Shown: in pieces, positions 1 through 64,000 of the stretch
How the letters are laid out: each line of letters starts with the position of its first letter
How positions within the stretch are numbered: the stretch's first letter is position 1
NCBI GenBank assembly: GCA_034226945.1
Contig: CP120454.1
Span: 1,054,001-1,118,000, forward strand
Origin: Picochlorum sp. SENEW3
Taxonomy: Eukaryota
Reading direction: 5' to 3'
DNA: 64,000 nt
Position numbers and translations under genes: made by a program
The notes under the pieces: model-generated
What the model was told of the DNA's origin: nothing
The model's input: only the letters and a program-made list of their open reading frames with translations
The model's database searches: none

Positions 1-367
1 TGAGAGTGATGATGAAGATGACGAGAGTGATGAGGAAGACGAGAGTGACAGCGATGAGGAAGAAAAGGAAGCCATGAAGAAGAGGGCTGGAAAACTGTTG
101 ACGCCGCAGCCAAGCAAGAAGACTAAAGTGGACAATGCTCCAGCCACTGCACCAAGCAAAGTCAGCACGAAAAAAGCTCCCACAAATGAGCAAGAATACA
201 CCAAAGCTTTGAAAGAATACTTGAAAGAAAATGGTCCATCCAAACTCGCCACACTGGGATCATCTATTAAGAGACCTCCAGCTGTGCCAAAACTCAAGAG
301 ATTCCTGTCAACCCATGCTAGTGATTTTGTCTACAACCAGAAAAATGATACTGTATCCCTTGCGTGA
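1..367 (+). CDS. 3' part of a nuclear protein with an acidic tract, a basic region and a small C-terminal domain (nucleoplasmin/HD2-like architecture); 5'-truncated
   Basis: Frame open from nt 2: ESDDEDDESDEEDESDSDEEEKEA runs in frame into the 74..367 ORF (KKRAGK...KKTK, NLS-like). Confidence 0.6.
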   Translation, partial: ESDDEDDESDEEDESDSDEEEKEAMKKRAGKLLTPQPSKKTKVDNAPATAPSKVSTKKAPTNEQEYTKALKEYLKENGPSKLATLGSSIKRPPAVPKLKRFLSTHASDFVYNQKNDTVSLA

Positions 368-644
368 TGACATGTTTTTATAGCAAGTATTTCTGGGGTA
401 TTTTTCTGCGAGCATGATTGAATGTTTCATATACTATATTATGATGGATTGCAATTAGCACATGTAATGCCTCTCATATATGTATATAAAGAGCCAAGTG
501 GTGCACTGTATTTGATTGATTCCACATATACATGTGTGAAGCCATAGATCTGGCAAGATCTACAATTCATGAATCATGGTGAAACTTCCATTCAAAGTCA
601 TGAGGCGATACTTTATAAACTAAAAAAAGTAAGAATCAAAGACA

Positions 645-2366
645 ATGACTGCGAGTGAAGAGAAAAATGAGGAGGAGAAGAAGAGGACGTTTGAGGAGGT
701 TTGTGTTTGAATGCATAATACTGCTGCGTCCGTTACCTTACAGAACAAGATGAGGCATTAATTGATATCATGGTGTTCATTTATATATAGGAGAAATCGT
801 ATATTGAAAAACTAAGTTCCAATCACTACAAAATCCGCCAAGGCTTTGTGCCCAACATGCGAGTCCCTGGCATTGTCTACGTCAATGAGAACCTGGACGA
901 CTTGCTGTTTGATGAATTGAAGGCTGCTTGCGATCGCGGTGAGCATGGAGGTGGATTTTTGCCAGCAGTGAAACAGATTGCAAACGTGGCCGCGCTGCCT
1001 GGAATTGTGTCGGTATGTGACCATGCCTGCTGAGCAGCCTTTTTATTTCCCTATGAATCACATGTTCTCATCTTTACAATGCGTGCAGCATTCTGTGGCT
1101 ATGCCTGATGTTCACAGTGGATATGGTTTTGCAATCGGTAATGTTGCCGCGTTTGATATGAGCGATCCGGAGGCAGTTGTGTCACCAGGAGGGGTTGGGT
1201 TTGATATCAACTGTGGTGTTCGCCTCATTCGGACGAATTTGATGGAATCGGATGTTCTTCCGGTGAAAGAGTTGTTGGCCCAGACATTATTTGATCATAT
1301 TCCTGTTGGTGTTGGTTCTCAGGGGATTTTGCCGACGACTCGACAGGATTTGGAAGAGGTGTTGGAAATGGGCATGGATTGGTCCCTGCGAGAGGGATAC
1401 TCATGGGCAGAGGATAAAGAGCATTGCGAAGAATACGGGAGAATGTTGAATGCAGATCCTTCAAAGGTTTCTGCAAGAGCAAAAAAGCGTGGTTTGCCGC
1501 AAATGGGGACTCTTGGCGCAGGTAATCACTATGCAGAGATTCAAATTGTAGACGAGATTTTTGATCATGCAGCAGCTGAGAAGATGGGGATACATACTCT
1601 GGGACAGGTGTGCATTATGATTCACTCTGGGTCAAGAGGTCTCGGCCATCAGGTCGCAACAGACTCAATGTTTGCCATGGAAAAGAGCATGAAGAGAGAT
1701 GGCATTCAACTTAATGATAGACAACTGGCATGTGCTCGCATCACCAGCCCAGAGGGACAAGAGTATCTTGCAGCAATGGCATGTGCAGCAAATTATGCAT
1801 GGGTGAATAGATCAGCCATGACATTTTTATGTAGACAAGCGTTTGCAAAAGTATTTGAAAAGACGCCAAATGAACTAGACATGCATGTGGTCTATGATGT
1901 CAGTCACAACATTGCCAAGGTGGAAGATCACATGGTGGATGGAGAACTCAAGACATTGTTGGTACATCGGAAGGGGTCTACACGAGCTTTTCCTCCACAC
2001 CATCCTCTCATTCCAGTGGACTATCAGCTCACTGGTCAACCGGTACTAATCGGTGGAACAATGGGAACTTGTAGTTATGTGCTCACGGGAACTGAGCATG
2101 GCATGAAAGCGGCGTTTGGGTCAACCTGCCATGGAGCCGGAAGAGCGCGATCTAGAAATAATGCACGCAACAAATTAGATTATAAAGATGTTCTAGAAAA
2201 GCTTAAAGTCAAAGGAATTGCCATCCGAGTTGCATCGCCCAAGTTGGTCATGGAAGAGGCTCCAGAGAGTTACAAGGATGTGACACATGTTGTTGGAACA
2301 TGCCATGAAGCTGGTTTAAGCAAAAGGGCTGTTAAATTGAGACCAGTAGCTGTTATTAAAGGATGA
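645..2366 (+). CDS. RTCB: RNA-splicing ligase RtcB (exons 645-698, 791-1012, 1089-2366)
   Basis: Motifs [48 protein letters not shown] introns join the frames. Confidence 0.97.
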
Positions 2367-2377
2367 ATTTATTATAT

Positions 2378-3808
2378 TTACGTTTTTAATAGCTGTGTGA
2401 GGTTCCTACCACAGTTGAAATCGAGAACGTCGAATGCACGCAGCAATGCTGCCTTGTCCTGACAGCCTGCTGCAACTTGATGATATTTGACAGCAGGAAC
2501 AAGAGCGATGAGTGTCGTGTCATTTGGACGATACCCCATTTTAATATGGCATTGTAAAATAGATGCGAGAGCACCGATCCAATTCACATCATGTGCTGCT
2601 GTGGCTCGCGCATGGTTTTCTCCAACATTCCCAGGCTCCTCTTGCGTCATGGTATCCAGGGCTGATGCGGAGAGCAACCTCAATTGGTACCCCGAACTCG
2701 AAAACAAGTCTACCACTGCCAAGGATCTGTGTGAGAAAAATGTAAAGAATTCTAATACAGCTGCCACGTCTTCGATCCTAGATACAGCATTCAAATGCTT
2801 TGACTTTATTCTGCTAGCAACAAATGAAGCCACTGTATCCAGCATGCAAGGAGGATTGAGTGTGTCATCACGTGCATGCACGCTCACATATGCCATCAAA
2901 AATTGCTTCAGCTCTTTTGGGTTGAATGAACGGGCAGAAGAGTGTCTATTGGATAGTTTCCGTCTCACTTCGGCTGAGAGCGATGTCATGAATCTATTCA
3001 CTACCTTGCACCCCTCTTGAACCCCACTCTCGTGGCAAGCGACAAACAGGGCCGCAACAGAGGAGGCAAGGTCAGCAAACTCGCTTCCACCAAATGCCGA
3101 TCGCACATGAGGCTTTTCTAATCGGGATGATAGTTCGCTCAGCACGGCAGCCATGAACCGAACAACCCGTCTGTCTACCCCAACATTGGTGGACAAATTG
3201 CTACAAGACATGGTAAAATTCAACAGTTCTCGTGTGCTGTACTGATCAAACTCATCCCGCTCCAACTCACGGGTTACTATATTAACCAGCAAACGACGCC
3301 GCCAGGAATGGCCGTGATCGTGAGGTAAAACCTCCAATGTCCACACCAAGGCAGCAGAGGACACTGTCGTCAACTCCTCCAAGTGCACTTGTCCACACAG
3401 CGCAGCGACCAATTGATCGCAGTCATCGTCGATGTCAATTACCAGTTGAGACTTCTTTGCGTGATCTGCAAGATAGCATAAGATATGAAGCGATGTCTCA
3501 TTATCTAAAACATCCAGGTTTTCAGATACAAGCCCTTGTATGCTCTTGACGTCAAAGGTCTGATAGCATTGGCGTAATAAATCCCGCTGTAGCACCATTC
3601 GTTCTCCATTCGAATACATTTTAATGCTTTGGTATCGTTTCTGCAGGCTGAATCCAGGGATCCTCCCTGTCGGGGCGTAAAACCCTTTCTCAACCCCAAG
3701 TGGACTTGGGTTCCGAATGCCAACAATGGACATTCTCGTTATCATCGTCATGCGCGCAGCTACATGGTTGTTTAACTCTAATTCTATTTTATATGCTACA
3801 ATCGACAT
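2378..3808 (-). CDS. Hypothetical alpha-helical protein, probably organelle-targeted (start may be 3751)
   Basis: 476-aa ORF; Ser/Arg-rich N-terminus and Leu/Ala-rich helical body; no family recognised with certainty. Confidence 0.65.
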   Translation of the reverse strand: MSIVAYKIELELNNHVAARMTMITRMSIVGIRNPSPLGVEKGFYAPTGRIPGFSLQKRYQSIKMYSNGERMVLQRDLLRQCYQTFDVKSIQGLVSENLDVLDNETSLHILCYLADHAKKSQLVIDIDDDCDQLVAALCGQVHLEELTTVSSAALVWTLEVLPHDHGHSWRRRLLVNIVTRELERDEFDQYSTRELLNFTMSCSNLSTNVGVDRRVVRFMAAVLSELSSRLEKPHVRSAFGGSEFADLASSVAALFVACHESGVQEGCKVVNRFMTSLSAEVRRKLSNRHSSARSFNPKELKQFLMAYVSVHARDDTLNPPCMLDTVASFVASRIKSKHLNAVSRIEDVAAVLEFFTFFSHRSLAVVDLFSSSGYQLRLLSASALDTMTQEEPGNVGENHARATAAHDVNWIGALASILQCHIKMGYRPNDTTLIALVPAVKYHQVAAGCQDKAALLRAFDVLDFNCGRNLTQLLKT

Positions 3809-3888
3809 AGCTAAAGACTCTGGAATACTGCGGTATTCCGTAATAAGTATGCTTGAGTTTCGGTGCTCTCAGACATCAGCAGAAGAAA

Positions 3889-5882
3889 TCAACTTCCAGC
3901 AACACAGACAGACACTGAATCATTACCCCCAAAGATTTGATAAGTGCTCCATCCCACTATGATGGTTCTCAGGGATCCGATCGTCGCCGCAATCGCTACA
4001 AGCATCGTGAATGTAAAGATGAACCAGAGAAGTTTGCTAAACATTCCTTTGACAGGGAAGACCTTTCTGTAGCACGTGAATGGGAAGTAGATAGCGAGAG
4101 GAAAATATGTCACAGCACCAACCAGTCCAGCAAATGCGGAGAAAAAGGGCATGACACATGCCAAGAGAGTGATCAAGCCGACGTAAATCGATCGAATGAC
4201 GAGGCGGTACTGGAATGGAAGAACAAATCCTTCATCGTTCAGTGGAACTTCCTCATTCGCAAACCCAGTGTCTGCACTGTACATTCTAAACATGGACAGT
4301 CCCGATTGTCGACCATTTTGAGAGTTATCTTCAGCCGAATGCAGTCGCCACATGACACTTGACAACTCTTTCTCTGTCAACGCAGTTGACATACCAGAGG
4401 ACAATCTGGATTCAATTGGGTTCAGTTGATGATGCTCAAACCCAAGCATGTGTGTGTCATAATGATGCTGTTTCTTGCTTGGTCGAACTTGAGTAGTCTT
4501 TAGCTTCTCGAATGGCGTCATGGGAAGACCAGCCTGCTCTGATGGGGATGCTGGCTGCGACACTTCAGTCTCCTCCTCTCCTTCCTCAATTGTGTCAGGG
4601 ACGAATGCGTCCTTCTTCTTTGCTGCTCGACGCATGTTATAATACTTGATATGACTTTCCAACGTATTAAACATGGCCTGTCCGAATACTTGATATGCTG
4701 TAAACATGTGGAGCAATATGGCAATCTGTGCTAGCATGATGGCCCAGTTTGGTCCACAGAAGGAATCCAACACGATCTCCGTCACTTCATCCCCTAGTGC
4801 AGCATATCCCGCCACAGCAACAATAAAGTAGAAGAAGAAGGCTCCAGTAATAGCAATTGAACAGACTTTCTTCATAGTACGAATGGCACTGGGGGGCTGT
4901 TTCAGCGTATCCTGAATCTCTGGGAGAATCAGACTGAAATTGTACGCAAATCCAATAGCACCCAACGCATTCATGATATTGAATGCCTTGTTTGCAGAGG
5001 TTGAAGGCCTTCCCCCCACACTCCCTTCTCTGTTCCCAGCATGAACAAGAGACAAGATCATGGCAATAAAGGCATAGATGAGACTTCCTAGTGTCCCAAT
5101 AACAGACACCCACCACGCTTCTTCTAAATTCCTCACCTGACTCAAGAAGAGTTCAACCGCTCCAAAGATAAGTGTCATTTTCCATATCCCTCCACTAGAA
5201 GGACTGAAACACGATGATGAGTCCAAATCCTTTCCCTCAATCTCACACGCAATCTGCGCGATGGCCACCAGAGAGTTGGCACCCGTGATAGTATACGCAA
5301 TCGTCGTCAAAAAGATATTGAGCAGCTGGAACACGGACGCCATAATAGCAGACTTTGAGCCCAAGACATGGCTGACAAGGTGATGATACCGACTGTGCTC
5401 AATACCATTTACCTCAAACAATGATGCCAATAGAAACGAGGATAGTAAAGAAAATGCATAAAACACAATCACCAGGGTCGGTCCAGCCACCCACCCAAGC
5501 CAACTCACAGAATATGGAAGTGCCAGAACACCAGCCCCAACCACCCCACAAAAGACATGCATTGCCCCTGTGAATACATTTCCTACACACCCAAACATAT
5601 GAGCATGAGTGTCAAGCAGTGATTATCCAAGGACGATGTGTCAGAAACGCAGCGCCTCCAAGTCATCGTGAGAAGGAAAGAAAAAAAAGACAGAAAGCCA
5701 ACTAAAGTTTCCCCCTGCTGAAGGGACAGTTGCCCTCGGCGTGATCATCCAAATCGACATCTCGGACATGTCCTAAAATAATATTAAAATATATTACACG
5801 CACCAGTCTTATTGTTCGGTATCCCTTTGGAGTCATTTCGAGTGACAAACTCTCGAGCGCTGCCCTTGGAGGAGGCGTCCAT
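3889..5882 (-). CDS. Amino acid permease, AAAP/Aa_trans family, copy 1 (exons 5882-5804, 5582-3889)
   Basis: Exon 1 MDASSKGSAREFVTRNDSKGIPNNKTG is spliced to NVFTGAMH...VVGAGVLALP; also ALGAIGFAY, EIQDTLK, YFPLAIYFP and multiple TM segments. Confidence 0.92.
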
Positions 5883-6070
5883 GGTGGGGTCTAGAGGAAC
5901 AAACCGTTGCTATTACCCCTCGTATTCTATCAAACTAATTTCAAAATGTATTGCTATCCAAGAAAATAGTACTGGCAACCCTTTTCCACGATCCAAGACC
6001 TTGTCGATAATTATGGAAAGCGCACCATCCTCGATTGCTTTTGGCGTCCGAAACAATGGGACGCGGGGAT
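5798..6070. repeat. Duplicated exon 1 plus upstream region of the permease genes (other copy at 8534-8825)
   Basis: About 117 nt identical, then near-identical up to ...gggacgcggggat in both copies. Confidence 0.9.
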
Positions 6071-6625
6071 CCCATGAATGGCCATGGCCATGGCCCATGA
6101 AATTGACTTACAAGAGATCATTCAAGCAAGCTGGTATGATGCATCTTCCTCCATCTACCTCATCTTTGCTTTTGATACACATGATCGCAAGACTTTCAGA
6201 TGCTCCATATTCAGTGAACTTTTAACTTTGCAAGAACTCTTGCAGTTCTCTGTCATCACCCACACCGTCTGTAAGAGGGCTTCCCCATAGTTCACGTCTT
6301 CTCTCAGAGACAGATGCATGTGTTGTTGACTGGAACCTCTAGAGATTCTTGGTTCAAAATGATACTTACAAGGCCATTCAGGCGGATACATAGTGCCGTG
6401 TGCGACTCTGTAGAGCCACCCGAATCGTAATCAACTTTATTATGAATTCAAAGCAGAAGATTTATTATATTCATCTTGACTCGATCAAGGCATCTACGTC
6501 TGGTAAGACTTGCTGCAGCAAATGGTCCAGAGAATATGTATTTATGCAATAAAGACAAGCATGTATCCTTCTATAGGAAAACCTTAATGTACAGTTTGGG
6601 GTTCTCTGGAAGACAGTAGAAGAAA

Positions 6626-8618
6626 TCAACTTCCAGCAACACAGACAGACACTGAATCATTACCCCCAAAGATTTGATAGGTGCTCCAGCCCACAATGAT
6701 TGTTCTCACAGATCCAATCGTCGCTGCCAAGGCCACCAGAAACGTAAATGCATAGATGGACCAGAGAAGTTTGCTGAACATGCCAGTGACAGGGAAGACC
6801 TTTCTGTAGCACGTGAATGGGAAATAGATGGCGAGAGGAAAATAGGTCGCAGCACCAACCAGTCCTGCAAATGCAGAGAAGAAGGGCATGATGCATCCAA
6901 AGAGAGTGATCAAGCCGACATAAATCGATCGGATGACAAGGCGATACTGGAATGGAAGGACAAATCCCTCATCATTTAGTGGAACTTCCTCATTCGCGAA
7001 TCCAGTGTCTGCACTGTACATTCTAAACATGGACAGTCCTGATTGTCGACCATTTTGAGATTTATCTTCAGCCGAATGCAGTCGCCACATGACACTTGAC
7101 AACTCTTTCTCTGTCAACGCAGTTGATAAACTAGATGATAGCCTGGATTCAATTGGGTTGAGTTGATGATGCTCAAACCCAAGCATGTGAGTGTCATAGT
7201 GATGTTGTTTCTTGCTTGGTCGAATTTCAGCAGTCTTTCTCTTCTCGAATGGCGTGATGGGAAGACCAGCCTGCTCTGATGGAGATGTCGGCTGTGATGA
7301 CTCTTCATTCTCCTCCTCTCCCTCCTCAATAATTGTGTCAGGGACGAACGCGTCCTTCTTCTTTGCTGCTCGACGTATTGTATGATACTTGACATGACTT
7401 TCAATCGTATTAAACATGGCCTGTCCGAATACCTGGTATGCCGTCAGCATGTGCAACATAATGGCAATCTGTGCCAGCATGATGGCCCAGTTTGGCCCAC
7501 AGAAGGAATCCAACACAATCTCCGTCACTTCATCCCCTAGTGCAGAATACCCAGCTACAGCAATAATGAAATAAAAGAAGAAGGATCCAGTGATAGCAAT
7601 CGCACAGACTTTCTTCATGGTGCGAATAGCACTTGGGGGCTGTTTCAGTGTATCCTGAATCTCTGGCAGCAGCAAGCTCAAATTATACGCAAATCCAATG
7701 GCACCCAATGCGTTCAAGATATTGAATGCCTTGTTTGCAGAGGTTGACGGCCTTCCCCCCACACTACCTTCTCTGTTCCCAGCATGAACAAGAGACAAGA
7801 TCATGGCAATAAAGGCATAGATGAGACTTCCAGCTGCTCCTATGACAGACACCCACCATGCTTCTTCTAAATTCCTCACCTGACTCAAGAAGAGTTCAGC
7901 CCCTCCAAAGACAAGCGTCATTTTCCATATCCCTCCAGTAGAAGGACTGAAACACGATGATGAGCTCAAATCCTTTCCCTCAATCTCACACGCAATCTGC
8001 GCGATTGCCACCAAAGAGTTGGCGCCCGTGATAGTATACGCAATCATTGTCAAAATCATATTCACTATCTGGAATACGGACGCCACGATGGCAGCCTTTG
8101 AGCCCAAAATATGGCTGACAAGATGATGATATCGACCGTGCTCAATGTCGTTCACTTCAAACAATGATACCAATAGGAACGACGACAGCATAGAGAATGC
8201 ATAGAACAAAATCACCAAAATCGGTCCAGCCACCCATCCAAGCCAACTTACAGAGTATGGAAGTGCCAGAACACCAGCTCCAACCACCCCACAAAACATA
8301 TGCATTGATCCTGTGAATACATTTCCTACACAAATACCACACGCAGAACATCATGGGAAGTATATAGAGGATCAGGGGTAGCAAAAAAACGTAGATCCCG
8401 TCCTCCATGATCGGGCAAGGAAACGGTTTTTGCTTCCAAAAACCTCCACTTCCCCTTCGCCCAGATGATCATACCGGCACCTTCTCTACAATGCTATATA
8501 TCCTGCAACATATAACAAACATGTAGCTCTTGAACGCACCAGTCTTATTGTTCGGTATCCCTTTGGAGTCATTTCGAGTGACAAACTCTCGAGCGCTGCC
8601 CTTGGAGGAGGCGTCCAT
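6626..8618 (-). CDS. Amino acid permease, AAAP family, copy 2, tandem paralog (exons 8618-8540, 8325-6626)
   Basis: Same motifs as copy 1; same 79-nt first exon and phase-1 intron position. Confidence 0.92.
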
Positions 8619-8874
8619 GGTGGGGTCTAGAGGAACAAACCGTTGCTATTCACTCTTGAAATAACTTCAAAATGTACTACTATCCAAGAAAATAGTACTG
8701 GCAACCCTTTTCCACGATCCAAGACCTTGTCGATACTCATGGAAAGCGCACCATCGTCGATTGCTTTCATGGCGTGCTTCCGACAGTGGGTGCTTTTGGC
8801 GTCCGAAACAATGGGACGCGGGGATGTGTGTCAATCATATGATTATGGCATTTCTTACAATGAATGACTCAATG

Positions 8875-9954
8875 CTATCGTTGATACGCTCTCATTTCAA
8901 TATCATTCTGAGCACTACTGCTATTGCTATATCGAGCAATACTACTACTACTGTCTTTTCCTCCCCTGATGGCATTCCACACACTGCTATGCAAGCCTCC
9001 AGCATCCATATCTTTTGTGACATGAAGCAAGACTGTCCCACACACAATGGTCACAAAACCAGCCACTTCTGTCACCATCTCTGATGCTGTTTGCTTCTCT
9101 GGATACATAATGGTGCTTGCGACAATGGTCAGTGTCGTGAACATGACATAATACATGGGCGTGACAATGGCTGTATTGAACAGATCCAATGCCTTGTTCA
9201 AATAATTCATCTGCGTCACTACCGCAGCAATCACAATCATCAGAAACACATATGTTTGGGGGTATGCAAGCTGGTTGGAGTTGTTCAGAAATGTCATCTT
9301 CAGGGCCATGCCCAAGGCTTTGCAGCTGACCACAGAGAGCGACCCAATGATGGAACAAATGGCAACATACACAAGGACGTTGGAGGTTTGGATCTCCAGC
9401 GGAATTTTCCAAATCAAGTGATAGACGGATGCCATAGCTATACACGCGTATAATATAAACTGCGGTTGCATGGCCTGGTTCCATATCTCCACCACAGACC
9501 CAAGAGCATGTTCTTCTGGGGCGTGTAAAACCACCCCCAGGGTCCCACTTATGCACAGTATGCAGCCCAGCACACCAAACATGTTTAGCTTTTCTTTCAA
9601 AAGAATATGAGCGAGAACAGCACTGACTAGAATACTAAGAGCTCCCAACGGAGTGACTATAATAGCAGGGGCGAATGCATATGCTGCAAAATTCGCTGCT
9701 TCCCCCAGCACCATGCAGAGCAGGCCAATCCACCAGAGAGGCTCGCGCAGATACGAATACCCACCGCTTCCAGCTCTCAGCTGCCCTGCTTTTGATCCAG
9801 CTCGCTTGAGCCCTTTCTTTTTTATAATGAAACTTGCTCCTATGAAAAAGGAAGAACTCGCAGCCAGACCGATTCCAAATGGAACAGAACTGCTACTGCT
9901 GCTGTTGGACATCAACTCCCCGGCTTGGAAATTATTATTATTGTTATTATTCAT
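8875..9954 (-). CDS. NIPA-family magnesium transporter
   Basis: SSFFIGASFIIKKKGL, WWIGLLCM, NFAAYAFAPAIIVTPLGALS, QMNYLNKALDLFNTAIVTP; probable short 5' UTR intron just upstream. Confidence 0.93.
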   Translation of the reverse strand: MNNNNNNNFQAGELMSNSSSSSSVPFGIGLAASSSFFIGASFIIKKKGLKRAGSKAGQLRAGSGGYSYLREPLWWIGLLCMVLGEAANFAAYAFAPAIIVTPLGALSILVSAVLAHILLKEKLNMFGVLGCILCISGTLGVVLHAPEEHALGSVVEIWNQAMQPQFILYACIAMASVYHLIWKIPLEIQTSNVLVYVAICSIIGSLSVVSCKALGMALKMTFLNNSNQLAYPQTYVFLMIVIAAVVTQMNYLNKALDLFNTAIVTPMYYVMFTTLTIVASTIMYPEKQTASEMVTEVAGFVTIVCGTVLLHVTKDMDAGGLHSSVWNAIRGGKDSSSSIARYSNSSSAQNDIEMRAYQR

Positions 9955-10544
9955 GAAGTATTTATACTCTATACTGTAATACATGCATCATCCAGGTGAT
10001 CATGGTGGTACCTGTCGACCGTTGAGGCCTCTTTTTTTTTTTCCTTCTTCTTCTTTCTCTTCTTTGTCGGTTTCTCTGTGTACGCGACAAGAAAAAGAGG
10101 TTATTATTGCAATAATAAATGATTGTGTGTGTATTTAGAATGTGGTACTTTGGAATCAAGAGATTGCAACCACCTTTGGCACGAGAGAGAGAGAGAGATC
10201 TTACTATACCTTGAGATCTGTTTCAAATGTTGTTAAACAAGGAAAAGGGAACAAGGGACCTCCAAGAAGACGTGACCGGTGGAGATGAGAGACGGCAGCA
10301 TAGTCAACAACGGACAGACTAATATACTCTTACAGTCATATTGAATGCCAAGGTATGTATATCGTACAGTACATTGATTCCCTGTGAGAGAAAGACATGT
10401 CTCACAAGTGGTGCCTCGCATGGGCACCTGTGCTGTGTGTCTTCTGAAGGAGTTGATTCCGTGTGTGATGCTCTGATTATATTTCAAATATACGTATAAT
10501 ACATTGTGCAGGATCATTTGGCCAATTTCTATCAGTCGGTGGAA

Positions 10545-13500
10545 ATGAGTGGCACTGGCGTGACCAAGGACGACGTCCCGTTGCTCCAATACCGCTTGGA
10601 CGAGTCTGTGGACGAGTCGTCGTGCATTGCCATTGGAGCGAAATTATATGGGCATGGGAAGGTGAAGAATAAAAGGCCGCATACATTTGCTGAGAAATGG
10701 TGGTCTCCAGTGTCGTATATTCTGTACTTTTGGTTTTCTGGTGTGTTACAATTGGGATACAAGAGGACACTGCAATATGAGGATATGTTTGATACGCCAG
10801 CGGTGTTGAAGACGAAGGAAGTGTATCCTCGCTTTTGTGACACGTTTAATAGCCTCATCGTGGATGCGAGGAGGAAAGGGGGTGAGGATGCAGCCAAGGT
10901 GAAGGAGGCTGAGGCTGGCAGGTCTGCCAGGTTTGTGTTTCAAACAATCCTGAGGAGGCATTGGAAGAGAATTGGGTATGCCATGCTTCTTCAGATGTGT
11001 TACTCTGGGGTTCAATTCGTGGGGCCGTTGATGCTGAATCAGATTGTCAAGATTTTGACTGAAGCTGAAAAGTATAGACAGCAGGGGCTGGAGTTTCCAT
11101 CAAGTGAGATTACAAAGGCGTATTTGTATGCCATGGGTATGTTTTTGGGTCCTGTTGTGGGAACGTTGGGAGCGTCTCAGGCGAACAGAGTGGCTATTGG
11201 AACTCAAGTGATGATTCGAGGGGAGCTGATTGCGTCCATTTACAGAAAGGCCTTGTCTCTGAGTACAAGGTCTCGGCAAGCGACGGAGACTGGAAGGATT
11301 GTGAATTTCATGTCTGCGGATGTGAATCAGCTACAGATGTTCTTTTATCCGTTTGCGTCTCAGCTGTTGACGGGGCCTGCCATGCTGATTACAGCCTTGG
11401 TGTTGTTGTGGTTTCAGATTGAATGGGCAACATTCATTGGACTGGGTATTTTGTTGATTTCTACTCCTGCGACGACAATATTTTTGAAAAAGATTACTGG
11501 ATTCAGAAGAGAGATGCTCAAGCATACTGATCAGCGTGTGAAATTGATGAATCAGTTGTTGGTTGGTATTCGTGTGTTGAAGATGTATGCATGGGAGTCT
11601 GCACAGGAGGCTGCTGTGTTGGAGGTTCGTAAGCGTGAGCTTGGGGCTCTTGGAAAGGCGATTCCATATCGAGTTGGACTCCAGACACTCTTGTTTGCGG
11701 CGCCCTCATTGGCCATGGTGACATGCTTTGTTGTGTACGGTACAGTCAAACCAGAACAGTTTACAGCAAGTGCTGTGTTTACATCGATTGCGTACTTCGC
11801 ACTGATGCGATTCCCTTTGATCTTCCTTCCATTTGCTTTGATTCAGCTTGCCAATGCTATTGTGAGTATGAAGCGATTGTCAATATTCTATCTCCAGGAG
11901 AATAGAAAAGATGAGGTGGAAGAGCTGGACCATATTGGTATTGACGTGGAGGATGGAGAGTTTTTCTGGGCAAAGCCACCAGAGAAACTCAAGATACCAG
12001 AAATTGGAAGGAAAAAGAGTGGTAAGAAGGAATCGAAAGGGAAGGCTGATGAGGATGAGAAGAAGAAGAAGGAAGAGGAGGAGTCCCCATCAGACCCAGA
12101 CTCGGGCAAGGTGACTCCGTCCAGTACAAGCGACCAAGACAGCCCCAAACTCGGAAAGGAAAAGGCTATCGATGGAGAAGAGGAAGGCGAATCTGACGAT
12201 TCTAGGATTGCTTGGTTGCTCAAGAATGTCAATTTGACTGTGAATGATGGAGAGCTTGTCTGCGTTGTTGGCAAAGTTGGAAGCGGCAAGTCCAGTTTAG
12301 TACAAGCCATTGTTGGTGAAATGGAAAGGAAATCTGGAAAAGTTTCCGTCGGTGGTCGCATTGCATATGCTGCTCAGCAACCATGGATTGTGAATGCTAG
12401 TCTCAAAGAGAATGTTACATTTGGTCAAGAATTCGATGAAAAAAGATGGCAGGCCACTGTTGATGCATGCTGTTTGAAACAAGACTTGGAAACATTACCA
12501 GGAGGAGAAGAAACAGAGATTGGAGAAAAAGGAATCAACTTGTCTGGGGGCCAAAAGCAACGAGTGTCGCTGGCAAGGGCAATGTATCAGGATGCAGATG
12601 TGTACATTCTTGATGACCCACTGTCAGCTGTAGATGTCCACGTTGGCCGTCATATCTTTGATAAATTCATAAATGGAGCGATTCAACACAAAGCTAGGTT
12701 GTTGGTGACGAATCAACTGACGTTTTTACCACAGGCAGACAAGATTGTGATGATTGAAAATGGTGCCATTGTGGCCCAGGGGACTTTTGAAGAGTGCCAG
12801 GAATGCGCAAGCTTCGTAAAGCTCTTGTCCGAGCATAATGCAAAGGCAGGCGAGGAAGAAGATGCTGAAAAGGGTGATCAGAAAAAGCCCAAAGCGCCTA
12901 AAGCTGTGAGGCGAGATGTGACATCCAAGCTCATTCAGGATGCCATGTCAACAAACCCTGCAACAGGCAACAAGTTAGCCTCCATGCCAAGTAAGATCGA
13001 TAGAACGGAAACATTTGTGAGGATTCCTGAGGAAAAGGACGAATCAAAATCCCAGGGCAAAGGAGGAATGGAAAGAATGGATACATTGAAAATGCAAGAT
13101 GAATCAACCAAAGACAAGGGAAAGCTGATGATAAAAGAGGACCAAGAGGTTGGGCAAGTTACCGGAAAGGTATACAAGAATTACATCGTAGCATATGGGG
13201 TCCTGGCATTCTTTGGCCTCGTCTTTTTCTGGAGTGCAGAGCAATCTGTCAGGATTCTGACCAATTGGTACTTGTCTCAGTGGACGCAAGCTGAGTTGGA
13301 ATCTCAAATAGACCCAGAGTCGGACTTCAATCGCTACTCGTATGTCGGTGGATATTTAGGTTTTGCATTTGGATTTGTGGCTTTGACATCTGTTCGATCC
13401 TTTATGAACCTGATGTCTGCATTGCATGCATCCAAAGTGATCCATTTCAAGACACTTGGTAGCCTTGTCCGTGCACCAGTCTTGTTCTTTGATACTACGC

Positions 13501-15023
13501 CCGTAGGCAGAGTCCTGAATAGATTTTCAAAGGACACAGATGAAGTAGACTTTTTACTGTCCATGTCAATGTCAGAATTTGGAAATTGCATCATGCAGCT
13601 TTTGTCCACTCTTATATTCTTGGCTGTTATTCAGCCAATTTTGCTGGCAGGTATTGTTCCTCTGATGGGCATCTACTATGTGCTGCAAAAGTATTATCGA
13701 AGATCATATATTGAGATGCAAAGACTGGATGCTGTGTCGAGATCACCGATTTACGCCCATTTCTCAGAGTCCTTGGCAGGTGTAGAAACTATCCGTGCAT
13801 ACCGGTTGGAGACCACCTTTGCCCTCTCTTCTGACACCAAAGTTGATGCAAACCATAGAGCATATTTCACATTGAAGATGGCAAATGAATGGCTTGCCCA
13901 GCGCTTGGATATTATTGGTGCAACAATAGTGTTCCTCACAGCAGTGTTGGCCATTACCAGGCGGGACATTGTCTCAGTGTCTCTAGCAGCATTAACTTTG
14001 TCGGAAGCTCTGGATGTGACATTGTTCTTAAAAGCAGCTGTCACATCAGGTGCAATGTTTGAAACCAGATTCAATTCAGTCGAGAGGCTGACGAATTATT
14101 GGAACCTGTCCCAAGAGAAGCCAGCAGAGATTGAAGACAACAAGCCTGACGATGATTGGCCAGCGCACGGTGAAATTGAGTACGAGGATGTGTGGATGCG
14201 GTATCGACCAGAACTTGAACCTGTATTGAAAGGAGTTTCGTTCGTGGTTCATGCTGGAGACAAAGTGGGAATTGTCGGAAGGACTGGCAGTGGAAAGAGT
14301 TCTTTGATTGTCACTCTTTTCAGACTTGTAGAACCATACGCTGGACGCATCTTGCTGGATGGTATCAACATTTTGGATATTGGACTTAACGACGTGAGGG
14401 GTAGAATAGCAGCCATCCCCCAAGACCCTGTGCTCTTTAGTGGAACAGTGCGAACCAATTTAGATCCCTATGACAGGCATTCGGATGCAGAAATATGGGA
14501 GGCTCTCTCCCATGTAAGTTTGAAGGATGTCGTATCAGGACTTGAATCTGGACTTTCTTCCAACGTGGCAGAGGGTGGTGAGAATTTCTCAGTTGGACAA
14601 CGCCAGTTGCTCTGTGTAGCCAGAGCACTTTTGAGACAACCAAGGGTGCTTGTTGCAGATGAAGCGACAGCATCTGTTGATTCAGAGACTGACTCTTTGA
14701 TTCAAAAGACAATCAGAAGGGAATTCAAGCATTGCACTGTTGTCACGATTGCACATAGAATCAACACAATTCTCGACTCGACAAAAGTGCTCGTCATGGA
14801 TGGTGGAAATGTTGCAGAATATGACACGGTCCCAGCATTGATGGGGAGGTCTAATTCATCCTTCCGTGCCATGGTCATTGAGTCTGAGTCAACCACCCCT
14901 GGCCCAAGCAGGGCATCTTCGACCCAAAATTTGACATCGATGGACGATGAGGATTCAAAGAGATATCCAAAGGGAGTGAACACATTTGTCAAGAGAATGA
15001 AAGGCTATGGAGCGTCTGAATAA
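10545..15023 (+). CDS. ABC transporter, subfamily C (MRP-type); 5' end uncertain
   Basis: Two TMD-NBD halves: GKVGSGKSS/LSGGQKQR/DDPLSAVD and GRTGSGKSS/FSVGQRQL/DEATASVD. Confidence 0.96.
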   Translation: MSGTGVTKDDVPLLQYRLDESVDESSCIAIGAKLYGHGKVKNKRPHTFAEKWWSPVSYILYFWFSGVLQLGYKRTLQYEDMFDTPAVLKTKEVYPRFCDTFNSLIVDARRKGGEDAAKVKEAEAGRSARFVFQTILRRHWKRIGYAMLLQMCYSGVQFVGPLMLNQIVKILTEAEKYRQQGLEFPSSEITKAYLYAMGMFLGPVVGTLGASQANRVAIGTQVMIRGELIASIYRKALSLSTRSRQATETGRIVNFMSADVNQLQMFFYPFASQLLTGPAMLITALVLLWFQIEWATFIGLGILLISTPATTIFLKKITGFRREMLKHTDQRVKLMNQLLVGIRVLKMYAWESAQEAAVLEVRKRELGALGKAIPYRVGLQTLLFAAPSLAMVTCFVVYGTVKPEQFTASAVFTSIAYFALMRFPLIFLPFALIQLANAIVSMKRLSIFYLQENRKDEVEELDHIGIDVEDGEFFWAKPPEKLKIPEIGRKKSGKKESKGKADEDEKKKKEEEESPSDPDSGKVTPSSTSDQDSPKLGKEKAIDGEEEGESDDSRIAWLLKNVNLTVNDGELVCVVGKVGSGKSSLVQAIVGEMERKSGKVSVGGRIAYAAQQPWIVNASLKENVTFGQEFDEKRWQATVDACCLKQDLETLPGGEETEIGEKGINLSGGQKQRVSLARAMYQDADVYILDDPLSAVDVHVGRHIFDKFINGAIQHKARLLVTNQLTFLPQADKIVMIENGAIVAQGTFEECQECASFVKLLSEHNAKAGEEEDAEKGDQKKPKAPKAVRRDVTSKLIQDAMSTNPATGNKLASMPSKIDRTETFVRIPEEKDESKSQGKGGMERMDTLKMQDESTKDKGKLMIKEDQEVGQVTGKVYKNYIVAYGVLAFFGLVFFWSAEQSVRILTNWYLSQWTQAELESQIDPESDFNRYSYVGGYLGFAFGFVALTSVRSFMNLMSALHASKVIHFKTLGSLVRAPVLFFDTTPVGRVLNRFSKDTDEVDFLLSMSMSEFGNCIMQLLSTLIFLAVIQPILLAGIVPLMGIYYVLQKYYRRSYIEMQRLDAVSRSPIYAHFSESLAGVETIRAYRLETTFALSSDTKVDANHRAYFTLKMANEWLAQRLDIIGATIVFLTAVLAITRRDIVSVSLAALTLSEALDVTLFLKAAVTSGAMFETRFNSVERLTNYWNLSQEKPAEIEDNKPDDDWPAHGEIEYEDVWMRYRPELEPVLKGVSFVVHAGDKVGIVGRTGSGKSSLIVTLFRLVEPYAGRILLDGINILDIGLNDVRGRIAAIPQDPVLFSGTVRTNLDPYDRHSDAEIWEALSHVSLKDVVSGLESGLSSNVAEGGENFSVGQRQLLCVARALLRQPRVLVADEATASVDSETDSLIQKTIRREFKHCTVVTIAHRINTILDSTKVLVMDGGNVAEYDTVPALMGRSNSSFRAMVIESESTTPGPSRASSTQNLTSMDDEDSKRYPKGVNTFVKRMKGYGASE

Positions 15024-15049
15024 TACTACTAGTGCGCATAAGGTTTTTT

Positions 15050-16515
15050 TCACGCGAGTTTAATATAATCATTCAAAGAAACTTTGAGGTTTCGAGCAAT
15101 TTTATACGCTAAATCGTCTGAAAGATCGCAGCGGTATGATGGCCCAGTGAGTGGGTCTCCTCCAACACATGTCAACAAACCGAGCGAGCACAAACTTGTT
15201 ACTTGCATCAAAACTTCCACCTCCTGAAGCTTATCTAACCATTCAACGTGCCCCTCTTTCGATATAAATCCATCAACGGATTTTGGCTCACAGATATAAT
15301 AGTAAATATTGAGCATTCTCTCCAACGGGAATGCATGGCTTCCCCGAAGTTTCTTATCCAATGCCCTCTCCGCTTGCCTATCTAATGCTTGCGAATTTTT
15401 CCTACTCTTTCCAGAATATCCCGGATCAAAAATAGCCTGGTCACTTGTCGCTTTATTCCGCGATGCAATATAGGACGCTAACAGGAGAAATTTGGACATG
15501 TAAGGAATGGCAAGCACCATTTTTGCCTCATTGCCCATCTCTCTCTCCTTTGCTGTCGCAGTAGTGGCACAATGGTTGACACCAACATCTAAATTCGAAA
15601 CAATATTTTGCAACATTGGCATAATAGCTCTCAGCAGCTGAGGACCTTGAACAGATGCACCCTTCTTTCGAACAGGAGCAATGTATACAGGCCACAACTT
15701 GGACAAGGCCACCCGTATATCAAGAAGATTGTTCGTTCCCCGAGCGAGAACCGGCACCACACTCGCTACAAACTGCTCATAATATTTCGTATATTCTGTA
15801 CATCGGGGACTATACCCCCTCATCATGCAAATCTGCACAATCTTCCACCATCAATAACAATACAAACACAGTCAACCCAACAGGAAACGCAGTCTTCATG
15901 AACACACACCTTGCAGATCTCGGAAGCTCCATACGCTGGAAACTCAACAACATCCGGCTCTCTCATTCTTTCTCCTCCTTTACCTGTCGAAAACACCCCA
16001 GACACCCACGGCATTGTGCTCACCATGATGATACCAATGTCAGCACTGAGCACCTCCCCCAACTGACTCAATGTAATCAGAACATCATTCTTGGCCACCC
16101 TTTCGGCAGAGTCCAGCACAATCCATACAGTACCACCGTCATAACCTTTTAAAACGTCCCCAATCTGTGTTACAAATTGACTCATCGAATCCCCTCTATT
16201 GGCAGGTGCACTCCCTCGCTTTCTCTTCTTATTCCAGTCTAATGCCCTCTTTAATTTTCTCACAATAACACTATACACGGCTTTTGGGGAGCATATTTCT
16301 CTACAATCAATATATACATGGACAGAACCCGTCGCATCAAGCGCTTTCCGCAGAATACTCGTCTTTCCAGTAGACTCTGGTCCAGTCACCAACAGGGGTT
16401 CAGGCGACACAGTTGTCGAGCACAGATGATCCACAATCTTCTCAATCTGTTGATTCCTATACACAAAATCTTTCATTAAATTACTTTTTACGCTAGAAGA
16501 AATCTCTGACGCCAT
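15050..16515 (-). CDS. ORC5: Origin recognition complex subunit 5 (intron 15833-15909)
   Basis: AAA+ Walker A GPESTGKT; C-terminal SKFLLLASYIASRN...D..IF and FPLERMLNIY are typical of the ORC5 C-terminal domain. Confidence 0.88.
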
Positions 16516-16901
16516 ATCTCTAGCTTGAATGGAATTCAAAAGAAAGAAATTCAAAAGCCGTTGGATCAAATTTGAAATATCAGATTCGCTATTCCTTCCG
16601 CACAATGCATAAAGACATCTATAATCTACTGTTAATTTGCCTGAGATGCTGCAATCCACTCAATAACAATCATGGAGCCAATATGTGCCAAAATCTGTCC
16701 AACTCGAGAGTTTTCGTATTCTAAATATTCTAAACACGGACGTACCCTGGCCCTGGTATGCCGTCTCCCTCATGCTACACGATAGAAAGCAATGCATCAG
16801 CGCTATATAATTTAAAATACCATATCGACACGGTGCATGGCGATATGAAAGCATCAAGGGCTGCTTTGTGGATACTGCTGTAGTCCACGTTTGCAAGGGC
16901 A

Positions 16902-18310
16902 ATGTGGGTTTTGGGTATGGGGTCATTCCCTGTACCGGTCGCCGTATTGGCGGCGGCAATGTTGATTTCAGGTACTTTGAAATTCAAACGTGTGGGAGAG
17001 CCTTTCTTGACACGAGCATGGGGTGTTTTTTTTGCCAGTCAGGGCTGTTCTCACTCCTGTACTTGTTTGCAGGGGCATGCATTACCGTGCTTATTAAATT
17101 GCAAGATTTAGTTCCAGTATATGATGAAGAAGAGGGAAGAGATAGGCGATTTAGACACCCAATTATTCAGACAGGTCTCATGTTTCTGGGGGAAGTCCTG
17201 TGTCTTGTGAGCATTTTGTGGAATGATATTACAGATGGACCTGTTGGCAAGCGTGGGAAACGACTGTTGACATTCTGGGGATCATTTGCAATTCCTGCAG
17301 TATGTGACTTTGCTGCGTCGACGCTGATCAATCTAGGGTTGTTTTATACGAGTGCAAGCACATATCAAATGTTGAAAGGGAATGTTGTTTGCTTTGCTGG
17401 TATTTGGACTGTACTGCTTCTTCATAAGCGGCTAAAAAGTCAGCATTGGATGGGTATTGTGATGATTACTGCTGGAGCAGCGCTTGTGGGCGCAAGCAGC
17501 ATGTATTTTGACGATGGGCACTTTGAAACACTCTTGGTTGGTGGAAAGCATGCTCCAAACAAGACGGGGTTGGGAATCCTTCTGATCGTCATTGCTCAGA
17601 TGCTGAATGCGTTGCAGTTTATTGCTGAGGAAAAGTTTATGAAAAAATTGCGACCGCCACCAGGTGTGGCTGTAGGAATCGAAGGCCTGACAGGCATGAT
17701 ATGCTGCCTGTTGTGCCTGCCGTTTGTCTCAACCATCATGGCACCAGATGGGCGACCAATAGACCGCGTCATGGATGGTATTACTGCCATTCAAGGCTCG
17801 CAGCAGCTACAAATCACATCTATACTACTTATTTTTTGTGTCGCGGTATTCAATTTGAGCGGGATATCCGTCACCCGCCGTCTCTCAGGAGCAGCAAGAG
17901 CAGTTTTTGATGTGAGTCGGACAGTGCTTGTGTGGATTGTCGGAATCAAGCTTGGGTGGGAATCGTTTCATACGTTACAGGCAGTTGGATTTTCTATTCT
18001 TGTCGCTGGAACGTCAGTATATAATGATGTACTGCGTAACTGGCTCCCAGAACCAAATTCCTACGAGGGGTATAGCAATTTGAATGCTGATTTGCTTCCG
18101 CCTGATGGTTCCTGGTCGACCGAGTCAGAGGGTGACGATAACGACGATGCAAGCACAACCATTACCTGGAATTCCATGGATGAGGAGCGACAGCAGCACC
18201 GGAGAGATACTCAGCCAATCCTGACTCAGAATAGAAATGCGGCAACCATGGCCCGAAGCATCTCAATGCTGCCTGAAATTCTATCCCCTCATTCCCCTGG
18301 ATCTCTGTAG
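16902..18310 (+). CDS. SLC35F6-like nucleotide-sugar/DMT-superfamily transporter (intron 16972-17072)
   Basis: FRHPIIQTGLMFLGE, IPAVCDFAAS, SASTYQMLKG, QFIAEEK, VGIEG, SVTRRLSGAARAVFD. Confidence 0.85.
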
Positions 18311-18335
18311 CATTCATTCAATTAAATACAATACT

Positions 18336-18738
18336 CTATGATTCCTCTTGGGCAACGACACCAGATGAAGCAAAACTTCCACGAAATGACTCCAAATCCA
18401 AATTCCTATTCTTCTGCAGCACATCTACAACTGCATAGCTCTTATTCTTGCTCAAAGGCCTGCACAGTCGAATCTTCACCGTATCTCCAATCCCACATTC
18501 ATTCGCTTCGTCATGTGCCATGATCTTTGTTGTCCTCCGCAGAGACGTTCTATACTTTTTGATATGCTTGATTCTATCGACGGCAACGAGCACCGATTTC
18601 TGCATCTTATTGGAGACGACCTGCACACACGAATAACAACGCCATCGTCAAGAATTTCATCTCAATTTTCCATCTGATGGGGTATTTCAATGAGAGTAGA
18701 CGCACTCGTCCCACAAACTCGGTTGGGCCAGACGGCAT
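18336..18738 (-). CDS. RPS17: Organellar (probably mitochondrial) ribosomal protein uS17 (intron 18621-18705)
   Basis: Spliced product MPSGPTEFVGRVVSNKMQKSVLV...AHDEANEC.IGDTVKI..CRPLSKNK. Confidence 0.9.
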
Positions 18739-18897
18739 GGCAGATATCTGCTTGTGTCTGCACTATCGTGGCCTTTACGGTATGTCAAATGCAATTTTAC
18801 GATATATATACATGAGTGATTTGCGATTTTGTGGAATATCCTTTGTGAATTCCTGGCCATTGGAGTTTTAAACCACTTAAATACGACATTGTAGCAA

Positions 18898-20714
18898 TCA
18901 AGATTCAGTCATCATCATCTTCTTCTTCTTCTTTTTCACATCCTTCTTCTTCTTCTTCGTCTTTGTCTCGAGACTGCTAAGCTCATCGACAGCATTGGAA
19001 AAGGTGAGCATTCTCTTCCGGTTTTGGTTGGCAAGAGGCATTTGCTTGAGTGCACTTCCCTTTGGCTTTGACGTGGGTGGCGTTCTGACATTTTCTGGGA
19101 AGGGAGGTTGTCCGATTCGCCTGACTAAGTTCTTCTTTAGGCTGAATCGGACACTTTTACGCCTTGTTTTCTGTGAGGGTTCATCGTCAATGTGGTGCGG
19201 TGTGGCATCGATTCCATTCTCATGACTACCAGATGCAGGTTCAGAGCCTGTATTACTCTTGGCCTTCTTCTTCTTCTTCTTCTTCTCTTGTGATTTGGGC
19301 GCCTCATCTATTGTCTTTTCAACCTGATCTTCTTCTTCTTTTTTTTCTTCTGGAGCCTCCTGGACGATGCGCACAGGAATCTCGTCCTCCTTCTTGGCTG
19401 CCTTCTTCTTACTCTTTTTCACCACTGTCTTGTTCACATTCGTCTTCTTCTTAGCATGCTTGAAGGCCTGTTCTACATCAGACGACGCAAGATACAAGTA
19501 CTCCCTATTCTTTGACTTTGTCTTCTTATTTGATCCTGCAGAATGACGAAAAAAGGAATGTGTCGTTCAGTCTGTACGAGTATTTCCTGACAATGCAGAG
19601 AACACAAGGTATAATAATAACAACCAAACTATTCATGTCTGGAGATATTCAGCTGTAAAACGCATCAGTTTGCACCTTGTCCACAGATAGTTTTCTCCAT
19701 AGCGACACAAAACATTATAATACAATCAAGAGACAATTGCATGGCATCACATACCAAGGGAAAACAGTTCCTGTGCTAAAGATTGGACATCACACATGGA
19801 ACCAAACGGCTCAGCATTCGATTCAACACGTTGAGCAATCTCTGCGAACACATCCGAGTAAATCTTTTTCAATAGAACCTTATTCTGACTCGCACGTAAT
19901 CCCTCTATGAAAGGATCGAGAACAGCCCTCAGTGCATCATGAGAAGGGCGAGCTCCTGCCTCTACCATTTTTTCCAATTCGCTGACAACAACAGAGCACA
20001 CATGATACGCAAGTCCAACACCGAGATCATTTGCATAGGGAAGTAGTACTACAGTATCTTTCCATACAGTCGAGTACGAACGTATCAGATCGACATTCCT
20101 ACAGGTCAATGAAAACAAAATGTCACTGGTATCACCACCAGCAGCAGCACAAAACCTCATCCTACACATACCAGTGTGACTGATCAAACAATTCCAAAGA
20201 CGCTGCATAAAACTTTCTAACCAGCATCATGTACTTGTCCATACGATGTTGATCTATACCCGGCCATTCTCGTTTCATCGTCACAACAAAGGCAGAAAAG
20301 TACACAAAGGCCACGGTTGGCGACAAGGTAGTCACCAGACCACTCAAACGATCCGCTAATACCGTCTACATATATGCATAGTACAGTCATTAGTTCATTG
20401 AAATCCAAAAGACCTGTAAACAGGATCGATGCGCTTCCATTTCCAGGACATGCATGACACATGTTACCCACCTGAACAGAAACTAAATCACTATGCCAGA
20501 AACAGTAATACAATGCTTTCCAAAGCCTAAGAATTTCATTTTGAGAAGCATCGGGGTGAGAATTGAGCCATTGCGTTAATACAAGAAGCCCTTTTTCTCG
20601 AGTGTCTCTATCTGTTGAGCCAAGAGCTCGAGCGAGTCCAGAGTCACTTGTGGCGGCCGTGTCCTCCAGAAGAGGCTTTGATCTCTTCTTCTTTTCTCTC
20701 TGCTTCTTTGCCAT
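18898..20714 (-). CDS. RRP1: Ribosomal RNA processing protein 1 / Nop52 (exons 20714-20472, 20365-20172, 20098-19755, 19535-18898)
   Basis: LWKALYYCFWHSD, REWPGIDQHRMDKYMMLVR; Lys-rich tail with KSVRFSLKKN. Confidence 0.9.
19633..19701 (-). ncRNA. Candidate box H/ACA snoRNA (single hairpin) in RRP1 intron 3, predicted to guide an 18S rRNA pseudouridine
   Basis: Lower stem UGGAGA/UCUCCA, pocket AAACUAU / CUGAAUA, upper stem CUGU.../...ACAG, ACA box 14 nt from the pocket top. The pocket is complementary to conserved 18S UCAG-U-U-AUAGUUU. Confidence 0.75.
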
Positions 20715-21111
20715 ACTTGTAATTATACAATCAAAGAGCGATGCCATGCGTCGCATATCTGCTGACTGACCGGGTTGCCTTGATTAGGATGTATAAAAAA
20801 TCACCTCCATCGATGGAGGTGGGGATATCCCCAACGTTGGTATCGTTAAGATGATGGCAAGATGACGCCTTTTCTTGTTCCTCTTCTTCTTGCATTGCAT
20901 GGTTACGAAAAAACCCAATGTGGTCTGATGAAGATTGTAAGTCAGGAACTGACGACCAAGACGTGAGTTATTCCTATTAGCAAGCCTGGCGCCAGGCTCT
21001 CTCTCTGGGAGCAAAAATTCCACTGTTACATACAAGAAGAATCATTCGACAAAGATGTACGGAATGTATGGTCGATAAATAATACATCATAGACACGTAT
21101 GCTATCGTCAT

Positions 21112-22818
21112 CTACACCTTTTTATCCTGTGTAGCAATGACAAATTCGGTCAGTAAAAAGCCAAATCCGCTGGCCAAGTAACATGCTGGGACGAGCAACA
21201 TGGCGTTCTGTAAGTCTGTCTTTGATGCAATCAATGCGACGGCCAAAGGCCCTAATCCTCCAATAACGTTTCTAATGCTTAAATGAACTGCGCTTCCTGT
21301 GGATCCCAGCCCTGGGGGAGAGACCTCTCTTACTGCAACAGCAGCTGGAGCTCTCCACGCTTCTGACAAGGCAAACCCAATCAACAGAGCTGCAAATGAT
21401 TGCTTATAATCTGGGGCGAGAATTGAGAGGGCAATACATGGAGCTGCTGCTATATTAGCGCCAGCAGTAATCCATCCTCTTCCACCGATTCTATTCAACC
21501 AATCACCCAGTATTCCAGCACCCACACCACCAATGAGTCCACCAACTGGAATCACAACAGCAAGAAGAGGAGCGTACGTCTCAGGCGATAGCTCATACAC
21601 GCGTTGATAAAATGTTGCTTGCCATGCAACCAGAGCCCAAGATCCAACATCGTTGAACGTCGATGCAATTGTGAGGGACAAGAAGGCAGGGTCACGGATG
21701 AGCACCTTGAGCTTGTCCATGCTTTCTGCCAACGATTGGGTGGTGGACATGTGTTCCGGAGCGGGCGCAACCAAAGCCTCTGATGACGTTGTTCGAGACA
21801 GAAACCTCGAGGATTTGATCGGATCTCCTAGAAACCCTTTATTTCTAGGCCTCGTTTCGTCAATTGTAAGCAAGCATAGGACAGCAATAACAATCCCTGG
21901 AGGCCCCAACCAAGACAGTAATTGCCTCCACGCTCCAAATGCCGATTCCAGAGCAACTCCCGCATCTCCAATATCTTGAGCATATGTAAAAATGGGAGAC
22001 ACAGCTGCATAATCACCCTGTGTATACATGATTGTGACAAGGGACAGGTCCACCTTGTCCAATGGGACCAATGTATATGCAATATCTAAATTCTCCATGA
22101 TACCCTGAGGCACCCCTAATTTTCCAGCAATAACAAGAGCTGCAAACGAAAAAGCTCTTCCCACATAAATAGCCGAATTATACACCGCCATTGCTGTTGT
22201 ACGACCTTTTGGAAACATTTCAGGAATGAGAGAGAAACAGATTGGGTTCTGGGTTGCCTGTGCAGCCGCAAATCCAATCCTCGCTGCAAGAAGCTCACCA
22301 AACCCAGACGCTTTTGATGCTAAAAGCGTCAACACACTCCACGCCATGATGCCAAAACTGAGCAGCCGTGGTCTATCAACTCTATCTGCCAAGAGCCCCA
22401 TGGGCACCAACGCGACCGCATATAATATCGTATACCCAGCGGTCAACAACGCTCCCTGACTATCTTGAAGATGCAAATCACTTGATATAATCGGTAGCAA
22501 AGCAGGTAATGCGAAACCCGTCGTTGAATGATGCAAGTATGCCACAGACAAAATCAGCAGTCCCCACACAGCACCAATGTTGGGACCCTTCTTTTCCTCC
22601 TCCTCCTCCCCAAACGGAACCTTTTCCACAGATTTCGAAAAATCAATTGGCACATAATCATTCTTCACCACCGCTGCTGCTTTCTTCCGTGGCCGCGGTT
22701 GCTGCGCTGCTGCCCTAACCTCGAGACCTCTGCAACCACGGTTGCCCCCCACTGCAGCGTTCAAAACAGCCACACGCCGTCTCGGAATACCCACCCATGT
22801 CCTCGACACCGAATCCAA
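21112..22818 (-). CDS. MFS transporter (Spinster-like), probable plastid transit peptide
   Basis: MGLLADRVDRPRLL (MFS motif A), ARIGFAAAQA, about 12 hydrophobic segments. Confidence 0.88.
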   Translation of the reverse strand: MDSVSRTWVGIPRRRVAVLNAAVGGNRGCRGLEVRAAAQQPRPRKKAAAVVKNDYVPIDFSKSVEKVPFGEEEEEKKGPNIGAVWGLLILSVAYLHHSTTGFALPALLPIISSDLHLQDSQGALLTAGYTILYAVALVPMGLLADRVDRPRLLSFGIMAWSVLTLLASKASGFGELLAARIGFAAAQATQNPICFSLIPEMFPKGRTTAMAVYNSAIYVGRAFSFAALVIAGKLGVPQGIMENLDIAYTLVPLDKVDLSLVTIMYTQGDYAAVSPIFTYAQDIGDAGVALESAFGAWRQLLSWLGPPGIVIAVLCLLTIDETRPRNKGFLGDPIKSSRFLSRTTSSEALVAPAPEHMSTTQSLAESMDKLKVLIRDPAFLSLTIASTFNDVGSWALVAWQATFYQRVYELSPETYAPLLAVVIPVGGLIGGVGAGILGDWLNRIGGRGWITAGANIAAAPCIALSILAPDYKQSFAALLIGFALSEAWRAPAAVAVREVSPPGLGSTGSAVHLSIRNVIGGLGPLAVALIASKTDLQNAMLLVPACYLASGFGFLLTEFVIATQDKKV

Positions 22819-23452
22819 CTGTATACATCAATTACTAATATCGTTTCACATGACTCTTGAATGAATTCAATCGCCTCAGCGGCGTCTCGGACATCTATCT
22901 ATTGATACACATGTGAAATTATAATGGCTAAACCCACACACCTTCATCCTCACTGGACTCCCATGATCCAATTCAACCACAACCATCAATTAGTTGTTTT
23001 AATACCCACGTAATGAATGCCTCAGGCAACAAATACGTCAAACATCAAGCCTCCTATGTTACAGCACAAATGACTCGCCGTAGTATCCTCGAATTCGATA
23101 CTACCCTAGGCGTAGCAGTATTATTATTATCCTATGAACATGTAAATAATACTTTTTAAAGAAAGCTATAGTGATGGCGCCGGATACCCTGATCATCCGA
23201 CAGATCTGCTTCCTCGTCCTTCCAATCTCAGTCTCGGCATGTAGTACTACCAGAGAGAGATGCACATCTTTCTCTCTTATTATTATATGAATACTACTAC
23301 AGAGCCATGTTTCGATTCACATATTACACACCAGAATCCCCTATATAAATATGTTTTCATAGGAGTATATACATAATAACGATACGTATGCACCATCCTT
23401 GAAAGGCAAAAATCAATCACACGTGGGTCAAACACCACACAGATGGAGTACA

Positions 23453-24091
23453 TTAATCCTCCTTTGTCCAATCATTCGATTCCTCATCATCCAACTCATC
23501 GACACTCTTAAGAGGTGCTGTGCCTGAAACCTGTTCTTGCGTGCCCCCAGCGCCTCGCTTCTTTGCACCACGCATATTCTGCGACCCTCCAACAACCACT
23601 TGTCCCTTTTTATCACGCGTTGTAAACTTCTCCATCTCTTCCTTGGTCAATTCCTCTTCCTCCGGCCCGAAAAGTAGTTCAGGTATCAAGTCACCCAAAC
23701 CACCGATGGCATCTGCCACGCTATCCATGCCCTGTATCAATTGCAACCCCAAATTGGCAACTCCATCTGTAATAGAGTCCAGGGACCAGTCGTCCGCTTG
23801 AGCTGCTCCGCCTTCGGATTCGCCAAAGACGGTGGACCAAAGCGATTGTTCCTGTTCAATAGCTTTATCATCTCCGTAATATTTATCCTTCAAGGAAGAC
23901 AATGAGGACGAGTTAGAGACCAGAATAGTGATTGTAGATGAATCAGAACAGCCTCAAAACCCCACCTGAAGAGCCTTTCGAGCCCGATCGAAATCATTAT
24001 CGTACAAAATCAATGCTTCTTTGACGACTCCTTCCTCTAATTCAGGGAACTGTCGCTTCAATTTATCGAAGCGTTCAATGTCCAGTCCCAT
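23453..24091 (-). CDS. CUE-domain (ubiquitin-binding) protein (exons 24091-23966, 23887-23453)
   Basis: Exon 1 MGLDIERFDKLKRQFPELEEGVVKEALILYDNDFDRARKAL has the CUE 'FP' motif; it splices in frame to the 23453 ORF. Confidence 0.6.
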
Positions 24092-24506
24092 GGCGTCCCA
24101 GGGTCGGATGGAAACGCTTCAGAATGATTTTTTTGATCGTATTTCCTAGTTATTACTCACTTTTGAGTCAAATAGATTGCAAATAATGTATAAATGGGAG
24201 GATGTGTGTCCTTAGATGACCATACTCGCATTGCAGCGGAATCGTTTTCTATTCCACCTCTCAACGGATTCAAGAACACGTAGAGAGATTGAGATCTAAA
24301 ACAATTCAAATAAAATGAATATGGATGATGTGGGGGCAGAGCGGAGGCGTTTCAGTGGAGATTGCATCTGTTGTTTTCATGAACCAACATTTTTTTTTCA
24401 TGGAGGGTGGTCTTGTAGATACAAGAAGAAGAAACATGGTTCTGTTTGAACCCCCACACCAATTATTACTATTACATCATGGGTTACTCTGTCGAACGAA
24501 TTGGTA

Positions 24507-27297
24507 TTACAGAGACACATGTGCGTGATCGTCAAGGTGCTCAGCAACACGTTTCAATATGTCAGTTGTTGTCGCTGTCTTATTCTCGGGTTTCTTGGCG
24601 ATGGATTGCCATTGTTCTCCATGGTGGGGGTCGGCAGATGTGCACTTGTCAATGACGTGTTGTGCAGACTCTTCTGTGCCGTATTGGCATTCAAATTTAT
24701 ACAAAGCAGCCCAGAAGTCACCAATATCGCTGTTCAATGCAATTGCTCTGTTGAGCCACGTTCGTGCTTTGTCGATTTTTCTATCGTGCCAGAAGAATTT
24801 GGCAACAGCGGCAATGACATGAGGGTCATCATGACAGCGCTTTAATGCATCTATAGATCTCGATTTTCTCGATGTTCTGGGTGCACAAAGGAGGTATTCG
24901 GCCCACAGAATGCCACTCTTTGGGCATTCTTGAAGAGCTCTTGCCATGAGACTATCTGCTGCCTGGGCATTGCCATTTCGAATTTCAGTTCTGTACGCGT
25001 GGAGCCACAACTCTTCGTGCTTTGGATTTGTAAGACGAGCTTTCTCAAGGATTGCTCGGGCTTTGGGAACTGATGTGTGGTGTTCTTCGAAACGAGCCAA
25101 TGCGACCCAGATCGGAATCGAATGAGGACACTCTTTGACTCCAACAGAGTAGGCTGATCTGGCAGCATCCTTGTTGCCAGCAGCCTCTTCCATTTGTCCA
25201 AGCATGATGTGGAGTTTCCAGGCAGTAGGGTATTTCCGTATTCCTTGCTGAAGGATATCTCTTTGAGCAGCAGTATCGCCAGCAAATCTCTCCAAGATGG
25301 CACTCTTGAGCCACACACGTTCAGAGGATGCTTCTGGGTGCTCTCGGGCTTTGGCCAAAATAATGCGTGCTCTTTCAATCTCCCCGCTTTCGAATTCGAC
25401 TTTAAAGGCCGCAAGCCAAATATCTTCTGAATCTGGATTACGAAGGAATGCTTCCTCTAGAATTGAACGAGCTGCTTGGACATCTCCTGAAACCCACTTT
25501 TCCTTGGCAGCCATGAGCCATAAAACTTCTGCCTGAGGACAATGTTGGACACCTCTTTCCAGGATGTCGAACATGACATCTTTCTTTCCGTGCTCTTTTT
25601 CCATTGTAGCTGCTCTCCTCCATATACCTTTTTTCGTTGGAAATGCTTCCAAGGCATGCGAGTATATGGCTCGTGCGGTCTCAATGGACCCATTCTTCAC
25701 ACACTCCTCTGCGTCTGCGATCCAGGTTCGTTTTCTATCCTCCTCTTCAATGTCATGGCCCACCACCTGGCTCACAATGGCACGACAGGTGGCAGTCATT
25801 GGAGGATCAGACTTTTCAGCAGATTCTGCAGCCTTCATCCACCATTCTCTATCGATGACAACGCCGTGTGATGTCAGAGATTTTATAGCGCGGGGTATGA
25901 TTTTGAAGGGTGCACTCTCATGCCCTTGACTCTCTTCAAGTTTTGACGCGGTTATCCAGACATCAGCACTCGTCGGTATTGCTTGTCGAGCTCTATTTAG
26001 AATTTTCTGTGCATTCTTGTAGGTTTCCAACTTGGCCAACGCAAGCCACAACTCCACATGTTGAGGACAGCATTCGACTGCTCTGGACTGCAATACAAAA
26101 CACAAACATGATGAGTGGTATTGTATGGGCAAACAAATAAACAGGACATACCAATAAAATTCGAGCATCGTCCTCGTCAGATATCTCAACAACTGCCTTC
26201 CACAGTCTGACGCTGTGAGGAATCCTCTCTAGAGCACGCAGCATGACTCGCTTCTTTGCTGCATCATCCTTCTCTAATTGGGCAGCCTGCATCCAAATAT
26301 TCACAGAATTCGGTAGTGCTGCAACACCTCTCGCTAACACGGCTTTAGAATTTTCTACCGTCTGGAGCCTAGCAGCCTCTAACCATATATCCTCTGATCC
26401 AGGACAGAGCTCGCAGCCCTTCATGGCCATGTCTCGTGCATCCTGAATCTTCCCTGCAACCTCCTCCAGCCTTGCCGCAGCAATCCACCCTGGTGCATGT
26501 TTTGGGTTTGTATTGATCACGGATTTCAACAGTAATCTCGCCTTTTTTATATCACTAATTTCCGCATCCGACTTTAACGTCACAGATTTCAAATCGGTCA
26601 GGTATCCCTTTGGGTCAACCACTGTCTGCCCACTCACCGAGTCGGATATCCTATCTAATTTTAGCTGCACCACAGTATTCCTCCCCTCTCCGATAGCCGT
26701 CAGATCCGTTGTCGCCCCACCTACGGCGCTAGCAGACGCATTCAGTGCACTCACTGTTGCATTTCTATCCGCAGCATTGGCAAGCACATTATCAGGCACT
26801 GGAACAAACTGCTCCATTCTTCGCTTCTTTGCTGTATAGTCCCCTATATCTGGAATGCTCTCCCATGCCTCCGCAGCAACCTGACCCAACTGCCTCTTTA
26901 AATCTGAAAACTGCTCACTAATTTTTGGATTCTCCTTTCGAAACTTCTCCAACCCCTCGGCGACTTTGGCCTCCCTCCTTTCCCGTCTCCTCTCATCCAT
27001 CCTCTGATCAATTGCCTGCCATATCTGATCTGCCTCTTTATCCTCTGCATCCATCTTTCCTCCAGCAAACACCCCAGTATCATTTCCCATAAACGTATCA
27101 AACTTGGAGTCATCCGCTGGGTCGACTGTTGTCGATTCCACCGGCATATCAGGAGCAGGCATGGATGGCCCAATATCAGAACGGGTGGTAAACCCAGCCG
27201 CTCCTCTTCCGACACCAGCCACATATCCAGGCGGAGGCTTTAGTGCATTAAAATCAATTTTAACCCCAGGAGGTAGGATGGGCTTTCGCTGAGACAT
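24507..27297 (-). CDS. PRP6: Pre-mRNA processing factor 6 (intron 26088-26151)
   Basis: [51 protein letters not shown] repeats. Confidence 0.97.
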
Positions 27298-27603
27298 GCT
27301 GACCCAAATATTCAATGCAACAAGTTCTTTTGAGAAATTCTTACACCCCCTTAACCTCCTCTTCCGGGCCTATAACACGGTGTATTGAATATTATACAAT
27401 AATATAGTAGTTTAAAAGAAAAATTACTCAAATACTCGTGGAGCTGAGGCCTATGGAATGAAGTCTTCTGCTTTGAATTCCTAGTTTAGAATATTGGAAA
27501 TTCTGACAGTTCCAATTTTTGTTTGCTGTAGCCTTTCCAGTATGGCCAGGTATCAAAAATAATTAGAAATTTCTTGTAGCGAACCATTCTAGGGTGCGAG
27601 AGG

Positions 27604-29748
27604 ATGACACGCTGCAGCGTGTCGGTGGTGGATCAACGGCAAGGCAGAACAACTCTTGCACGCGTTGTCAGATCGTCAACGTGGGGTCTACAGCGTGCTG
27701 CACTGTGTATTATTTTAGCAATTATCCTTGTATCAGGCGTGAATGCGGACGATCAGGGCCAAGGAGAGAAGACGTGTTCACAGTTGATACAGGAGTTTAC
27801 TCCAAAATACAGAGCTATTCGGGTGTCATCCGAAGGCACGTCAGCTGAAGGAAAGAATCCGTTTGTCTTCTTTCTTCATGTTCCTAGGACTGCTGGCAAG
27901 ACGTATTCGTCATGTTTTCTCTCCACGTCGATGAAACCATCAGAGCGTTGCATGCCTGGGTATGATCATTATAGGTTGCCAATGAGCCAAGATGGTTGTC
28001 GATATTACGTGAGCCATGATGATATGAGTCTTTTAAGTGTACGTATATGACTATGAGAGAACAATCGCGTCGTATTCGATCGAGATGAGTGGCTATATAC
28101 TGTGCAGGAACTAGAGGGGCAGGATGTGGTGGTTGTGACACAGTTACGCGATCCTGTGGAGCGTGTGTTGAGTGCGTACGAGTTTTCTGTGGAAGTTGCT
28201 GGACGGAAAATTCATGAAAGTGACGAAAAGATTGAAAATTTGAAGGCAAACCTGACGGCAGTGAACACGTACAATGTCTGGCCTTGGTCCTATCTGATTC
28301 CCTTTGCTCGGAGGAATATGCAGGAGCGGATGAAAAAGCTACAAGATGAGTATGATGGACCAGTGCGATTTGAAGAGCATGTTGACCCCAAAAGAAATCG
28401 TACATTCTACTTTGATCTTATAAAAAATGAATCTTTGTGGCAAAAGCCAAAGCCAGAGGAGGTATTAGATCCATATGATAATGAGTTGGTCATGCCTCTG
28501 AGAGATTGGATTGAGACTCCAGAGGCTAGAGAACTGGTACATAACGGCCACACGCTTCAGATTTTGGGGATAACAAATACATCATTTTGGTCGGAAGCGT
28601 CACGATTGAGGGAGTGTTTTATTCGGGATGAAGCCTCGAGGGAAGCATTGGCTGCTCTGGCAAAAGAGAAGATGGAGCAGATTCCACATGTGGGATTGCA
28701 GAGCAGGCTGGACGAGGCTGTAGCCTCGCTTGCTGCATCTCTCAAGACAAATATGTCTAGCCCAGTATACAAGAGTATTCCTTTGAAAGCATACTTTTAT
28801 GATGACAAGGATGCTGTGGTGGACCTGAATATGAAGGTTACATACAACTCCACAGATGACGGCAATCCACACAAGTCAATCACCGTCTTGGATGCTCGCC
28901 GTCTGATGCACAATTATTCTTTAGAATCAAGCAGAGTTCGCTCGAAATTGAAGAAACTGGAGCCAAAATTAGCTGGCTTGATTGAGAAAGAAGAGGAATG
29001 GTTCCAAGAATCTGAGAAGGAACGGTCTTCTTCATTTTCTTGGAAACTAAAAAAGCAAGTCATCAAGCCAATTAGAAAGCGTTTCAATTGGATGATCGAG
29101 CATGCAAAGAGCATTTTGTTCAACTCGTATATCGAAGACGACGATTGGTATTATGACCAAGAAGAACAAGAGATACTTCGCACGAGTCCATATGATGAGA
29201 ACATCACCCAATTAGATGAGGAAGTGCACGGGCTTCAGAAGCGAGATTTTGTTACACGGCACGACTATCACGAATTGAAAAACATCGATGCAGTGAAAGG
29301 GGTTACCTTTGGTCCCAACGTCAAGGCACATATACCTTTCCCTGATGATGAGGCACTGTTACCAAACAAAACTGTGGGGGGCAACTATGCCACATGCGCA
29401 AGTTCGGCGCTGAAAAAAGGAAAGAAAAAGAGGAGAAATTCTTTCACACATTTGCAAACTCCCGACGGGAAGAGTTTCATGTTCTCATCCAAATCTAGAG
29501 GGAGAATAGACGAAGAAATTTTGGATAGGATTAAAGAATTGAACAAGGCTGATTATGACATCTTGGAATTTGGAACCACACTCTTCACCAAAACTCTAGA
29601 ACTTCAGAGAAAACAAGATGTTCTAGAAGAGATTCCATTTCCCCAGAAGGAAGAGAATGATAATAACAATGTACAGGGGACTGACGAAAATAATAATCCG
29701 AATACGAACAGCTCACCTCGCGACGACCGTGATCCAACCGAACTGTAA
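27604..29748 (+). CDS. Plant-type tyrosylprotein sulfotransferase-like protein (intron 28039-28107)
   Basis: Signal peptide; FFLHVPRTAGKTY (5'-PSB loop), SHDD, LRDPVERVLSAYEF, WPWSYL, VHNG.TLQI.G.TN.S. Confidence 0.8.
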
Positions 29749-29767
29749 AAGCAATTCATCTTCATTG

Positions 29768-30640
29768 TCAAGTATTACGTTTCAAAGAATGATACTGATC
29801 GATCCAGGCTTGTAAACCAGCCAACTGTCTCGAATTCAATCTCACCCGAGGTCTTCCTCGCTTCATTAGCTTGACTACACTCTCTGCACTATCTTCCTCA
29901 TTCAACGCAATCAAAATAGCCCCTAACACAGTAGCACTACGACCATGTCCATGCGCACAATGAACAAACAAGCGCCGCGTATCGTTCTTTCGACGCACAG
30001 AGTTGTCATCCATCCGCCCCATAAAATCCATGGCCCACTCAACAGCCTGCTGAATCATTTCCGGAGTTGGACTGTGCGTATCCCACACAGGAATCAGATG
30101 ATATCCATCACAGACCTCTCGAACTCGACACGGTAATTCGCACGTCACATCAATCACGCCAAGCTTGATATCATCATCTGTTGGCAGCAGTCCCACATGC
30201 GCTGGCCAACTTCCAAGATACAACCCATCCATGATCATATCATACTGATTCTCCTCCCCAGAAAGCCTCTCTATATACAACTTGAGCTGCAATAGCACGT
30301 GATACGGCATCGTGAGAATCCACCGCACAGGATCAATACTCCCATCTCGTGTCCTCTTCCCCAACATCCAGGTTGTGTACGGAGCCATCACACAAGTTGA
30401 ACATAGGGATACAATGTACCCCACTGCACACGTTTGATACCCCCAAATCTCGATACCAGAACCCATCCACCCAATATAGGGTAATCGCCGGACGACAGGG
30501 ACGATGTATGGCTTGACTAGGAATACCTGAACAACTGCACACCCAGTCGATATAACAGCCACCAACCCTGACAACTTGAGACCTGGAAACACCTTCCGAA
30601 ACCCTCGTCGTAGAAGACGAAGTAATCCAAACAGCATCAT
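29768..30640 (-). CDS. Dual-specificity phosphatase with N-terminal membrane segments
   Basis: Catalytic VHCAHGHGRS, GLYLGSWP, IDVTCELP, WDTHSP. Confidence 0.88.
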   Translation of the reverse strand: MMLFGLLRLLRRGFRKVFPGLKLSGLVAVISTGCAVVQVFLVKPYIVPVVRRLPYIGWMGSGIEIWGYQTCAVGYIVSLCSTCVMAPYTTWMLGKRTRDGSIDPVRWILTMPYHVLLQLKLYIERLSGEENQYDMIMDGLYLGSWPAHVGLLPTDDDIKLGVIDVTCELPCRVREVCDGYHLIPVWDTHSPTPEMIQQAVEWAMDFMGRMDDNSVRRKNDTRRLFVHCAHGHGRSATVLGAILIALNEEDSAESVVKLMKRGRPRVRLNSRQLAGLQAWIDQYHSLKRNT

Positions 30641-31051
30641 GATCAGATCCCGCCGTGTCTATGGAAGAATACACACTAAAAAGGCCACAACGTGTACACT
30701 AGTCTGTCACCTTATGGCGTATACTATTGGCGATCTGTCAATGCAAACATCGGATCGAAAAAACATAATCAATCAATCAGATGAAGCAATCGAATACTGT
30801 GTGAGAACACTGAATCCACACTTGTCCGCGAGCTGCCTTTTTTAATTGTCTTCTCCGGAAATAGGTACGAAATGTCTTGCCAACGAAAGAACAACGGAAA
30901 AAATTGCTGCAGCAGATACAAATCCAATTCTTTTCATCCAAAAATGAATGTATCATCAAAACTCATAACGAAGCGATCAGAAGATTTCTAATCGTTTCCC
31001 GGAACGAAAAAAAAGAAGAAGAAGAAGAAGAAACACAAATTTCTCAGCAGC

Positions 31052-31627
31052 ATGGATGACTTTGTCAAAAGGGACAAGGAAATCAGACAACGGATCCAGT
31101 CCATGTACGTCTCACATATCGTTCACAGTGAATTCCATGTCTGTGCTAACAGATGATACTCCCAATAATGCAGATACAACAGGGAAAGGGAGGATTTTGA
31201 GTCTGCAAGAGATTATGATGATTATTTAGAGGAACGAGAGGATATTATTTTCAACCTAGTTCAAGGGACAGATGTCCGAGAGACAGAAGAAAAGGTCAAG
31301 TCGTATCAAAAAGAGCATGCGGAGGAAATAGCCAAGAATGAAGCTCGAAAACTGCAGAGAGTCTTGGCAGCAGAAGAGGAGATGCAAGATGCCAAGGTCT
31401 TGGTGGATGAGGCTGCTGCAGTGGAAGATGCTGTTCTAGTTCATCATGATGATGGCATTGCTGCAGATACGGTTGTTGTGCTTCCGTCACAGAAAGAAGT
31501 GGGGCACGCGTTGTCAAAGCAAACGAAAAAAGAGTGGATGGCCATGGCCCTGTCTAGTGGGTGGCGAGACGATATGCAAAAGTCAAAATGCGTTGATTTA
31601 GCTCGCCACTCTCTGCTGAATTTTTAA
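31052..31627 (+). CDS. MAT1: CDK-activating kinase assembly factor MAT1, RING-less plant type (intron 31105-31173)
   Basis: Spliced product KEIRQRIQSIYNREREDFESARDYDDYLEEREDIIFNLVQGTDV. Confidence 0.85.
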
Positions 31628-31692
31628 TTATTTATTTTTAGACTCTATGTATGACTGAATATTCGTAGATTTGGAAACGGAACGGTCAAACC

Positions 31693-32676
31693 ATGCCATT
31701 TGAAAAAGAAGGCAACGTGGTGCATCGATCTGATGCAATACAGGCATTTATAGGTAGATTGTCGAAATTAGAGACTATTACTGGGCGGAGGAAAGGATTG
31801 ATTGAATTTCAGCCGAGGTCTGGCGATATCGTTATTGCCACTCCAGCCAAGTGTGGAACGACTCTTGTGATTCAGATCTGTCATTCCTTGCGATCTCGTG
31901 GGGATATGGACTTCGATGAGATCAATGCCTTGGTTCCGTGTTTAGAGATGGCGTATGACTCTGGGGTTGAGATTGATACGGATCAGAATCCATGGGCTCC
32001 TCGTTTGTTCAAAACGCATTCCTGGTATCATTATTGCCCTGGGACAGGCAGAGAAGGCGTGAAGCATATATTTGTGATGCGGGATCCCGTGAAGGCTGTG
32101 ATATCGTTTTATCACTTCCTGGGTGGCTGGTTTTTCGACAAGGAGGAGATTGATATTGATATGTTTGTGCAAGAGTTTGTGTTGCAACGAGGAGCCCCTG
32201 AAACATGGATGCAGAATGCATCGGTATGGGATACTATTGCATCTTGGTATCCCCATAGAATGGATGAAAGTGTTTTGTATTTGACGTATGAAAATGTCGT
32301 GAGGCATAAACGAGCTTGTGTTGAGAAGATTGCATGGTTCATGGGGATTGACTGTGACAAGGAATTGGCGGATATTGCCATGGAGCAGTCATCCAAGGAG
32401 TGGATGATGGCACATGCGAGTAAATATGATGAACATCAGCTGAAAAATGCGCGGAATGTTGCATGTGGGCTTGCTGAGAATGCTGGTTTGTGTGAGAAAT
32501 CGACAGGAAAGATTAGAGGTGATGACACGTCTCCATCAGAGGACAAGCTTTCAAAAGAGACACTGAGCATGCTTCAAGCCAAGTGGATGGACGTTGTGTA
32601 TCCAGTTACAGGGTGTAAAACGTACGCCGATCTGTGTCGACAGCTTGATGATGAGTTGTACAAAAGTTGGTGGTGA
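31693..32676 (+). CDS. Cytosolic-type sulfotransferase (Sulfotransfer_1), intronless
   Basis: DIVIATPAKCGTT, PRLFKTH, MRDPVKAVISFYHF, LYLTYE. Confidence 0.9.
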   Translation: MPFEKEGNVVHRSDAIQAFIGRLSKLETITGRRKGLIEFQPRSGDIVIATPAKCGTTLVIQICHSLRSRGDMDFDEINALVPCLEMAYDSGVEIDTDQNPWAPRLFKTHSWYHYCPGTGREGVKHIFVMRDPVKAVISFYHFLGGWFFDKEEIDIDMFVQEFVLQRGAPETWMQNASVWDTIASWYPHRMDESVLYLTYENVVRHKRACVEKIAWFMGIDCDKELADIAMEQSSKEWMMAHASKYDEHQLKNARNVACGLAENAGLCEKSTGKIRGDDTSPSEDKLSKETLSMLQAKWMDVVYPVTGCKTYADLCRQLDDELYKSWW

Positions 32677-32722
32677 GTGTACATACATACACTCATGCTT
32701 TTCATTGTCTACATAATGTATC

Positions 32723-34240
32723 TTACACGTCGCATTTGAGAAGGAGATTTTGAATAACTGTCTTTTGTTTTCCTGTAAATTGAGGCATACAATGCTGGCC
32801 AATCATGGGGACTGGGATACTCTTTCGTATGGAACTGCGTTCTTCCTCTGACGTGTCAGAGGATGACAAAAGCTTCTCTTTCGACTGCAAATTGCTCTCG
32901 AAAAACTTGTACAGGTGCTCGATACCTTCGGACCATGAGTTTCCATGCGAATCGTCGGATACTGTGTTATGCAGTGCAAATTCTGCTCCCCTTGCAAGAA
33001 GCGTTGCTATGATATCACAGGCCCAAGGTTTTCTGTCTGTATCACTTGCTGTTTCACCCGGACTGAAGAACGATATGCTATCCGAGATACCTGCATGGCT
33101 GAGAGCGACCATTGCGTCTCCCAAAGCATGTGGAGATTTGATGCTTGAAAGGACACCCATCATCGCTGTAGCAAGAGATGAAAGTGATTCTACCATCTCT
33201 TTTGCTTGCACTGGGTTCTGAGAACTTTGAAGAAGCTCTGATCGATAAATTGTGCCGATCCTACGAAGCAACGCCCATAGTATTCTGTAATTAGCTGTAA
33301 CCTTGATGGATGAGTCCCTGTTCATCTCTTCAGGGGGGAATGTGATCTTCATTGCCCGGATTGCCAGTGTGATGCCCTTATTTCTGGATAACAGTTTGAG
33401 AAAGACACTATCTGAGTCACCTTTTCCTTGTGGGTGCTCTGAAAGGCGAAGGGATGATGCCAGACCCTCTACAAGAAGTGTTCTTCGCTGCTTCAGGGCA
33501 TCCTTGTTCTCCAAGTTCTCCCCCTTTGATGCAATGAAAATCCTATCTACATCCTCAACATCAAGAATTAACGCCATACAGTCTTCTATCATGATTCGTG
33601 CAGCTAATGCTGGCTCTTGCTCCAATCGCTTTGCATGGGGTTTTGATGTATCCTCTCTGTCCTCTGTGGCTTTGTTCACAGACTCGACGGACACATCCAT
33701 CAAAGGACGAGGCCTCCTGATGTTTGAAAACGCAACTCTACCCAATCCCTCCAACTTGACAAATGCAACATTTTCTGCAGCAACTTTTTCTGTCGGGGCC
33801 AATTCTCGTACGGATTCTGGGGCAAACACATCACTGTTCTTGCCATCATAATATTTGGATACAAAAGCCTGATAGTAGTAATCTTCAAGGTATGGCGGTG
33901 CCATATGCAATGCTTTTGATTGCATAAATAAGATGGAGTCAATTTCATCACGAAACATGAAGCGAGAGGAGCGTTTCTGTCCATTGAACACAGGTTTCTT
34001 GATTGGACTGGTCTTCTCAGCCAAGTTCAATGCCCTCAACCTCTGTGCAAGGGTATTATGATCTTGTACTCCAGGTGCCGTGCCTTGTGTAACAAACTGC
34101 GGCTGATGCATCATCTCACCATGTTGCACTGGACGCGGCTGTTGCCAAGCTCCTGGCTGCTGCATTGGAGGAGGAGGAGGAGGAGGCATTTGCTGCACTG
34201 GTGGCTGAGGAGGAGGCATCTGCTGCACGGGTGGCGGCAT

Positions 34241-34280
<40 letters not shown>

Positions 34281-35170
34281 ATGATCATATCCGTAGTAAA
34301 CACTCCCATTTGACGCTGAGAAGGAGGCTGCATTGGAGGACCTCCAGACACAGGTGGAGGAAACATCCCTCCCATCCCCTGTGGAGGCGGCGGTGGACCT
34401 GATGAATACCCATATCCTTGAGTTGGTGGCCCACCACCTCTAAGCTGTGCTTCCAGTTCCTGCGCAGTAAGAGGACCCTTCATACCACTAGTTTGAATAC
34501 CACTATGTGGTGGGAGCGGTGCCTGCCCAGGTGGTTGGGGAGGACCAGGAAAAGGAGCCTGAAGAACCCCTCGTGTCCCAAACCCTCCCTGCTGCTCATA
34601 AGACGCCCCAAACCCTTCCTCATGGGAAGGCGCACTGGCCGCCAATAGCCCACCAAGTGCAATACTCCCAGACGCAAACGCAGAAGATGTGTCAACCTTT
34701 GTCTCCTCCTCAGCCATCATCTCTGCTAATGGGTCAGCCTCAGTCTCAAAGGTCTCATCACCCTCAAACACACCATCTCCCTTTCCAAGCACATTCGCAA
34801 ACATGCTCGTATACGACAAGTCAGCCGTCACATCCTCCTCCTCCGCTTCGATCCCATCAACAAGCGCCTCTTCCTCTGGCGGAGCATCCAAACCATCCTC
34901 CAAAGCGCCGCCCAGTTCCTCGTCGTTGACAGCACCCAAGTCTCCAAAAAAGCTAAACTGAAACGCCTCCGTCGCCGAAGCATCCCCATGCGCATCGTCC
35001 TACATGCCATTAAAATACATATGAAAACACCGTACATTCAGATGGCAACAGATACCTTTCAAAGCCTTGAACATGAATCGAACGCAAAACAATGACTTCA
35101 TCAGTCAGCCGAAAACACACACCTCCACAGCTGCGCTTACAAACCCAGTATCATCCATATATGGATCCAT
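32723..35170 (-). CDS. PAT1: mRNA decapping activator PAT1 (exons 35170-35141, 34999-32723)
   Basis: Acidic N-terminus, Pro/Gln-rich middle, FMFRDEIDSILFMQ...PYLEDYYYQA, LGRVAFSNIRRPRPLMDV, AARIMIED. Confidence 0.88.
34243..34280. repeat. (CAG)n microsatellite encoding polyQ in PAT1
   Basis: About 12 gct/cag units. Confidence 0.9.
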
Positions 35171-35526
35171 AAAGATGTCTGACTATCCTTTCCTACCACT
35201 CAAAGCGATCTTCACGAAAGATCCACCAATTGTGCTGCAGACACTCTTGCAGACCCCTTGATTCGCAATGATTCCCTCACCAAAGCACTCGAACACGTGC
35301 TACTATATATTTTAATATCAACTATGGTGCTGCACAAGGGTGCTCGGCATGGAAGACAAACTTCTGATGATGTACGAAATGTTCTAATTAAGAGTGGCAG
35401 CGTTTCTGAATGTGTCTTGCCATGGTCTCCTTTCCTCTCATTATTATTCCATGTCTACTTTATTATTACATGGTGGAAAAATTTCCTATCAAATACGTAT
35501 ACCATGGAATGAGCGTGTGCTGAGCC

Positions 35527-36468
35527 ATGTATAACGGTACGTGTAGCCCAAGTTTTCTTTTTCTCTTTCTCTTTGTCTCACACACAACAGCATTCTGACC
35601 ATTCGCGCATGTAATTTTTTTTATGTGTTGTAGGAATTGGATTGACGTCCGTGCGAGGGACGGGGACGAGTGGGTATGTCCAGACGAACAAGTTCAACTT
35701 GAGGGGAGGACCAGACAGAAGAGAAACTGAGAGGAGAGGTCACGGGAAGGAGGGTTCCCAGAAAGGACATGAGGTCAAACCAAATAAAGATATCATAGAT
35801 CATAATAGAAAGAGGGAGTTGGAGGTCAAGGTGATGGAGTACAGAATACAGTTGGAGGATGACGAGTACGTGTGTGTTGTGGATGTCTTGTATTATGATG
35901 GTTGCATGTGCCATGATGATGATGATGTTGGTGTATGTGTAGGCTTCCTGAGGATGAAATTGAATCGAAAGTAGAGCAATATAGGAAGGAATTGATAGAG
36001 AAGGAGAACGCGGGGGATGGAGTGGACAAGAGAGAAGAGGGGAAATTGGATGATACGCATGAAATTGCAGCAAGAAAGGTGAAGCAGATGGAAAAGATGA
36101 GGGATGCGCTTGGGTTCAGAGAAGATATTGTTGAAGGAGAAGCATTTGATAGAGAATTACAGCAGCGTCGAAAGGAAGAGCGAATTGCTGAGAGAAAGCG
36201 GAGGGAAGAGGAGAGGATTCAGGGGGAGATTGAAAGAGAAAAGGAACTGGAACGGAGGGAGAGAGAGATTCGAAAAGCTCACGAGGCGGGATACTATGAA
36301 AAGCATGAGCGTCCAGATAGGTATGATGGGGATGTAGGAGCGCATAGTTCTGATTCATATACATCTGGGTCGTCTCTCTCCCGTTCACCCCCACGGCGTC
36401 GAAGAACAAGGTCGTATTCCAGAAGTAGATCAAGATCCTATTCCAGAAGTAGATCAAGGTCTCGTTGA
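35527..36468 (+). CDS. CWC21: Splicing factor CWC21/SRRM2-like (exons 35527-35536, 35634-35865, 35943-36468)
   Basis: Spliced N-terminus MYNGIGLTSVRGTGTSGYVQTN; IIDHNRKRELEVK; C-terminal RS repeats. Confidence 0.93.
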
Positions 36469-36594
36469 TGAAATATTGAACAGTAATGTTACACCATGTG
36501 ATATACCTGCCTGCAGAATAGTATGCGTATTATACCGAGACAATGATTCAACATCCCACTACTGCCATATGTGCATATATATGCCATGTTGTGT

Positions 36595-36986
36595 TCACCA
36601 AAGAGAGGTGACCAAGGCAAACAGACAGGCGGCAGCAGACATGGCAAGAGCACCAGATGTCTCCACCTCCCCTGCGATACCATCCTCTCCCGTCACCGTA
36701 GAGGTAGCATCTTTGATGCAAGCGACCCTTTCATTTGCATCATTGGTGCAAAAACACTCGCCATTGTCGAGCAAATTGTTCGGATATCCATCCGGGCAGC
36801 TGTAACAGACTCCTCCAATCTGCTGCGAGCACTCTGCTCCATACACTGCATCATACCATTTATTGACACATATAATTGTTATAAAAGCAATCGATACGGT
36901 ATCGAATCAATGGTTTGATGCGTACCGAAACGTCCCGCGGTGGCAAGGACAATCAACAAGGAAAAGATGCACTGAATATACTTCAT
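36595..36986 (-). CDS. Small secreted Cys-rich protein, putatively GPI-anchored (exons 36986-36926, 36845-36595; 103 aa)
   Basis: Signal peptide MKYIQCIFSLLIVLATAG, six-Cys core, Ser/Thr/Gly linker, hydrophobic C-terminus. Confidence 0.7.
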
Positions 36987-37241
36987 CGTGGCTTCTGAAA
37001 GGATTATGATCTGAAGAACGCAAATATTTTCGATTGATTACAAGTTATTTGAGGAACAAAAAACAGAATTGATTACAGCACGCCGGCCGACGGTGATTCT
37101 CCACGCAGATTCAATCTTAACGGGGTCAATATTGATTAATCATTGGACCCAGACAATAAATTGCATGTGACAATCACTTGGTCATATGATCAATGATCAA
37201 TGATCGATCTAGATTGCGCAATCTTGACGTGCCAATGCATG

Positions 37242-38210
37242 TTACACAATCTTGTCAATTTCAGCAGCAGCCTCATCTACCAGGGCTTTATTCTTTCCTT
37301 CAACGACAATCTTCACTCTATAGTCTAATGCATCATTCCCTGCTGGGTTGGACATGTTCCACTTTGTATTCGGATACGATCCGATCCTTGCATCCTTGAA
37401 CTCTGCTGCTATACTTCTCAGTGGTTCTGAAAAATCCCCTTCTCCCATCTGAGAGAACAATTCTCTGGTAAATATCTCCCCATGCCCTCGAAACACATCC
37501 GCATGATTTTCAATCATGGTTGTGAAAAGGCGTGGAATCCCTGGTAAAATGTAGACATTACCTCCACAGCAACACAGCGGCACCCAAGAATTTTCTGGAG
37601 GTGGCAGCACCGTGCAGGGACTTGGTAACTGAGCCATCCGCAGCCTGGCCTCATTCAGCTCAATATTCCTTTCAGCATAATGCACCTTCATACGCTCAAC
37701 CGTCTCCTGATGCAACTCAATGGTCAAACCCAAAGCTTTCGCAATCGCCTGGTATGAAATATCATCATGCGTTGGGCCTATACCACCTGATGTAAAGACA
37801 AATCCATTCTCTGAAACTTTCCTTCTCAACCTGAGAAGACTGTCTCCAATATCCTCAAATGTGTCTGGCACAAACTCTACTCGCACCAAATCCACCCCCC
37901 TAGCACGTAGAAACTTTGCCAGCCATGGTGTATTTGAATCCTGAACAGATCCCGAGAGAATCTCGTCGCCAATGACCATGAATGCAGCCTTTACAGTGTT
38001 CACATCGTCTCCAGGCTGTTCTGGTGCTCCAGCAAGGGTGCTGTGGCGATGCGCCCATCGTCTGTGTTGCGATGCTATCGTTCTATATTTCTTAATATTG
38101 GTAATCCTGGCGGTGTGCGTCCATATGGATCCAGGGCCAGACCATGTGGATGTCGAGTGTCGTTGTGACAAACCTGGACACTTGGATACGAGTGCTGCAA
38201 ATAATCGCAT
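37242..38210 (-). CDS. Molybdopterin-binding (CinA/FAD synthase MPTb-like) domain protein with organellar presequence
   Basis: VIGDEILSGSVQDSN, FTSGGIGPTHDDIS, RLRMA.LP, NVYILPGIPRLF, IGSYP. Confidence 0.88.
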   Translation of the reverse strand: MRLFAALVSKCPGLSQRHSTSTWSGPGSIWTHTARITNIKKYRTIASQHRRWAHRHSTLAGAPEQPGDDVNTVKAAFMVIGDEILSGSVQDSNTPWLAKFLRARGVDLVRVEFVPDTFEDIGDSLLRLRRKVSENGFVFTSGGIGPTHDDISYQAIAKALGLTIELHQETVERMKVHYAERNIELNEARLRMAQLPSPCTVLPPPENSWVPLCCCGGNVYILPGIPRLFTTMIENHADVFRGHGEIFTRELFSQMGEGDFSEPLRSIAAEFKDARIGSYPNTKWNMSNPAGNDALDYRVKIVVEGKNKALVDEAAAEIDKIV

Positions 38211-38512
38211 TATCCTAGTATTCTACCAATCATGGATGAAAATATACATCATCTATTTTTTGAATATTGGAGGAACGATGGGTTGGATATAATCCCATGC
38301 AAAAAGGAACAAGAGGATCTTACTGGCTGTCATGCCATGATGGTGGTGGGTGCCCTCTCTTTCTCTCTTTCTACTGCTGAGAGCTTATTATCCTTGTTAT
38401 GATTACAGGGAAGAAAAAGAAGATTATTATTATTTCAAACACCGAAGATGTATCAATGGATATGTACCATGGTGCAGTAGTAAGGTACATGAAAACAGAA
38501 ATGAATGAAGGG

Positions 38513-39108
38513 TTATTCCAGACATGTCTCATAGCCTTTGAGAGGCAATGTCATCGAGCTAAACTCGACAACCTTCCAAATGCCATCGTCGTTCCTTTTC
38601 AGAGTCATTGGTCTCGCCGATAATTCTTCCTCTCCACTCCATACAAAGACTTTGTATCTCCCTGAGGCAATGCTGCCGACGTATTTGGTCTGATCTCTGA
38701 ATCGTAACCGCATCTCATCCTTGTCTGGGATGCGGTAGCAGGTGTCTGGAGAGGTGCCGTCGACGTATGCTCTCGCCATGAATTCATGTACCCTTACTAG
38801 ACGATACCTGTCAGCTCTACTCAAATCTCCTCTCACCAGATCGTCCTCAAAGATTGCGTGCGTCATGAATTCTTCGCCCAATTCTGTACCTTTGATGTAT
38901 TCAATCAGTGCTTGTATGAAGATCAAGGCGCCTCCCTGTGGGGTTGTCAGTCTCTTGGTTTTCGATAAATTCATCGAGATTTTCTGGCATTGGTAGGTCG
39001 ACCGAATAGGATGACGTTTTCTGTCCATTGTTGTTCTTGTGCTTGGCTTTTGAAGCGCCTAGCGTCAGGAGCACACAGAGGAGTATAGAGTATATATATC
39101 GTCCTCAT
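38513..39108 (-). pseudogene. Bacterial-type (DUF6935-like, from recall) secreted-protein gene with two apparent frameshifts; 38513-39028 is open from an internal ATG
   Basis: TTPQGGALIF, ARAYVDGTSP..CY, YKVFVWSG, RPMTLKRNDDGIWKVVEFSS; the signal peptide and PENLDEF segment lie in other frames upstream. Confidence 0.55.
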
Positions 39109-39306
39109 AGTTGTAGCACTAATAATACTATCCGACGTGTGATAACTTTTATGGAAGTCAAAGTTTAAAAAGAAAAGAAGCATTCTTTTCGTGCGTGCTA
39201 TTGCGGTGTCATCATGTATAATCGACCCCGTTCCGATACCCAGTAGTACTGTGTTGGATTTGGAAAAAAAACGATGGTGTTGTATTTAATACAAGTTATA
39301 TATATA

Positions 39307-40638
39307 TTACGTTGATTTCGAGTCCTTCTTGAGCAGCGCATTACGAAATTTTTTCATGGTTTTCACATGTGATCTGGATGCGTGGATGCCTTCTTGGCGT
39401 AACAGGTCTTCTTCATGGCAGGATATAAATTCTTGCTCACCCTCCATCATGACCCATTCGCCCCCCAAAGAATCTGTTTCTTGTATGGCCTGTTTCAACT
39501 TGGCTCGAGTCTCCCGTAACGCTATTTCTTTATCTACCATTCGTTGCTTCTCATTCCTGAATTTTTCAATTCTATTCATGGGCAAGCGTCCGATGCCATC
39601 AAAGGCAATGTGAAGCAGTTCATCTCGGTCATACTCCTTTGCAGCAGCAGCCCGCATGTTCCGCAGCAGCTCTCCTGAATTCTCCGCTGCCAAGAGGATG
39701 GATTCATGGAGTTTCAAAAGCGCTATTGAGATTCTATATAATATTTTGGGCCCTTCTGAAAACAGGGCGTCCCATATTCTGAATGTCGTCTCTGCCGGCA
39801 GGGTTGTTGAGAAGAGACACAGGAACCATTCTGTTGCCAGCATGGTCATCCCACACTCCAACCCTCTCATATGTTTCGCAAGCTTTGGAAGCTTTGATTC
39901 CACCAACATATCCAAACTTCTCATTTCGACGTGACATCCAGACAAATTATTCGCGTACAAATCGTGATAGAGTATCCCATCTCTAGTATCATGCCCAATA
40001 AGACAACACATGGTCCAAAATGCTGCTTCTTCGTCATATTCAAGAGCCAAAAGCAGCATTGCTGCTACATAATTCATCCCTTGACAGTAACCAATCACCA
40101 TATTCTCGGCTGAAAATGCATACAGGACGCGCTTCAACGACACTTGTCCAACATCACTCTGAATCCACTGATTATTCGGAAAGGTTCTGGGCACATCAAG
40201 ATCAATCTGGCGTCTACAATTCTCATTCAATTTACTCTTTTCAATATAATACATATATCCGAAAGTACCCGAGGCATGCTTTATAGCATGTGCTCCTGAT
40301 AAATGCAACCATACATGTTTCCTCAGTTCTGGTGGAATCCCTCCCCGACACAATTTCTTCACAGCAGCAGTATGCTGCAGCGATTCACTACTGTGTTGAC
40401 GCAGCTCTTCATTCCATCGAACACTCTGTTTCTGCTCCAGTCTCAAACATCGAAGAATATTTTCCTGATCCTCAGAATCAATTTCAATCTCAAACCCATA
40501 TGCATCATGGAATTGGACACTGCTGGTGTTGTTCCCATTGACATCTGATTCATCGTCAGCACGCTCCTCAGTATCCCCATGCATTTTTTTATGCATCCTA
40601 TTCTTCCTCATGACCACCGTCTGTGCTTTCTGCAGCAT
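39307..40638 (-). CDS. TBC-domain Rab GTPase-activating protein
   Basis: GIPPELRKHVW, QIDLDVPRTFP, GYCQGMNY, RIWDALFSEG. Confidence 0.95.
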   Translation of the reverse strand: MLQKAQTVVMRKNRMHKKMHGDTEERADDESDVNGNNTSSVQFHDAYGFEIEIDSEDQENILRCLRLEQKQSVRWNEELRQHSSESLQHTAAVKKLCRGGIPPELRKHVWLHLSGAHAIKHASGTFGYMYYIEKSKLNENCRRQIDLDVPRTFPNNQWIQSDVGQVSLKRVLYAFSAENMVIGYCQGMNYVAAMLLLALEYDEEAAFWTMCCLIGHDTRDGILYHDLYANNLSGCHVEMRSLDMLVESKLPKLAKHMRGLECGMTMLATEWFLCLFSTTLPAETTFRIWDALFSEGPKILYRISIALLKLHESILLAAENSGELLRNMRAAAAKEYDRDELLHIAFDGIGRLPMNRIEKFRNEKQRMVDKEIALRETRAKLKQAIQETDSLGGEWVMMEGEQEFISCHEEDLLRQEGIHASRSHVKTMKKFRNALLKKDSKST

Positions 40639-41173
40639 GACAAATTCTCCTTCAGAATTGTGTGTCTACCAGATTGTTGTTTGTTGGAGGCAATAAACCA
40701 AAAAAGCACATCCTGCGTACCACAGCCCTGCCTAGCCCCAATGTAGCATCCTTGACTTTTTCTGTAACGTCAATCTGATCACGCTTCATTCGATAACGAA
40801 TATAACAGCCGTATAAAGCAACCAGCTACCTGCAACAAGATTTTTCAAGTGGCTTGTTTCATCCCGCCTTCTTGTCACTATCCACTATCCCGTGATTTGA
40901 AATCAATCCTACGTGATATCTCTTCTTTATAAAAAAGAAGTAAAGCACAATGACGATGCAACACGACATCCGGATGGATCCGGATCCATCAAAATGTTCT
41001 ATTTACGAAGAGACCCCCCCTGGAGCCAAAAGCTCGACCGTGTGATGACAGCCTTGTACGCCTGCAGGCACCTCCCTAAGCTATAACCTCTTTTATTTGA
41101 TAGGATATTGTTTCATACGTCGTAAACCTGTTCTTCCAAGAGTTCATATCGCCTGGTATCGACAAACAATACA

Positions 41174-42004
41174 ATGTTTAGCAAACTGTTTGGAGAAAAG
41201 AAAAAGTCCTCAATACAGGTCGGAGGAGGAACATCTTCTTCAACAACGATAAAGCAGAGTAAAGAAGTAGTTCAAACGATGAATGCGTTAGAAAAGTTAC
41301 AATTGGTGCGTGATGTGTGAATCCAATCGGTCGAAACAGGACACTTGAGGTTTTACATGGCTCCTTGGTTGCAGGCTAGCGATAATCTTTTGAAAAAGAA
41401 GGATTACTATCATGTTCGGATTGAGAATGAAGTAGCAAAGGCGAAAGAGTGTCTGAGAAAGAATGATAAACACGGAGCTACCATGGCTTTGAAGCGGAAA
41501 AAGATGCTGCTGGCAAAGACAGAGATGTTAGAGAATAACTACTTGCAGATACAAGAGCATATTCTTGATTTGGAGAGTTTGCAGACGACGACAGAGACGT
41601 TTACAGCTATGAAGGAGGCTGCTCGTGCTCAAAAGACTGCCATGTCAAAGCATAATGTGGACAAGGTGGAGGATATGATGGCTGATCTGACTGATGCGAA
41701 GCAAACGATGCAGGAAGTTCAGGATGCTTTTGAATCGTATGGCACACTTAAGGATGGAATAGATGAAGATGAACTGGCAGATGAACTTGCAGCAATGGAA
41801 GAAGAAGAGTTGAATGAGGAATTGTTGAGACCAGTTGAAGGAATATCTGTGAGTCGAAAGACAGAGGAGAGGATTAGAACGAGTGCAGTGAAAGAGGAAG
41901 AGCTGCCAGCTGTGCCAAAGGAGCGTCCAGTGCGACCGAGCGAGACAAGAGTAGGTAATGCATCCAAAGAGGCTGAGGAACTCTTGGCTGATCTTGCACT
42001 GTAA
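41174..42004 (+). CDS. ESCRT-III SNF7/VPS32 family protein (intron 41306-41374)
   Basis: MFSKLFG..., ALKRKK, VDKVEDMMADL, DEDELADELAAME. Confidence 0.88.
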
Positions 42005-42132
42005 TTTGGTTTGTACGATAGTTTTGTAATTTGAAATGAATTCATTCAGTATTATTCAATCAGATAAATAGATAGTTGAGTTGTTTATAGTCTCTGTACC
42101 TTTAGAACTGCGTTGCATGCGCCTTGTCGGGG

Positions 42133-43050
42133 ATGGGTAGAAATGACAGACCAGAGGAGACTGCTCCTCCCGAGATATTTTACAATGATACAGAAGCTAG
42201 AAAATACACTGATAATAGTCGAATAATCAAAATACAGACTGCATTGACAGAAAGAGCGTTGGAACTCTTGGCTCTGCCTGAGGATGGGACTCCCAAACTC
42301 TTGCTCGATTTGGGATGTGGATCTGGGTTGAGTGGAGAGGCATTAAGTGAAGAGGGACATATATGGGTGGTACGTATCGATCTATACTGGTGTCAATGAG
42401 AGACTCCTTTCAACATCAATGTTGTGCAGGGAACTGATATCAGTCCTCACATGCTTGAGGTTGCAACTGAAAAGGAAGTTCAGGGGGATTTATGTCTGCA
42501 GGATTTAGGGCACGGTGTTCCATTTCGAATGGGAACATTCGATGGTGCCATCTCGATATCGGCGGTGCAATGGTTGTGCAATGCTGATACAAGTGCGCAT
42601 GATCCAAGGAAAAGGCTGAGGCGTTTCTTTGAAACACTGTATGCGTCTCTGGCCAAGGGGGCAAGAGCGGTACTGCAGATATATCCTAAAAATACTGAAC
42701 AGGCGTCGATGATTACGAATGCAGCCATGCGTGTGGGTTTCAGTGGGGGCCTGGTTGTGGATTTTCCTCACAGTACACGAGCAAAAAAATACTTTCTCGT
42801 GCTCATGGTAGGCGGCACGACGGCTGTCCCTCAGGGTAAAATGGAAGGTGATGACATGTATGATGACGGTGATGTTGCTCCGCGCACAAGTGTGAAAGTA
42901 CATGATAGAAAAACGCGGCGCAGAAAGGGTGACAAGGTCAAAGGAAAGGCTTGGGTTTTGAGAAAGAAGGAGCAGCAGCGATATAGGGGACAGGCTGATG
43001 TGCGCCCTGATAGTAAATATACTGGGAGAAAACGAAAAGATAGATTTTAA
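42133..43050 (+). CDS. BUD23: 18S rRNA m7G methyltransferase BUD23/WBSCR22 (intron 42370-42429)
   Basis: [56 protein letters not shown]. Confidence 0.96.
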
Positions 43051-43072
43051 ACGAAAAGAACCATGCATGTAT

Positions 43073-43957
43073 TTACAAGCAGCTCTTCCAGTGTGCATCA
43101 TCAATTGTAGAGTACAAATGTCCTTCATCCACCAATCTGTTGATGGATGCCATGACAGTTCCGTGGTCGAACCTGTTATTCGAGTGCATGATGATGTCAG
43201 CTACAGTGAGACCGGTATCAGAACTCGTGTCAGCGGTGTTGAAAATATTGAGCACCTCGGTATCCACTGGAGCCATGCCACCAGGCATTCCAGTTGGAGC
43301 TGGGGCAGTTGGGTTTGCCGCTGCAGGCATTGCCTGCTGTGGCTGCCCAGCGCTTCCTTTTGTCAAATGCAAATGCTGGAAAATCACCTGACTTAGATGA
43401 TAGGTAACCTCATTATGGTCTGTAATTGGCCTAATGGAAAATGCATTAATCTGACTGTCATTCATGTACTGATGGATATGCCCAAACACTCTGACATAGA
43501 TTCCATTTACCAACTCAGCACGCTGTTGACGCTCCAAATCTTCATTTCCGTCATTGTTGATAAACATCTTGACAGCAATGCACCCAGTCCCATCATCCAA
43601 TGTCATGTTGAAGGTCACCTGATCTTCCTTCACATTCGACACTTTACCCACCAAGGCAACCTACATAGAACAGATATGTGTCACACGATTATGCCGTGCC
43701 TGAACGTATGTATGGCTTGCATTCTTTAATTCACGCACATTTGAAATCTCTTTGCCATCAACCATGATGCCCTCTGCCCCACTGGATTTTATCCCATCAG
43801 ACAACTGCTTCACAGTTAAACGACGAACAGACTGACTCTGTGAATCATATGATTTCTTTGGCCCCGTATTCGCACCATCCTGTGCGCCTGGGCTCGGCAT
43901 AAAACCTCCCCCGTGAAAAGGCTGACTTCCTTCAGCCCCGAACGCTTCTCCAAGCAT
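43073..43957 (-). CDS. RPA2: Replication protein A 32-kDa subunit (intron 43661-43738)
   Basis: GGGFM N-terminus, LDDGTG, D.NEVTYH, winged-helix end LVDEGHLYSTIDDAHWK. Confidence 0.93.
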
Positions 43958-44369
43958 GGTTATCTCAAAACAGGCTCTGTACTATATTGGATTATTATTT
44001 TATATCTATACACGAGTGTTTGCGTGGATAGTCAGTCGAAATAGAAGCAGTTGTAAATTTGAAATTCCTCTTCACCAACGACCGATCAAACAAAGAGATT
44101 CCGGTCGAACTGACAATCGCCTATATTAAGGGATACACCACAGTACCTTGAATTTCAACCACTATTTTATATGTAATACGTTACTTGTAAAGAATACCCG
44201 CGGTGGCAGCAAATGGTTGAAGAATCATCCGCATATTTCAAACTGAGATCAACCCTCCCATCACACAATCCCTTGGATGGGAAACGAGACTGTTGGGATG
44301 AATCGCATATAGTGGATACTCTGAACTCAACTCTTGGACCCACCACAGGTGGCTCTCTTTGCTAGAACA

Positions 44370-45287
44370 ATGTCTTTATCTAACGCACTATCAAGTGTTC
44401 AACGAATGGGCCGAGGGCCCCATGTGACCACCACGAGCAGCAGCAGCAGCAGCAGCAGCAGCGTTTGGCATACAAATGGAAAAAAGAAAAGCAACCATGC
44501 CCACGATCGTGATGCATATCGAGCACATTGTTATTCAAATGAGATGAAATCAGAGGACAGTGGGAAACAGGCGTCGTATGAGTTTACGTATCAAGGGAAT
44601 GATGGCAGGGAAAAGGCAACCTTTGAGCAGGCTTTCAAGTCTGGTATTCATGGCGGTGTTCAGGATTACATTGATAAAGCTCCTTGGGATTTTGGGTATC
44701 AAATGTCTGAGAAAAATCTGGTATGGCATGACGATTTGAAGGAGAGATTGTACTCGAGAGTTGTTAGTGAAGAGATGGACTTGACTGAAGAGGAATTGGA
44801 AGGATATTTGCATCGACTGAGAGCATTGCTGCCTGATGCGTCTGAGAAACTGATACATATGCCAGTCAAAACACTTGGGCGGCTTATACAGAGCATAGAT
44901 ACAATACCCGAACGGTTGATGAGGTTGAAGATGATTTTCCCCAAAGCCAATGCATCTCTGTTAGCCATTCGCAACCCAGAGCTGGTGCTTGGTTTTGATC
45001 CAGACCATTTGGAAACAATTGCGAATGAATTGAATGATATGTTTCCTAATTTAGAGGTGGATAAGATTGTGGAGGAGAATCCAAGCATGCTTGATATAGA
45101 AGAGTTGAAAGTTGCCATGGCCGAGGCGCAGCGGATCATGCCTCAGATGGATGTCCAGAAAGCCATGGGATCGGATCCGCAGCTGATTTTGAGTTTTCAG
45201 AGAGGAACACAATTGATTCCGTATGACCCTGTGTCGCCAGAGGAGAGGCAGAGAGATGAAGATGAGTACAATCAGTATTACAGTTAA
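44370..45287 (+). CDS. Hypothetical protein with a Ser-rich transit-like N-terminus (probably plastid)
   Basis: Intact ORF of about 305 aa; repeated LK.IFP..N / MFPNLEVDKIVEENPSML helical motifs. Confidence 0.7.
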   Translation: MSLSNALSSVQRMGRGPHVTTTSSSSSSSSSVWHTNGKKKSNHAHDRDAYRAHCYSNEMKSEDSGKQASYEFTYQGNDGREKATFEQAFKSGIHGGVQDYIDKAPWDFGYQMSEKNLVWHDDLKERLYSRVVSEEMDLTEEELEGYLHRLRALLPDASEKLIHMPVKTLGRLIQSIDTIPERLMRLKMIFPKANASLLAIRNPELVLGFDPDHLETIANELNDMFPNLEVDKIVEENPSMLDIEELKVAMAEAQRIMPQMDVQKAMGSDPQLILSFQRGTQLIPYDPVSPEERQRDEDEYNQYYS

Positions 45288-46697
45288 TTAATCTATTTGT
45301 TTGTTTGCAAATTTCTTTTGATACTCTTTGATACAGGAGAGTAATCTGTTAAAAAATACATCTACTTCTTCTGTTGTAGTTCCCAACGCTGCTGCTACGG
45401 TTATATATGTATGGGGGTATGCATCATGGCTCTGTCCGAATCCAAACAGAGTCACCCCACCCACTGTGGCAGTCTTTCCAGGGACGAGTACCCGTGCCCC
45501 TGATGCACTTCGTTGAAAGAGCATGGAGCCTAGAAATGATGCATTGCTCCCAAACGTATCCAATGTCATCCCAAATGACACGTCATTGCCTTTAATAATG
45601 AGAGGAGATTCTCCAATGTCTTTGGCAACTGTCTGCAATGTATTTCTCAAATACATTTCAACATGCTGCCTTTTCCTCAGCACATCTTCCCACCCTGAGG
45701 CCCCGAGATGCAATAGAGTCATAAGTAGATCAAGCGAAGGAGACATGGATGCTCGTCCGGGATACAATGAGTTGACAGCGTCGATCACGTCGGTCTGATG
45801 CTTGTGCGCCAGCATGACAGACCCACCAACAGGAACCATGAAATTCTTATCTGTACTCTGAACCACGACATCAACCCTTCCCTTCCGCCAAGCAGATGTC
45901 ACTAATTTACACATACTCTCTGATTGGATTCCATATGCATTGTTAATCACATGTGGAACATCCACTGCCTTGCACAGCTTGGCCACAGACACAACATCAT
46001 CAGGAGCCCTAGGAGCAAAACAACTGGTTGTGGACAAGACGCATGCTATTCTACTCGCACCCACGTTTTCAATCTCTGAACGTATTCTATCAACATCCGT
46101 CACAAGAGCATTCCCCTCCAACTTCAAGGGAACTACAATGGGCGTGTATCCTGCTGCAGAAATGCATTTTATACACGTCTTTTGATCAATCCTTGACCAC
46201 ACCACATAGGTCGCATCAGGATTCCTCTCCCGCAATACCATGAGTGCCAGCACAAGTGCCATACCAGTCGCCACAGGAATCGTCAATGCCTTTCCAACAT
46301 CTTCCAAACCAGCAATCCCACATGCATCCTTGACCAGGTGGTTTGTCAATTTTGCCAAGAGAGATGACCCAGCAGCCTTTGGCTGCTCCGCAGATAATTC
46401 CCCCGACCTACCAATACCATGAGACATTCCATAATGTCTTTTACGAACCAAATCGCAGACGACCCGCCCTTCTCGCTCGCCCAAGCCCACATTATCCACA
46501 AAATTATTGCTATCCATCAAAGCCACTTCATGAATGAATAATTCAATCATAGCATCATCCCAACCGACTTTCGGAAGCCTTCGCTCAGATAAAAGCGATT
46601 TAATAATCTTTCTCCGCCGATCAAGCGCTTGGGAACCCTGTCTAATATACCCAGGTGACACCAGGGAAGATGCAATGTCACAATTCTTGCCATCCAT
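45288..46697 (-). CDS. SEPSECS: O-phosphoseryl-tRNA(Sec) selenium transferase
   Basis: MDSNNF...GEREGR, HGIGRSG...QPKAAGSS, RIDQKTC, STTSCFAPR, NNAYG, VQSTDKNFMVPVGG, YPGRAS. Confidence 0.97.
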   Translation of the reverse strand: MDGKNCDIASSLVSPGYIRQGSQALDRRRKIIKSLLSERRLPKVGWDDAMIELFIHEVALMDSNNFVDNVGLGEREGRVVCDLVRKRHYGMSHGIGRSGELSAEQPKAAGSSLLAKLTNHLVKDACGIAGLEDVGKALTIPVATGMALVLALMVLRERNPDATYVVWSRIDQKTCIKCISAAGYTPIVVPLKLEGNALVTDVDRIRSEIENVGASRIACVLSTTSCFAPRAPDDVVSVAKLCKAVDVPHVINNAYGIQSESMCKLVTSAWRKGRVDVVVQSTDKNFMVPVGGSVMLAHKHQTDVIDAVNSLYPGRASMSPSLDLLMTLLHLGASGWEDVLRKRQHVEMYLRNTLQTVAKDIGESPLIIKGNDVSFGMTLDTFGSNASFLGSMLFQRSASGARVLVPGKTATVGGVTLFGFGQSHDAYPHTYITVAAALGTTTEEVDVFFNRLLSCIKEYQKKFANKQID

Positions 46698-46964
46698 ACT
46701 TGTGTTATTTCTTCTTGTTCTTGCTGTTCATTGGCATGATTGCGGTGTTATTCAATGGAATGCATGGCTTTTTTTCCTTTTGTATATCAAATCTGTATTC
46801 GAACAACACGTATTTGATCTAGGTACAAAAACAGCACAAGGGAATTCAAATCCAATCTTTTCTAAAAGTCTTATTTAAGCAACAACAGAGATCGAGATGC
46901 GTTTGTGTCTACATGTCCTTGCAGTCAACCCTTTCTTTATAGTATTACTTAATAATTGCCTGAT

Positions 46965-47983
46965 ATGATGTCCATCATGGATCCCGATGATGGCATCATC
47001 GATGAATTGCGTGGTATCAAGAATGTGATTCAAGAGGAAATAATTCCAGCATATATTTCCTTTACTGGCCCTTCCCATGAATTAAAAGACATAGAGAATA
47101 GATTTAAATCACAATGTAGCAGATTACGAGTGCTACAAAGGCAATTAGAGTCGCTTGTGGATGAAGCTGATGGGTACGCTTGCAACACACTTGCCCAAGT
47201 GTGTCCTTGTACATGGCGACAACAATGATCCACCCATCTTTCTTTGTTTGTGGTATTCTGTCCAGGGAAGAGGAATCAACGCAGTATATTACCCTCTTAT
47301 CAAAAGAGAAGCGTGATTATGAATCCATACAAGTAGGCTTCAAGTCTGCAGTCGCTCAGAGACGGGAGAAGCAACGAGAGAGAGCTGTACATGCTCGAGA
47401 AGAACTCTTGCGTGGGTCACAAGACATTGCGGGAGCTCGAAAGCAACTACAGACGGAATCAGATATTATTCGAACATCAGAAAATATCACAGATAGCTTA
47501 CGACGAACGAGAAACACCATGGCGCAGGTACTGCATGGATATCTATCCTGTTGTTGTTGTTGTACGTGTGTGCCTTTACAGTGCTGTTATTATTACTATG
47601 CGCAGGAATTGGAGCATAGCGGGGCGCAACTAGCTGCGATTGAAATGTCTAAAGAACGTCTTTTGAAGGCAAAATCAGAATACGGAGACCAACATTCATT
47701 ACTATCCAAATCCAAAGGATTGATCAAGGTGATCAACTGGCAGAACAAGTCAGAGCGATACCTCTTGTGGGCTGGTCTGCTCCTCTTCTGCCTCGTGGCA
47801 ATGTATATTATTCAAAAACGGTTTCTGTATTTCGTACCTCATAGTATGCGACCGATGGCTCTGCTACAGTATGTGGCGCATATGCTGTACTACATATTCA
47901 AAAAGAAACACACCAGTGAACAGCATGAAGAGGAGGAGGAGGATCACCCTGCTAGTACTATTCCTGCACCTGATGAATTGTAA
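46965..47983 (+). CDS. SEC20: SNARE SEC20/BNIP1 (introns 47174-47265, 47528-47605)
   Basis: REELL, SENITDSLRRTRNTMAQELE SNARE motif, TM segment, C-terminal PDEL. Confidence 0.82.
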
Positions 47984-48240
47984 CATGCAAATGAATGGTA
48001 ATTCTCTTCACCGGGTCACCATGTCCGACGTGTTGAGTTCCATAGAGATTCTCTCTGCGTGACATCGTGTCCTTGGTGATCATACTACTTGCAACTAGTA
48101 ATACAATTGTGTTGAGGAATTGAAGAGTGCTCATGGAGCCCACTCATGTCTGTGATGACCACAAATGCCATTGCCAGATTCGCTCTTCCCTATGAGCCAC
48201 ACCGAATTGTATTTAATATATATTTTGCAGTACCAACCAA

Positions 48241-50937
48241 ATGAATTCGGCAAAGGGAGGGTTGGGAAAGTTGTGTAAACAACTGGCGCACCGAACGCGC
48301 CAATGTCTCGAGACTGGTTCAGAGGGTGGCATTGGGTTTCAACAGAATGGTGGGCTTTCTTTTTATTCTTGGATTGAAAATGGATTCACGAAAGGTGCAT
48401 TGGGTACCCCTGGACCATTCTTACATGGGAGGCCTCAAACGACACTGAGGGCACTTTTGACGCAAAAAGGGCCTTGTTCGGGGAAAACACCGTCAAAAGT
48501 ATCGAATATTTTAAATAATAATAGACGGATGTATAGTACGAATGATCCTTCGCCGCGACGTGGCTGGGAGAAGTTTTACCCGAAAGGAAAAGGTCGAAGG
48601 CCTGTACAGGCGAAGAAACCGCAGGCTGAGGAGGGGGCGAAATCTGATCAGGCTGGGGATACTGCTATGGAGACGACATTGAGGAAGAGTCTGCAGCAGC
48701 TTATTCCTATGCTGGGTATCGGGCTCTTGGTGACGTCCTTCTTGAGCCCTGGAAGGGAGTTTGCTCAGGAGGTGTCATTTCAGTGGTTTAAAACTCATTT
48801 GCTGGCTCAGGGATTGGTGGAGCGTATGGAGGTTGCAAATAAACAGACTGTCAAGGTGTATATTAGACCTTCTGCTGTGCGTTCTTTGGTTTTAGCGCAG
48901 CAGCAGGATGGAGGTGTTGGGGATGCGACTGCAGATTCTGAAATGCAATACAACACTGAGAGTGATTCCATGCAGACGAGCACAGACACCATGTCGAGTG
49001 GACCACGGCGAAGGGAGGAGGGTGTGTATCGATTCTACTTTAATATTGGTAGTGTGGATGCGTTCGAAAGATCTCTCGAGGATGCCCAGAAGGATCTTGG
49101 TGTGGATCCTTCGGATTGGGTGCCTGTCAAGTATACAAATGAAATGAGTTGGTCGCAGGAAATTTGGCGACTGGCGCCAACCATCTTATTGATTGCGGGG
49201 TATGTATGGTTTACGAGGAGGCAATTTGGTGGATTGATGGGTGGTGGAGGGCCTCCAGGACAGGGAGGCAGAGGTTTGTTTAATGTTGGCAAGGCACAAG
49301 TTACCGTGTTTGATAAAGCGTCGAAAGACAAGGTCACATTCAAGGATGTTGCGGGGTGTGATGAAGCAAAAGTTGAAATCATGGAGTTTGTCAATTTCCT
49401 AAAGAAACCAGGTAAATACAGAGAGTTGGGGGCCAAGATTCCCAGAGGAGCTCTGCTTGTCGGTCCTCCAGGAACAGGAAAGACATTGCTGGCAAAGGCT
49501 ACGGCTGGAGAGGCAGGCGTGCCATTCTTGTCGATATCTGGGTCTGATTTTATGGAAATGTTTGTCGGAGTTGGTCCAGCGAGGGTGAGGGATTTGTTTG
49601 CACAAGCTAGAGCACAAGCCCCATCAATCATTTTCATTGATGAGATTGATGCTATTGGAAGGGCAAGGGGGAAGAGCGGCTTTGCAGGTGGAAATGATGA
49701 GCGAGAGAATACGCTGAATCAATTGCTTGTGGAGATGGATGGGTTCCCCACAACGGCCAATGTGGTGGTTCTTGGGGGAACAAATCGAGCTGATGTTCTG
49801 GACAAGGCATTGCTTCGACCAGGTCGATTTGACCGTCAAGTGTCCATCGACAGACCTGATATCAATGGCCGTGAGGAAATTTTCAGAGTTCATCTCAAAA
49901 AGATCAAATTGGATAAGCCTATCGAGCACTACAGTGAGAGACTAGCGGCTCTGACTCCTGGTTTTGCTGGAGCAGATATTGCAAATGTGTGCAATGAAGC
50001 AGCATTGATTGCTGCTAGAGCAAATAAGGATGCCGTATCCATGGTTGATTTTGAATCTGCTGTGGACAGGGTCATTGGTGGTTTAGAAAAGAAGAACAAG
50101 GTGATCAGCAAGCAAGAGCGTGTCACAGTTGCCTATCACGAGGCAGGGCATGCTGTGATTGGTTGGTTCCTGGAACATGCAGAGCCATTGCTCAAAGTTT
50201 CCATCGTACCTCGTGGTACAGCGGCGTTAGGATTTGCACAGTATCTCCCGAATGAAAATTTACTCATGACAACGGAACAAATGAGTGATATGATGGCCAT
50301 GGCCCTAGGAGGTCGAGTTGCTGAGGAGGTGATGCTCGGAAAGATTTCCACTGGTGCTCAAAACGATCTGGAGAGGGTTACTCGAATGGCGTACAGCCAA
50401 GTCGCCCTCTATGGAATGAATGCTAAAATTGGACTGTTATCCTACCCACCAGAAGACGGACGAATTGACAAGCCCTACAGTGAAGACACTGCCAAAGTCA
50501 TTGACACAGAGGTGCGCCAGTTGGTCGATGTTGCATACAAACGCACAAAGGAGATGATGATCCAAAAGAAGGATCTCGTCGAAAAGATGGCTCAATCACT
50601 TCTCGATAAAGAAGTGTTAAACCTGGAAGAGCTCGAGCAACTCCTTGGAAAGAGACCATTCAAAGTGGAAGGTCTGCGCAACATTGACAAGTATGCCGGT
50701 GGATTTGGAAATGACACAGACACACCCCACCAAAGCAACAACCCACAGGTGCAGGACGATCCCGCTGTCGAGACATACGCTGCCCAAACAGAAGACGCTC
50801 AAATCACTTCTGAAAACGAGGCTGACGACAAGGACGATGATCCATCTGGAACAGGGAGCATGAAACCATCATCCGTCAGAAAAAAGCCAAAGCCAAACGA
50901 CGGAACCCTCAAACCGGGAACAATTGTCGCGTCATAA
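48241..50937 (+). CDS. Mitochondrial m-AAA FtsH metalloprotease (FtsH3/10, AFG3L2-like)
   Basis: [53 protein letters not shown]. Confidence 0.96.
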
Positions 50938-50985
50938 TATATATATAATTACATTTGTATTATAGCAATCATAATACGATTTCAT

Positions 50986-51411
50986 CTAAACAATTGTGTT
51001 GGAAGCAGCTGCAATACGAGGCCACAAGTCGGCACACTCCTTTGCTACTGGCCCAGCAATTGCCGACCCCTTCATCTCTCCCTTCACATTCACAATCACT
51101 CCCGCATTATCCTCAAAGTAGATGTAGGTTCCATCCTTCCTACGCCATGGCTTGCGCTGACGAACAACAATAGCAGAGTGCACCTTCTTTCTCAAATCTG
51201 GCTTTCCCTTCTTCACAGTAGCCATCACCATATCTCCTGGTGCGGCAGCTGGAAGACGATTCAACCTAGCTCCCCATCCGACTACAGAGATAATATAGAG
51301 ATTCTTACCTCCACTATTATCAGCGCAATTGATGGTGGCAGCAACTGGAAGACCGAGCGTGATGCGGAACTTATTTCCCTTCACACCACCTTTTCTCACG
51401 ACAGTGGCCAT
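50986..51411 (-). CDS. RPL23: 60S ribosomal protein uL14 (L23); probable 5' UTR intron 51434-51726
   Basis: [41 protein letters not shown]. Confidence 0.98.
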
Positions 51412-52005
51412 TTTTTATAATGCTGAGTATACCCTGAACAATATAATCAACACAGACTGAGTTAGAATTCGGTCGATCGACTCTATGACGAAATTACCCA
51501 CTCCACCGCCGTCACGGTCGCACACACCAACACGAACGAAACAGCGTATATATATCCACAACCACACTAATATCAATACAATAACAATATTCTACCATTC
51601 CATCCCATCAGATCACCGCGTTGCGACGTGGCAATACTCGAACGCCATGCCGCCGCTCTCAGTCTCATTCAGACTGGCAATCATCCAAGAAGAATGGGTC
51701 GATATGACGTCATGAAGTGGACATACCTCGTCTACAAAAGTATTTCTAGTTACAAGGATACTCTGGGGGATGAACCATGATTCCTTGTAGCAGTCGATGC
51801 GACTCGCACAGTGACCAAACTAATTCGATACTTACTTAATGTTCTAAATAACACCAACAAAAGGTGTTGTTCATGGCAGTTTGTGACACTTGACCCGATG
51901 GCGGTGCGCTATTTTTCACGATACAAACCCAGAACCTGTAGAAAGATACATACACCCAGCCATATAGAAATTCTAGTTTGAGTAGATCCACAGCAAAGGT
52001 CCATC

Positions 52006-53322
52006 ATGTCTATCAGACAGCGTCTTGCGAAGAGGCTTCTTTGCATACAGTCGCCATCGTCGTCTCTATCATCAGTATTTGAGAATCAATATGCATCAGC
52101 AGCAGGGCATATGCCATCGATTGCGTCATCATCTTCCTCTGTGTCCAGCATACAGCAGCAACAACAACAACCAAGCAGGCGTTTTTCTATTCTTCGGTCC
52201 AGTATGACTGGAGAATCTCAGCATCTTACACATCATCAGATGCAATCATATCGTCATTTCAGCATACTTCCTTCATCGTGGGGTCGCAAACAAGAAGAAG
52301 AAGAGACTGATGCTGGGATCACTACATCCTCCAGTGATGATGATTCAGGAGCATTACAGATTGCCGAGACACCCGTGGAAGAGATTATTAGTATTGCCGA
52401 GGTAGCTGAGAAGGCAACTTTAGAAGGCGCCATGGAAGGTGCATGGCTGCCGACTCGAACGTTGCAGTGGATTTTAGAGTCTGTTCACCATGGCAGTGGT
52501 TTGGCATGGTGGCAGTCAATTATGCTGACGACAGTTGGGATTCGAGCAATCACGTTTCCAATCATGCTGATGCAAATTAAAAATACATATAGACTCTCGC
52601 AGGCGCGACCAGAGGTGGAACACCTCGTTGCTCATCTAAAGGAAGAACAAGCAAAAGGAAACCCAAATGCTACAGCAGAGTATCAGCAGCAGGTGATGCG
52701 AGTCTGGCAAAAGTATAATGCCAATCCGTTGAAAAGCATGGCGAGTATTTTCGTACAAGCACCATTACTTATTGGTTTCTTCTCGGCATTACGGGGACTG
52801 GCAGCAGCAAAAGTCCCATCCATGGTGGATGGAGGCACCTTGTGGTTCCAGGATTTGACTGTGGCGGATCCCACATACGCCCTCCCAATCATCTCAGCAG
52901 CGTCTTTTCTTTTGATGATTGAGTTGAATGCGGCAGATGGAATGGAAGGACAGACTGATACGATGAGGTCGAGGTTCAAAAACATCATGAGAGGCGTGGC
53001 TGTGCTCATTGTCCCCTTCACCATGGACCTCCCTGCAGGGGTGTTTATGTATTGGACAGCAAGCAATATGGTCTCATTGGTGCAGTCTTCTGTTTTGAAA
53101 ATCCCATCAGTGAAGAAGACACTCGGCATCCCTGTTCTTCAGAAACCTGGGACAGCCTCTGCCTCCTCCTCCTCCTCCTCCTTGCCATCAGTTCAACAAC
53201 AAGAGATCCTGCAAGGCACGCCTACAGCAACAGGGCCCGTCACATTTGCTCAAAAGCCAAAATCAGTTCCTCAAAAGTCATCAAAAAGCAAATCGAGGAA
53301 GAAAAAGAGAAAGACATCATGA
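52006..53322 (+). CDS. OXA1: Mitochondrial inner-membrane insertase OXA1
   Basis: GLAWWQSI...TVGIR, FVQAPL.IGFF.ALR, GGTLWFQDLT.ADP, FMYWTASN; presequence. Confidence 0.93.
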   Translation: MSIRQRLAKRLLCIQSPSSSLSSVFENQYASAAGHMPSIASSSSSVSSIQQQQQQPSRRFSILRSSMTGESQHLTHHQMQSYRHFSILPSSWGRKQEEEETDAGITTSSSDDDSGALQIAETPVEEIISIAEVAEKATLEGAMEGAWLPTRTLQWILESVHHGSGLAWWQSIMLTTVGIRAITFPIMLMQIKNTYRLSQARPEVEHLVAHLKEEQAKGNPNATAEYQQQVMRVWQKYNANPLKSMASIFVQAPLLIGFFSALRGLAAAKVPSMVDGGTLWFQDLTVADPTYALPIISAASFLLMIELNAADGMEGQTDTMRSRFKNIMRGVAVLIVPFTMDLPAGVFMYWTASNMVSLVQSSVLKIPSVKKTLGIPVLQKPGTASASSSSSSLPSVQQQEILQGTPTATGPVTFAQKPKSVPQKSSKSKSRKKKRKTS

Positions 53323-53537
53323 TATATAGCCCTTAAAAAGGGATTTTTAAAAAAAGATAGACACCACGTCAGCCAACAAAGTCAAACAACCCCGGCCCCA
53401 ATCCCATTGTTCAATATACACCAATAAAAATCAAGACAACGCTGTCATTGCGTTATATGTATCAAAATATCAGGAGCACGCCTTCCAGACCTATCATAAC
53501 GACCTCGTAGGAACAACAACAGAATACAACAAGAACA

Positions 53538-54701
53538 ATGGGAGTCGGATTAAGGCGTGTCGCAGAAAAGTGCGTATTCATGGATCGATGTGAACGAGAT
53601 GTATGCAGATCGTGACAATACACACGGGTGACTGACTCGATCATCGATCATGCCTCTGTGCAGGATGCGACAGGCCACTGGGCTTGGAGAGCGTAATTTT
53701 CAGAGAACATCCAACCAAAGGAATGAATCAATGATGAAGGAAGCCCATGATTTTGCATCGCATCTGAAAAAATGCGACAAGGCAATCTCAGACATGAAGT
53801 CGTCCTGCGAGTCCATGTTATCGACGACTAAAATTGCAATGGCAGCTCCATTGCCACGCCTTTATGAAGACACTGCTGCTGTTTCTGGTGCGTCGGTGAA
53901 ATCAGTAGAGTCGATAGGAGGGCCAGGGTTTAGGAGTGAAGAATTTGGCCGTCTGTCTCAGACAGCGTCTGCCTCGATCGAGTCCCAGGTATTGGTTCCA
54001 ATAAAGCGTTGGTTGGATGTCTTCCATGCGTTGAATGCACGAATGAAAGAGGTAGAGGCGTTGAGGTTGGAGGTTGATTCTCGTAGACACACGGTGATTG
54101 ATCTGGCATCCAGTGTGGATAAGCAGAGAGCCAAGCTTGGCAAGGTTGGTGGGCATGATGCCAAGTTGGAGGCGCATTTGGATGATACTATTAAAAAGCT
54201 GCAGCACAAGGAGGGAAAACTGACATGTACGTGGTAGTATTATTATGGAGCTGGTCGTGTATAGAATTGTATTTTACTCTTGTATTGGTTAATGATGCAG
54301 TGGCTGTACAATCGTACCAGGAGAAGGAACAGGCACTGTACTCTGATCTATCCACCTTGATCAAAGATGCTGCTTGGTTGCGACACTATATAGCATCGGC
54401 TTTAAAGGTACAGGGCGATGCTCTCATCGGAGGGGCAGGTGCGTTGGGAGAGAATACTCGACCAGACACCTCTGTGTCCATGTCTGGTTTGTCATTGGGA
54501 AGCAAAGGCACCCAAGGGACGGTATCAACAAACACAGCTCAACCATCGACGCAGCAATCAGATGACACAGAGAAGAAGAGTGCCGCAAATGATACAGAGA
54601 TTGAAGCACATCCTTCTGGCAGCCCCAAGGGTGAGCAAGCCCCAGCCACCTCGGAGGGTACCAGCAACCCATTCCTGTCATCAGGTGTTATTCCTCAGTA
54701 A
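53538..54701 (+). CDS. BAR-like coiled-coil protein, paralog A (exons 53538-53569, 53664-54226, 54301-54701)
   Basis: Amphipathic N-terminus RRVAEKMRQATG; ESQVLVPIKRW...LRLEVDSRRH resembles N-BAR helix 2. Confidence 0.7.
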
Positions 54702-55009
54702 GAATGTAATAGTACTAATGATGACCACACGGTCATCTTTATTGTAGTTGTCTTACGATAGCATAAAAAACGAATAAAATATGCACGATCAAGATCCATC
54801 AAGCGCCGCGGCGTACGCCTCGAGGCCTCCATGGAGGCACGGAAGATCTAGATCTCTCCGGCAGAGATGAAGATCATAGTCATCCTCCGGCATCCACATG
54901 AGACAAACCTAATTCAATTCGGCCAGTGTTTCACTTTTATAACATATATATACGTGATTTAAAATCTTCAAGTGGAAAGTTTTTTGCTGATTCCGTGAAC
55001 TCCATAAGA

Positions 55010-55908
55010 ATGAACGTATTTACAAGACGTGTCAAGGAAAAGTACGATACCGATCGGCCCTGATACAACAGTCCCGGATACAAGACTGATTCATAATTAC
55101 ATTATTTGTATGTAGGGTTCGCCAGAGTACTGGCTTTACTGGGAGCATCGAGCCAACCCCAAATGACGAGTACATGAAAATGGTGAAAAGTTGCGGCGAT
55201 TTTCAGACTGAATTGAAAAAGACGTACACAAAATTGTCTGCGATGAAGTCTGCTACTGATGAATTTGCTGTTCATGCGAAAAAGTTGCTTCATACTGCGT
55301 TGCCACAGTCATACTCGGAGTCCGCGGCCGCTTCCGGAGGGGCAGCCCAGCAAATCAAGTATGTTGGCGGGTCAAAGATTGATGACGAGGGGTTGTCTGC
55401 GGCGAATATGGCCGTGTCTCACAAGCTTGAGAGTGAAGTTCTTGTGCCCATTAAGAAGTGGTTGGACTCGTACGATTCTGTAAAGTCGAGCGTGAAGAAG
55501 GTTGAGGATCTTCGCCTTGAGGTTGATTCTCGTCGCCACACGGTGGCTGATTTGTCGGCACAGGTGGATAAATACAGAGCCAAATTGAACAAAGGACCTG
55601 ATCCCAAGGTTGAAAATAATATGGAGGAGACGATCAAGAAGTTGCAACACAAGGAAGGGAAATTGACCTTGACACAGGAGAGGTTCAATGAGGCATCTTC
55701 AGTGTTGAAGAGCAATCTTGAGAAGCTCATCACAACAGCTGCTGATACCAAGTATTACATCAGTGTGGCGTTCAAGGAACAGGCGACTGCCTATGACGCT
55801 GCTGTGAAGGCAATTGGGGATGTGGATCCACCAACACCTCTTGATCTCTCTTCCCTGACCATTGCTGACCAGGATACGGAATCATCTCCTCAGCCAGAGT
55901 CTCCATAG
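55010..55908 (+). CDS. BAR-like coiled-coil protein, paralog B (exons 55010-55041, 55116-55908)
   Basis: RRVKEKVRQSTG; ESEVLVPIKKW...LRLEVDSRRHTV; TIKKLQHKEGKLT is shared with paralog A. Confidence 0.7.
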
Positions 55909-55980
55909 ACGGTCTGGTGTGGTGATCTATACAGATGCTGTTGTTTTTTGCTTACACATATGACGATCTGTGATGCATTT

Positions 55981-58900
55981 TTATTGACTCTGCATTGAAT
56001 CCATAAAATTCTTGATTGCGTTTAAGAAAGCTTCTGGATCTACATCTGCAGGAGGCTTGCCTCCTATTGCTTGTACTCTTTCTTCGAGAATAGGTGACTT
56101 GTTGAGCGATACATCCTGTCCTGATGTTCCGATGCATGTATATGTTGCTTCATCTGAGAAATCAAAGTGGCTATATGCTTCATAAATGTCTTCAATGGTG
56201 ATGGCATCATACATTGCTGTCAAATCTCGCAGACATTCAACAGACTTCAAAGGAACTGATGGTGACTGAATGTGTGTGAGTAATGCAAGCCAGTATCCAT
56301 TGTCCTTGAGGTCTGATTCATGTCGTGTGATCAATGTACGCTTGGCTCTGAGCAAGTCACGGGATGTGAATGGCTGAATGGATCCACTTCTCAGGACACG
56401 CATCGATGCCATCATGGCGTCTTTGATTTTCTGAGGGGTGGATGTCACGTTGACGTAGAACCATCCAGTTGGCAATCGATCAAAGAGGGACAGTTCGAAT
56501 GAGACATCGTATGTCAGGCCTAATGTATCTCTGACGGTCGTGAAGAGGCGCGAATTGATCATCTCTGTCAAGAGTCCGAGAGTAGCACTTGCGTATAATG
56601 GATGCTTTCTTCTCAAGTCTCTCGCACGCTGAATATCTTCGTCAGAGGCTCCTGGGGGCAAGGGAGCAGGTGGTCTTGGAATGTCTACAGGATCCAAATG
56701 CTCCAAGGGCTGTTGCTGCTTTCCAAATTCACCCCATCGGCATGGTGCCAGTCCAGCAATATACGCACAAGCTCTTTCGTCTGAATCTTTCAAGTGCCAC
56801 ACGGAGTGCCTTTCCTCCAGTGGCGGGTCACAGACAAGTGGGGACTGCTCCAGTGCACTGCCAGGACCCTGTGCATTTGATTTGGGCACGACAGTTCCCA
56901 AATACTTCAATGCAGCTTCCTCGAGTTCATTCTCGTCAAAGTCACCCACGATAGATACTTCCAAGTTTCCAGCGTGCAATTGGGCCATGACGTCTTCTTT
57001 CATGGCATCTAATGTTAATGCAGCAATTTCATCAGAGCTAGGGTCCCTGAATCTGCGATCATCTCCAAGCATGGCACTCATGATTCTGTCTGCGGTTGCC
57101 CTCTCAAGAGATTTTGGGAGAGCCCGATAGTGCGAAATATACATTTGTTTTGATCGTTCCATCGCTGCATCTTCCCATCGAGGGGATTCGAGGAAGAGAT
57201 GCAGCAATTGCAATACAGCTGCCATACCACCATCTCCAACAGCAAAGTGGAAATCCATGCAGATAAATTCTTCGTTTGCTTCCAGAATACAGTTGATTAG
57301 TCTTGAAATGCAGAATAATTCTACTTGCGCTCGATCCCAATCGCCAACAGTACCACTCTCACTCAGGGTCCTTGTGCCTACAGCAATAGCACCATGTCCA
57401 TGAGGGCCCACAACACCTCGTTCTTCCAAAGCGCGTCCACCGGCAGCAACAACTCTGACCATTGCCCCCATTGGTTCATTATCAGTCTTGCGATAATTTA
57501 TCACAATGCCATTAGACAATTTGCGTCGAATCACTCCGGTTTCTGGATCAGCTGGTGGCTTTGTGTCAGAGCTGTTTGGATCCACAGGAACAAATGTTGG
57601 GTTTAGCTTGTCCATCAGAGCCATGGCATGGTCGTCTGGCACCAGGAATTCTGGTACATCTACATCCTCAAGAGCCTCAACCTCGAGTCCCTGCTCTGAT
57701 ATAGCTTGGCGAATATCTTCCTCATCTATCTCAAAGCGGACTGCGCCCTCTGGGGGCTCCTCATCATCCCCAGACTCGTCAAGCGCGGCTGCAGCCATAG
57801 CTGGATCTACATGTTGTGTTGTGGCCATACTTGCCCCTCGAGGCATTGGTGCTGCTGCACCAGAGCTATTTCCACTCGCGTCCATGAATGTTGGAATGCA
57901 AGCAACAACAGCTGTGGCGATTGATGGCCCTGGTTCTGCCCACTTACTAGGGTCTGCTTCATATTCTTTCAGCAAGGTCGCTTCATCACCATAATGGCTA
58001 GCGAACGAAAGAATTGATCTACACAGTGCAGAAACCTCGTCAGGGGTAATGGTATCTGCAAGCTCCATCAGATAGGCATGTGCCTGGCGCTGCTCAAGGA
58101 CTGCATGGCCTAATGCCATGCTCTCCATGACGAACTCGAGGTTATCCAAGCTTGGAACAGATTCAGCACCCTCTGCAAGCTGCTCACTATCTCTCAACAG
58201 CGCCGACTTGTAACGCTCCATCTCAGCTGCAGTCACACCATGCTGCTGAAGTCGTCTAACCTCCTGAACTGCCACCTGTACAGCACCTCTCCAGTCCTTG
58301 GGTTCTGATGTGATTGTAAGCGTTGAAACAGCACATCCTTCTCTTCCACTATCGCTATGATCAAGCTCTATTCCGATAAACGGTGGATCGGCAGCTACAT
58401 ACCGGGCATTAATTCTAAACTGCATCACACTCAACATAATTCGGACCATGAAGGCTCTCTTCAAATCATCAAGAGTCTTCATTGGCTGAACAGGGAGCTT
58501 GCAAAATATCGAAAGTTGGAACAACTGCAACAATCGGTGCCTGAACACACTGATTGGCGATTGGAAACCAGACTGAATCATGGGTCCACAGCCCCACTGG
58601 TGATCAACAGGTGGTCGGACCAATCCTCCTGGGGACAAATGTGCCCTCTCCAACAGCAACCCTTTGTTTGTCTCTCGCAAATCAACCTGATGATGTGCCG
58701 CCTCTTCAACAACCTCGGCATTCAATGCGTCGTCAGCAGGTGCCCTCGAGCCTGCTGCTCGTGCAGGAGCTCTGCTGAAATTTTGCTCAATCAACTTTTT
58801 TGTCTCTTCGATATCTACATCCCCAACGACGTACAAAGTAGCATTCTCTGGATAATAATTTCTGCTCCAAAAACTCATGATTTCATCACGCTGCCATTTC

Positions 58901-60014
58901 TCCACCTGATTCATCTTTCCAATTGGGAAGCGGGTACCCAAGGCATTCTCCCAATGCAAGTATTGCAACAACTGGCAGTCGACTCTATACTCTATTGTAT
59001 TCATCATTTGTGCCTCGGCCGTCACTGCCTTTCTCTCTTTTTCAATTCTTGCAGGGAGAAATTCAGGCTCGAACGCAATCTCAGTCAGGGCATCCAACAC
59101 AGCTGGCAACATTGGCCTTCCATTATTTGCATTCGCATGAGGAGCATGCACATGGAACACCGTGTGATGAAAATCGGTATACGCATTCGATCTTGCACCA
59201 GTTCCTAGAAGCCCTTCTCTTTTCTTACTGCCCAAAAAGGTCACATGCTCTACCAAATGCGCAATGCCCTGCTCATTCTCACCCTCATCCACAGACCCAG
59301 CATGCACCTCCAGATGTGCTTCAAATCTATTCGGCGGACTCACGTTTGGCAAAATAACGTATCTCAAACCATTCGACAACTTTCCAATCTCCAAGTTTGG
59401 ATGATTCTCCAGTTCAAGATCTCCTAGATGTGGCCTAGAACCAGGCTCTGCAACCGCCTCGACCACAAAGGGCCACCGCTTCCTCCACCCAAGGCGAGGA
59501 CGACACAGAGCATTTTCAATCTTTGGAAATTGGGTTCTAATTGTATTTATATTGGAACTCTTTGCGAGCATAGCTGGTTTCGATACGCTCAAGCGGCGCT
59601 GCATACCAGGGTAGGACTTCCCTCCCTGACGAGAAAAGACGGTCCCTCGCATGACAACTTTCCTTTGGCCTGGACCGGCCATCTTTCCATGCGCATTACC
59701 AGAGATAATTGCATCATTTTTATTCATTGTCAACATACTTTGGTATGGAACAACCAATACAGAGCCAATAGACTGGCCTTGCAGACTGGAAATTCTCAAA
59801 CAACTCGTATACGAATGTATGCACCCGCTCCCGTGCGTAATACCCCTTGGAAAACCACGTTCTCTTGATAACAATCTGTTTAAAAGACTATCTTCTCAGT
59901 TTGGCCAGGGGACACATCAACGATGAGCAGTCTGTCTTCCACAGAAGGCATCATACAACATCCCATCAAAAAGTACCTTGGATGGGGACATTGGCATGAT
60001 CGACTCAGTTCCAT
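55981..60014 (-). CDS. SPP: Chloroplast stromal processing peptidase, M16 family (exons 60014-59977, 59875-55981)
   Basis: Inverted zinc motif AHLVEHVTFLGS, RSNAYTDFHHTVF, SRLFTTVRDTLGLTYDVSF. Confidence 0.95.
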
Positions 60015-60193
60015 TCCGTAAATAGACAATTCAATACACAATCTTTCTCTCCGCTTCATCAGCCCTGTCGGCCTTGTTATCCTCTATGCTGTCGACATTC
60101 GATGCGTGGTGTATAGATTCTCAGCGGTGGCACATTGCGTCACTTAATGATCAATTTCTTTATATTAGCTTGGATCAGCACTGAATAATCAGA

Positions 60194-62029
60194 ATGAACG
60201 TCACTGTCAAGGTATGTTTGTCAGCCGAGTCCAAGCAATAGAATACCACGAGAGCGCACTGATTGCGCAATGGGCGCTTGATAAAGTTGTATTTTAGTCT
60301 GATCCTTTACCCATATTTCCAATTGGTGGTATACATGACGGTATTCTTTGCTTCCGATCCGCTGTTTTTCATGGAGGTCTTTTGTATGCAGCAGGGGCGT
60401 GTGACCCGCAATGTCATCTCGACAGGGAAATCAAGAAATGTTATGGCATTTCGCCAGAATATTTCGCCATCTCTGCAGGCAGTGTCACAGATCCAGAGAG
60501 GAGGCTCCACTGAGTGGGTGGGTGCAGCACTGAAAAAGGCTACGACAAGGTCCCGTGCGGCCGCCATGTCTGCGGAACAGTTGGCACCAAAAGCTTCAAT
60601 TACCAAAGTCTTAGTGGCAAACAGAGGAGAGATTGCTGTGAGAGTGATCAGGGCATGCAAGGAACTTGGCCTCAAGACTGTTGCTGTGTACTCTACTGCA
60701 GATGAGGACTGCCTCCATGTGCAGCTTGCTGATGAGGCTGTATGCATCGGTGAACCTGCTTCATCTGAATCATACTTGTCCATTCCAACCATTATTGCTG
60801 CCGCAATGAGCCGTGGAGCTGATGCTATCCACCCTGGATATGGATTCCTCTCTGAGAATGCCACCTTTGTAGACATCTGCAATGATCATGGTATTGAGTT
60901 CATTGGTCCAAAATCCGATTCTATTAGGCTCATGGGTGACAAATCAACTGCTCGTGATACAATGAAGAATGCTGGAGTGCCTACTGTACCTGGATCTGAT
61001 GGACTCATTGCTAATCCAGAAGAAGCCATCACAGTTGCCAGAGAAGTCGGATTCCCCATCATGATTAAAGCAACCGCTGGTGGAGGAGGAAGAGGAATGC
61101 GTCTTGCAAACACAGAGGATGAGTTTTTGTCACTTCTCAAGGCTGCCCAGCAGGAGGCTGAGGCTGCATTCGGTAATGGCAATGTGTACTTGGAGAGGTT
61201 TGTGAATAATCCTCGCCATATCGAGTTCCAGGTTCTTGCAGATAAATACGGTAATGTTGTACATCTCGGTGAGCGTGATTGCTCTATTCAGAGGCGCAAC
61301 CAGAAGTTGCTGGAAGAAGCTCCATCTCCAGTGCTGACTCCAGAGGTGAGAAAGGCCATGGGAGATGCTGCCGTGGCAGCTGCCAAATCCATTGGATATA
61401 TCGGAGTGGGAACAATTGAGTTCCTCTGGGAACCACAGGGATTCTATTTCATGGAAATGAATACCCGTATTCAGGTCGAGCATCCAGTGACTGAGATGAT
61501 TACTGGCGTGGATCTTATTCAGGAGCAGATCAAGGTTGCCATGGGAGAAAAACTCAGATTCACTCAGGAGGAGATTGAATTCAAGGGACATGCCATCGAA
61601 TGCCGTCTCAACGCCGAAGACCCATTCAAGAACTTCAGACCAGGACCAGGACGCGTGGTTGGATACCTTCCTCCTGGAGGACCAAACGTACGCATGGACT
61701 CCCATTTGTATCCAGATTATGTCGTCCCACCAAACTACGATTCTCTCCTTGGAAAGTTGATCGTGTGGGGAGAGGACCGCCAGGCAGCAATCACAAGAAT
61801 GAAGAGAGCATTGACAGAAACAGTAATCTCAGGAGTCCCAACAACCATTCTGTATCATCTGTTGATTCTTGACAATGAAGACTTTATTGCTGGGGATGTC
61901 GACACTGGATTTATCCCAAAGCATGCGGATGAGTTGGCAGAACCTCCAGTTCTCCCTCAAAAGAAAAACAAGGTTGTGGAAGCAGCAAAGAGGGCTGCAA
62001 AGAGATCGAAATCAAAAGCTCTTGCCTGA
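60194..62029 (+). CDS. accC: Plastid acetyl-CoA carboxylase, biotin carboxylase subunit (exon 1 60194-60211; exon 2 from 60392 or 60395)
   Basis: KVLVANRGEIAVR, IHPGYGFLSEN, KATAGGGGRGMR, FMEMNTRIQVEHPVTE. Confidence 0.96.
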
Positions 62030-62192
62030 TAATTATTTGCTACATTTTTCACCATCTACATTAGAAATGAAACAACCTTGAAAAGCAATTGCTCTTAGTA
62101 CTCCGGATTCGGAATTGTTTCAGAGAGAAGACATGTTCAATGACATGCCCTGATTGACGCACCCAATCATTAAGTACACGAGCCATCTGCAT

Positions 62193-63274
62193 ATGAGAAT
62201 CGCAGATATATATGAAAAAGGTCGCGTACTAGGTACGGGGACTTTCGGTGAGGTTCTTCTGGCGACGCATAAGCAGACTGGAGAGACTGTTGCGATCAAG
62301 AAGATTCGCATAGATGATAAGAAACAGGTGCGATTTATCACTAATTCTGCGGATCCAACTGGTACTGACACTCGGCGAATGGGCAGGGTATCAACGTCAC
62401 AGCTCTAAGAGAGGTCAAGTATTTGAGAGAACTTCACCATCCAAATATTGTCACACTCAAGGATGTCCTCTCCCTCAAAAGGGGCATTGCCCTTGTGTTT
62501 GAATACATGGACACGGATCTAGAGAATTTGATCAAAGATAGATCTCTTGTTCTCTCTGCCGCGGATATAAAGGCGTACATGCTTGCGATGCTTCGTGCCC
62601 TGAAACACTGCCATGAGAAATGGGTTGTTCATAGGGATATCAAGCCAAATAACTTTCTCATCGGTCGGGATGGCAGTGTCAAACTGACGGATTTCGGTTT
62701 ATCTAGGATTTATGGATCCCCAGAAAGACGATATACGAATCAAGTATTTGCGAGGTGGTATCGACCTCCTGAATTGCTGTATGGGTCAACATGTTATGGG
62801 CCTGGCGTAGATGTCTGGGCATTAGGCTGCGTGTTTGCAGAATTGCTTCTTAGAAAACCATGGTTTGTAGGGGAGTCTGATGTTGAGGTCTTGTCAAAGA
62901 TTTTCAGTGCGCTTGGAACCCCGAAAGATAAGGATTGGGCAGGATTAAAGTGTTTGCCTGGATTTGTGGCCTTTCGAGAGCGGGATGCACCACCCCTGAA
63001 ATCCATATTTCCCGGGGTTGAAAACGAAGCGTTAGAGTTACTGGCAAGGATGGTATGTCTTGATCCACGTCGACGAATCACGGCAGCCGATGCGCTGTCA
63101 CATTCGTACTTCAAGGTCAAACCTGCACCAACAGAGCCAGAAAAGCTCCCCAAACCGCACATCCTTGAGGAACACGTGCAGGAAAGGAAACGCAGTATGG
63201 CCTCCGAGGAAGACTCGGAACCAAGCGCGAAAATGGCAAAACTAGATAAGGATCTTGTAAAATCATTATTCTAA
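62193..63274 (+). CDS. CDKD: CDK-activating kinase CDKD/CDK7 (intron 62328-62386)
   Basis: GTGTFG, spliced GINVTALRE, HRDIKPNN, DFGLSR, TNQVFARWYRPPELL. Confidence 0.93.
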
Positions 63275-63315
63275 CAACACGTCACTATGACTGGGAAACA
63301 TTGTATAATCTACAT

Positions 63316-64000
63316 TTACTCGGATTTTGGCAGAACATCTCCTACTACAGCCTCCTTATTGTCGTCTGCATCAGCAAGCGCCTTCACACCATAGGCCAAC
63401 TTGTTTGGAACCTGCTTGACTGATACAGCAACCTTTGTTGGCAACTGGTTAAGAAGACGAGCAATTGTGGCCATGAGTTCTACCTTGGTTGGCATCTTCT
63501 CAAGGCGCTTGATATCAGCATCAGTGAGCGCTTTTCCAGACATGACTCCTCCAGACATCTTCAAAGCGGTAATACTATCGCGCTCTTCAGCAGGAACCTC
63601 CTCTTCGACCTCCTTCTGGAACTTCAAGTATGCCTTGATGGATTCAGAAATCTCCTCCTCCTGAACAAACAACCATGCATTATCTCCCTTGGCAGCTGGC
63701 TTCAACTCCTCCCATCCCTCGACTTGATCTGCCGCCAACTTGATCAGTGTATTCTTACAAACCAACAGAGTTGCTCCTTCAGCTGGAAGACTGCGCCTGA
63801 ACTGCTGCATCTGCTTCACAGTCAATCCTTGGTAGCGGAGGCCCACAACTACTGTACTCTCTTCTAAAAGTGGGACAAGCTTGCTGACAGTCTCTTCTTT
63901 AGCTTGTCTGTTCAACGCCTGGGCAACAACCTGCACACATATTCGATTGGAATGGTTCAGACACAGACTCTCTCTCTCTGCCCATCAAAACCTGCTGCTG
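63316..64000 (-). CDS. RPL10: Plastid ribosomal protein uL10, 5'-truncated (probable intron 63931-63991)
   Basis: YQGLTVKQMQQFRRSLP, VCKNTL, KMPTKVELMATIARLL. Confidence 0.88.

Follow-up and report, generated by a model that had tools for sequence, protein, structure and literature searches.

Pseudouridine has been mapped at U111 of Arabidopsis 18S rRNA (Sun et al. 2019), a position that is equivalent to human U109 and is assigned to the H/ACA snoRNA snoR100-2 (PMC8351944, Suppl. Table 3); northern blots put the length of snoR100, a member of the H/ACA class, at about 160 nt (PMC7464842). Whichever human guide or guides act on 18S pseudouridine 109 share this conserved target position with it (PMC8351944, Suppl. 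Table 3), and no human guide for 109 was found in PMC6984369, where "109" occurs only in the reference list. H/ACA-like RNAs with a single hairpin are found in trypanosomatids, where the box is AGA (a class described in PMC2613932), in Euglena and in archaea. The element described here lies on the minus strand of a 64-kb window of the genome of the green alga Picochlorum sp. SENEW3 (64,000 nucleotides of contig CP120454.1, numbered from its first letter), in an intron of RRP1/Nop52. snoRNAs are common in the introns of ribosome-biogenesis genes; to our knowledge, no single-hairpin H/ACA-like RNA is known in green plants.

The locus resembles canonical eukaryotic H/ACA RNAs in its pocket hairpin, in a two-armed pairing that leaves U-N free, in a box at 14 nt, in its intronic position within a ribosome-biogenesis gene and in a box that fits ANANNA in three of five lineages. 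It differs from them in that its 3′ hairpin is weak, AU-rich, pocketless and fast-evolving, and in that two lineages have ANANNG. With Arabidopsis snoR100-2 it shares the H/ACA class, the equivalent of 18S U111 as predicted target and, roughly, the size (about 143 nt predicted here vs ~160 nt), a likeness of predicted function that may stem from common descent or from analogy; in contrast, the element matches no Rfam family (E ≤ 10, weak C/D matches being treated as noise), and its second hairpin has no target. Rfam probably includes a snoR100 model. As in the single-hairpin RNAs of trypanosomatids, Euglena and archaea, one guide hairpin would suffice here too, and the AGACA of the window contains an AGA that overlaps the box, as in trypanosomatids; the box is, however, neither fixed AGA nor fixed ACA, and every lineage allows a downstream hairpin plus ACA to be drawn. 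The best overall explanation, second hairpin included, and one that the sequence makes highly likely, is that RRP1 intron 3 encodes an H/ACA-type pseudouridylation guide for 18S rRNA.

The host gene was identified from its exon translations, which match Pfam PF05997 (Nop52/RRP1; E 1.7e-11 and 9.2e-15), and from the 95% identity of its product to P0114, an annotated protein of Picochlorum sp. BPE23. Its parts are as follows.

18898–20714, minus strand: host gene RRP1/Nop52 (Pfam PF05997, identity to P0114, tblastn exon map)
About 20714–20466, 20365–20165, about 20110–19755 and 19535–18898, minus strand: the four RRP1/Nop52 exons (tblastn)
19536–19754, minus strand: RRP1 intron 3, 219 nt, GT..AG (spliced contig in run X2, exon joining in P0114)

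A contig from run X2 skips 219 nt (junction listed as 19534/19754, GT..AG, minus strand) at a depth of 876, compared with 35 for the unspliced contig; the latter spans both exon junctions, next to exon contigs at 876 and more, and is uninformative on a processed snoRNA. In P0114 the residues ...LFSLG are joined to the next exon at the identical place, and the four tblastn exons make this the third intron. The spliced contig, P0114 and PF05997 therefore agree in placing the hairpin where the original prediction had put it, within an RRP1 intron 3 of about 219 nt. The four runs compared throughout (X1, X2, X9 and X10) consist of assembled contigs. The RRP1 protein itself diverges fast: its closest match outside the genus is 45% identical, and a query with exon 3 returned only two proteins.

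Within the intron, the hairpin that had been proposed is present letter for letter at 19699–19633 of the minus strand, where it reads UGGAGA, AAACUAU, 34 nt of upper stem and loop, CUGAAUA, UCUCCA, G and ACAUGA.

19694–19699, minus strand: lower stem of hairpin 1, 5′ strand UGGAGA, paired with 19640–19645 in the minimum free energy (MFE) structure; covaries in locus L018
19687–19693, minus strand: 5′ pocket strand AAACUAU, complementary to AUAGUUU just 3′ of the 18S target U-N
19653–19686, minus strand: upper stem and apical loop of hairpin 1; the base of the stem covaries
19646–19652, minus strand: 3′ pocket strand CUGAAUA, the first four bases of which pair with UCAG, 5′ of the target U
19640–19645, minus strand: lower stem of hairpin 1, 3′ strand UCUCCA (MFE, covariation, fold in relatives)

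The proposed lower stem, symmetric internal loop and upper stem are also the unconstrained MFE structure of 19633–19701 (6-bp lower stem, 7+7 internal loop, upper stem; −14.2 kcal/mol), and the pocket hairpin is the unconstrained MFE structure in four of five lineages. Hairpin 1 does not stand out in folding energy (z-score −1.22; 26 of 200 shuffles as stable), and the entire 151 nt folds worse than shuffled sequence (z +0.93). Thermodynamics alone is thus insufficient, and it is because of conservation, covariation and target specificity that we regard hairpin 1 as exceeding chance.

Target specificity was assessed on three Rfam-confirmed eukaryotic 18S genes taken from contaminant contigs in bacterial assemblies, which serve as surrogates for Picochlorum's own 18S. 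On these surrogates the 3′ pocket strand forms four Watson-Crick pairs with 18S 107–110 (UCAG) and the 5′ pocket strand seven with 113–119 (AUAGUUU), so that the pocket pairs 4+7, entirely by Watson-Crick pairs, around one U, which is U111 or U112 depending on the gene; the match to UCAG-UU-AUAGUUU that had been predicted is borne out. This is the sole 18S site with at least nine pairs in the three surrogate genes, and the runner-up, in 28S, reaches 4+5 including G-U. Eleven Watson-Crick pairs were attained by 3 of 3000 random pockets, and the pockets of all the relatives choose the same 18S U. The RNA should, from this complementarity, direct a single conserved 18S pseudouridine, plant U111 or human U109; the original assignment to the human 109 site accords with the Arabidopsis U111 equivalence given in PMC8351944, Suppl. 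Table 3. For the yeast U110 equivalence that had also been proposed, this table has no yeast entry.

Conservation is apparent within close relatives. The run X10 relative, less than 90% alike, carries 47 substitutions and 23 gap letters across 500 nt; among the differences listed, none of the 84 positions of 19618–19701 is changed, compared with 20 of 135 elsewhere in the intron plus four indels, and the probability of no change over 84 nt at the flank rate is 1.4e-6. Sixteen further differences, nine of them in X10, fall outside those listed and probably lie towards the ends of the stretch compared. Judged by comparison of these relatives, 19618–19701 is under purifying selection. Because the RRP1 protein diverges too fast, the syntenic MFS gene was taken as the handle for a wider orthologue search, which returned 24 metagenome loci, 10 of them with RRP1. 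Six of these 10 have the hairpin (L001, L003, L004, a duplicate of L003, L006, L007 and L018); it is complete in L001, L003/L004, L007 and L018, and is cut by the contig end in L006. The proposed comparison of the orthologous intron across algae thus recovers the hairpin, with both pocket strands kept, in five further trebouxiophyte lineages. Across the loci with this association the host proteins are 32–50% identical. L018, left out of the building of covariance model R1, was recovered by it (37.5 bits, E 1.4e-6, GC 0.70), whereas L007 was missed because of an upper-stem insertion of roughly 100 nt and was picked up by direct reading and a pattern search. Neither R1 (E ≤ 10) nor a loose pattern located a hairpin in L012, L013 or L016, which have a more distant RRP1, and the contig of L009 stops within exon 1.

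The pattern of change within the hairpin separates pocket from stems. The 5′ pocket core AACUAU is invariant in all six lineages and CUGAA of the 3′ pocket strand is invariant wherever present, while the upper-stem sequence differs in every lineage. In L018 the lower stem is altered on both sides (AGGAGG/CCUCCU), and three pairs of the 7-bp base of the upper stem have changed on both sides among four sequences. Paired cells amount to 95.7%, compared with 35–65% when the partners are slid, and the covariation score of 0.359 compares with 0.18 in shuffles and was reached by 4 of 500 of them.

The motif that follows hairpin 1 bears on how long the RNA is.

19633–19638, minus strand: box ACAUGA, taken to be box H (ANANNA), with ANA at the equivalent place in all five complete lineages

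Fourteen nucleotides (19652–19639) separate the last upper-stem base from the ACA. The spacing is also 14 nt in L001, L003 and L018, and L007 has 15 nt; the H/ACA geometry claimed from the 14 nt between pocket top and ACA therefore holds at 14–15 nt across lineages. The original prediction took this ACA as the terminal box, with an H box as its alternative. The alternative fares better: the box is ACA in the window, AUA in L001, AGA in L003 and ACA in the two others, so that ANA is kept in 5/5 lineages and ANANNA in 3/5, the final A being replaced in L003 (AGAGCG) and L007 (ACAGUG). With its variation confined to ANA and ANANNA matched in three of five lineages, it behaves as an H box. Variability at that box position is typical of an H box, unlike a terminal ACA.

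An H box calls for a second hairpin and a terminal ACA, and candidates for both can be drawn downstream.

19565–19629, minus strand: putative hairpin 2, with an 8-bp lower stem GUUUGGUU/GACUGAAC, an AU-rich loop with an (AUU)n run and no usable pocket; the MFE structure between the boxes
19561–19563, minus strand: putative 3′ ACA box; 1 nt separates it from hairpin 2, and the 3′ splice site lies 25 nt downstream
19558–19700, minus strand: predicted mature H/ACA snoRNA, about 143 nt, with both ends predicted

The predicted 5′ limit is set by the onset of conservation (X2 changes 19701, X10 changes 19702–19703), and the predicted 3′ limit lies 3 nt past the ACA. Among the differences listed for X1, X2, X9 and X10 the 3′ ACA is unchanged, with X10 altering 19566 and 19559 on either side of it. 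In 5/5 lineages it is possible to draw a further hairpin that stops 0–3 nt short of an ACA, though that of L007 is poor. The box-hairpin-ACA layout outperforms dinucleotide shuffles (Fisher p=0.004, five lineages), the controls for which mix in polypyrimidine tails. The stability of hairpin 2 against shuffles of its own composition is not significant (z +0.14, −1.54, −0.34, −0.9 and −1.76; Fisher p=0.054). When the X2 and X10 versions are reconstructed, they keep the same hairpin 2 architecture, at lower energy, despite 15% substitutions and indels; random mutation sets of equal size did as well in 1.8% (X2-like) and 8.7% (X10-like) of 3000 trials.

Hairpin 2 has no two-sided pocket, and scans of two alternative window pockets and of the L001 and L018 loops gave no rRNA target in 18S, 5.8S and the first 2,200–2,600 nt of 28S, the RNAs that the scan covered; the only matches were G-U-rich, 4+4 to 6+4, in GC-rich regions. 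The earlier claim that no convincing second pocket-bearing hairpin follows is accordingly right as to pocket and target, although a weak candidate hairpin followed by an ACA is available in each lineage. Given the variation of the box and a drawable second hairpin with kept architecture, the H-box reading of ACAUGA is favoured. We think it likely that ACAUGA serves as the hinge (box H) and that the RNA runs on through a degenerate, non-guide hairpin 2 (19629–19565) to the terminal ACA (19563–19561). It is probably an ordinary two-hairpin H/ACA snoRNA of ~143 nt, functionally equivalent to plant snoR100.

By analogy with intronic snoRNAs elsewhere, splicing of the RRP1 intron would be followed by debranching and by exonuclease trimming, which would stop at the region shielded by Cbf5/Nop10/Nhp2/Gar1. 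In the sequence, the 5′ hairpin (19699–19640) opens a 7+7 pocket, the strands of which pair with UCAG and AUAGUUU of 18S and leave U-U unpaired at the pocket top. The 14 nt between pocket top and box are the geometry at which Cbf5 converts the first unpaired U to pseudouridine, and the modified U would be plant 18S 111, or human U109. Such a guide adds an unannotated snoRNA to Picochlorum and related trebouxiophytes and predicts that the plant U111/human U109 pseudouridine of the 18S 5′ domain is present in these algae too. The literature found on Picochlorum and snoRNA concerns telomerase RNA only, and searches for green-algal H/ACA catalogues gave nothing usable. Retention of the snoRNA in one RRP1 intron, while the host protein diverged as far as it has, would amount to a long-lived snoRNA-host association. 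Knowledge of the H/ACA mechanism would be unchanged by this reading.

That would be different if the RNA ended 3 nt after the first ACA, as a single-hairpin guide of ~68–70 nt (about 19700–19633) with ordinary intron downstream. No earlier H/ACA guide of Viridiplantae would then have had just one hairpin, and the locus would show how two-hairpin snoRNAs shrink in compact genomes. The original prediction had proposed it as a minimal guide; we consider it unlikely, and the variable box, the hairpin-ACA in every lineage and the architecture kept in X2 and X10 remove it from the leading position. It would account for an ACA 14 nt from the pocket followed by UGA, for a hairpin 2 that has neither pocket nor target and is not significantly more stable than its composition predicts, for the very weak second hairpin of L007 and for the neutral intron rate at which, among the differences listed, the distal 60 nt of hairpin 2 change in X10 (9/60, compared with 11/75 in the 5′ flank plus tail). 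Against it, a terminal box would have to be AUA in L001 and AGA in L003, and the layout shared by all five lineages (p=0.004) and the persistence of the hairpin 2 architecture through 8 substitutions and a 6-nt deletion would need another cause. In addition, the 14 nt past the box show no change among the differences listed for X2 and X10 (by chance p about 0.1), a two-hairpin RNA in L001 would occupy all but about 41 nt of the 175-nt intron, and the Arabidopsis guide of the equivalent site is about 160 nt long according to PMC7464842. A variant in which hairpin 2 is a decaying or already dispensable relic is likewise improbable.

Compared with a guide of either length, a conserved RNA structure in the intron that controls how RRP1 is spliced or expressed, such as a protein-binding rRNA mimic, is very unlikely. 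Such a role would fit with the restriction of the element to a single intron of a ribosome-biogenesis gene in widely diverged algae, and with an AUAGUUU after the box in the window (19632–19626) that exactly complements the 5′ pocket strand and would permit an alternative intramolecular pairing, but this self-complementary AUAGUUU is missing in L001, L003, L007 and L018. The conserved single-stranded letters are, moreover, precisely the two arms that flank a known pseudouridylation site, and the ANA box stands at the canonical 14–15 nt.

The covariance-model check that had been proposed turned out negative: across the 64-kb window nothing in Rfam reached its gathering score, and no H/ACA family matched at E ≤ 10 on 701 nt or 161 nt, where the four and two weak C/D matches, respectively, were treated as noise. 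A box C/D snoRNA, which would have conserved C (RUGAUGA) and D (CUGA) boxes joined by a terminal stem, was considered and rejected: of two C-box-like motifs, the apical loop has one, UGAUGC, and the region near the 5′ splice site the other, and neither is kept in relatives. For a hairpin arisen by chance, or an RNA of a different class such as C/D, the unremarkable MFE z-scores and the weak Rfam matches (sn2841, E=1.2; snoR101, E=4.9) could be cited, but this reading is barely credible in view of the conservation and covariation, and those matches score 11–15 bits compared with gathering scores of 40–45.

The third intron of the RRP1/Nop52 gene carries, on the minus strand, a hairpin whose sequence shows the hallmarks of a box H/ACA guide, and comparative sequence evidence indicates that this element is a real, deeply conserved and previously unannotated snoRNA. 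Its parts, with a putative second hairpin, are as follows:

19699-19633, minus strand: guide hairpin and box, UGGAGA / AAACUAU / upper stem with its loop (34 nt) / CUGAAUA / UCUCCA / G / ACAUGA
Putative hairpin 2, minus strand: GUUUGGUU...GACUGAAC, followed by G, the ACA at 19563-19561 and CAU

The sequence agrees with the original prediction, as does the unconstrained minimum-free-energy fold of 19633-19701, in which a 7+7 internal loop divides the lower from the upper stem (-14.2 kcal/mol), with 14 nt from the top of the pocket to the ACA. The energy is unremarkable (z -1.22; 26 of 200 shuffles equally stable), and a 151-nt stretch including the downstream part has a folding z of +0.93. No Rfam model recognized the element at gathering score in the 64-kb window, and a literature search on snoRNAs of Picochlorum found nothing beyond a paper on telomerase RNA.

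The reading frames flanking the intron are Nop52/RRP1 (PF05997, E 1.7e-11 and 9.2e-15), and exon 3 is 95% identical to P0114, a 471-residue protein of Picochlorum sp. BPE23. Because tblastn with P0114 maps four exons on the window, 19536-19754 is the third intron; a spliced contig of the close relative X2 omits precisely these 219 nt, which have GT..AG ends. RRP1 itself is too divergent to be used as a query. Host proteins of hairpin-bearing loci are only 32–50% identical to that of the window. Protein matches pointed instead to the MFS transporter as the conserved neighbor of RRP1 (window MFS 21112-22827, RRP1/Nop52 18898-20714, both minus strand), and we therefore scanned metagenome contigs with an MFS alignment (A1). 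The transporter matches an MMETSP transcript at 99% identity and a JGI 'Picre1' protein at 83%, and its remoter matches carry the names Micractinium, Parachlorella and Chlorella. Together with the BPE23 match, these identities place the window in Picochlorum, a green alga of the trebouxiophytes. The scan gave 24 loci, 10 of them with RRP1 downstream of MFS, and orthologous introns were obtainable because this synteny is kept across trebouxiophyte lineages. The two genes lie in the same order and strand, a few hundred bases apart, in L001, L003, L004, L006, L007 and L018.

The same hairpin is present in L001, L003 (and its duplicate L004), L007 and L018, in the intron after the exon ending ...LF.LG; in L006 it is truncated by the contig end. 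Hairpin and pocket are kept in these algae, a check that the original prediction had proposed. In the pocket strands, AACUAU (5′) and CUGAA (3′) are invariant in every lineage, and the upper-stem sequence differs between all of them. In a four-sequence alignment (A2), 95.7% of cells are paired, compared with 35–65% with slid partners, three pairs are altered on both sides, and the covariation score is matched by 4 of 500 shuffles. A covariance model from this alignment (R1), searched against 293,890 bases, gave six matches: five are the seeds and the duplicate L004, and the sixth, the non-seed L018 (37.5 bits, E 1.4e-6, GC 0.70), has a lower stem AGGAGG/CCUCCU with two pairs altered on both sides. 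The loose pattern AACTAT-gap-CTGA-gap-ANA occurs eight times in the same bases, six times in the hairpin introns and twice elsewhere in the window without a lower stem. Model and pattern alike detected no hairpin in the more distant RRP1 genes of L012, L013 and L016. In L007 (5575-5685) the upper stem has grown to ~100 nt: one arm, rich in purines (GGGAGGGGGAGAGAAG), pairs there with another rich in pyrimidines (CUUCCUUCCUUCC...), and pocket and box are retained. ACAA(A/G) and GCGUU motifs, beyond the needs of pairing, occur in the upper stem of the window (19660-19686), L003 (9665-9700) and L006 (3222-3262), with none in L001 or L018; they may reflect a protein contact or mere common ancestry.

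Contigs of four runs from close relatives were aligned to 19400-19900 (at least 80% likeness). The most distant, X10, is less than 90% alike (47 substitutions, 23 gap letters). Among the differences listed, it has zero changes within the 84 nt of 19618-19701; elsewhere in the intron the 5′ flank carries 9 in 53 nt, 19558-19617 carries 9 in 60 nt and the tail 2 in 22 nt, along with four indels. Zero changes in 84 nt has p = 1.4e-6 at the flank rate (20/135) and 0.011 at the listed exon rate. X2 differs at 19701, the base adjoining the block on its 5′ side, and X10 at 19702-19703. Besides the differences listed there are 16 more, nine of them apparently in X10; the listed 'from_end' values suggest that these fall close to either end of the aligned region.

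The target was tested on surrogate 18S from other eukaryotes, found as contaminant contigs in bacterial assemblies with a pattern joining an 18S 5′-end primer to the 16-mer of the original prediction (at least 54 matching contigs). Rfam identified complete SSU_rRNA_eukarya in L069, L074 and L038. In a scan of 18S, 5.8S and partial 28S, the only 18S site with at least nine pairs was U111 (L069, L074) or U112 (L038), with 4+7 pairs, all Watson-Crick, in agreement with the 18S target first proposed. The runner-up, in 28S, has 4+5 pairs including G-U, and of 3000 random 7+7 pockets of intron base composition, three attained 11 Watson-Crick pairs anywhere. The pockets of L001, L003, L006, L007 and L018 choose the identical U with 4+6 or 4+7 pairs. 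Streit and Schleiff (2021, Suppl. Table 3, PMC8351944) list U111 of Arabidopsis 18S among predicted pseudouridines, name snoR100-2 as its guide, credit its mapping to Sun et al. 2019 and equate it with human U109, giving no yeast site. The equal numbering and the 1808-nt length of one Arabidopsis 18S variant (PMC8351944) suggest that this U111 is position 111 of L069. The predicted target would then be a mapped pseudouridine in Arabidopsis, also listed for human. The element should have the same function as plant snoR100, with which it shares the predicted position, although Rfam models give no evidence of kinship.

The contaminant contigs, short and bearing a plant- or alga-like 18S 5′ end, come from at least 54 bacterial or archaeal assemblies (L025-L078). 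In L038, filed under a Nostoc assembly, a group I intron (5030-5516, minus strand; RF00028, 101.8 bits) interrupts the 18S; the contig seems to stem from contamination of a cyanobacterial culture by a green alga or a fungus.

The terminal ACA of H/ACA snoRNAs is nearly invariant. In all five complete lineages an ANA stands at the same place, two nt beyond the lower stem of hairpin 1, and the six-letter box that begins with it varies.

Box after hairpin 1 and its relation to ANANNA
Window: ACAUGA, fits
L001: AUACUA, fits
L018: ACAGCA, fits
L003: AGAGCG, does not fit
L007: ACAGUG, does not fit

Because of this variation, the box fits better as a hinge box H than as a terminal ACA. Downstream of it, a single hairpin closing 0–3 nt before an ACA can be drawn in every lineage. 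When the 115 nt following the box were dinucleotide-shuffled, this layout was matched in 40 (window), 17 (L001), 21 (L003), 28 (L007) and 1 (L018) of 200 trials, giving a combined Fisher p of 0.004 in a test tilted toward the observed sequences because the shuffles take in polypyrimidine tails. In the stricter comparison of hairpin 2 stability with own-composition shuffles, z was +0.14, -1.54, -0.34, -0.9 and -1.76 (combined p 0.054). Rebuilt X2 and X10 versions keep the same hairpin 2 architecture at -15.8 and -14.0 kcal/mol, compared with -10.6 in the window; random mutations equal in number and kind did as well as X2 in 1.8% and as X10 in 8.7% of 3000 trials. The ACA at 19563-19561 is unchanged across all four runs, among the differences listed. 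We consider a two-hairpin snoRNA the probable reading. Against it, hairpin 2 evolves at the neutral rate in primary sequence and lacks a two-sided pocket, and the scan of 18S, 5.8S and partial 28S found no rRNA target for it. The original prediction suggested a minimal one-hairpin guide, which we regard as unlikely, given a box that varies as ANA and a hairpin-ACA drawable in all lineages. Arabidopsis snoR100 is described as an H/ACA RNA of ~160 nt with an additional shorter form (PMC7464842).

Within the loop of the putative second hairpin, an (AUU)n microsatellite (19609-19620, minus strand) varies in length among relatives, being shorter by 3 nt in X2 and by 6 nt in X10. Directly after ACAUGA, AUAGUUU (19626-19632, minus strand) complements the 5′ pocket strand AAACUAU exactly and thus repeats the target arm of 18S; it could pair intramolecularly and rival the substrate. 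It is unchanged in X2 and X10 among the differences listed, and is probably lineage-specific or coincidental, since it is absent from L001, L003, L007 and L018.
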